This document shows positions 1 to 32,000 of a DNA stretch of 32,000 nucleotides, one piece after another. Below the pieces are notes generated by a model, which saw only the letters and a list, made by a program, of their open reading frames with translations, did not search any database and was not told where the DNA came from. The DNA is from Nostoc punctiforme PCC 73102 (GTDB taxonomy: Bacteria; Cyanobacteriota; Cyanobacteriia; Cyanobacteriales; Nostocaceae), in NCBI RefSeq assembly GCF_000020025.1, contig NC_010628.1, forward strand, positions 3,300,001 through 3,332,000, in the 5' to 3' direction. Position 1 is the first letter of the stretch, and every line of letters starts with the position of its first letter. A program made the position numbers and the translations under genes.

Positions 1-1619
1 AAAGTTTGGTAAAAGTCAAGGGTGGTATATTGCAAGCATCTAGTCAGCATTACTACTCAGGATTCAGCACCAAAGAATCAGCAGTATTACTCGCTAGGGC
101 TATTGAACAATCCCGCAGTTTAGGGGACAAGCGGGCAGAAGCATACTCACTAAAGAGTTTAGGCGGCTTGTATGAAGAAACCGGACAATTGTCATACGCG
201 CAAGAGCTTACCCGGCAAGGATTAGCTTTAGCACAGAGCAGCAATGCACCAGAAATCACCTACACCTTAGAGTGGCAGTTAGGTAGATTACTGCGGGCAA
301 AAAAAGATATGAATGGTGCGATCGCAGCCTATGATGCTGCTGTAAACACTCTCCAATCCCTTCGCAGAGATTTAGTAGTCAATAAAGACGTAGTTAACCA
401 GGATGTACAATTCAACTTTCGGGACAGCGTAGAACCCATCTACCGAGAGTCAGTAGAGTTACTACTAAAATCCCAAGCAGGAAAACCAGATGAAAAAATA
501 TTGGAGAAAGCACGCCAACGCATTGAAGCACTCCAACTAGCAGAATTGGACGACTTCTTTCGAGAAGCTTGCCTACAAGGAAAGAGAGTAGCTCTCGATC
601 AAATAGTGAATAAAGATAATCCTACGGCTGCCATCCTTTATCCAATTATTCTTCCTGACGAACTTCAGGTAATTGTCAAAATTCCCAAACAACCCCTGCA
701 AAGCTACACTACTCAGATTTCTCATACAGAAGTAGAGAAATTGTTAGTAGAACTGCGAAAAAATCTTGTCAATCCCACCGCTACCAAAGTCGTCCAAACC
801 CAGGCGCATGAAGTTTACAACTGGCTGCTTCAACCCATTGAGTCAAAATTGCAAAACAGTGGGGTAGATACCCTAGTGTTTGTTCTAGATGGTTCGTTAC
901 GCAATTTACCAATGGCAGCTCTATATGATGGTAAGCAATATTTGGTAGAGAAATATGCAATTGCTCTGAGCGTGGGTCTGCAACTCCTCGATCCTAAACC
1001 ACTGGTAAAACAGCAGCTAAGAGCGCTAACCGCAGGACTGACTCAGCCACCACCAGGTTTTTCTAAGTTTGCACCGTTGCTTGCGATCAAATCTGAATTC
1101 GACGGCATTACCAAAGCAGGAGTCTCGACAACTAGTTTACTAGATGGAAATTTTAAGAAAAAGAATTTAGAGGGTGAAATTAGTGCCGCTTCATTCAACA
1201 TAGTGCATTTAGCAACCCACGGTCAGTTTAGTTCCCGCATTGAAGACACTTTTATTTTGGATTTCGATGGTCAGATCAATGTCAAAGATTTTGATACTCT
1301 TTTTCGCAGTCAGGGTAAAACTATAGTAGAGTTACTAGTTTTGAGTGCTTGCCAGACAGCAGCAGGAGACAGCCGCGCAGCACTGGGCCTTGCAGGAGCA
1401 GCTGTCCGAGCTGGCGCACGCAGTACCATCGCCTCACTGTGGCAGATTGATGATGAATCCACGGCAATGTTTGTTAGTGCCTTCTATCGAGAACTCAAAA
1501 GTGGCAAAACCACCAAAGCCAAAGCTGTCCACCGTGCCCAGCTACAACTGCTGCAACACCCTAACTACAAAGCACCAAGCTTTTGGTCTGCCTATGTGTT
1601 GATTGGCAATTGGTTGTAA
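1..1619 (+). CDS. CHAT domain-containing protein (caspase-like fold) with TPR-like repeats; 5' end cut by the window edge
   Basis: The frame is open from the window start to TAA at 1617-1619. TPR-like helical repeats occur early (AEAYSLKSLGGLYEETGQLSYAQELTRQGLALA). CHAT-type His and Cys motifs IVHLATHGQF and LVLSACQTAAG lie in the C-terminal half. Confidence 0.85.
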   Translation, partial: SLVKVKGGILQASSQHYYSGFSTKESAVLLARAIEQSRSLGDKRAEAYSLKSLGGLYEETGQLSYAQELTRQGLALAQSSNAPEITYTLEWQLGRLLRAKKDMNGAIAAYDAAVNTLQSLRRDLVVNKDVVNQDVQFNFRDSVEPIYRESVELLLKSQAGKPDEKILEKARQRIEALQLAELDDFFREACLQGKRVALDQIVNKDNPTAAILYPIILPDELQVIVKIPKQPLQSYTTQISHTEVEKLLVELRKNLVNPTATKVVQTQAHEVYNWLLQPIESKLQNSGVDTLVFVLDGSLRNLPMAALYDGKQYLVEKYAIALSVGLQLLDPKPLVKQQLRALTAGLTQPPPGFSKFAPLLAIKSEFDGITKAGVSTTSLLDGNFKKKNLEGEISAASFNIVHLATHGQFSSRIEDTFILDFDGQINVKDFDTLFRSQGKTIVELLVLSACQTAAGDSRAALGLAGAAVRAGARSTIASLWQIDDESTAMFVSAFYRELKSGKTTKAKAVHRAQLQLLQHPNYKAPSFWSAYVLIGNWL

Positions 1620-1850
1620 TTTGGGCACTTGGGCTCATACAGAGCATGGGAATGGCTGATTAAAGGCAATACTTGTCGGGTTTTGGGGAAAAGGGGAAGA
1701 TGGGGTCCCCTCTGGGGATAAGGGGCGGGGGAAAGGAAAGAAAAAGCCTTTACAGCGCTTCCGGCTATTATGCAATACAGTTTTTCTCCTTGCCCTCTCC
1801 TATCAAAGCTTTCAGATTTGAGGATGTACCTCATAGCTGCCGGAAGTGCT

Positions 1851-3310
1851 GTAACCCTCTTCTGTCACTCTCCGGAATAACCAATTAGTAAAGAAGCTAA
1901 ATCATCCAGAAGCAAAACAGGGTTTAAATTGATTCATTGCGGCAATTAAATGATTGAATCCCAGTAACAAATCTGAATTTGGGAAAATACTTAACCAGGG
2001 ATAAATTAACCAAAATAGTAAAAGTGGTTGGATAATAAGACGCAAATTATTTAAAGTATTCTTCCATCCAGATTCATGATTCCATTGTGGATGATTAGAA
2101 AAATCAACATCACTATTTTCTTGTGCGTCAGTCTCAAGTTGACGAGATTGATTGAAGCCTAAGAAGACTGGAGAATTTAAACTAATCATTGTATAAACAC
2201 TAAAAATAATCTCCCACCATCTCTCAATATGTAGGAAATTAGTGAAACGGTAATCTGTCCAGCCTAGTTCCTGTTTACACTGTCTAAACCCATATTCAAC
2301 CCAGGTTCTTAATCCATATAATTCCCCTAAATTCTTCTTCAAATTTCCTTGAAGATTCGTCATTACAAAGGAGGTAGAATTTTCAGGCATGGTTTCTGGG
2401 TCGGTAGTTATTTCCCAGTAAGTTGTGGCTCTTTTTTTGCCATAAATTATTTCTCTAATATACCTAGTCTCTGATTTTTCATTACTAAATGTTCTCTCAA
2501 ATTTACACCACTTATTAGCCCTAACCCTCTGACTGGCTGGCAGCCAGACCGCATGATTACAACGAAATCGCTACAACATAAGCTAATTTATATTCAGTTA
2601 ATTTTTGAATGAATTGGCTACTTTCGCCATATAAACTATCAGCCAGCACCAATTCAATATTAAAGCCTGATTCAATTAATTCTGTAATAATTTCTGATGC
2701 TAACTCTATTTTCGTTTTGTATTTATCTGATTCTTTTAGCGTTCCTTTAGGTTTAAATATTTTTATACTTAATGGAAATGTTATTTTACAATAAACTCCA
2801 TAGGCATTGACTGTAACTATTCCATTATCTATTTTTCCTACACTCCCTAGATATTGTCTTGCTACATAATCGGTCTTTTTACCTTTTTTTCTATCTCCTG
2901 TTTCATCTATTACTACGGTAATGGCATTTCCATTTAATGCTCTCTTGATTTGATTTAATCTTCGGAGCTTTAATTCATTTATTGACCAATTTGAATTAGC
3001 TATAAAATGATGTAATGACGCTCGCTGAGTTGATACTCACAACCTTAGCTATTTCTGGTAATGATTTTCTTTTTATTGGTGAAATTATTCCTAAATGTAA
3101 ATATTTGAAACACTCATAATTTCTTACTTCTTTGAATAAGTCTTTATACTCTGCACAATATCCATCTACGATTGCAACTGTTGGGTGGGCATCTCTTGCC
3201 AAATGTTTTAGGATCTGTAATTCTACATCCATTGCCCTGCTTACCTTCCAGAGTTTTTTCTTTTAATCTTTTTATTAAGAATACTCGGAAAGTGACAGAA
3301 GAGGGGTAAC
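1851..3310 (-). mobile_element. IS4/IS701-superfamily insertion sequence (about 1.46 kb) with a decayed transposase
   Basis: Imperfect roughly 29-bp terminal inverted repeats: gtaaccctcttctgtcactctccggaata (1851-1879) against the reverse complement of 3281-3310 (gttacccctcttctgtcactttccgagtat). They enclose a DDE transposase reading frame on the minus strand. No clear target-site duplication was seen. Confidence 0.7.
1902..3232 (-). pseudogene. IS4/IS701-like DDE transposase, disrupted by two +1 frameshifts
   Basis: Three minus-strand frame segments join into about 443 aa: MDVELQILKHLARD...; then STQRASLHHFIANSNWSINELK...VVIDETGDRKKGKKTDYVARQYLGSVGKIDNGIV...LADSLYGESSQF...; then NHAVWLPASQ...YGLRTWVEYGFRQCKQELGW. 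The last carries the Y-2-R-3-E-6-K signature. The frame changes fall near 3028-3034 and at the T3/A3 run 2565-2567. Confidence 0.8.
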
Positions 3311-4338
3311 CTTAAACCTTTTCCCCAAACCCAATGCCGAGTTAAAAATGGTTAATCGAGCAGTATTGGCGGTTGGGGGATCTCTTATACGTCAGTCCTA
3401 TGAAGTTACTGGTATCAACATCCGCCCATTTATAAAACGCCTATCTCCTGAAAATTTGAAATAGCTGTAAATATTATGAATGTTTGCGATCGCTATTTTT
3501 ATTGCTAAATATCTAAGTCAAACTACACCAAAATATTCTTATAGATTTCTCTGAATTTCAGAAAGCTTTGGCTCAATTACCTGGTTAGCTCTCAACGAAG
3601 ATAAAATCAATCATATTAAACATGGTTTGGTATTAGCTTGTTTAGGAGATGCAGGCAATTTTACTTGTAAAAAAAGTCGCTGAAATTGATAAAGCTGCTT
3701 GGTTTTCAATTTATTCGATGGTCAGTTATTATTCTCAAATCACCTGATTTACCACAGAAATATATTTATATTTTGAAACTTTCCATACGATTATACTGGT
3801 GATTACAACACCACTAGTATTATTTTTTACGGACACCAAGGTAAAATTATATACTTAAAACTTTACAGTAAGAATTTTCGTCTTTACTTCAATAAATCCA
3901 GCTATAAAACATTCTCTTAAAATCAACTACTGAGATTGCAGCAGTTTTGAATAATAAAATTAAAAAAAATAATTTATTTAAGTCGTAATTTTACGGTTTT
4001 TAATGACTAATCTTTAAAGTTACGATATTACCAAAGGTGGTAAAAGTAACAGTACTTTTGTATGTACTTTATTACATCATCAAAAAATAGTTGAGCTTGA
4101 GCTTCCGTTAGCTATTTATACAAATTCGATCGGAGTTCTCAGAACATTTTCTGCCACAGTTTATGAGGTGCGTTGTCTATTATGATAGCGATTACAATTG
4201 CTGTGGCAGCATTTTAAGCTAACAAACTTTCTGGCTTTCTCAATAAGCGCTCTCTCAGGCTTTTGCCTGAGTACTGCTATGGCTGGCTGGATAACCAAGT
4301 CGGTTACAAAAACGTTGTCTATCGTTAGGAATATAGAA

Positions 4339-5082
4339 ATGAAATCAATTCTTGAGTTGATTGAACAGAAGAACCAGGAATATGCCAAGTTACCGTTCTT
4401 TGAGTATATGAAAGACGAGTCCATTGATCCACGCCAGAGACTGGCATTTGCACCTGTAATTGCTCCACTGGCATTGGAGTTCAGTGAGTTGTGCAAACGA
4501 GTTCTCAGAGAGGAGCCAACGACTAATTACATTCAAGAGATGGTAAATCTGCATACGCACGAAGAACATTTTCACTGGCAATGGTTACTAGAAGACATGG
4601 AGAAGATGGGGATTGACTATCCTATGCGTTTCAGTGATGCCGTGCGATTCCTTTGGAGCGATCATACCAAGGTTTCCCGTTCGATGTTTCCTATCTTTGA
4701 GCGGTATACTCGGGGAGCAGATCCTATCATCAGATTGGTTGCCATTGAGGTGTCCGAGGTGACGGCGAATGTTTTTTTCCGTTCAACCATGTCTGCGGCC
4801 TTGCAACTGCAAGAAATGACTCAAACAGAGTTCCGTTACTTTGGTATGCGTCATAACCATATAGAAAATACCCACACTCTTCATACTCCCTCTTCTTTGC
4901 AAATAATGAAAGAAATTGAGGTGCCGGAAGAAATTCGTCAACAAGCACTTGAATTGATTGATGTGGCGTTTGTGTATTTTACAGACTTGATCAATGAGTT
5001 TTTGGTTTATATTAAGACCCATTCTTATCAAGAACCCTTTTCTAAAGTGTACGAACCAGAGCGATCGCTAACATCTGCCTAA
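4339..5082 (+). CDS. Heme-oxygenase-like fold, iron-containing redox enzyme family protein (putative diiron HDO-type)
   Basis: The ORF is 4198-5082. The start is most plausibly ATG 4339, with AGGA 9 nt upstream; the upstream 47 codons look non-genic. Two metal-ligand-like motifs, HTHEEHFHWQWLLEDMEKMG and EVSEVTANVF...FRYFGMRHNHIENTH, match the E/ExxH-type pattern of PF14518-like proteins as I recall it. Confidence 0.6.
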   Translation: MKSILELIEQKNQEYAKLPFFEYMKDESIDPRQRLAFAPVIAPLALEFSELCKRVLREEPTTNYIQEMVNLHTHEEHFHWQWLLEDMEKMGIDYPMRFSDAVRFLWSDHTKVSRSMFPIFERYTRGADPIIRLVAIEVSEVTANVFFRSTMSAALQLQEMTQTEFRYFGMRHNHIENTHTLHTPSSLQIMKEIEVPEEIRQQALELIDVAFVYFTDLINEFLVYIKTHSYQEPFSKVYEPERSLTSA

Positions 5083-5098
5083 GCTATCTGCTCAATTT

Positions 5099-6148
5099 TC
5101 ATTCGGCGACGGTAAAAGGCTTTGACTCTTTTACCGTCGTTTCTTTCACGGTGACAGCTACTATATAAACAGCATTGCGCTCTTGCTGAATTGGTTGAAT
5201 TGCTCCATCATAGTCAGTGGCTCGACTCATCAAGCTATATTGTCCTGGCGTTGGTGGAGTCCATTGAAACGTGAATCGTTGCCAGGCATATTGCAACCGT
5301 GCTTCAACTTCGACAGCTTGCCAGGTGATGCCACCATCTGTACTAACATCCACCGACTGGATACCCTTGGATGCCCAGGCCCAGCCCGAAAATGTTTGAG
5401 GTTGAAGGTATAATAGTTCATTTTGGGAAGGATGAACAATTACAGACTCCGGTGCAACTTCCCAAACGGGTTTTAAAGTCGCATCATCCCCTCCAACTCG
5501 ATCGTTATAGAAAGTTGTTGTAAAGGGCCCTGGCGATCGCCGATCTGTGACATAAATATGTGAGAGCCACTTTACAAAGTTAGTGCCATAGTAGCCTGGA
5601 ACCACCAACCGCAAAGGAAAACCCCGCTCTGCTGACAGAAACTCACCGTTCAGCTTGTACGCTAGCAGCACATCATTATCCAATGCTTTTGCGATCGGAA
5701 TATCTTTAATATATGAATCGCTAGAAACTCCCTCATAAGCACCGCGATCGGTTCCGGCAAACCAGACATAACGAGCTTCAGGTTTAACTTGCAATTGATT
5801 AAGAATTTCTCTAAGGGAAACTCCACCCCATGTAACATTACTAATGGTTCTTGTCGGGACTTTCGGTTCAAGCGGATTGCCTGAACATTGGTGGAAAATA
5901 GTTAATTCACGATACTCCAGACTCAGCAAATTCTGATATGACAACTCAAGACTTTGCTCTACTAATCCCGAAATTTTCAACCTCCATTGCTCTATGTCAA
6001 TGTCTGGAATTCCCAGATGACAAAGAACGAACAGATGGTTTTCAGGAGTAATAAAAGACTTGAGATCGTGAACACCCAGTGGAAACTTTGCAATCATTCC
6101 CACATAGTTCATGCTCTGATCTTCTAAAGATTGATCGAACTCATTCAT
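5099..6148 (-). CDS. Molybdopterin-dependent oxidoreductase, sulfite oxidase family (Moco domain + Ig-like dimerisation domain)
   Basis: 349-aa ORF with a Moco-Cys motif region IFHQCSGNP, the segment GFPLRLVVPGYYGTNFVKWL, and a C-terminal Ig-like segment WAWASKGIQSVDVSTDGGITWQ. Confidence 0.85.
   Translation of the reverse strand: MNEFDQSLEDQSMNYVGMIAKFPLGVHDLKSFITPENHLFVLCHLGIPDIDIEQWRLKISGLVEQSLELSYQNLLSLEYRELTIFHQCSGNPLEPKVPTRTISNVTWGGVSLREILNQLQVKPEARYVWFAGTDRGAYEGVSSDSYIKDIPIAKALDNDVLLAYKLNGEFLSAERGFPLRLVVPGYYGTNFVKWLSHIYVTDRRSPGPFTTTFYNDRVGGDDATLKPVWEVAPESVIVHPSQNELLYLQPQTFSGWAWASKGIQSVDVSTDGGITWQAVEVEARLQYAWQRFTFQWTPPTPGQYSLMSRATDYDGAIQPIQQERNAVYIVAVTVKETTVKESKPFTVAE
5107..5147 (+). 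terminator. Putative intrinsic terminator for the 4339-5082 gene, embedded in the 3' coding end of the convergent gene
   Basis: A perfect 12-bp stem, cgacggtaaaag (5107-5118) with cttttaccgtcg (5128-5139), has a 9-nt loop and is followed by tttctttc (5140-5147) on the plus strand. Confidence 0.45.
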
Positions 6149-6421
6149 TTAAGCAACCTGCCATTAACGATTTTTCAAACATTTTTTTATAATAGTAGTT
6201 GTACAAAAATACACGCAGTAGACACAAAGCGCCTACTCTACAAGAATGCCAAAGGCGAACCCCCAGGGTATCGCCCTTAGATGAACAGTATTGAACTATA
6301 CCGGGTTAAGCTAAATCAACCGATTTTTTTGATTTTTTACCTTCAGAAAATTACATCATGAATTGTGATACTTCGAGTTAATTGGGGAAAACTGAACTCA
6401 GGTTATCCAGTCGCAAGCTTT

Positions 6422-9400
6422 ATGGTAGAAAATCGAGTTGATGTTCCCGGTTATGGGATTGGTGAAAGAATTTATACCAGCACTCGTACCCTGGTTTACC
6501 GAGGTTGGCGAGAAGCCGATCAAACCCCTGTTGTGATCAAACTTCTGAAAAATTCTTATCCCAGTGTGATTGAGTTGGCTCAATTCAGGAATCAGTACTC
6601 AATTACGAAAATCTTAAATGTTCCTGGGGTTGTTCGGATTTATAGTCTGGAAAATTGTCAAAATCGACCCGCCTTGATTTTAGAAGATTTTGGCGGAATT
6701 TCTTTGAAGGAGTACACTGCTTTTAGAAGGAAAGGACTCGGTGAGATTGGAAATCAGGAAAATTCTTCATCTCTGCATCCTGATTTTTTGACTGAGTTTT
6801 TACAGATTGCGATCGCACTTGCCGATATTCTGGCCGATCTCTACCATCACGAAATCATCCACAAGGATATTAAACCCGCCAATATCCTGATAAACCCTAC
6901 CACAAAGCAGGTCAAACTCATTGACTTTAGCATTGCTTCACTGCTACCAAGAGTTAACCAACTTTCAACCAGCCCGACTGTTTTAGAAGGAACTCTCGCC
7001 TATCTCTCTCCCGAACAAACCGGGCGAATGAATCGGGGGATTGATTATCGCACTGACTTCTATTCTCTCGGAGTCACTTTCTATGAACTCTTAACTGGGC
7101 AATTGCCATTTCAATCGGATGATTTGATGGAATTGGTGCATTGTCACATAGCAAAACAACCACCACTTTTAAATGATAGAGGAGAGATTCCCCAAATTCT
7201 CTGTGATATCGTCATGAAATTGATGGCGAAGAATGCTGAAGATCGCTATCAGAGTGCATTAGGACTAAAACACGATCTGCAAATTTGTTTGGATCAATTG
7301 CAGTCAAGTGGAAATATTACCCCATTTCGGCTAGGGCGCAGGGACGTTTGCGATCGCTTTGCGATTCCCGAAAAACTCTATGGACGGGAAACAGAAGTGG
7401 CCATGCTGCTAGCAACTTTTGAACGGTTGCGCCAGGGAACTTCTGAAATGATCCTGGTAGCAGGTTCCTCTGGTATTGGCAAAACTGCAATTGTCAACGA
7501 AGTTCACAAACCAATCACCCGTCAGCGTGGATACTTTATCAAGGGCAAATTCGATCAATTTAATCGGAATATTCCCTTTTTTGCTTTGGTGCAAGCGTTT
7601 CGAGACTTAATGGCACAACTGCTGACAGAGAGTGATGCTCAAATTGACCAGTGGAAGACTCAAATTTTATCTACCTTGGGTGAAAGTGGTCAAGTAATTA
7701 TTGAGGTGATTCCAGAACTCGAACGAATCATTGGGAAACAGCCCTCACTCCCGGAATTATCGGGTAGTGCTGTTCAAAGCCGCTTCAATTTGCTGTTTCA
7801 GAAATTCATTCAAGTATTTACAACCCAAGAGCATCCTCTAGTTATTTTCCTTGATGATTTACAGTGGGCAGACTCGGCTTCTTTAAAACTGATGCATCTG
7901 TTGATGAGTGAAGCCAGCAACTCTTATTTATTAGTCATTGGAGCTTATCGGGATAATGAGGTTTTCTCTGCACATCCCCTGATGTTGACCATTGAGGAAA
8001 TGCGTCAAGAGGCGATTACAGTTAGTAATATTCTTCTTTCTGCCCTTACCGAAACCGACCTAAATCAACTGATTGCAGATACCCTCAAATATTCAACAGA
8101 ACAAGCAACTGCGATCGCCAATCTGGTGTATCAAAGGACTAAAGGTAATCCATTTTTCACGAACCAGTTTCTTAAGTCGCTGCATGAAGATGGGCTAATC
8201 GCCTTTGCCAGCAGAACAGGAGATTGGCAGTGCAATCTGGTTAAAATCCGGGCGCTGTCTTTTACAGAAGATATTGTCGAGTTTGTGGCGCTGCAACTCC
8301 ACAAATTACCACCGCAGACTCAGGATGTTCTCAAATTGGCTGCTTGTATCGGCAATCAGTTTGATTTAGAAACTATATCAGTTGTCTATCAAAAATCTCC
8401 AGTCCAAACCGCAGCAGATTTGTGGCCAGCCCTCAAGGATGAATTGATCTTACCCAGTGGGGAAGGGTATACATTCTTTCAGGATGAGTCTGTTGTCATG
8501 GATGATTTGACAAATGACAACACACCAATAATTATTACCTACAAATTTTTCCACGATCGCATTCAACAAGCCGCTTATTCACTAATTCCGGACTATCAAA
8601 AACCAGCAACTCACCTAAAGATTGGTCAATTGCTGTTGAGCAATACCCCGGAAACTGAGCAAGAATTGCTGATTTTTGAAATTGTCAATCAATTGAATAT
8701 TGGCATAGAACTGATCGCATCTCAAACCGATCGCGAACGACTGGCACAACTCAACCTGCTGGCAGGAAAAAAAGCCAAATCTTCCACAGCTTACCAGGTA
8801 GCAATTGAGTATTTAACTACCGGGATTCGTTTATTGAGATCCGACTGTTGGCAAAGTCAATATGAATTAACTCTGGCATTGCACGAATCAGCCGCCGATG
8901 CTGCTTATCTTAGTGGCGCGTATGAACAGATGGAAAAATTGACTCAAACAGTCATCCAGCAAGCCAAAACTCCACTGGATCAAGTCGGCATTTACGAAAC
9001 CAAAATCCAGGCATATACAGCTAAAAATGATGTGCTGGGGGCGATCGCGATCGCGCGTCAGGGAATGAGTAAATTCGGCGTGGTTTTCCCAGAAACACCC
9101 ACCCCACAAGACATTCAGCAAGCCCTGCAAGAAACTGCTAATCTGATTAACGGTCGTGATATTGCAGAATTGGTTGACTTACCTGTGATGGTAGCCGCAG
9201 AGAAGCTAGCTGTCACCCGAATTGTGGCAAACGTTGCTCCAGCCGTTTACATTGCCGATCCTAATCTGTTTCCACTACTGGTTTTGTCTCAAGTCCAAGC
9301 ATCCATTGAGTATGGCAATGCTCCATTTTCTGCCTTTTGTTATGGCTGTTATGGCATTCTGTTGAGCGGAATTCTTCAGGATATTGAAACAGCCGATCGA

Positions 9401-12025
9401 GTTGGCAATCTTGCCTTGGCACTAACTGACAAATTTAATATTAGCGACATCAAACCCACAGTATTTTATGTCGTAGGTGCTTTCATCACCTATTTGAAGT
9501 CTCCACTGCAAAAATCTTTGCAGTTAATGCTGGATGGTTACAAAATTGCTCTAGAAACTGGAAATGTATACTACGTAGGTTTCAATACCAAAGATATCTG
9601 CCAATATTCCTATTTTCTAGGTCGAGAGTTGAACTCGTTAGAGGAAGACATCCAGGCTTACTGTCATGTTTTGGAAAATTTTAAGCAAGGTACGACTCTA
9701 AACTATTGCCGTATCTTTTGGCAAACAGTTTTGAATTTGCTTGGTAAAGCTGAGAATCCCTGTATTATCACAGGCGAGGCGCTCAACGAAGCCGAATTTG
9801 TGAATCAACTGGTTCAAGCCAATGAGTTGACAGGGCTTCACTATTTCTTTCTCCACAAATTGATTCTCTGTTATCTGTTTGAAAACCTTTCTCAAGCAGT
9901 GGAAACAGCCGCTCAAGCCAGAGAATATCTAGTTGCGGGAACGGGCTATGCCACTGTACCGATGTTTTATTTTTATGATTCTCTGACGGCTTTAGCAGAG
10001 TATCGCACAGCTACGGCCTATCGCCGAGAAACATTACTGGAACGGGTGACAGAAAACCAGGAAAAGATGCAGACATGGGCGTACCACGCACCCATGAATT
10101 ATTTGCACAAATTTGAACTAGTGAAAGCCGAAGAGTGCCGAGTGTTGGGACAGATGGCCCAGGCAGTGGATCATTACGATCGCGCGATCGCACAGGCAAA
10201 AGCCAATAAATATATTCAGGAAGAAGCCCTCGCCAATGAACTGGCTGCCCGATTTTATTTAGAATGGAACAAAGAAGCGATCGCGCAAATTTATCTCGAA
10301 AATGCCTATTACACTTACCTTAGCTGGGGAGCGATCGCTAAAGTTAACCAGTTGGAACGCCAATATTCTCAATTATTGCTTAAGGTGTTTCAGCAGGATG
10401 AAACTACTTCTTCAACCCTTACTACTACAATCGGATTCAACCAAAGTAGTTCCACTGGGACTGAAGCATTAGATTTAGCAACGGTGATGAAAGCCTCTCA
10501 TGCACTGGCTGGAGAAATTGAGTTAGAAAAGCTGTTGACAACCCTGATGCAGGTTGTAATCGAAAATGCCGGGGCTGATAAATCAGTCCTTCTGCTGCTT
10601 CAAGAGGATAATTGGGTTGTTGTGGCTCAAAAAACTAGCCAAGCGATCTTTGAAGAAGAGCAATTTCTGCCACACCCTACGCCTACCGATGAAAACTTGG
10701 GGATAATAAACCTGCACTCCCTTCCTCTTTCAGCCAGTCAGGATGTTCCCAAAGCGGTTGTGAATTATGTCTCGCGTACCACCGAAACCCTAGTGTTAGA
10801 TGATGCTCGCAAGGAAACTACCTTCGCCAACGATCCCTACATCATTCTATGGCAACCCAAAAGCTTGCTATGTACGCCTATTCACAATCGTGGCCAACTA
10901 ATTGGCATCCTATACCTAGAAAACAGTTTGACAACTGGAGCCTTTACCCAAAACCGTCTTGAGGTTTTGCGGTTGCTCACAGCACAAGCTGCCATCTCGC
11001 TGCAAAATGCCATGTTGTATAACAATCTAGCTGTAGCAAAAGCTCAATTAGAAGATTACAACCATACTTTAGAGCAAAAGGTGGAGCAGAGAACTCTGGA
11101 GTTGAATGATAAAAATCAGCATCTCTCGGAAACTTTAGAGGAACTGCAACACACTCAAAGCCAACTGATTCAAACTGAAAAAATGTCTTCATTGGGACAA
11201 ATGGTAGCAGGTGTTGCCCATGAAATTAACAACCCGATTAACTTTATCTATGGCAACCTTACTTATACCAATGAGTATTGTCAAGATTTGCTGCATCTGG
11301 TTGAGCGGTATCAGCACTACTATCCTCAACCGTTTGTTGAGATTCAAGAAGAACTAGAAGCAATAGATTTAAACTTCCTCAAATCAGACTTACAAAAATT
11401 GCTGCAATCAATGAAAGTGGGAGCAGATCGCATCCGTCAAATTGTCCTTTCTCTCCGCAATTTCTCGCGTTTAGATGAGGCTGAAATGAAAAGTGTCAAT
11501 CTTCATGAAGGCATTGACAGCACCCTGTTAATTTTACACCACCGTCTAGAAGAGAAAGCACACCGCCCCGGAATCGATGTGATTAAGGAATATGCACAGT
11601 TGCCAGAAGTTAGTTGCTACGCCAGTCAGATCAATCAAGTATTCATGAATATTCTGAACAATGCTATTGATGCCTTGGATTCATCATTCACAACTGAAGA
11701 AAGACAAACAAAAATTCCCACTATCCAAATTCGTACCAAAATGACTGATGCTGATACAGTAACTATTCAAATTGCAGATAATGGGCCTGGGATGTGTGAC
11801 GAGGTGAAACAGCGCCTATTTGACCCATTTTTCACAACAAAACCTATAGGCACAGGAACAGGTTTAGGATTATCAATTAGCCACTCGATTGTAGAAAAAC
11901 ATGGGGGAAGACTAAGTGTAATATCCGAATCGGGAAAAGGAGCGGAGTTTTCTCTTTCTATACCTTTACATAATACAGTAGAGCAGGGAGCAGGGGGCAA
12001 GGGGAATGGAAAAAGAGCCAATTAA
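6422..12025 (+). CDS. Multidomain sensor: Ser/Thr protein kinase + AAA(16)-type ATPase + helical/TPR-like region + GAF + histidine kinase (HisKA/HATPase_c)
   Basis: Kinase catalytic loop IIHKDIKPANILI and TLAYLSPEQ; P-loop VAGSSGIGKTAIV; H-box AGVAHEINNPINF; N-box NILNNAIDA; G1 DNGPGM; G2 GTGTGLGLS. The ORF track starts at GTG 6365, but ATG 6422 (MVENRVDVPGYGIGERIY) fits the usual N-terminus of this family better. Confidence 0.9.
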   Translation: MVENRVDVPGYGIGERIYTSTRTLVYRGWREADQTPVVIKLLKNSYPSVIELAQFRNQYSITKILNVPGVVRIYSLENCQNRPALILEDFGGISLKEYTAFRRKGLGEIGNQENSSSLHPDFLTEFLQIAIALADILADLYHHEIIHKDIKPANILINPTTKQVKLIDFSIASLLPRVNQLSTSPTVLEGTLAYLSPEQTGRMNRGIDYRTDFYSLGVTFYELLTGQLPFQSDDLMELVHCHIAKQPPLLNDRGEIPQILCDIVMKLMAKNAEDRYQSALGLKHDLQICLDQLQSSGNITPFRLGRRDVCDRFAIPEKLYGRETEVAMLLATFERLRQGTSEMILVAGSSGIGKTAIVNEVHKPITRQRGYFIKGKFDQFNRNIPFFALVQAFRDLMAQLLTESDAQIDQWKTQILSTLGESGQVIIEVIPELERIIGKQPSLPELSGSAVQSRFNLLFQKFIQVFTTQEHPLVIFLDDLQWADSASLKLMHLLMSEASNSYLLVIGAYRDNEVFSAHPLMLTIEEMRQEAITVSNILLSALTETDLNQLIADTLKYSTEQATAIANLVYQRTKGNPFFTNQFLKSLHEDGLIAFASRTGDWQCNLVKIRALSFTEDIVEFVALQLHKLPPQTQDVLKLAACIGNQFDLETISVVYQKSPVQTAADLWPALKDELILPSGEGYTFFQDESVVMDDLTNDNTPIIITYKFFHDRIQQAAYSLIPDYQKPATHLKIGQLLLSNTPETEQELLIFEIVNQLNIGIELIASQTDRERLAQLNLLAGKKAKSSTAYQVAIEYLTTGIRLLRSDCWQSQYELTLALHESAADAAYLSGAYEQMEKLTQTVIQQAKTPLDQVGIYETKIQAYTAKNDVLGAIAIARQGMSKFGVVFPETPTPQDIQQALQETANLINGRDIAELVDLPVMVAAEKLAVTRIVANVAPAVYIADPNLFPLLVLSQVQASIEYGNAPFSAFCYGCYGILLSGILQDIETADRVGNLALALTDKFNISDIKPTVFYVVGAFITYLKSPLQKSLQLMLDGYKIALETGNVYYVGFNTKDICQYSYFLGRELNSLEEDIQAYCHVLENFKQGTTLNYCRIFWQTVLNLLGKAENPCIITGEALNEAEFVNQLVQANELTGLHYFFLHKLILCYLFENLSQAVETAAQAREYLVAGTGYATVPMFYFYDSLTALAEYRTATAYRRETLLERVTENQEKMQTWAYHAPMNYLHKFELVKAEECRVLGQMAQAVDHYDRAIAQAKANKYIQEEALANELAARFYLEWNKEAIAQIYLENAYYTYLSWGAIAKVNQLERQYSQLLLKVFQQDETTSSTLTTTIGFNQSSSTGTEALDLATVMKASHALAGEIELEKLLTTLMQVVIENAGADKSVLLLLQEDNWVVVAQKTSQAIFEEEQFLPHPTPTDENLGIINLHSLPLSASQDVPKAVVNYVSRTTETLVLDDARKETTFANDPYIILWQPKSLLCTPIHNRGQLIGILYLENSLTTGAFTQNRLEVLRLLTAQAAISLQNAMLYNNLAVAKAQLEDYNHTLEQKVEQRTLELNDKNQHLSETLEELQHTQSQLIQTEKMSSLGQMVAGVAHEINNPINFIYGNLTYTNEYCQDLLHLVERYQHYYPQPFVEIQEELEAIDLNFLKSDLQKLLQSMKVGADRIRQIVLSLRNFSRLDEAEMKSVNLHEGIDSTLLILHHRLEEKAHRPGIDVIKEYAQLPEVSCYASQINQVFMNILNNAIDALDSSFTTEERQTKIPTIQIRTKMTDADTVTIQIADNGPGMCDEVKQRLFDPFFTTKPIGTGTGLGLSISHSIVEKHGGRLSVISESGKGAEFSLSIPLHNTVEQGAGGKGNGKRAN
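11981..12004. repeat. G-rich left arm of the inverted repeat bracketing the four-helix-bundle gene
   Basis: gagcagggagcagggggcaagggg pairs imperfectly with the reverse complement of 12442-12474 (gagcaggggagcagggggcaggggggcaagggg). Confidence 0.65.
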
Positions 12026-12354
12026 AAGTCATGAAGATTTGGAAGTATACAAAATGGCCTTTGATGTTGCCATGAAAATTTTTGAACTGTCAAAAAAGTT
12101 TCCTGTGGAGGAGAAGTATTCATTGACTGATCAAATTCGTCGATCATCTCGTTCTGTTTGTGCAAATCTTGCAGTTCGCGAAGCGTTCCCGAAGGGTAGC
12201 ATGGAGAAAGCGTCGTTATGAAGCGGCTTTTGTGGCTAAATTGAACGATTGTGAATCGGAAGCGGCAGAAACCCAAACTTGGCTTAAATTCGCAGTTCAA
12301 TGCAATTATCTAAACGTTGAAACAGGCAGAGAACTTTATGAAACTTACAACTGA
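12006..12354 (+). pseudogene. Four-helix-bundle protein (23S rRNA intervening-sequence protein / DGR Avd-like family), frameshifted
   Basis: ORFs 12006-12221 and 12160-12354 join as ...DQIRRSSRSVCANLA / WRKRRYEAAFVAKLNDCESEAAETQTWLKFAVQCNYL. Between ANLA (ends 12173) and W (12202) there are 28 nt where family members usually have 6 (two codons, Glu-Ala), which implies a 22-nt insertion and a +1 shift. Confidence 0.8.
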
Positions 12355-12441
12355 GTTCTGGGCATTATAGTAACCATAATCAAAAATCCATCCCCCTGGC
12401 TCATCAAACGCTAAATTATTAATCATCCCCCTGTCCCTCTG

Positions 12442-12474
12442 CCCCTTGCCCCCCTGCCCCCTGCTCCCCTGCTC
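12442..12474. repeat. C-rich right arm of the inverted repeat, part of the C-rich tract 12427-12486
   Basis: ccccttgcccccctgccccctgctcccctgctc is the reverse complement partner of 11981-12004. The tract consists of reiterated ccctgc(t/c)cc units. Confidence 0.65.
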
Positions 12475-12485
12475 CCCTGCCCCCT

Positions 12486-14822
12486 TCAATCCACACTATC
12501 CGCAGGTAGAAACTCTTTGAGTGCTTCTGCCTGAACAGCCTTCAATACTGGAAGAGACAAAGGTAGTGAACTTGCGATCGCAAATAACTGTTCTATTTGA
12601 CTCAGACCTGTCAAGCTACCACATAATAATACTTGGTCGCCAACTCGCAAATCCATGCCGCCATCAGGATAGCGAATAAATTTACCATCGCGCCGGATCG
12701 CTTGTACCTGTACTCCAAATTGCTTGTTGATATCTAAATCTGCAAGGGTTTTACCTAGCGTTGGCGTATCTGCGTTAACTGTAACCCACTGGCAAGCACT
12801 ATTTTCTCCGGGAACAGCAGCTTGTCCCTTGGCGAATTCTGCCAAAGCTGCCAGTTCTTCATCTGCTCCCACTACCAGCAAGCGATCGCCATCTTCCAAT
12901 TTGGTTTGATTATTGGGATAATCGATTTCATCGCCGTTAGCGCGACGAATTGCCATCAAACTCGCTCCTGTTAAGTAGCGCATATCTGCTTCTTCTATGC
13001 TCATACCAATTAAGGGCGAATCTGCTGGGAGAGGATACCAGCGCTGATTTAAATCGCGGGTGGCTTGACGCAAATCACGAGCAACTTCAGTTGCAGAACG
13101 TTCTGGGCGCAAATCTAAATAATGATCGTTGCGGATTTGCTGCATTTCTCGTTGGACGACTGCCGACGACAACAAGCCTAAGCCAGTTAATAAATAGGTT
13201 GCCATTTCTAAGCTGGCTTCAAACTCTGGCTGTACCACTTCTCTAGCTCCCAATTGATACAGCACCTCAATATTTTTATCCTGGGTAGCACGGACAACTA
13301 AATCTAATTCTGGGCGCAATTCCAAGGCGCGTTTCAAGCAAAGACGAGTACTCATCGGGTCAGGGAGTGCGATCGCCATTCCTTTGGCATGATTCACTCC
13401 GGCGGTTTCCAAAACGTGTAAACTCACGCAATTGCCATAGACATAAGAGACCCCAGCCTCACGCAACTGCTGAATTCTGCTTTCTGATTGATCGATTACC
13501 ACCACAGGCAGGTTGTGTTGCAGCAACAACTTCACCAAATTTTTGCCGACTCGCCCATAACCGCAGACTACCACATGGTCTTTGAATGGTAAATCTTCTG
13601 ATACATCCAGTGCCTCTTGTTCTTCTAAGTACGGTTTCAACCAAGGCATTGATTCGGCAAAGTTAAACAAAAATGGTACTAACCGCAAGACAAAGGGAGT
13701 CAGCATGAGAGTAACTGCGGTGGTTCCCAAAATTAATAAGTATATCTGTCGAGATACCAGCCCCAAAGACTGCCCTTCACTGGCGAGAACAAAGGAAAAT
13801 TCCCCAATTTGTGCCAATCCCAAACCGGCGATTATGGCTGTTTTTAAAGGGTAGCGGAACAGCTTCACTAGGGGCGTGATAATCAAGAATTTACCGATGA
13901 AAACTAGTGCTACCAGCCCCAAAATTAATTCCAGATTGTTCCACAAAAACACTGGATCAATTAACATCCCAATGGCGGCAAAAAATAAACTGGCAAAGAT
14001 ATCTCGCAGTGGTTCGACATAAGTTAGGGTTTGATCGGCGTACTCCACCTCAGAAATCATCAAACCCGCGACAAATGCCCCCATTTCAATCGACAGCCCC
14101 AAATGCTCTGTCAACAGGGCAATGCCCAAACATAAAGCTACAACCCCTAATAAAAATAGTTCTCGGCTTTCAGTACGGGCTAACAGTCGCAACAAAGGCG
14201 GTATCAGCCACATCCCCGCAGCTACTGCACCAGCAGCAAATAAAGCAATCCACAGTAGGGCTGTTAGCACGGCGATGCCAATAGTTTCTGCTGGTTGGTT
14301 GAGGGCTGGTAAAACTGCTAGCATCAGTCCCAGTGCCAAGTCTTGGACTACCAAAATCCCCAACATCACTTGTCCGTGGGGCGTTTCTGTTTCATTGCGT
14401 TCCATCAAGCACTTGAGGACAACCGCAGTGGAAGACAAGGATAGAATACATCCCAAAAACATCCCCTTAGCAGGTAAGGTTCCCCAGGCCCCGCTTAACC
14501 CAGATACCACAACTGTTACCAAAATTGTCAAAGCAATCTGGAGTCCACCTCCACCAAGAGCGATCGCTTTTACCTTCTTGAGTTCCGCAAAGGAAAATTC
14601 TACACCCAAGGCGAATAACAAAAAGGCGACACCGAACTGTGCCAGAGTCTCTACTTGAATAACTTCTTTAATCAGTCCCAGTCCGGCTGGCCCAACGATC
14701 ATCCCGCCAATGAGATACCCTAGCAACACGGGTTGTCGCAAAAGTGCCGCCAACAATCCACCACAGGCTGCAACGCCCAAAACTAAAACTAAATCAACAA
14801 TTAGCCTAAAATCTTCTTGCAC
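12486..14822 (-). CDS. Monovalent cation:proton antiporter-2 (CPA2) family, Kef-type K+ efflux/antiport protein with RCK (TrkA-N + two TrkA-C) domains
   Basis: 778-aa ORF. The N-terminal roughly 400 aa are polytopic hydrophobic, as in the Na+/H+ exchanger fold. The Rossmann motif is VVVCGYGRVGKNL. Two TrkA-C-like segments follow (GDRLLVVG..., GDQVLLCG...). Confidence 0.9.
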   Translation of the reverse strand: MQEDFRLIVDLVLVLGVAACGGLLAALLRQPVLLGYLIGGMIVGPAGLGLIKEVIQVETLAQFGVAFLLFALGVEFSFAELKKVKAIALGGGGLQIALTILVTVVVSGLSGAWGTLPAKGMFLGCILSLSSTAVVLKCLMERNETETPHGQVMLGILVVQDLALGLMLAVLPALNQPAETIGIAVLTALLWIALFAAGAVAAGMWLIPPLLRLLARTESRELFLLGVVALCLGIALLTEHLGLSIEMGAFVAGLMISEVEYADQTLTYVEPLRDIFASLFFAAIGMLIDPVFLWNNLELILGLVALVFIGKFLIITPLVKLFRYPLKTAIIAGLGLAQIGEFSFVLASEGQSLGLVSRQIYLLILGTTAVTLMLTPFVLRLVPFLFNFAESMPWLKPYLEEQEALDVSEDLPFKDHVVVCGYGRVGKNLVKLLLQHNLPVVVIDQSESRIQQLREAGVSYVYGNCVSLHVLETAGVNHAKGMAIALPDPMSTRLCLKRALELRPELDLVVRATQDKNIEVLYQLGAREVVQPEFEASLEMATYLLTGLGLLSSAVVQREMQQIRNDHYLDLRPERSATEVARDLRQATRDLNQRWYPLPADSPLIGMSIEEADMRYLTGASLMAIRRANGDEIDYPNNQTKLEDGDRLLVVGADEELAALAEFAKGQAAVPGENSACQWVTVNADTPTLGKTLADLDINKQFGVQVQAIRRDGKFIRYPDGGMDLRVGDQVLLCGSLTGLSQIEQLFAIASSLPLSLPVLKAVQAEALKEFLPADSVD

Positions 14823-15057
14823 CAGTTTTAAAAGAACTATTTATTAAGACCTATTAATTCAGGATACAAAGTTTTACGATCTCAAACAGCTTGTTTGGTG
14901 AACAGACAACAAAATTTGCACTAGTTAAGCAGTAAATATCAAGCTTTTTGAAGTTAATTTGCAGTTTGTGACATATATCTCGTTACAATTACAATTAGTA
15001 CTAATTTTCATAGACATTAGAGATGCTGAAACCTATAATTACAGGTCGTTACAGCTA

Positions 15058-15561
15058 CTAATGTATAGAGATTCCAGTTTTCTGTGAGCTAAATAGTGGC
15101 TGCTGACAATTACCAAGCAACAAAACTTGACAGGCTGTTTTAGCTATCATTTCAGCAGTCGGGTTATCCCTTGATGGTGTTCCCTTTACTTGCTTTTGTA
15201 GGCTACACAGCATCAGCCCAGCGGCTGACTCGAATGCAACTCCATACTTGGATGCAATATGGTACTCTAATTCATTAAGAGTCTATGATTCTTTTGTTAA
15301 GAGCCATTCGGTTATCTTTACACGTTGCTGTTGGTATAAAATTCCAATACTTCCTTTATGTGCTAGCTTTAGACCCTCAACTCCATGAAGGAAAAATGCC
15401 TTTTTATACTTACTGATAAAAGCAGACGAGACCCCCAGTATAGGCATAATCGCCTCATGCTTGTACCCTGAGAGTAACATCTTGACTGCGTTGGCGAAGC
15501 CTTGCCGAAGGCATCGCTCGTTTGACCTCACGTCCCAACACTGTTGGCAATCGCTATACAA
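15058..15561 (-). pseudogene. IS630-family transposase N-terminal (HTH) remnant with an in-frame TAG; no DDE domain present
   Basis: ORF 15283-15561 (…MLLSGYKHEAIMPILGVSSAFISKYKK…GLKLAHKGS…ITEWLL) continues in the same frame past its stop as TLNELEYHIASKYGVAFES…NPTAEMIAK until 15058. This resembles the HTH/winged-helix N-terminal part of IS630 transposases, as I recall them. Confidence 0.45.
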
Positions 15562-15810
15562 GTCATTAGAGACATTTTTACCCTAGTTGGGGTTAAAAGT
15601 AGCCAAAACGCATTTTGCCGCTATGCGTCGTCTGAAAATCCTACTCACATTATGTTTCAGCAAAAATTTGACTTTAAGCTAAAAATTAGGATTTGGCAAA
15701 GCAAGGGCATGGGGTATTGGGAGTTTTGAGGTTGTTCACGAGTATCAAAGACTCATTAACGAAGTTAAAAGGTGGGTGAACCGAGTTTTCTAACACCTGC
15801 TAAATATCCA

Positions 15811-16788
15811 TTAAATTTTAGGTGAGCTAAGGGCACTCAGTAATAGGAGTGACCACGGCATTTTAATATCGGGTATGAGCCATGAATAGTTTCTCAGTAT
15901 AGGTAATGCAGTCGGTAGCACAAAACGTAAAGAGCGTAGTGATGCGGGCCGATCGCCATTTTCATCGACAATCCCATATTTATCAGCTAGTTCGGCAACA
16001 ATCTGCACACGTCCTGTACGGAGCATTAAATTTGGTTCACAAGCAAGTGCAGCAATTACCCGTCCAGTTAATAAGGGAGTTTCCCAGTTGTAGCGATCGC
16101 TAATTAATGAGTTTTTTGGCTCAGTAGCATTGGTTTGATTCATCTCAGAAGCAAAACGGGAAAAAAGCTCAGTACCAACAATACCTGGCCAAATTGAAAC
16201 AGAAGCGACATTATGAGGTTTTAACTCAACAGCCATATCAGCCGCTAGGCGATCGCAAGCTGCTTTCCCAACACCATAAGCTGTATTAAAGATGTGAAAC
16301 ATACTGCCCCACGAGGAAATGGTGCAAATTAGTCCAGATTTACGCTTGGTCATCATTCGCGCAGCAAAAACACTCGCTACATAGTGGCTACGAAGACCAA
16401 CGTTGTTACTTGCATCCCACAGATTTGGTTCACAATCCCAAAAGGGCTGCCCAAAAGCGTTTCTTATTGCCTCAACTCCTGAGTAAGCATTATTCACCAA
16501 TAGGTCGAGTTGTCCATCCTGCTCATCTTGGATGCGCTCAAACAGTAAACGCACCTGCTCATCGTCGCTGTGGTCTACTTGGACGGGAATACACACACCA
16601 CCTGCTTCCTCTATAGTTGATTGGGTTTCACTAAGACTCCCTGAAACTGCATCACTAGAGGAGTTGTTAAGGCTGCGTCCCGTGACGTATACAGTTGCCC
16701 CAGCCTCAGCCAAACCAATAGCAATTCCCCTACCAATTCCCCGCGTAGCACCTGTTACCAATGCCACTCTATCCTCAAGGTGTTTCAC
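15811..16788 (-). CDS. SDR family (short-chain dehydrogenase/reductase) oxidoreductase
   Basis: Cofactor motif TGATRGIGRGIA, NNAY, and catalytic YGVGKAA (YxxxK). Confidence 0.9.
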   Translation of the reverse strand: MKHLEDRVALVTGATRGIGRGIAIGLAEAGATVYVTGRSLNNSSSDAVSGSLSETQSTIEEAGGVCIPVQVDHSDDEQVRLLFERIQDEQDGQLDLLVNNAYSGVEAIRNAFGQPFWDCEPNLWDASNNVGLRSHYVASVFAARMMTKRKSGLICTISSWGSMFHIFNTAYGVGKAACDRLAADMAVELKPHNVASVSIWPGIVGTELFSRFASEMNQTNATEPKNSLISDRYNWETPLLTGRVIAALACEPNLMLRTGRVQIVAELADKYGIVDENGDRPASLRSLRFVLPTALPILRNYSWLIPDIKMPWSLLLLSALSSPKI

Positions 16789-17052
16789 GATCGCTTTTCC
16801 CTGTGGTTAATTTATTTAAAGCCGGAGAACCCCAGCCTTAAAAAAGGCAAAAACCCCTCAAAGTCCCCCTTTGTTTAGGGGGATTTAGGAGGATCTACAA
16901 CTACGAATAATATCTACCACTCAATCTAAGTAAGTTGGCGCGAAAAAATCAAGTATGTTACGAAACGCAAATAGGCTTAAAACCCTTAATAATGACAAAT
17001 GACGAAGGACAAATGACAGCCCTAGCCAGTTATCTTTAATTGCGCCGACCTA

Positions 17053-17994
17053 CTAACCAATTAATTTCTGCCAGCTAGCAGGCCCAACAATCCCATCGGC
17101 ATCTAAACCATTTTGCTTTTGAAAGTTCTTGACTACAACCTCTGTTTGTGGGCCGTAAACACCATCATTCTCAACACCTAAACGGTATTGTAAATATCTA
17201 ACAACTGCACCACCAGCATGGTTTGGTCTGATAATTCGTTTTGCCAAAATTAGATTTATGGCATTCCATGTAGTTGAGTCAGCAATTCCAGTTGTCTGAA
17301 CTCCGATAATAGCCTGAAATTTTTCTACAGCAGATTTGGTGTTAGCCCCAGTGAAGCCATCTTCTACTAATGCATTACCATTTTTATCAGTTATTTTGAG
17401 TCGATTTAAGGATTTTTGCAGTCTGAGAATCGTAGCATCTACATTCTCTTCTTCATCTGGTACGGGGTTAACAGGAGTACTTGGTACTTTACCAGTTAAG
17501 CCTTTGACGATCGCATTGGCCATTGCTTCAGGGTTAAAAAGATTCACATCTTTTTGCGAATCGATGAAGCAGCATTCAACAAGAATTGCAGGCATATCTG
17601 TATTCTTTAGAACATACAAGTGAGAACCACTCTTAACGCCACGATTAAAAAATCCCAACTTGACGATTTCATCTAATACAGGTTTAGCGATTTTTCTGCC
17701 TGTATCGCTAGTTGCAAATACTTCTGTCCCATTAGCCTGTCCATTAAAACAGTTAAAGTGAATTGAGACATAAATATCTACTTTACTGCCATTGGCTGTA
17801 GAACATCTTTTTGAGAGAGATTCAGTTACTGTACGCGCACTACTCGGTCTACATACTACGACTTCATTGCCTAAAGCTCTTAACTTGGCGATGACTCTAT
17901 TACCGACATCGAGAGTTAAATTATCCTCAAATTTAATCCCACTTGCTCCTGTATCTGGTGGACAATTGTGCCCGCTATCAATTCCAAATTTCAT
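17053..17994 (-). CDS. N-acetylmuramoyl-L-alanine amidase (Amidase_3) with two C-terminal peptidoglycan-binding (PG_binding_1-like) repeats
   Basis: Motifs GIDSGHN, VSIHFN, GTEVF and LVECCFIDS. C-terminal repeats are DGFTGANTKSAVEKFQ and DGVYGPQTEVVVKNFQKQNGLDADGIVGPASW. No N-terminal signal peptide is evident. Confidence 0.9.
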   Translation of the reverse strand: MKFGIDSGHNCPPDTGASGIKFEDNLTLDVGNRVIAKLRALGNEVVVCRPSSARTVTESLSKRCSTANGSKVDIYVSIHFNCFNGQANGTEVFATSDTGRKIAKPVLDEIVKLGFFNRGVKSGSHLYVLKNTDMPAILVECCFIDSQKDVNLFNPEAMANAIVKGLTGKVPSTPVNPVPDEEENVDATILRLQKSLNRLKITDKNGNALVEDGFTGANTKSAVEKFQAIIGVQTTGIADSTTWNAINLILAKRIIRPNHAGGAVVRYLQYRLGVENDGVYGPQTEVVVKNFQKQNGLDADGIVGPASWQKLIG

Positions 17995-18357
17995 AATTTC
18001 ATCCTCAAATTACTTACTTTTTCCACTAGTTCAAAACTCTTCTAATTATATAGACAAAGTTTTGTTCATAAATTTGTTGAAGTACTTGTTCGCAATGTCC
18101 GCATTGTTTTAAGCATTACTACGCTAGCAGACAAAATAATTTTTTTTGCGAACCCGAACAGCAAATTTATATGCTAAAATACCTTGATTAAAAGGTATAT
18201 TTTCACCAAAAACACAACCATTATAATTTATCAAAATCGGGAATAACAAGTTAATTTTTGCAATAATTTTCAATGCAGCAATTGCCTTCATTATTCAGAT
18301 AATAACGCTTTAGAAAAGTAGAAAGCTATAAAAAACATACCTAGTACCGCAAGGCGG

Positions 18358-18388
18358 AAGTCAAAAGTCAAAAGTCAAAAGTCAAAAG
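18358..18388. repeat. Heptamer tandem repeat (AGTCAAA x4 plus a partial unit), STRR-like
   Basis: Direct reading: agtcaaa agtcaaa agtcaaa agtcaaa agt. Confidence 0.9.
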
Positions 18389-18846
18389 TATTATAAAATA
18401 AGCTCTTTAGGGATTTTAAATGGTTGCTCTATTTACGCCGTGGCGTACTAGTTAGATACCTAAATCTCTAAACCGACGCACCTCCTGATATGAACGTGGA
18501 CTTATAGAGTCGTAAACCATTTACAGACTCTACCCTTGGCTTGCTGTTAACCCTGAGCAGCTTAACACATAATACTTTACAGTATTAAAGAATACGTGAT
18601 ATTTTCTACACACCTGCGGGAGATTAGATATTATCGAGTTGCATACATTCACAAACCTGTCAGCACAAGAAACTCGTTCGCTGTGTAGAGGCAATACAGG
18701 AATCAAAATATCCCAAAGGCGTTGGTGATGGTGAAGTTCTAGCTACCTCAAGAAATTATTGACCGGAATCTGTGGGTAGATATATGACAATCAACCTGAA
18801 AGCACGTTTAAGATTTAAGTAAAGAAATATTTCGTAGCTTACAGGC

Positions 18847-21800
18847 ATGAAACGCATCGTCTTGGTTGCTGGGTTTGAATCATTCAACGCTGACTTGTAC
18901 AGGAAAGCAGCTTTTTTGGCTAACTCTCGCTGTCCTGAGTTGGATATTCGGGTATTTAGCGATCGCAATATTACCAGTCAACGCGCCGAAGTAGAAGCAG
19001 CACTTGATGGGGCTGATGCATTTTTCGGTAGCCTACTATTTGATTATGACCAGGTTGTGTGGCTGCGCGATCGCATTGCCCAAATTCCCATTCGGCTAGT
19101 GTTTGAGTCAGCCTTGGAATTGATGAGTTTAACCAAGTTGGGCGACTTTGCCATTGGCGACAAACCAAAAGGAATGCCCAAACCAGTTAAATTCATCCTC
19201 GACAAATTTAGCAAAGGTCGAGAAGAAGACAAACTTGCTGGTTACATCAGCTTCTTAAAGATTGGCCCCAAACTACTGAAATATGTCCCAGTGCAAAAAG
19301 TCCAAGACTTACGCAACTGGTTAATTATCTATGGTTACTGGAATGCTGGCGGGCCAGAAAACGTAGCCTCATTATTCTGGACACTAGCAGAAAAATATTT
19401 AAATTTAAAAGTCGGCGACATTCCCCCGTTAATCGAAACCCCCAACATCGGATTACTCCACCCCGATTATCAAGGATTTTTTGAATCCCCCCGCGAGTAT
19501 TTGGAATGGTATAAAACCCATTGTAGAGACGCGATTCATCGCGTCTCTACAAAACCGATTATCGGTATTCTCCTCTACCGAAAACACGTCATCACAAAAC
19601 TACCCTACATTCCCCAACTAATTCGTAGTTTTGAAAAAGCCGGGTTAACTCCTTTACCCATCTTCATCAACGGCGTAGAAGGACACGTGGCGGTACGAGA
19701 TTTGATGACAACCGACTATGAAATTCAGCAACGACAACTAGGTAATATAGAGACTCCCTCACTATCAAGTGAAGCAGTTAAAGTAGATGCGATCGTTTCA
19801 ACAATTGGCTTTCCTCTCGTGGGTGGCCCAGCTGGTTCAATGGAAGCAGGCCGCCAAATAGAAGTAGCAAAGCGCATCCTCACTGCCAAGAATGTACCTT
19901 ATATTGTTGCTGCACCACTATTAATTCAAGATATTCACTCGTGGACACGCCAGGGTGTGGGCGGATTGCAAAGTGTGGTGTTGTATGCCTTACCAGAATT
20001 GGATGGCGCTATTGATACCATTCCTCTCGGTGGGTTAGTGGGCGAAAATATTTATCTGGTTCCTGAACGGGTGCAGCGATTAATTGATAGGGTGAAAAGC
20101 TGGGTGTCTTTGCGGCAAAAACCTGCTTCAGAACGCAAAATTGCCATTATATTATATGGATTTCCTCCAGGTTATGGTGCTGTAGGCACAGCTGCATTAT
20201 TAAATGTGCCGCGTAGTTTGCTGAAGTTTCTCCACGCACTTAAAGAACAAGGTTACACCGTCGGAGATTTACCGGAAGATGGAGAAGAATTGATTTGCTG
20301 GGTGAAAGAGGCGGATGAATCTAATCCTCTTGTGGGGCAGTCGTCTCGCCTGCCCCTAGACAATGGCGGGCAGGATGCCCACCCCACTAGTACTGTTAAC
20401 GCCCGTACCTTAGAAAAATGGTTGGGATATCTGCAAACTTCCCGCATCGAAAAACAATGGAAATCTCTCACGGGAACTGGTATTAAAACTTATGGCGATG
20501 AGTTTCAAATTGGCGGTGTGCAATTAGGAAATGTGTGGATAGGTGTACAACCACCTTTGGGGATACAAGGCGACCCGATGCGCTTAATGTTTGAACGGGA
20601 TTTAACGCCTCATCCACAATATGCTGCTTATTATAAATGGCTGCAAAATGAGTTTGAAGCTGATGCTATAGTTCACTTTGGGATGCACGGAACGGTGGAA
20701 TGGTTGCCTGGTTCTCCGTTGGGCAATACGGGTTATTCTTGGTCGGATATTTTGTTAGGAAACTTGCCTAATCTATATATATATGCGGCGAATAATCCTT
20801 CTGAATCGATGTTGGCGAAACGTCGCGGTTATGGTGTGTTGATTTCTCATAATGTGCCTCCTTATGGGCGGGCAGGTTTGTATAAGGAATTGGTGGCGTT
20901 GCGGGATTTGATTTCGGAGTATCGGGAAGATCCGCAGAAGAATTATGTTTTGAAGGAAGGGATTTGTAAAAAGATTGTGGACTCTGGGTTGGATGCAGAT
21001 TGTCCGTTTGAAAATGCGAAGAAGTTGGGGATTGCGTTTACTCCAGAGAATGTGCGGATGTTTAGCGGTCATGCTTTTGATGCTTATTTGGTGGAGTTAT
21101 ATGAATATTTGCAGGTTTTAGAGAATCGGTTGTTTTCTTCGGGGTTGCATACTTTGGGGGAAAAGCCGAGTGAGGAGGAGTTGGGGTCTTATTTGGAGGC
21201 TTATTTTGGGGATGAGGAAGAAGGAAACGAACCGCAGAGGCGCGGAGAACACAGAGAGAAGAGAGAAGAGGAGGAAAGATTATTAAGGGATTTGTTGATG
21301 CAATCTACGGATGAGTTAACGAATTTGTTGAGGGGGTTGAATGGGGAGTATATTCCGCCTGCGCCTGGTGGGGATTTGTTACGGGATGGGGCTGGTGTTT
21401 TGCCAACTGGGAGGAATATTCATGCTTTAGATCCTTATCGGATGCCTTCACCTGCTGCTTATGAACGGGGACGAGAAATTGCTCAAAAAATTATCGCCCA
21501 GCATTTGGATGAACATGGGAAATATCCAGAAACGGTGGCGGTAATGCTTTGGGGATTGGATGCGATTAAAACGAAGGGTGAATCTTTGGGGATTCTGTTG
21601 GAATTGCTGGGGGCTGAACCTGTTAAGGAAGGAACTGGTAGAGTTGTTCGTTATGAGTTGAAGCCGTTGGCTGAGGTTGGACATCCCCGCATTGATGTGT
21701 TGGGTAATTTGTCTGGGATTTTCCGGGATAGTTTTGTAAATATTATCGAATTATTAGATGATTTATTTCAACGGGCGGCTGATGCTGATGAACCGGAAGA

Positions 21801-22581
21801 TCGGAATTTTATTAGAAGACACGCTTTAGCTTTAAAAGCCCAAGGTGTGGAAAATGCATCGGCGAGATTGTTTTCTAATCCGGCGGGTGATTTTGGTTCT
21901 TTGGTGAATGATAAGGTGGTTGATGGTAACTGGGAATCTGGTGAGGAGTTAGGCAATACTTGGCAAAGCCGCAATGTATTCAGCTACGGGAGAGAGGATA
22001 AAGGTCAAGCTAGACCGGAAGTGTTGAATACGTTGTTAAAAACTAGCGATCGCATTGTTCAAGAAATCGATTCGGTAGAATATGGTTTAACTGATATTCA
22101 AGAATATTACGCTAATACTGGCGGTTTGAAAAAAGCAGCAGAGAAACAAGGCGGTAAGAAGGTTACAACCAGCTTTGTGGAAAGTTTCTCGAAGGATACT
22201 ACACCCCGCAATTTGGATGATTTGCTGCGAATGGAGTATCGCACTAAGTTGGTAAATCCCAAATGGGCGCAAGCGATGGCGAATCAAGGTTCTGGTGGTG
22301 CTTTTGAAATTTCCCAACGGATGACGGCGTTGATTGGTTGGGGTGGTACTGCCGATTTTGCCGATGATTGGGTTTATGACCAAGCGGCTGATACTTATGC
22401 ATTAGATGCAGAGATGGCGGAAAAGTTACGCAAGGCAAATCCTGAAGCTTTTCGCAATATTTTAGGGAGAATGTTGGAGGCGCATGGGCGCGGTTTCTGG
22501 GAAGCTGATGGTGAGAAGTTAGATAAGTTGCGGCAATTATATGAGTTGACAGATGAGGAGTTGGAAGGCGTGACGGTTTAG
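18847..22581 (+). CDS. bchH: Magnesium chelatase subunit H family protein (ChlH/BchH paralog, CobN/Mg-chelatase superfamily), 1244 aa
   Basis: Motifs HFGMHGTVEWLPG and YIYAANNPSESMLAKRRGYG, plus the N-terminal region LVFESALELMSLTKLGDF, resemble ChlH/BchH more than CobN, as I recall them. It is shorter than canonical cyanobacterial ChlH (about 1330 aa). Confidence 0.8.
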   Translation: MKRIVLVAGFESFNADLYRKAAFLANSRCPELDIRVFSDRNITSQRAEVEAALDGADAFFGSLLFDYDQVVWLRDRIAQIPIRLVFESALELMSLTKLGDFAIGDKPKGMPKPVKFILDKFSKGREEDKLAGYISFLKIGPKLLKYVPVQKVQDLRNWLIIYGYWNAGGPENVASLFWTLAEKYLNLKVGDIPPLIETPNIGLLHPDYQGFFESPREYLEWYKTHCRDAIHRVSTKPIIGILLYRKHVITKLPYIPQLIRSFEKAGLTPLPIFINGVEGHVAVRDLMTTDYEIQQRQLGNIETPSLSSEAVKVDAIVSTIGFPLVGGPAGSMEAGRQIEVAKRILTAKNVPYIVAAPLLIQDIHSWTRQGVGGLQSVVLYALPELDGAIDTIPLGGLVGENIYLVPERVQRLIDRVKSWVSLRQKPASERKIAIILYGFPPGYGAVGTAALLNVPRSLLKFLHALKEQGYTVGDLPEDGEELICWVKEADESNPLVGQSSRLPLDNGGQDAHPTSTVNARTLEKWLGYLQTSRIEKQWKSLTGTGIKTYGDEFQIGGVQLGNVWIGVQPPLGIQGDPMRLMFERDLTPHPQYAAYYKWLQNEFEADAIVHFGMHGTVEWLPGSPLGNTGYSWSDILLGNLPNLYIYAANNPSESMLAKRRGYGVLISHNVPPYGRAGLYKELVALRDLISEYREDPQKNYVLKEGICKKIVDSGLDADCPFENAKKLGIAFTPENVRMFSGHAFDAYLVELYEYLQVLENRLFSSGLHTLGEKPSEEELGSYLEAYFGDEEEGNEPQRRGEHREKREEEERLLRDLLMQSTDELTNLLRGLNGEYIPPAPGGDLLRDGAGVLPTGRNIHALDPYRMPSPAAYERGREIAQKIIAQHLDEHGKYPETVAVMLWGLDAIKTKGESLGILLELLGAEPVKEGTGRVVRYELKPLAEVGHPRIDVLGNLSGIFRDSFVNIIELLDDLFQRAADADEPEDRNFIRRHALALKAQGVENASARLFSNPAGDFGSLVNDKVVDGNWESGEELGNTWQSRNVFSYGREDKGQARPEVLNTLLKTSDRIVQEIDSVEYGLTDIQEYYANTGGLKKAAEKQGGKKVTTSFVESFSKDTTPRNLDDLLRMEYRTKLVNPKWAQAMANQGSGGAFEISQRMTALIGWGGTADFADDWVYDQAADTYALDAEMAEKLRKANPEAFRNILGRMLEAHGRGFWEADGEKLDKLRQLYELTDEELEGVTV
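19521..19552. repeat. Perfect 32-nt palindromic short dispersed repeat lying in-frame inside the chelatase CDS
   Basis: ttgtagagacgcgat-tc-atcgcgtctctacaa has 15-nt arms that are exact reverse complements. It translates as CRDAIHRVST. Confidence 0.85.
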
Positions 22582-22615
22582 AAGGTAGATGCGTTAAAAG
22601 TTCAAATAAAAATTA

Positions 22616-22646
22616 TTGTAGAGACGGCGATTTATCGCGTCTTTGC
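22616..22646. repeat. Degenerate copy of the same palindromic repeat, 35 nt after the chelatase stop (possible terminator hairpin)
   Basis: ttgtagagacggcgatttatcgcgtctttgc shares gtagagacg..cgat..atcgcgtct with 19521-19552. Confidence 0.5.
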
Positions 22647-22667
22647 TTAACCGAACCGTATTGAAAG

Positions 22668-22695
22668 CGATGTCTACGACGGGCTACGCCTACGC
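22668..22695. repeat. 28-nt dispersed repeat, copy 1 (intergenic)
   Basis: cgatgtctacgacgggctacgcctacgc is identical to 31045-31072. Confidence 0.9.
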
Positions 22696-22725
22696 TATTA
22701 CGCTTGAAGTTGTAAAAATTTAAAC

Positions 22726-22977
22726 CTTTGCAGCTAAGATTGCTTCATGTATAAGAAAAGCTTAAGTTTTTCTTGTAAATGTATAAGCCGTTGCTGCAAA
22801 TGCTTAATACTTTGCAACAAATGCTTCTCCATGTATAAGAAAGACTTAAGTTTTTCTTGCAAACATATAAGTCTCTGCTGCAATTGTTCAATGCTTTGCA
22901 GCTAAGATTAGTTCATGTATAAGAAAGGCTTAAATCATTGCAGCATTTGTTGTAACGAACTTATAAATCTATTTATT
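22726..22977. repeat. Three tandem copies of a diverged 84-bp unit (intergenic)
   Basis: Units start with ctttgca at 22726, 22810 and 22894, an exact 84-nt period. Each unit contains TTTGCAGC / GCTGCAA half-sites and (C)ATGTATAAG motifs. Unit 3 diverges after about 40 nt. Confidence 0.75.
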
Positions 22978-23013
22978 ACCTGAAATAAAATATGGCCTAA
23001 GTGAAATTAACTA

Positions 23014-24751
23014 GGGCTTGCTGAAAAAAAAGAAAAGGTTGCAGTCTCTAGATTCTCAGACCAAAGAAGTATATTCAGGTGCAAGACAAGAAGGTAAAAT
23101 AGCCCAAAATCCTTGCATCACAGTGGTTCGTCGCAGCATAGTGTATCATTATTAACTATGTACTGAAAAGAAGAATCAACTCCAATTCCAGCAGAAAGTT
23201 TTGAGCTTCCATTTGAGGGAAAGTTATCATCAGATAATCGTTGGGTAATTATGGCCGATTTAATACCCTGGACAGAATTTGAGTCGGAATATTCTGCCGG
23301 ATTCTCCGCAGAGATAGGGGCACCAGCAAAGTCATTTCGGATGGCGTTAGGTGCATTAATAATTAAAGAGAAACTAAGTATAAGCGACAGGGAAACAGTA
23401 GAGCAAATCAAGGAGAATCCTTATTTACAGTACTTTATAGGGATGTCATCTTATAGTAACAAAACTCCATTTGACGCATCCATGTTAGTACATTTTCGAG
23501 AAAGAATCAGTGCAGAACTAGTCAATAATGTGAATCAAGAAATGGTTAAGAAGATGCTAGAGTTAGCATCTTCTATTGACACCGAAAAAAAACAGAAGAC
23601 GCTCGCGAACTCGCTAACGCTGCGCTATCGACAGAAAAAGCAGCAGAACAAGGTAATACGCTAAGAAATCGAGGGAAATTAATATTAGATGCGACTTGTG
23701 TGCCTAGTGATATCAGCTATCCAACAGATTTAAACCTATTAAATCAAGCGAGAAAACAGACAGAAAGAATAATTGACTTGCTTTATGAACAGATAAAGGG
23801 AATATTAGAGAAAAAACCAAGGACTTACCGAGAAATAGCTAGGAAAGACTACTTAGAAGTAGCTAAAAAACGTCGTGTATCTCAAAAAGAGAGGAGAAAA
23901 GCGATTAAAAAACAACTCCAATATATTAAAAGAAACTTATCCTATATTGACCAGCTAATTGTAGCAGGAGCATCTCTAAAAAGTTTAACTAATAGACAAT
24001 ATAAGATGTTGCTGGTAGTCGCAGAAGTATATCGTCAACAACTATGGCTGTATGAAAATAAAAAGCAGAGCATTGATGACCGTATTGTAAGTTTAAGCCA
24101 ACCACATATCCGTCCAATTGTCCGAGGAAAAGCGGGTAAAGCCGTGGAATTTGGCGCTAAACTATCTGCTAGTTACTTTGATGGATATGCATTTTTAGAC
24201 CATATTAGATGGGATAACTTTAATGAATCAGGAGACTTAAAAACACAAATAGAATCCTTTAAAAACTACACTGGATATTATCCAGAATCTGTTCATGTTG
24301 ATAAAATTTATCGCAAAGCGAGAAAACCGATCTTGGTGCAAAGAAAGAGGTATTAGAATCAGTGGAGTTCCTTTAGGAAGACCGCCAAAAAATGTGAGTA
24401 AAGAAAAAAAGAAGCAAGCTTTACAAGATGAGAGGATTCGTAATTGTATTGAAGGCAAATTTGGACAAGCTAAAAGAAGATTTAGCTTGAGTAGAGTAAT
24501 GGCGAAACTTCCTCATACAACTCTAACTGTGATTGCTATTACTTTTTTAGTCATGAATCTTTCTACTCACCTGTCACGGTTTTTTTGTGCCTTTTTATGT
24601 CTATTTTGGAAAAATAGACATTTTTTAGCGATTGACATAACCAAGCATTATGATTTTGCTAGCTATAGGCAACAAAAACTTATCTTTGACCTTGCTTAAA
24701 TAACTAGTCAACCCAAAAGAATTGCTTTTTTATGACTTTTTCAGCAAGCCC
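23014..24751 (+). mobile_element. IS5-like insertion sequence (1738 bp) with perfect 15-bp IRs and a 6-bp direct repeat
   Basis: IR gggcttgctgaaaaa (23014-23028) against tttttcagcaagccc (24737-24751). TAACTA sits immediately outside both ends (23008-23013 and 24752-24757), consistent with a target-site duplication. Confidence 0.8.
23251..24699 (+). pseudogene. IS5-family-type transposase (InsH/DUF772 N-terminal + DDE_Tnp_1-like), in three frames
   Basis: ORFs 23251-23664, 23700-24356 and 24295-24699. The second frame is actually open from 23580, so the first change is a -1 shift at the A8 run 23585-23592. The second is a +1 change near the A3 at 24315-24317 (…VHVDKIYR / KRENRSWCKERGIRISG…). 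Confidence 0.8.
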
Positions 24752-24861
24752 TAACTAAACTTTGAGAAATGCGATCGCAACTGATTTGCTATATTTCCCT
24801 ATGACAATTAGAAGTATTTTGGTATAAAACACTACCAGTAATCTAGTGGCAGAGATGCATT

Positions 24862-25308
24862 ATGGCACGTCGTAAAAGAAATTCCAGCGTTTTAGAACGA
24901 GCCGATCGCCGGATTGAAAGTTTGCAATCTATTAGTGTACAACTTGACTTTGGCCAAGGATTGACTATACAAGCTTACACCGTGACAATTAACGATCTCC
25001 GGTCTAAGCTTGCTGCTTACAACACTGCATTATCTACCATTGACAAACTTACAGATGACGTGAATAACGCAGAAAAGGCTGTAATAGCGATGTCAGAAAA
25101 AATGTTACTAGCAGTTGGCAGCCGTTACGGTAAAACCAGCCCAGAATACGAGATGGCGGGTGGTGCTAGACGAGGTACTACTAAGAAGAAGCAAAGCGTA
25201 CTAGGCAATTCCAAACCTAGCAATTCTTTAGCAGCTGATTCTGTGAAAGTTTCTTCTGCAAATGGATTTATGAATGGGGTATCGGGTGCGGGTGCGATCG
25301 GGAGTTAA
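24862..25308 (+). CDS. Hypothetical protein (148 aa): basic N-terminus, helical core, Gly/Ser/Asn-rich C-terminal tail
   Basis: ATG-initiated ORF with no competing ORF. I recognise no family motif. Confidence 0.55.
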   Translation: MARRKRNSSVLERADRRIESLQSISVQLDFGQGLTIQAYTVTINDLRSKLAAYNTALSTIDKLTDDVNNAEKAVIAMSEKMLLAVGSRYGKTSPEYEMAGGARRGTTKKKQSVLGNSKPSNSLAADSVKVSSANGFMNGVSGAGAIGS

Positions 25309-25450
25309 TTAATTACACAATGTCATTGGGGAGCATCCCAAATGTGTAAAAACATATTTTGTCATTACGCTCGCAATGACTGTAATTAATTTTAAATAGT
25401 TACTTATTTGACATCGAAGATATTCTTTAAGTTGAGCGCAGCCTGTTAAT

Positions 25451-25640
25451 CAATACGGTTTGGTTAACGTGTTTATTCCTCGAAGATCCCCCCAACCCCC
25501 CTTAAAAAGGGGGGCTTAAAACCCTCTTTATACCCCGAAGATGCCCCCAACCCCCCTTAAAAAGGGGGCTTAAAACCCTCTTTATACCCCCTTTTTAAGG
25601 GGGTCGCCGTAGGCGGGGGGATCTTAACCGAACCCTATTG
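25451..25640. repeat. MITE-like composite repeat (about 190 bp) with terminal inverted repeats and an internal tandem duplication
   Basis: caatacggtttggttaa (25451-25467) against the reverse complement of ttaaccgaaccctattg (25624-25640), 15/17 matched. Inside are two roughly 54-nt tandem copies of c(c/t)cgaagat(c/g)cccccaaccccccttaaaaagggg(g)gcttaaaaccctctttata, plus the hairpin ccccctttttaaggggg. Confidence 0.6.
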
Positions 25641-25734
25641 GCCCGCCTACTTCGTTTGTAAGACAGACAACATAGAAAGAATTGAGCGTTTTATGGTGTA
25701 GTATATAAAACAGCGCTTAAAAGTCCTCGGTCAA

Positions 25735-26205
25735 TTGAATACTATGGTTGCAGACCCCAGCATAGATTTTCATAGGTATCTAGAATCTGTGAGCGAGGAT
25801 GAGACATATAGATATTGGCAAGATTTATACACGCCAACTAATGCCCTAGACCGTCAAAGACTTGAACCAAAAAACTCGCGCAGACGCTTAGATTTGAGTT
25901 TGATGGTGCAAACAGTACCACAGCAACGAAAAGGTGAAGCACCAGACAGAGAAAAAATTGAACGGTTGAATATCCTCGAAGGGTTACGGAAGTATGCGCC
26001 CGACCATGTATTGCTAGTAGGAAAACCGGGTTCAGGGAAATCTACAGCTTTAGAACGTTTGTTGTGGGAAGAAGCCGAAAAGCGCAGGGGAGCATGGGAG
26101 CAGAGGAGAAGCGGAAAAGCTGACAAGGATTCCCGTGCTAGTAGAGTTAAGGCGCTACAAAACTTCGGTGCTAGATTTAATTCGAGACTTTTTGACTCGC
26201 CATAA
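25735..26205 (+). CDS. NACHT NTPase fragment 1 (N-terminal region + Walker A)
   Basis: P-loop LLVGKPGSGKSTALERLL. The out-of-frame tail begins after EEAEK. The start is TTG 25735 or ATG 25744. Confidence 0.7.
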   Translation: MNTMVADPSIDFHRYLESVSEDETYRYWQDLYTPTNALDRQRLEPKNSRRRLDLSLMVQTVPQQRKGEAPDREKIERLNILEGLRKYAPDHVLLVGKPGSGKSTALERLLWEEAEKRRGAWEQRRSGKADKDSRASRVKALQNFGARFNSRLFDSP

Positions 26206-27322
26206 TTTAAACCTCAGCACGGAAGAGATTGAAAATCTACTGTTTAAAGAACGATTTTTGTTACTTGTAGACGGTTTGAATGAGTTACCCAACGATGAAG
26301 CTAGACGAGATTTAGACGGATTTCGGCACAAATACCACCGAATCACGCCGATGATTTTTACTACGCGGTATTTGAGGGTGGGGGGTGATTTAGGTATTGA
26401 AAAAAAGCTGGAAATGCAACCACTCACAGAAGCGCAGATGCAGCATTTTGTCCGCGCTTATTCGCCAGAGGTGGGTGATAAAATGCTGCGACAGTTGGCT
26501 GGACGCTTGCGAGAATTGGCGGAAACGCCGTTGTTATTGTCGATGCTGTGTCAAGTATTCAATTATGCTAAACAAATTCCTACTAGTTTAGGTGAGTTGT
26601 TTCGTTGGTTCTCTGGAGAGTATCACAAACTCAAGGAAAATGTACCAATTGCTGAAGAGTTACCTAACTGGCAGGCTGATTTATTGCAGCATCTCGCATT
26701 TGTAATGATGCAAGGCGACAATTTGACTGAGTTGCGATTAACTATTTCTAAACTGCAAGCTAGGAATGTTTTAGCGAAATTTTTACGAAATGAAGAAGTA
26801 CCTTCTGCTAATGATCGTGCTAGACGCTGGCTAGATGATTTGCTCAAATATCACTTGATTCAATTGAGAACAGATAACGAAATTGAATTCCGCCACCAGC
26901 TGATTCAGGAATACTACGCCGCAGAATCTATACTCCTACAGCTTGACAATATTAGTGATGAGAAGCTGAAACGAGATTATCTAAATTGCTTGAAGTGGAC
27001 AGAACCTGTGGCGTTGATGTTAGGGTTGGTGAATGATGAAGGGCAGGCTTTACGAGTGGTGAAGTTAGCCTTAGATGTAGATTTGAAGTTAGGGGCAAGG
27101 TTGGCAGGAGAGGTAAAGCAAGAGTATCAGAAAAAAACAGTAAATTTAATTTTAGAGTTAGACATTCATAAATTACTTCAAGTTGAGTTTTTAGGTATCA
27201 CTCACTCTGAGGATGCCGTTAGTTTTTTAAATAATTCATTACAGCATGAATATTCTGATGTTCGTAAGAGAGCCGCAGATGCGTTAGGAAAATCGGCAAT
27301 GAAGCGGCGGTATCTGCCTTAA
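26135..27322 (+). CDS. NACHT NTPase fragment 2 (Walker B, NACHT helical/WH region, first HEAT unit)
   Basis: This frame is open from 26054 (…[19 protein letters not shown]…). It carries the Walker B motif [25 protein letters not shown], and ends in [18 protein letters not shown] followed by an out-of-frame tail. Confidence 0.8.
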
Positions 27323-29520
27323 TTGGCGCTTTGCAGCATGAATATTCTGATGTTCGTAGGAGAGCCGTATATGCGTTAGGAGAAATCGGCAATGAAGCGG
27401 CGGTATCTGCCTTAATTGGCGCTTTGCAGCATGAATATTCTGATGTTCGTTGTAGTGCCGCAGATGCGTTAGGAAAAATCGGCAATGAAGCGGCGGTATC
27501 TGCCTTAATTGGCGCTTTGCAGGATGAAGATTTTGATGTTCGTAGGAGAGCCGCAGATGCGTTAGGAAAAATCGGCAATGAAGCGGCGGTATCTGCCTTA
27601 ATTGGCGCTTTGCAGCATGAATATTCTGATGTTCGTAGGAGAGCCGTATATGCGTTAGGAGAAATCGGCAATGAAGCGGCGGTATCTGCCTTAATTGGCG
27701 CTTTGCAGCATGAATATTCTGATGTTCGTAGGAGAGCCGTATATGCGTTAGGAGAAATCGGCAATGAAGCGGCGGTATCTGCCTTAATTGGCGCTTTGCA
27801 GCATGAATATTCTGATGTTCGTTGTAGTGCCGCAGATGCGTTAGGAAAAATCGGCAATGAAGCGGCGGTATCTGCCTTAATTGGCGCTTTGCAGGATGAA
27901 GATTTTGATGTTCGTGGGAGAGCCGCAGATGCGTTAGGAAAAATCGGCAATGAAGCGGCGGTATCTGCCTTAATTGACGCTTTGCAGGATGAAGATTTTG
28001 ATGTTCGTGGGAGAGCCGCAGATGCGTTAGGAAAAATCGGCAATGAAGCGGCGGTATCTGCCTTAATTGGCGCTTTGCAGCATGAATATTCTGATGTTCG
28101 TTGTAGTGCCGCAGATGCGTTAGGAGAAATCGGCAATGAAGCGGCGGTATCTGCCTTAATTGGCGCTTTGCAGCATGAATATTCTGATGTTCGTAGGAGA
28201 GCCGTATATGCGTTAGGAGAAATCGGCAATGAAGCGGCGGTATCTGCCTTAATTGGCGCTTTGCAGCATGAATATTCTGATGTTCGTAGGAGAGCCGTAT
28301 ATGCGTTAGGAGAAATCGGCAATGAAGCGGCGGTATCTGCCTTAATTGGCGCTTTGCAGCATGAATATTCTGATGTTCGTTGTAGTGCCGCAGATGCGTT
28401 AGGAAAAATCGGCAATGAAGCGGCGGTATCTGCCTTAATTGGCGCTTTGCAGGATGAAGATTTTGATGTTCGTGGGAGAGCCGCAGATGCGTTAGGAAAA
28501 ATCGGCAATGAAGCGGCGGTATCTGCCTTAATTGACGCTTTGCAGGATGAAGATTTTGATGTTCGTGGGAGAGCCGCAGATGCGTTAGGAAAAATCGGCA
28601 ATGAAGCGGCGGTATCTGCCTTAATTGGCGCTTTGCAGCATGAATATTCTGATGTGCGTTGTAGTGCCGCAGATGCGTTAGGAGAAATCGGCAATGAAGC
28701 GGCGGTATCTGCCTTAATTGGCGCTTTGCAGCATGAATATTCTGATGTTCGTAGGAGAGCCGTATATGCGTTAGGAGAAATCGGCAATGAAGCGGCGGTA
28801 TCTGCCTTAATTGGCGCTTTGCAGCATGAATATTCTGATGTTCGTAGGAGAGCCGTATATGCGTTAGGAGAAATCGGCAATGAAGCGGCGGTATCTGCCT
28901 TAATTGACGCTTTGCAGGATGAAGATTCTGATGTTCGTTGTAGTGCCGCAGATGCGTTAGGAAAAATCGGCAATGAAGCGGCGGTATCTGCCTTAATTGA
29001 CGCTTTGCAGGATGAAGATTTTGATGTTCGTGGGAGAGCCGCAGATGCGTTAGGAAAAATCGGCAATGAAGCGGCGGTATCTGCCTTAATTGACGCTTTG
29101 CAGGATGAAGATTTTGATGTTCGTGGGAGAGCCGCAGATGCGTTAGGAAAAATCGGCAATGAAGCGGCGGTATCTGCCTTAATTGGCGCTTTGCAGGATG
29201 AAGATTTTGATGTTCGTAGGAGAGCCGTATATGCGTTAGGAGAAATCGGCAATGAAGCGGCGGTATCTGCCTTAATTGGCGCTTTGCAGCATGAATATTC
29301 TGATGTTCGTTGTAGTGCCGCAGATGCGTTAGGAAAAATCGGCAATGAAGCGGCGGTATCTGCCTTAATTGGCGCTTTGCAGGATGAAGATTTTGATGTT
29401 CGTGGGAGAGCCGCAGATGCGTTAGGAAAAATCGGCAATGAAGCGGCGGTATCTGCCTTAATTTACGCTTTGCAGGATGAAGATTCTGATGTTCGTTGTA
29501 GTGCTGCAGATGCGTTAGTA
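27242..29520 (+). repeat. Tandem array of about 25 near-identical 93-bp coding repeats, with a 558-bp higher-order repeat
   Basis: The unit-initial CAG codon sits at 27242, then at 27334 + 93k for k = 0..23. Units 4-9 (27613-28170) and 10-15 (28171-28728) encode identical protein, and the only nucleotide difference I found is gtt/gtg at 28656. Confidence 0.95.
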
Positions 29521-30129
29521 AAAATTGCTGACTCTGAAGTTTTGTGTCAGATATGGGAATTACAATTAAAAACACCATCACAAGATAAAAGCGATGCAAT
29601 TTCTAAAATTCAAGAGCGGTGCAAATTTTATAACCATGAAATTTTTTATTCTGTCTTGAATGAGGAAACAAATAACGCCGATCCTTTAACTAGTGTTCTA
29701 AGCAAACTTGATAAAACACTGATAACTATGTCAGAAACTCCTAAAAATGATTTCACAGGTGCTACCTTTGGCCCCATTACAGGCAGTGTTACAGGAAATA
29801 TCCAAGGTGATAATATTGGCACTCAAAACAATTACGCGTCTACAGAAGATATTGCTAAATTAGAAACTGTGCTTGAGCAGTTACTTGAGAAAATGGAGCA
29901 GGATAAACCGACTGTAATCGATGCTCAACCGATTGTTGCTCAAGCTGTTGAGAGTCATCCAGTACTTAAAAATAGGCAAGCAATTGAGCAAGTTATCAAA
30001 AATAATCCAATGCTCAAAGTACGTTTGCAAAGAGCAGTGACAGCAGCAGGTATTGAGACTGTAAAGATTTTATTTGCTCCTGCTGGTATTGCGATTGAAG
30101 CAATTAGGGCTTGGAATGAACCTAGCTAG
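27331..30129 (+). CDS. HEAT repeat (PBS-lyase HEAT-like) domain protein fragment: 24 repeat units plus a 200-aa unique tail
   Basis: 31-aa units of the form [31 protein letters not shown] repeat with an exact 93-nt period from 27334. Confidence 0.85.
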
Positions 30130-30202
30130 ACGTACCCCTCCTATTCCTGTTTCACTTTAAGAGGATGTTTTAAAAGTTCTTTGGTGGGTAGCAAAACATT
30201 TT

Positions 30203-30372
30203 AGATCCCCCTAAATCCCCCGATAAATTGGGGGACTTTGATTCCGGTTCCCCCCTTTTTAAGGCTACAGTATACACACAAGTCAAATTACCCCCCTTAA
30301 TCTCCCCTTGGAAAGGGGGGAAACAGGAAATCTAGTTCCCTCCCCTTTCCAAGGGGAGGGTTAGGGTGGGGT
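30203..30372. repeat. Cluster of short G/C-run hairpin repeats between convergent genes
   Basis: Examples are gatccccctaaatcccccgataaattggggg, ccccttggaaagggg, and the perfect 10-bp stem ccctcccctt-tcc-aaggggaggg (30338-30360). Related motifs occur at 16865-16882 and 25478-25620. Confidence 0.6.
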
Positions 30373-30401
30373 AAGAGTGACATAAAAACTCAGTGAGTAA
30401 A

Positions 30402-31121
30402 CTATTTCAGACTTGTGTATTTCTTCAATTGCTGCACAAACGCATCATATTCCGGTGACTTCAACCCCAATTGCACTACCTCCAACACTCGCACCATCTG
30501 ATTGTTTAACAACGCTTCCACTGCTAACCACAAACCCGGAAACACCTGAGAGCGAATAATTTCATCTGCACTGGGAGATAGCGATCGATAATCGCCATCA
30601 ATTAGGCAAAACCATTCAATTTGATTCTCGTAAGATTGCCAGATTACGTATTCCAACACCCCATTACGGCGATAAACCTGCTTTTTGCTCCCTGTATCGA
30701 TCGCAACGCTACTTGCTGCAATTTCAACAATCAATTCGGGAGATCCTTCAATGTAACCGTCGCTGCTCAAACGGGTTTGTCCGCCTGCGTTTGGTTTAAT
30801 AAACAGCACTACATCTGGCTGGGGTTCATTGTCTAAATCTAGTCTGACGGTTGGGGCATCACTCAAATCAACGCCAGGAGTCAATGATTAGTAGACTCCT
30901 AACCAAGTTATGGCCCGACTGTGGGGTTTGCCATGCTGCTCATGTCTTACAGGAGATGCTACGTAAACGATTCCTTCAATCAGTTCTGCTTTCTTGATAT
31001 GGGGTGCAGCCGCATAACGCCGTTCAAATTCAGGGCGAGTTAGGCGATGTCTACGACGGGCTACGCCTACGCCACTTTCAAGCGGAGGCAGATGTCTCTG
31101 GGGTGAGTACTCTCTAACCAT
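30402..31121 (-). pseudogene. Uma2 family (DUF820, PD-(D/E)XK-like) endonuclease with an in-frame TAA stop
   Basis: ORFs 30888-31163 and 30402-30884 are in the same frame: …ITWLGVY-TAA-S-L-TPGVDLSDAPTVRLD… The likely start is ATG 31119-31121 ([10 protein letters not shown]). The downstream part has the typical Uma2 motif PELIVEIAASS. Confidence 0.8.
31045..31072. repeat. 28-nt dispersed repeat, copy 2 (in-frame inside the Uma2 gene)
   Basis: Identical to 22668-22695. On the minus strand it encodes GVGVARRRH within [19 protein letters not shown]. Confidence 0.9.
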
Positions 31122-31544
31122 TTGCCCATCCTTGGAGTTGCCGGATACTTCTGACTTTAGCAAACCTCAGTTATCAGTTAGAATTTATTGATTTGCTGCT
31201 TTCCTCAAATTCCAAAAATTATAAAATGTAATGTTAATTGTGATCGTGTGTTCTACTGTGCGATCGCTTACTCGCCCAACTTAGGCATCGCCGACAATTG
31301 ATGCTGCATAACAGAGGCCAACTAGCTATCATTAGCTAAGTGGTATGCCAGATAAATTGACGGCAATACCGTTTAGTTAGCAGTCTTTATCAACTGCTTA
31401 CACTCGCACCCATAAAAATTAGTTTGATCCACCTTCTATTCCCTGCTTTTTATTGTGATACGCATTGGCTCAAAGTACTCTAAATAAGTACGGGGTGCAA
31501 AAAATACAAAAATTTCTTCAAGGATTAAGATTAAGGATACGGCT

Positions 31545-32000
31545 ATGGCAACCGAACAGTTAACTAGAGATAGCGATAATCTAGATTTAAATCAGCTACT
31601 AAGAACGCTGAATGCTGTTAAACAAGGTGACTTCTCGGCTCGGATGCCCATAGACCATACTGGTGTGGCGGGGAAAATAGCTGACACGCTCAATGATATT
31701 ATTGACCAGAATGAGCGGATGGCGGCAGAACTACAACGGATTGGTAATGTTGTCGGCAAAGAAGGCAAAATTGCTGAACGTGCCTCTCTCGGAGATGTTC
31801 GTGGTTCTTGGTCAAATTGTGTTACTTCTGTCAATACTCTAATTACAGATTTAGTTCAACCAACAGCGGAAACTACGCGGGTAATTCGGTCGGTTGCTAA
31901 TGGTGATTTATCCCAAACGATCGCAACAGAAATTGACGGCAGACCTCTTCAAGGTGAGTTTCTCCAAACTGCGAATATCGTCAACACGATGGTAGATCGG
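31545..32000 (+). CDS. HAMP domain-containing sensor protein (N-terminal part of a multi-HAMP signalling protein); 3' end cut by the window
   Basis: ATG 31545 with aagga upstream. There are 152 codons open to the window end: MATEQL…LNAVKQGDFSARMPIDHTGVAGKIADTLNDIIDQNERMAAELQRIGNVVGKEGKI…SVANGDLSQTIATEIDGRPLQGEFLQTANIVNTMVDR. This is the repeated HAMP pattern. Confidence 0.85.
   Translation, partial: MATEQLTRDSDNLDLNQLLRTLNAVKQGDFSARMPIDHTGVAGKIADTLNDIIDQNERMAAELQRIGNVVGKEGKIAERASLGDVRGSWSNCVTSVNTLITDLVQPTAETTRVIRSVANGDLSQTIATEIDGRPLQGEFLQTANIVNTMVDR

What the first reader, a model, noticed from the sequence alone, without database searches (positions are those of the whole stretch)
25735..30129. 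NLR-like NACHT NTPase fused to a giant HEAT-repeat sensor, split by two frameshifts
Three same-strand ORFs read as one protein of about 1450 aa once two frame changes are bridged. The layout is as follows. First comes an N-terminal region of about 100 aa with no effector fold I recognise. Then come the P-loop GKPGSGKST, the Walker B motif [10 protein letters not shown] and a NACHT-type helical region ([15 protein letters not shown]). These are followed by about 25 HEAT-like repeats and a unique tail of about 200 aa. NTPase plus repeat-sensor is the STAND/NLR architecture. Bacterial NACHT and Avs relatives are known antiphage sensors, and such genes are expanded in multicellular cyanobacteria. 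I know of no experimental characterisation of HEAT-array versions with this degree of internal identity. The locus is flanked by IS and MITE-like repeats, and a CHAT protease gene lies in the same window. This is my best candidate for an undescribed conflict or sensing system, although here it is apparently inactivated.
Basis: partly seen in the sequence, partly recalled or inferred. Interest (0 to 1): 0.75.

Follow-up and report, generated by a model that had tools for sequence, protein, structure and literature searches.

The report
Broken NACHT–HEAT immune-sensor-like gene in Nostoc
This is a dead copy (two real frameshifts) of a common cyanobacterial NLR-like gene; its sensor is a very recently amplified array of 25 near-identical HEAT repeats, and its previously unexamined tail looks like a portable signalling module.

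Summary
ORFs 25735-26205, 26135-27322 and 27331-30129 are pieces of one gene of Nostoc punctiforme PCC 73102. Intact single-ORF orthologs exist in other Nostoc strains (81-89% identity). The repaired 1461-aa protein passes Pfam's NACHT threshold. Both frame breaks are real, because independent short-read assemblies reproduce them. FS1 is a 53-nt deletion relative to the closest relative. FS2 is an A5-to-A4 loss in the first repeat. The P-loop is therefore separated from Walker B, so this copy is a pseudogene.

The HEAT array has 24 full 93-nt units plus one degenerate unit. It includes a 558-nt block duplicated with one mismatch. Variation sits in 9 codons, which include five of the six binding-surface positions randomised in artificial alphaRep binders.

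NACHT-HEAT proteins, near-identical repeats and frameshift-disrupted STAND genes are already described for cyanobacteria, including this genome. So this is a new member of a known kind, not an undescribed system.

One lead is new. The last ~135 aa is a portable C-terminal module. In relatives it is a separate downstream gene whose N-terminal ~25-aa motif matches the C-terminus of the NACHT-HEAT protein. That mirrors NLR amyloid-signalling pairs.

The parts
25744..26091 (+). N-terminal ~85 aa pre-NTPase region plus the start of the NACHT domain, including P-loop GKPGSGKST (26020-26046). Annotated in RefSeq as the separate 153-aa 'ATP-binding protein' WP_063721249.1 (ORF 25735/25744-26205).
26086..26094 (+). 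Frameshift 1 (frame 1 to frame 2). It is the site of a 53-nt deletion between GGAGCA direct repeats relative to the closest relative L001, and a net +19 nt relative to L002/L003.
   Evidence: reproduced in 23 independent Logan contigs
26093..27241 (+). Rest of the NACHT domain (Walker [11 protein letters not shown] 26255-26284), the helical/winged-helix region and the first degenerate HEAT turns. RefSeq WP_041565391.1 'NACHT domain-containing protein' covers the part from its own start at MLDLIRDF to 27322.
27289..27292 (+). Frameshift 2 (frame 2 to frame 1). The A run is 4 bases long where the other K-type repeat units have 5.
   Evidence: same A4 version in Logan contigs L006, L007 and L008
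27242..29472 (+). 24 full 93-nt (31-aa) HEAT_PBS/alphaRep-type repeat units. There are 12 distinct DNA versions, and 13 of 93 columns are variable.
27613..28728 (+). Two tandem copies of a six-unit (558-nt) higher-order block, differing at one base. This marks a very recent segmental duplication.
29473..29565 (+). Degenerate terminal (capping) HEAT unit: [31 protein letters not shown].
29566..29727 (+). Post-array linker with the conserved [11 protein letters not shown] segment.
29728..29838 (+). Start of the portable tail module. It has a conserved internal Met and a G/N/Q/I/V-rich motif, [37 protein letters not shown], which AlphaFold2 leaves disordered.
29839..30129 (+). ~95-aa helical-bundle domain of the tail module (pLDDT 86-91) plus the stop codon.
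23007..24758 (+). IS element with 22-nt terminal inverted repeats. Its transposase (DUF772) is broken into three ORFs. It is absent from the syntenic loci L002 and L003.
25472..25603 (.). Palindromic MITE-like repeat (55-nt unit x 2.2) just upstream of the gene. Short-read contigs break here.
30291..30369 (.). 28-nt inverted repeat (86% complementary) downstream of the stop codon.

Best explanation
This is a recently inactivated chromosomal copy of a cyanobacterial NLR-like STAND NTPase with a NACHT-HEAT architecture.

Shown:
- It is one gene, broken by a 53-nt deletion in the linker after the P-loop helix and by a 1-nt deletion in the first HEAT unit.
- No polypeptide therefore carries both Walker A and Walker B.
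- The HEAT array was amplified very recently by tandem and six-unit block duplication.
- The array differs only at cassette-like codons. These coincide with the concave-face positions that bind targets in alphaRep proteins.

Inferred for the intact family:
- The HEAT solenoid binds a protein ligand, most plausibly from a phage or other invader.
- Binding releases the NACHT domain for nucleotide exchange and oligomerisation.
- Oligomerisation clusters the C-terminal motif-plus-helical module, which passes the signal on.
- The module acts either in cis (fused form, as here) or on a separate downstream protein whose N-terminal motif matches the sensor's C-terminus (two-gene form in relatives).
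- Repeat shuffling supplies new binding specificities. Frequent gene death is the other side of that rapid turnover.
For: One gene:
- Orthologs at 81-89% identity span ORF1 plus ORF2 as single ORFs and carry the same tail.
- The locus is syntenic: amidase, CobN, a 146-aa ORF, NACHT-HEAT, then Uma2.

NACHT:
The two halves are sub-threshold when split.

Real lesions.

Array:
- 13 of 93 columns are variable; 12 are nonsynonymous and fall in 9 codons, and 1 is a synonymous singleton.
- The 558-nt blocks differ at 1 nt.
- Pooled with two ortholog arrays, 3 of 43 variable columns are synonymous-only, against an expected fraction of 0.244 (P = 0.0024).
- The most variable positions over six arrays are 2, 5, 6, 9, 10, 13 and 17.
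- These include all six alphaRep library positions, mapped through the in-register alignment to alphaRep PDB chains.

Conflict context: relatives have TIR or trypsin N-termini, and the literature supports this reading.

Tail:
- It is always C-terminal and occurs on NACHT-HEAT, Roc-COR, dynamin-like, CHAT, REase and pentapeptide proteins.
- Matched-motif gene pairs occur in at least 14 loci.
Against: - There is no experimental phenotype for any close relative.
- No PADLOC defence model matches the NACHT part, and NCBIfam antiphage_EruA scores 23 bits against a cut-off of 1000.
- The locus is not in a defence island. Its neighbours are housekeeping genes.
- No recognised effector domain is present.
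- The tail fold has no PDB match, so the output step is pure inference.
- The array copy number rests on one Sanger-era assembly, and short reads cannot span it.
- ORF3 alone (HEAT plus tail) resembles natural small HEAT-plus-tail proteins, so some residual function is not excluded.
Confidence: 0.78

Rival explanations
1. The pieces are still functional. ORF3 (932 aa, HEAT array plus tail) would be made on its own and act as a NACHT-less binder/adaptor, like the natural ~216-aa HEAT-plus-tail proteins. ORF1 and ORF2 would be inert or regulatory.
For: - Many natural proteins consist only of a few HEAT units plus the same tail module, for example P0240 and P0289-P0304.
- ORF3 has no internal disruption over 2.8 kb.
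- The tail module keeps its own conserved Met.
Against: - ORF3 starts only at a TTG inside a repeat unit, with no demonstrated promoter or ribosome-binding site.
- The absence of further lesions is equally explained by the very recent age of the amplification: one synonymous difference in 2.2 kb.
- The neighbouring IS transposase and Uma2 gene are decaying too.
Confidence: 0.12
2. The frameshifts are sequencing or assembly artefacts, and the gene is intact in the organism.
For: - FS2 lies in a homopolymer.
- The array is hard to assemble, and many orthologs in draft genomes are truncated at contig ends.
Against: - FS1 is a 53-nt difference, not a base-calling slip.
- The exact ORF1 product occurs on 23 independently assembled short-read contigs.
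- The A4 version of FS2 occurs in three contigs from different runs at 100% identity.
Confidence: 0.02
3. The breaks are programmed recoding or phase variation. The full-length protein would be made by ribosomal frameshifting, or switched on and off by slippage in the A run.
For: The A4/A5 run at FS2 could in principle revert by slippage.
Against: - FS1 needs a +1/-2 shift somewhere in a stretch with no slippery heptamer, and it arose by a 53-nt deletion, which cannot revert.
- A4 is far shorter than known slippage tracts.
- Orthologs need no recoding.
Confidence: 0.02
4. The family is not an immune sensor. It would be a regulatory or housekeeping STAND protein, and the HEAT_PBS repeats would relate to phycobiliprotein lyase or degradation functions.
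For: - HEAT_PBS repeats are typical of CpcE/NblB-type proteins. A phycocyanobilin lyase chain is among the PDB hits, and one homolog is named 'phycocyanin operon protein Z'.
- The genomic context is chromosomal, syntenic and not a defence island.
Against: - The repeats evolve by amplification, with variation restricted to binding-face codons and almost no synonymous change.
- Repeat number differs between close strains: 4-7 versus 24 units.
- Paralogs carry TIR or trypsin domains.
- The tail is shared with CHAT, REase and Roc-COR proteins.
- Frequent pseudogenisation fits a conflict gene.
Confidence: 0.08

Closest known systems
Bacterial NACHT (bNACHT) NLR-related proteins (Kibby et al., bioRxiv 10.1101/2022.07.19.500537)
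   Same: - A central NACHT module with C-terminal 'antigen receptor-type' supersecondary repeats; HEAT is explicitly listed.
- Strong expansion in multicellular cyanobacteria.
- Paralogs of this gene carry TIR or trypsin effectors.
   Different: - This subfamily has no recognisable N-terminal effector.
- It carries a C-terminal motif-plus-helical module instead.
- No defence model hits it and no phenotype is known.
- This copy is a pseudogene.
Npun_R6612 WRAP WD40 propeller on a STAND ATPase of the same genome (Dunin-Horkawicz, Kopec & Lupas 2014; Pereira & Lupas, bioRxiv 10.1101/2022.03.13.484165)
   Same: - Same organism and same phenomenon.
- A sensor-side repeat array of near-identical units with essentially no synonymous differences, read as very recent amplification.
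- Many relatives are disrupted by frameshifts or stops, read as rapid turnover in innate immunity.
   Different: - The array here is a HEAT alpha-solenoid rather than a WD40 beta-propeller.
- There are 24-25 units organised in a six-unit higher-order repeat.
Fungal NLRs with highly conserved repeats (HNWD/NWD; Paoletti 2007; Dyrka 2014, PMC4986451)
   Same: - Internal repeat identity at or above 85%.
- Diversifying change confined to a few surface positions.
- Repeat-number polymorphism and repeat shuffling.
- One Podospora NACHT/TPR(HEAT) example is reported.
   Different: - This gene is bacterial.
- It has no HET or other N-terminal death domain.
- Selection was tested here only by counts, not by codon models.
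alphaRep artificial binders built on the HEAT_PBS-type 31-residue unit (PMC3754942)
   Same: - The units align in register at E = 1e-94 to 1e-118.
- Library positions 18, 19, 22, 23, 26 and 30 correspond to unit positions 5, 6, 9, 10, 13 and 17.
- All six are among the seven most variable natural positions.
   Different: alphaRep proteins are synthetic and have no NTPase. The comparison is useful only as structural evidence that the variable face is the binding face.
NLR-associated amyloid signalling pairs (HET-S/NWD2; bacterial BASS/Bell; Bab/Agp; bioRxiv 10.1101/2020.01.06.895854 and 10.1101/2024.11.07.622273) and the EAD coupling principle (Kaur et al. 2020, PMC7159879)
   Same: - In relatives, a ~20-27-aa G/N/Q/I/V-rich motif is shared by the NLR and the product of the adjacent gene. 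That product is a ~100-aa helical protein.
- Motif classes co-vary between partners.
- The module is also found on effectors (CHAT, REase) and on other NTPase switches, as EADs are.
   Different: - The topology is mirrored: the motif is at the NLR C-terminus after the sensor repeats, and at the N-terminus of the partner.
- Only the short motif is duplicated, not the helical domain.
- There is no evidence of fibril formation.
- No Pfam EAD or Bell model matches.
- In the window the two parts are fused.

Membership tests
NACHT NTPase (Pfam PF05729) | HMM score above the gathering threshold, with Walker A and Walker B in one domain | tested here: met
- The split ORFs are sub-threshold: 22.1 bits for ORF2 and none for ORF1.
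- In the genome as it stands, the two motifs lie on different ORFs.
STAND/NLR tripartite architecture | NOD followed by C-terminal superstructure-forming repeats | tested here: met
   NACHT is followed by 25 HEAT units. HEAT_2 scores 618 bits and HEAT_PBS 456 bits. Orthologs have the same order in one ORF.
STAND/NLR tripartite architecture | N-terminal effector or adaptor domain | tested here: not met
   Only ~85 residues precede the P-loop, with no Pfam, NCBIfam or PADLOC hit. Paralogs with TIR or trypsin N-termini exist.
Experimentally defined antiphage STANDs (bNACHT, Avs, EruA) | Match to a curated defence model, or a demonstrated phage-defence phenotype | tested here: not met
   - PADLOC hits only HEAT-type models (HEAT-ARM_XIII and others) and weak P-loop hits (mad8).
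- NCBIfam antiphage_EruA scores 23 bits against a cut-off of 1000.
- The phenotype cannot be tested with these tools.
NLR-type 'highly conserved repeat' sensors (fungal HNWD-like; bacterial WRAP-like) | Internal repeat identity of at least ~85% over at least 100 aa | tested here: met
   Pairwise unit identity is 89-100% (mean 94.5%) at the DNA level over 24 units, and 74-100% (mean 85%) at the protein level over the 23 units after the frameshifted first one.
NLR-type 'highly conserved repeat' sensors (fungal HNWD-like; bacterial WRAP-like) | Variation concentrated at a few surface positions, with an excess of nonsynonymous change and repeat-number differences between strains | tested here: met
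   - There are 9 variable codons; 12 variable columns are nonsynonymous and 1 is synonymous.
- Pooled over three arrays, 3 of 43 variable columns are synonymous-only (P = 0.0024).
- The positions match the alphaRep binding face.
- The window has 24 units against 4-7 in orthologs.
- No codon-model test was run.
Pseudogene | Reading frame disrupted relative to intact orthologs, and the disruption is real in the organism | tested here: met
   orthologs; independent short-read contigs reproduce both lesions.
NLR-associated amyloid signalling motif pair (FASS/BASS type) | A short motif shared between the NLR and the product of the adjacent gene | tested here: inconclusive
   - The feature is met in relatives with the two-gene form: L010/L011, L012, L013, L015, L017-L019, L022, L037, L040, L049, L071, L081 and L099.
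- It does not apply to the window, where motif and helical domain are fused in one ORF.
- The topology is the reverse of the described pairs.
NLR-associated amyloid signalling motif pair (FASS/BASS type) | The motif forms amyloid or prion-like assemblies | not testable with these tools
   The only available evidence is that AlphaFold2 leaves the motif disordered (pLDDT 30-40) and that its composition is G/N/Q/I/V-rich.

The most novel reading that the evidence does not exclude
The NACHT-HEAT family signals from its C-terminal end. The signal would pass through a ~25-residue beta-rung or amyloid-like motif that templates or docks the same motif at the N-terminus of a ~100-aa helical protein.

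- That helical protein is fused in the window and encoded by the next gene in relatives.
- This is a mirror image of the HET-S/NWD2 and Bab/Agp amyloid-signalling pairs.
- The same module links NACHT, Roc-COR and dynamin-like switches to CHAT, REase and pentapeptide proteins across cyanobacteria.
- I found no description of this arrangement in the papers I could search.
Probability: 0.3. Interest if true: 0.7.

Novelty: new member of a known kind. Interest (0 to 1): 0.4.

Why it matters
The locus itself is a dead gene, so it matters mainly as a clean natural example.

- It shows that the 'amplify, shuffle, discard' mode of sensor evolution, known for WD40 and TPR arrays of fungal and bacterial NLRs, also operates on HEAT solenoids.
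- Nature varies the same positions that protein engineers randomise in alphaRep binders.
- It gives a dated snapshot: a 558-nt block duplicated with a single mismatch, next to two fresh lesions.

The family-level lead matters more. If the C-terminal matched-motif module is a signalling device, it would explain how effector-less cyanobacterial NLRs produce an output. It would also extend amyloid- or EAD-type coupling to a new topology, and it can be tested with short peptides and two-gene constructs.

Tried and rejected
- **Family scans of the tail and the upstream ORF.** Pfam and NCBIfam scans of the tail and of the upstream 148-aa ORF found nothing significant. That ORF is syntenic in close orthologs only and absent next to more distant homologs. 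I therefore do not count it as part of the system.
- **PADLOC.** It gave no NACHT-type defence model.
- **Locus search with the tail alignment.** The broad alignment A2 was too divergent for a locus search. A narrower alignment, A3, worked.
- **Linkage to the CHAT gene.** Rejected. It is 24 kb away behind a Mo-oxidoreductase, a kinase, a Na/H exchanger, an SDR, an amidase and CobN, and it has no tail module.
- **Sequencing error.** Rejected.
- **Programmed frameshifting.** Rejected (there is no slippery site and the lesion is a 53-nt deletion).
- **The long antisense ORFs 27219-29438 and 27284-29599.** These are artefacts. The repeat unit has no stop codon in two reverse frames.
- **Expression.** I could not tell whether the Logan runs are DNA or RNA, so nothing can be said about expression.


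Full report
**What is there.** The window comes from the Nostoc punctiforme PCC 73102 chromosome. ORF2 is identical to WP_041565391.1 and ORF1 to WP_063721249.1, both on an 8,234,322-bp contig.

Three + strand ORFs lie at 25735-26205, 26135-27322 and 27331-30129, in frames 1, 2 and 1.
- P-loop at 26020-26046
- Walker B at 26255-26284
- IFTTRY at 26354-26371
- TPLLLSMLC at 26525-26551

Tandem Repeats Finder reports 27242-29525 as 24.6 copies of a 93-nt unit, with 94% matches and no indels.

**One gene, not three.** I searched with a chimera of ORF1 and ORF2 and found 792 homologs. The best hits are Nostoc proteins 81-89% identical over 99% of the query. Full-length orthologs are single ORFs: P0005 (864 aa), P0006 (833 aa), P0015 (835 aa) and P0018 (802 aa). 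Each has the same N-terminus, NACHT region, HEAT array and ~200-aa tail.

Two of these orthologs (L002, L003) sit in the same neighbourhood as the window:
- peptidoglycan amidase (seen in L002)
- CobN/Mg-chelatase
- a 146-aa ORF
- the NACHT-HEAT gene
- Uma2 (seen in L002)

When split, neither half reaches Pfam's NACHT threshold.

**The two lesions.** Frameshift 1 is structural. Relative to the closest relative (L001, Nostoc sp. C3-bin3), 53 nt lying between two GGAGCA direct repeats are missing. Relative to L002 and L003, the linker after the P-loop helix is a net 19 nt longer. Part of the missing segment matches short dispersed repeats elsewhere in a Nostoc genome. This linker is therefore a landing site for small mobile repeats.

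Frameshift 2 is the loss of one A from an A5 run in the first repeat unit.

Both lesions are real:
- The exact 153-aa ORF1 product is encoded on 23 short-read contigs from at least six sequencing runs.
- Three of those contigs extend far enough to show the A4 version next to the unit-1-specific AAGAGA cassette, at 100% identity.

Walker A and Walker B are thus on different polypeptides, and the gene is a pseudogene. Programmed recoding is implausible. A 53-nt deletion cannot revert, there is no slippery site, and the orthologs need no recoding.

**The HEAT array.** There are 24 full units plus a degenerate capping unit.
- Only 13 of 93 nucleotide columns vary.
- Twelve of these are nonsynonymous and fall in nine codons: 2, 4, 5, 9, 10, 12, 13, 17 and 29.
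- The single synonymous difference is a singleton.
- The variants behave like cassettes that recombine: HEYS/DEDF/DEDS, RR/CS/GR/KR, AD/VY, K/E and G/D/Y.
- The unit string is EABFAABCDGAABCDHAIJCDKBL.
- Blocks 27613-28170 and 28171-28728 differ at one base, so a six-unit block was duplicated very recently.

Ortholog arrays show the same invariant scaffold and the same variable positions, and each array has its own homogenised helix B.

I pooled the window with two ortholog arrays. Three of 43 variable columns are synonymous-only, where 24% would be expected. This gives P = 0.0024, treating columns as independent.

The units align in register with alphaRep chains in the PDB. The alphaRep library positions 18, 19, 22, 23, 26 and 30 form the target-binding concave face. 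They map to unit positions 5, 6, 9, 10, 13 and 17. All six are among the seven most variable positions across six natural arrays. The array therefore looks like a natural binder library.

**How unusual is this?** Not very, at the level of kind.
- Kibby et al. list HEAT among the C-terminal 'antigen receptor-type' repeats of bacterial NACHT proteins. They also note the expansion of these proteins in multicellular cyanobacteria.
- For this same genome, the WRAP WD40 array of Npun_R6612 on a STAND ATPase is the textbook case of near-identical repeats with no synonymous changes. Its relatives are often disrupted by frameshifts, which was read as rapid turnover in innate immunity.
- Bacterial and fungal NLR repeats with 80-90% internal identity and hypervariable surface positions are documented.
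- Intact relatives with 14-17 units exist: P0133 (1155 aa) and P0136 (1225 aa).
- Many orthologs in draft genomes are cut at contig ends inside the array. Repeat number in relatives is therefore underestimated.

No curated defence model matches the NACHT part, and no phenotype is known. 'Antiphage' therefore remains an inference. It rests on family resemblance, on paralogs with TIR or trypsin N-termini, and on the mode of evolution.

**The tail.** The last ~135 aa begins with a conserved Met at 29728. It consists of a G/N/Q/I/V-rich motif that AlphaFold2 leaves disordered, followed by a confidently predicted ~95-aa helical bundle with pLDDT 86-91. The module has no Pfam, NCBIfam or PDB match.

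Profile searches show that it is a portable module:
- It is always at the C-terminus.
- It has 391 confirmed occurrences among species-representative genomes.
- Among 49 fused carriers, 34 are pentapeptide-repeat proteins, 8 carry HEAT repeats (7 of them with NACHT), 4 are CHAT, 3 are LRR-Roc-COR and 3 are DpnII/MboI-type REase.
- It also occurs on a dynamin-family GTPase.
- There are many standalone proteins of 120-140 aa and HEAT-plus-tail proteins of ~216 aa.

Standalone copies often sit 4-51 nt downstream of a gene whose extreme C-terminus repeats the motif found at the standalone protein's N-terminus. That gene is a NACHT-HEAT or NACHT gene, a HEAT-bearing C-terminal fragment of one, or in one case (L013) an unannotated 407-aa protein. 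One example pair is ...GSTSIGSVNIDSTIHGNQIGTQHNK* followed by MTNKKDINFGGASIGGVNIDSTVHGNQIGTQHNYA. Another is ...NSEIVQIIEKNDGTVIAKKI* followed by ...NSEVVQIIEKNDGTVIGKSV.

In the Scytonema pair, the two copies are identical at 47 of 54 nt, and five of the seven differences are synonymous. At least four motif classes exist, and each sensor's motif matches partner motifs of its own class.

This is the criterion used to define NLR-associated amyloid signalling motifs. It also resembles the EAD coupling principle. The topology is mirrored, however, and nothing here shows fibril formation. I treat it as the most interesting lead, not as a result.

**Surroundings.**
- An IS lies at 23007-24758, with 22-nt inverted repeats and a transposase broken into three ORFs.
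- Palindromic MITE-like elements lie at 25472-25603 and 30291-30369.

The IS is absent from the syntenic loci. The downstream Uma2 gene carries an in-frame stop where the ortholog has Gln. Three neighbouring genes in this stretch are therefore decaying. The CHAT gene at 6-1616 is 24 kb away and unrelated.

**Verdict.** The architecture and the inactivation are supported. The claim that this is an undescribed system is not.

The locus is a recently dead member of a known, abundant cyanobacterial NLR-like family, with an unusually long and young HEAT array. Interest is moderate. It comes mainly from the clean picture of repeat evolution and from the C-terminal matched-motif module seen in the family.

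Noticed in passing
window 30402-31163 (- strand): The downstream Uma2-family gene is split by an in-frame stop at 30888-30890 (GVY*SL), where the ortholog in L002 reads GVYQSL. It is otherwise ~90% identical over 234 aa, so it is a second fresh pseudogene next to the NACHT-HEAT gene.
   Followed up: yes
window 23007-24758: An IS element with 22-nt terminal inverted repeats. Its DUF772 transposase is broken into three overlapping or adjacent ORFs (23251-23664, 23700-24356, 24295-24699). It is absent from the syntenic loci L002 and L003.
   Followed up: partly
window 27219-29438 and 27284-29599 (- strand): Two antisense ORFs of 739 and 771 aa run across the HEAT array. They exist only because the 93-nt unit has no stop codon in two reverse frames. 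They are not genes.
   Followed up: yes
window 22667-22695 and 31044-31072: A perfect 29-nt dispersed repeat, GCGATGTCTACGACGGGCTACGCCTACGC. The second copy lies inside the Uma2 coding sequence, where it encodes [10 protein letters not shown], and the peptide is also present in the ortholog. This is a small dispersed repeat living inside a gene.
   Followed up: partly
L001 4305-4403 versus window 26083-26128; L002 601-653, 7551-7573, 12753-12774: The linker after the P-loop helix carries an insertion in the window/L001 lineage. Its core (CTTCTCTCCGAGACGCTGCGCGA) recurs at intergenic sites of another Nostoc genome. L001 tolerates it in frame (+72 nt). The window has a 53-nt shorter, out-of-frame version. 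The order of events (excision versus insertion) is unresolved.
   Followed up: partly
window 29728 (ATG); fused relatives listed: In fused proteins the tail module still begins with its own Met (…TMSETPK…). This suggests recurrent gene fusion, or possibly internal translation initiation of the module.
   Followed up: no
L017 192-4177, L018 1105-5378, L019 1105-5378: A three-gene arrangement in soil-metagenome cyanobacteria: a HEAT-repeat protein fused to a dual-specificity phosphatase domain (DSPc), then a 735-aa NACHT protein, then the standalone tail protein 11 nt downstream.
   Followed up: no
window 6365-12025: A 1886-aa multidomain protein: Ser/Thr kinase, AAA_16 (STAND-like) NTPase, GAF and histidine kinase. 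A protein with a similar domain set also lies near the ortholog locus L003.
   Followed up: no
window 12427-12485 and 18358-18389: Short tandem repeats: CCCCCTGC-type (period 8/15/23) and AAGTCAA x 4.6. These are typical cyanobacterial STRR-like intergenic repeats. The first resembles the GGGGAGCA-rich sequence at frameshift 1.
   Followed up: no
window 24862-25308: A 148-aa ORF (ACC81225.1, hypothetical) is conserved directly upstream of the NACHT-HEAT gene in close Nostoc orthologs, but it has no family match and is not found next to distant homologs.
   Followed up: partly

Follow-up and report, generated by a model that had tools for sequence, protein, structure and literature searches.

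An array of near-identical HEAT repeats under concerted evolution, probably the sensor arm of an NLR-like STAND NTPase, in Nostoc punctiforme

The window, a stretch of 32,000 nucleotides of the Nostoc punctiforme PCC 73102 genome (contig NC_010628.1, positions 3,300,001 to 3,332,000, forward strand; all positions below are window positions), contains an array of 93-bp units directly downstream of a NACHT-type NTPase module. The array is under concerted evolution with unit shuffling. We consider it probable that the array serves an NLR-like STAND NTPase as its sensor arm, with a presumed role in recognition, and that its pattern of variation records selection that acted before the gene was inactivated in this strain.

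A NACHT-HEAT gene split by two frameshifts

All parts of the locus lie on the plus strand. The N-terminal region and the first part of the NTPase module (25735..26133) are read in frame 1, within an ORF at 25735..26205. This part carries a Walker A motif, GKPGSGKST (26020-26046), has matches to AAA_16/nSTAND-type P-loop families in Pfam and is 87% identical to the N-terminus of L002, an intact syntenic ortholog from another Nostoc that is encoded by a single ORF of 1240 aa. The remainder of the NACHT module, together with a helical spacer that extends up to the array, is read in frame 2 (26135..27241) and includes a Walker B-like sequence of the hhhhD type, LLLVDGLNE (26258-26284); 466 homologs of this part were found, nearly all of them cyanobacterial. 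With the NACHT profile of Pfam (cut-off 26.7 bits), the split fragments of the window score 20.8 bits and the intact ortholog 41.4 bits. The presence of a NACHT-type module immediately upstream of the array supports the analogy with fungal NLRs that was drawn in the original prediction.

The array begins with HEAT unit 1 (27242..27333), an R9K variant, and continues with units 2-24, which are 23 in-frame 93-bp units (27334..29472; unit k starts at 27334 + 93 × (k − 2)). A degenerate last unit, unit 25, of which about 47 nt are repeat-like and only helix A is present, is followed by capping helices (together 29473..29604), by a C-cap motif, IQERCKFYN (29605..29634), that is kept after the arrays across the family, and by a C-terminal tail of approximately 200 residues that extends to the stop codon (29635..30129). 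In the structural model, the tail consists of a low-confidence linker and a confident helical bundle (29842-30126; pLDDT 85-90, residues 106-200). No Pfam, NCBIfam or PDB-fold match was obtained for it, and its homologs number only 12, all from Nostoc or Desmonostoc. In other members of the family, the tail position is occupied by Peptidase_C14 (caspase), Metallophos, TIR_2, DUF4062, PNP_UDP_1 or EAD1+CHAT output domains. A scan for promoters and terminators around the gene gave nothing above the shuffled expectation, and an exact look-up of the 932-aa ORF product retrieved no record.

Two frameshifts, neither of which was noticed in the original prediction, split the gene into three ORFs (25735..26205, 26135..27322 and 27331..30129). 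The first lies in a linker (26083..26130) that was analyzed by three-frame translation and by DNA alignment with the orthologs L002 and L001. Compared to both, the linker has a net gain of 19 nt (13 + 6), and the reading frame therefore moves from 1 to 2; a homopolymer slip is ruled out at this site by the size of the difference. The second is a 1-bp deletion in HEAT unit 1, where a run of four A's replaces a run of five (27289-27292); L083-L086 share this run of four A's. Sequencing error is ruled out for both lesions, since four independent Logan assemblies reproduce the sequence between 25590 and 27319 with 99.9-100% identity, both lesions included, and the region of frameshift 1 with 100% identity. 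The NTPase, the repeat sensor and the output domain are a single protein in L002 but not in PCC 73102, which most probably carries an allele that was inactivated recently. Since the gene is broken in this strain, we make no claim about its current function; the copy is valuable as a clear example rather than as a working gene.

Unit variation, concerted evolution and unit shuffling

Tandem Repeats Finder reports the array at 27242-29525 with a period of 93, 24.6 copies, 94% matches, 0% indels and a score of 3868. Among the 23 full units, 12 nucleotide sites are variable, 11 of them non-synonymous and one synonymous. With Q taken as codon 1, the variable codons are 2 (H/D), 4 (Y/D), 5 (S/F), 9 (R/C/G), 10 (R/S), 12 (V/A), 13 (Y/D), 17 (E/K) and 29 (G/D/Y). 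Near-identical units with precisely these nine variable codons had been described in the original prediction, with K as a further variant at codon 9 that proved to be confined to unit 1. A single synonymous difference, GTT/GTG at 28656, had also been reported; this is correct for the 23 full units, but the degenerate last unit adds two more (GCC>GCT and ATC>ATT). Eleven distinct unit types can be distinguished by nucleotide sequence and ten by protein sequence. The mean pairwise identity of the units is 94.5% at the nucleotide level and 85.3% at the amino acid level over 713 residues, which narrowly exceeds the identity of >85% over at least 100 residues that defines repeats of high internal conservation (HIC; PMC4986451).

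The units fall into three main haplotypes and their recombinants, and the number of independent mutational events is accordingly small, because unit types are few. The mosaic combination of variants that had been predicted is borne out by the four-gamete test, which 23 of the 36 pairs of non-singleton biallelic sites fail. Inter-unit recombination is further evident from a higher-order repeat of 558 bp (six units; 27569..28906, about 2.4 copies) that was delineated by lag-558 comparison. Lag-558 identity spans positions 27569 to 28348, the core copies (27613-28170 and 28171-28728) differ by one mismatch (T at 28098, G at 28656), and autocorrelation peaks at a lag of six units with 96.9% identity. 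The 558-bp duplication had thus been recognized correctly, but not the unit numbers: counted from 27242, units 5-10 are repeated as units 11-16, rather than 4-9 as 10-15.

Synonymous diversity, pS, is 0.008 within the array as compared to 0.19 in the flanking NACHT region (this genome versus L002). The closest relative of each unit always comes from its own array (23 of 23 units of the window and 17 of 17 units of L002), and the two arrays are separated by four fixed differences, including a synonymous one (GCG/GCA) at codon 22. The low pS and the grouping of units by genome support the very recent expansion by unequal recombination or gene conversion that was originally proposed. By unequal crossing-over or gene conversion between 93-bp units, blocks are duplicated, unit types reshuffled and neutral differences erased; near-identity of DNA within a genome, together with divergence between genomes, arises because inter-unit exchange removes such differences.

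Targeted mutagenesis, for example by a diversity-generating retroelement (DGR), might instead write the variable codons. In multicellular bacteria, DGRs do act on the sensor domains of NACHT/STAND proteins and diversify them (PMC10907252), and the array would serve the same presumed purpose of sensor diversification in a STAND conflict protein, again in a multicellular bacterium. However, in DGR-diversified sensors a reverse transcriptase drives the mutagenesis of adenines in a C-type lectin fold. The variable domain here is not of the C-type lectin/FGE fold but a HEAT solenoid, and it varies through recombination among tandem units that carry the variation in common as recombining haplotypes. 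No reverse transcriptase is present among the ORFs of the window, and the substitutions are of mixed kinds (C/G, T/G, C/T, A/T and G/A) rather than adenine-specific; on these grounds we regard a DGR as extremely improbable and reject it along with other templated mutagenesis.

As was anticipated in the original prediction, the array is an assembly hotspot: four independent short-read assemblies all stop at position 27319, inside unit 1, and 44 of the 73 HEAT-bearing homologous proteins checked end inside their array. Since most family entries are truncated in this way, short-read genomes are an unreliable source of domain architectures and copy numbers. The possibility that the assembler itself created or collapsed the number of units, their order or the 558-bp duplication, which would make the fine pattern unreliable, draws on the difficulty of assembling near-identical 93-bp units, on N-gaps or contig ends inside the arrays of relatives and on the mis-assembly of fungal HIC arrays from Illumina data (PMC12222747), as well as on the four interrupted assemblies. 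We nevertheless consider such an artefact very unlikely. Unit types, variable positions and codon pattern would be the same whatever the order of the units, the window matches a contig of finished size (8.23 Mb), and comparable arrays are found on chromosome-scale records, namely in L005 (18.7 copies, 97%), in L039 (a complete genome; 14.4 copies, 95%) and in L081 (an 8.86-Mb contig).

The orthologous arrays of different species vary in copy number (24.6 here, 17.6 in L002). The arrays of two Desmonostoc muscorum strains differ as well, with an N-gap inside the array in one of the two assemblies. Within N. punctiforme, a single assembly extends across the array. Two metagenome scans, one with a 44-mer from the tail and one with a 42-mer from the unit, returned no matches. 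A speculative and rather improbable extension of concerted evolution is that in filamentous polyploid cyanobacteria recombination among near-identical HEAT units acts as a standing generator of receptor diversity, so that a single clone would be heterogeneous in the order and number of units, whether between its chromosome copies, its cells or its filaments. If this were true, the repertoire of NLR-like sensors would change on ecological time scales, providing a recombination-based prokaryotic counterpart to HNWD reshuffling in fungi and a functional parallel to DGR hypermutation, and frequent stops and frameshifts would be its cost, or an off-switch.

Fold of the array and probable selection at predicted contact positions

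Six units searched against Pfam matched HEAT_2 (PF13646) with 175.9 bits (cut-off 27.7) and HEAT_PBS (PF03130) with 136.8 bits (cut-off 20.9). An AlphaFold2 model of ten units is an alpha-solenoid (pLDDT 92.6) with two helices per 31 residues, helix A comprising unit residues 5-18 and helix B residues 21-31. In the PDB, alphaRep proteins are the best matches in both sequence and fold (51-54% identity; target-normalised TM-score of 0.70-0.80 with Foldseek). The array units are thus HEAT repeats of the PBS-lyase/alphaRep type that form a regular alpha-solenoid.

In alphaRep proteins, the randomised positions 18, 19, 22, 23, 26 and 30 form the concave binding face in co-crystal structures (PMC3754942). 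They correspond to unit positions 5, 6, 9, 10, 13 and 17, five of which (5, 9, 10, 13 and 17) are variable in the window, in addition to positions 2, 4, 12 and 29. At the equivalent of position 12 (A/V), alphaRep has a conserved alanine, and position 29 is on helix B, off the helix A stripe. Amino acid differences persist almost only on the predicted exposed stripe of helix A and the loop that precedes it, the solvent exposure of the variable residues being deduced from homology to alphaRep and from helix periodicity. The idea that the variable residues contact a ligand, presumed in the original prediction, is supported by this homology.

A different role for the array, as a structural scaffold or a phycobiliprotein-lyase-like module without recognition, whose uniformity reflects selection for a regular rod, is suggested by the naming of HEAT_PBS repeats after phycobilisome lyases and by a match to a phycocyanobilin lyase subunit in the PDB search (E = 2e-16). 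We find this role highly improbable: the array is not invariant, its variation being concentrated along a single stripe that is predicted to be exposed, and it is joined to a NACHT NTPase and, in relatives, also to caspase, TIR, metallophosphatase and PNP_UDP domains.

A 93-bp array directly follows the NACHT module in more than 40 of 80 related loci. In 14 other arrays, entropy is highest at positions 2, 4, 5, 6, 9, 10, 13 and 17, and the entropy pattern correlates with that of the window (Spearman 0.62, p = 2e-4). At the six alphaRep positions, which were chosen a priori, pN exceeded pS in 15 of 15 independent cyanobacterial arrays (Wilcoxon p = 3e-5), with ratios from 1.2 to 27 that differ from a standard omega because they were obtained within arrays subject to gene conversion; the excess was 16-fold in the window and 27-fold in L039. 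At the remaining 25 codons of the 15 arrays, pN/pS was about 1. The pS values within arrays of relatives extend from 0.007 to 0.23, i.e., from very low to ordinary synonymous divergence.

The window array considered alone contains 13 non-synonymous events and one synonymous event, which does not differ significantly from neutral proportions (P = 0.11). Its non-synonymous events are clustered, however, both in codons that are hypervariable in other arrays (P = 0.0013) and in codons of the alphaRep library (P = 0.006). One could argue from the former proportion that there was no positive selection, that the variable codons belong to an unconstrained HEAT surface and that gene conversion and chance explain the few synonymous differences. 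The variable positions are indeed positions of low conservation in this repeat family generally, on whose natural variability the alphaRep design drew, and pN/pS within the arrays of some relatives is below 1 (0.70 in L004 and 0.82 in L080). Yet neutral surface codons should have a pN close to pS, because gene conversion makes no distinction between synonymous and neutral non-synonymous variants when it erases them, and this is at odds both with the excess of pN in every one of the 15 arrays and with the three main unit types of the window, which differ at 5-9 non-synonymous and no synonymous sites. Neutrality is therefore unlikely in our estimation, and the comparison of arrays supports positive selection at putative contact positions at the level of the family, though not from the window array by itself. 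An excess of non-synonymous over synonymous diversity, as is seen at the family level, is what selection for new binding specificities would be expected to leave behind, an interpretation that goes beyond the counts as such.

For the preferred reading, a recognition arm under selection, homology to fungal NLRs and to Avs/bNACHT proteins suggests a possible mode of action. The groove of the solenoid would bind a ligand, which may be a protein from a phage or another non-self source; this binding would release NACHT oligomerisation and activate the C-terminal output module.

Relation to known repeat-bearing receptors

The HIC regime is known for fungal NLRs and has already been noted for bacterial WD/TPR NLRs. 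Fungal NLRs with HIC repeats (WD40 in HET-E/HET-D/HNWD; ANK, TPR and HEAT in Podospora; Dyrka et al. 2014, PMC4986451; PMC12222747) share with the Nostoc locus a STAND NTPase followed by near-identical tandem repeats, concerted evolution with repeat shuffling, variation limited to a few positions of each repeat on the interaction surface (assigned here by homology), mis-assembly of arrays from short reads and natural alleles with stops or frameshifts. The Nostoc protein differs in its prokaryotic host, in its 31-residue PBS-type HEAT repeat and in the placement of its domains, the NTPase being preceded by a short N-terminal region only and the variable output domains being C-terminal to the array. 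The role in allorecognition belongs to the fungal receptors, whereas the Nostoc protein is known here from its sequence.

For bacterial NLR-like proteins of filamentous cyanobacteria and actinobacteria, Dyrka et al. 2020 (bioRxiv 10.1101/2020.01.06.895854, with reference to Marold 2015 and Hu 2017) suggested that WD and TPR repeats of 80-90% identity might diversify as they do in fungi. In naming repeats, their text is confined to WD and TPR and never uses the word HEAT, and it contains no test of hypervariable positions or concerted evolution, both of which were measured here for the HEAT type. We found no published description of the HIC regime in cyanobacterial NACHT-HEAT proteins, and near-identical repeats with variable positions were not found in the text of Kaur et al. 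2020 (PMC7159879).

Antiphage bNACHT/Avs STAND proteins (Kibby et al., bioRxiv 10.1101/2022.07.19.500537; PMC13581612) likewise have a sensor of the repeat type attached to a NACHT/STAND core. Their antigen-receptor-type sensor repeats include HEAT, and the proteins are enriched and highly paralogous in cyanobacteria (same sources). The position of the effector is inverted in the Nostoc protein, and near-identical repeats are not reported for the bNACHT/Avs proteins tested. PADLOC returned no match to a NACHT model but only HEAT-based matches, and the score with the NCBIfam EruA model was 18.3 bits, far below the cut-off of 1000.

If the reading of the array as a selected sensor arm is true, a regime of fungal immune and allorecognition receptors, in which near-identical repeats, shuffling and hypervariable contact residues come together, also acts on a large and poorly studied family of cyanobacterial NACHT-HEAT proteins with caspase, TIR, phosphoesterase and phosphorylase outputs.

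The coincidence of the naturally hypervariable positions with those of the alphaRep library provides a testable map of the presumed ligand-binding surface. alphaRep binders (Urvoas 2010; Guellouz 2013, PMC3754942) share with the array a 31-residue HEAT-like unit with a constant framework, variable positions on the concave surface and assembly from shuffled near-identical modules. They are man-made libraries selected by phage display, whereas the diversity in Nostoc is natural and the array is fused to an NTPase. In addition, loop positions 2 and 4 vary in the Nostoc array but are constant in alphaRep.

Array structure and concerted evolution

Tandem Repeats Finder reports the region 27242-29525 as a single array with a period of 93, 24.6 copies, 94% matches and no indels. 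When cut in codon register, with Q as codon 1, the array consists of unit 1 (27242-27333), 23 complete in-frame units (units 2-24, 27334-29472) and a last unit after 29472 that is repeat-like over only ~47 nt, all on the plus strand. Units 2-24 (2.1 kb) contain neither a stop codon nor an indel, and pairwise identity between units averages 94.5% at the nucleotide level and 85.3% at the protein level. The 23 complete units vary at 12 nucleotide sites, 11 of them amino-acid-changing. The affected codons, 2 (H/D), 4 (Y/D), 5 (S/F), 9 (R/C/G), 10 (R/S), 12 (V/A), 13 (Y/D), 17 (E/K) and 29 (G/D/Y), match those of the original prediction, with K at codon 9 confined to unit 1. The one synonymous difference noted there, GTT/GTG at 28656, is a singleton and the sole such variant in the complete units. 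Minus-strand ORFs of 739 and 771 codons also cross the array (27219-29599); they exist only because the unit is stop-free in those frames, and were rejected as genes.

Variants had been described as combining mosaically. Three main unit types (QHEYS..RRAVY..E, QHEYS..CSAAD..K/E and QDEDF..GRAAD..K) occur together with recombinants between them, and 23 of 36 site pairs fail the four-gamete test. The proposed 558-bp higher-order repeat is real, since 27613-28170 and 28171-28728 differ by one base and identity at a lag of 558 stretches from 27569 to 28348, but its units had been numbered off by one.

The window was compared with L002, an intact syntenic ortholog from a metagenome-assembled Nostoc genome. 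Synonymous and non-synonymous diversity (pS and pN) between the two are 0.19 and 0.07 in the unique NACHT region, compared to 0.008 and 0.070 between units inside the window array. The nearest unit belonged to the same array for 23 of 23 window units and 17 of 17 L002 units, and four sites, including a synonymous GCG/GCA at codon 22, are fixed differences between the arrays. Units group by their own array, fixed differences are present and within-array pS is low, a pattern characteristic of concerted evolution. Considered with the block duplication and mosaic haplotypes, it implicates unequal recombination or gene conversion among the units, which would homogenise the array, in agreement with the recent expansion proposed earlier. 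The last round of homogenisation is very recent compared with the split of the two Nostoc lineages. Synonymous divergence in relatives' arrays, suggested as a check, is very low in some (0.007 in L039, 0.013-0.018 in L005) and reaches 0.22-0.23 in others (L004 and L080). Because relatives cover this whole range, high internal conservation is a dynamic state, not a fixed property.

Fold and variable positions of the repeat unit

Six units matched Pfam families HEAT_2 (175.9 bits) and HEAT_PBS (136.8 bits), and a single-sequence AlphaFold2 model of ten units is a regular alpha-solenoid (mean pLDDT 92.6), in which each unit comprises helix A (residues 5-18) and helix B (residues 21-31) separated by a four-residue loop. 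The nearest solved structures by sequence and fold are artificial HEAT-like binders, the alphaRep proteins (51-54% identity, target-normalised TM-score 0.70-0.80). In alphaRep libraries, module positions 18, 19, 22, 23, 26 and 30 are randomised, and in co-crystals the binder contacts its target via the concave face bearing the randomised residues (PMC3754942). In an alignment with KDEDxxVRxxAAxALGxIG, they correspond to unit positions 5, 6, 9, 10, 13 and 17, five of which vary in the window array. Loop positions 2 and 4 vary as well, as do position 12, with a conservative A/V change in complete linkage with position 13, and the helix B position 29. The invariant residues of helix A (V7, A11, A14, L15 and I18) are those of the usual buried stripe; from the sequence itself, the variable helix A residues are predicted to lie on the opposite face.

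The alphaRep positions provide a test set defined independently of the arrays. In the window array alone, 13 non-synonymous events and 1 synonymous event were counted, which is not a significant departure from neutral site proportions (P = 0.11). The non-synonymous events cluster both in the six alphaRep codons (P = 0.006) and in the eight codons identified as hypervariable from other arrays (P = 0.0013). Entropy in 14 other arrays is highest at positions 2, 4, 5, 6, 9, 10, 13 and 17, and window variability correlates with it (Spearman 0.62, p = 2e-4). In 15 of 15 arrays, pN at the six alphaRep codons exceeded pS of all codons (ratios 1.2 to 27; Wilcoxon p = 3e-5) and pN/pS at the other 25 codons was about 1; such values have a non-standard meaning among paralogous units and come from few independent events per array. 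Because gene conversion strips neutral synonymous and non-synonymous variants equally, relaxed constraint by itself does not easily account for the pN excess. The selection signal thus appears stronger across the family and is not conclusive for the window array, and it is at the family level that the suggested diversification of contact residues finds support.

The NACHT-HEAT family and probable inactivation of the window copy

A Walker A motif (26020-26046) and a Walker B-like motif (26258-26284) precede the array. The NACHT-type module upstream of the array scores below the Pfam cut-off in the split window fragments and 41.4 bits in the intact ortholog, versus a cut-off of 26.7 bits. Its 466 homologs are nearly all cyanobacterial, and in more than 40 of 80 related genomic loci the module is directly followed by a 93-bp array (internal identity about 70% to 97%). 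The cap motif IQERCKFYN (29605-29634 in the window) is conserved after arrays, and the domains behind it in relatives include Peptidase_C14 (caspase), Metallophos (calcineurin-like phosphoesterase), TIR_2, DUF4062, PNP_UDP_1 and EAD1+CHAT (loci L004, L008, L011, L012, L014, L016, L026, L029, L030, L039, L046 and L048). Because a conserved cap is followed by very different C-terminal domains, the family appears to follow an NLR-like logic with a swappable output domain C-terminal to the sensor; PNP_UDP is also a typical effector domain of fungal NLRs. The mechanism by which the family would sense and respond is inferred.

Sequence-family and PDB fold searches gave no match for the window tail (29635-30126). 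Only its last 95 residues (29842-30126) are modelled confidently (pLDDT 85-90); they form a compact bundle of some six helices behind a disordered linker with NDFTGATFG...GTQNNYA. The tail has a dozen homologs, confined to Nostoc and Desmonostoc proteins, and tails of similar layout are found in loci L032, L047, L055, L067, L077 and L080. The bundle may be an adaptor domain.

Two frameshifts overlooked in the original prediction, whose observation is confirmed and whose interpretation is otherwise supported, split the locus into three ORFs (25735..26205, 26135..27322 and 27331..30129). One is in unit 1, where a run of four A (27289-27292) stands in place of five; the other lies in the NTPase linker (26083-26130), with a net 19 nt difference from two orthologs. 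L002 encodes the whole protein in one 1240-aa ORF and shares its N-terminus, C-terminal tail and neighbours with the window. The product of the middle ORF is a 384-aa NCBI protein (100% identity). Both lesions recur in four independent Logan short-read assemblies (SRR16479521, 25, 26 and 27) covering window 25590-27319 at 99.9-100% identity; they are therefore a property of the strain, and reference errors are ruled out. The window copy is probably a recently inactivated gene, a dead allele. In the Desmonostoc muscorum orthologs L081 (7560-9720) and L082 (7830-9780), interruptions fall within the array itself. In L081, on an 8.86-Mb contig, an in-frame stop coincides exactly with hypervariable position 5 (LQDED*FVR), and two of the units carry an 8-residue duplication (LIQEAVSALI); L082 has an N-run with a frame change plus a stop at GKIRNQ*AV. 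Only L002 is intact among the four orthologs of this small clade.

Several genes around the locus seem to be decaying, because the downstream Uma2-family gene (30402-31163, minus strand) is also disrupted, forming two ORFs (30888..31163 and 30402..30884) with a stop between them. An in-frame difference of 7 residues also lies close to its N-terminus. The gene is uninterrupted in relatives (a 241-aa ORF in L002; a 227-aa gene in L081 and L082).

Assembly behaviour, known systems and genomic neighbourhood

The array had been expected to be an assembly hotspot, and all four short-read contigs stop at 27319, 78 nt into unit 1. Among the 120 NACHT homologs listed, 73 carry at least one HEAT unit, 44 of these 73 end at most 35 residues from the last unit, and four of the 120 reach the cap motif. 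The contig ends at most 2.5 kb past the NACHT module in 16 of 80 genomic loci, and N-runs are found there in four more. The same assembly problems are documented for fungal NLRs of high internal conservation (PMC12222747).

Earlier work described high internal conservation in the WD, ANK and TPR repeats of fungal NLRs, along with concerted evolution and positive selection at residues of the interaction surface, and its Podospora genes included HEAT arrays (PMC4986451). A 2020 preprint notes 80-90% internal identity for the WD and TPR repeats of bacterial NLRs, which might diversify likewise; it makes no mention of HEAT repeats and leaves diversification as a suggestion (10.1101/2020.01.06.895854). 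Lists of antiphage NLR-related proteins contain bacterial NACHT proteins whose sensors are of HEAT type, and paralogs are abundant in cyanobacteria (10.1101/2022.07.19.500537; PMC13581612). STAND sensors of other multicellular bacteria are diversified by diversity-generating retroelements (PMC10907252), a mechanism rejected for the window array, with no reverse transcriptase in the window and no adenine bias. In the literature searched, no account of cyanobacterial NACHT proteins with near-identical HEAT arrays was found. The regime is already known; added here are a new host group and repeat type, an architecture that is inverted, and the correspondence with alphaRep design positions. The window array is not a new kind of system; it is a clear instance of a phenomenon worth studying systematically with long reads.

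In both the window and L002, the NACHT gene is preceded by a small conserved ORF (24862..25308 in the window). Upstream of it lies an insertion-sequence transposase (23251-24699, plus strand) with a DUF772 N-terminal part and a DDE_Tnp_1_2 C-terminal part, in overlapping or adjacent ORFs (23251..23664, 23700..24356 and 24295..24699) that reflect either a frameshift or programmed frameshifting. A 55-bp tandem repeat just upstream of the NACHT-HEAT gene (25472-25590; 2.2 copies, 93%) is rich in C/G-run palindromes (CCCCCCTTAAAAAGGGGGG), and a similar GGGGGA...TCCCCC hairpin lies just downstream (30216-30253); both resemble the small MITE-like repeats that are frequent in Nostoc. A Logan contig begins exactly at 25590. 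Elsewhere in the window are two more genes of signalling or conflict type, one for a TPR+CHAT protein (6-1619), whose ORF runs from the window start and may be truncated there, and one for a 1886-aa protein with Ser/Thr kinase, AAA_16, GAF and histidine-kinase domains (6365-12025). Three more short tandem repeats lie at 12427-12485 (CCCCCTGC, 7.5 copies), 18358-18389 (heptamer AAGTCAA, 4.6 copies, 100%) and 22726-22933 (84 bp, 2.5 copies, 79%). Two genes downstream of the NACHT-HEAT gene, orthologous loci encode a 2123-aa multi-HAMP protein (L002 13079-16016; L081 11551-14187; L082 11845-14520); the window ends before this gene. Inside that gene is a 276-bp tandem array of about 10 copies with 78-81% identity, a second and more diverged coding repeat array in this neighbourhood.
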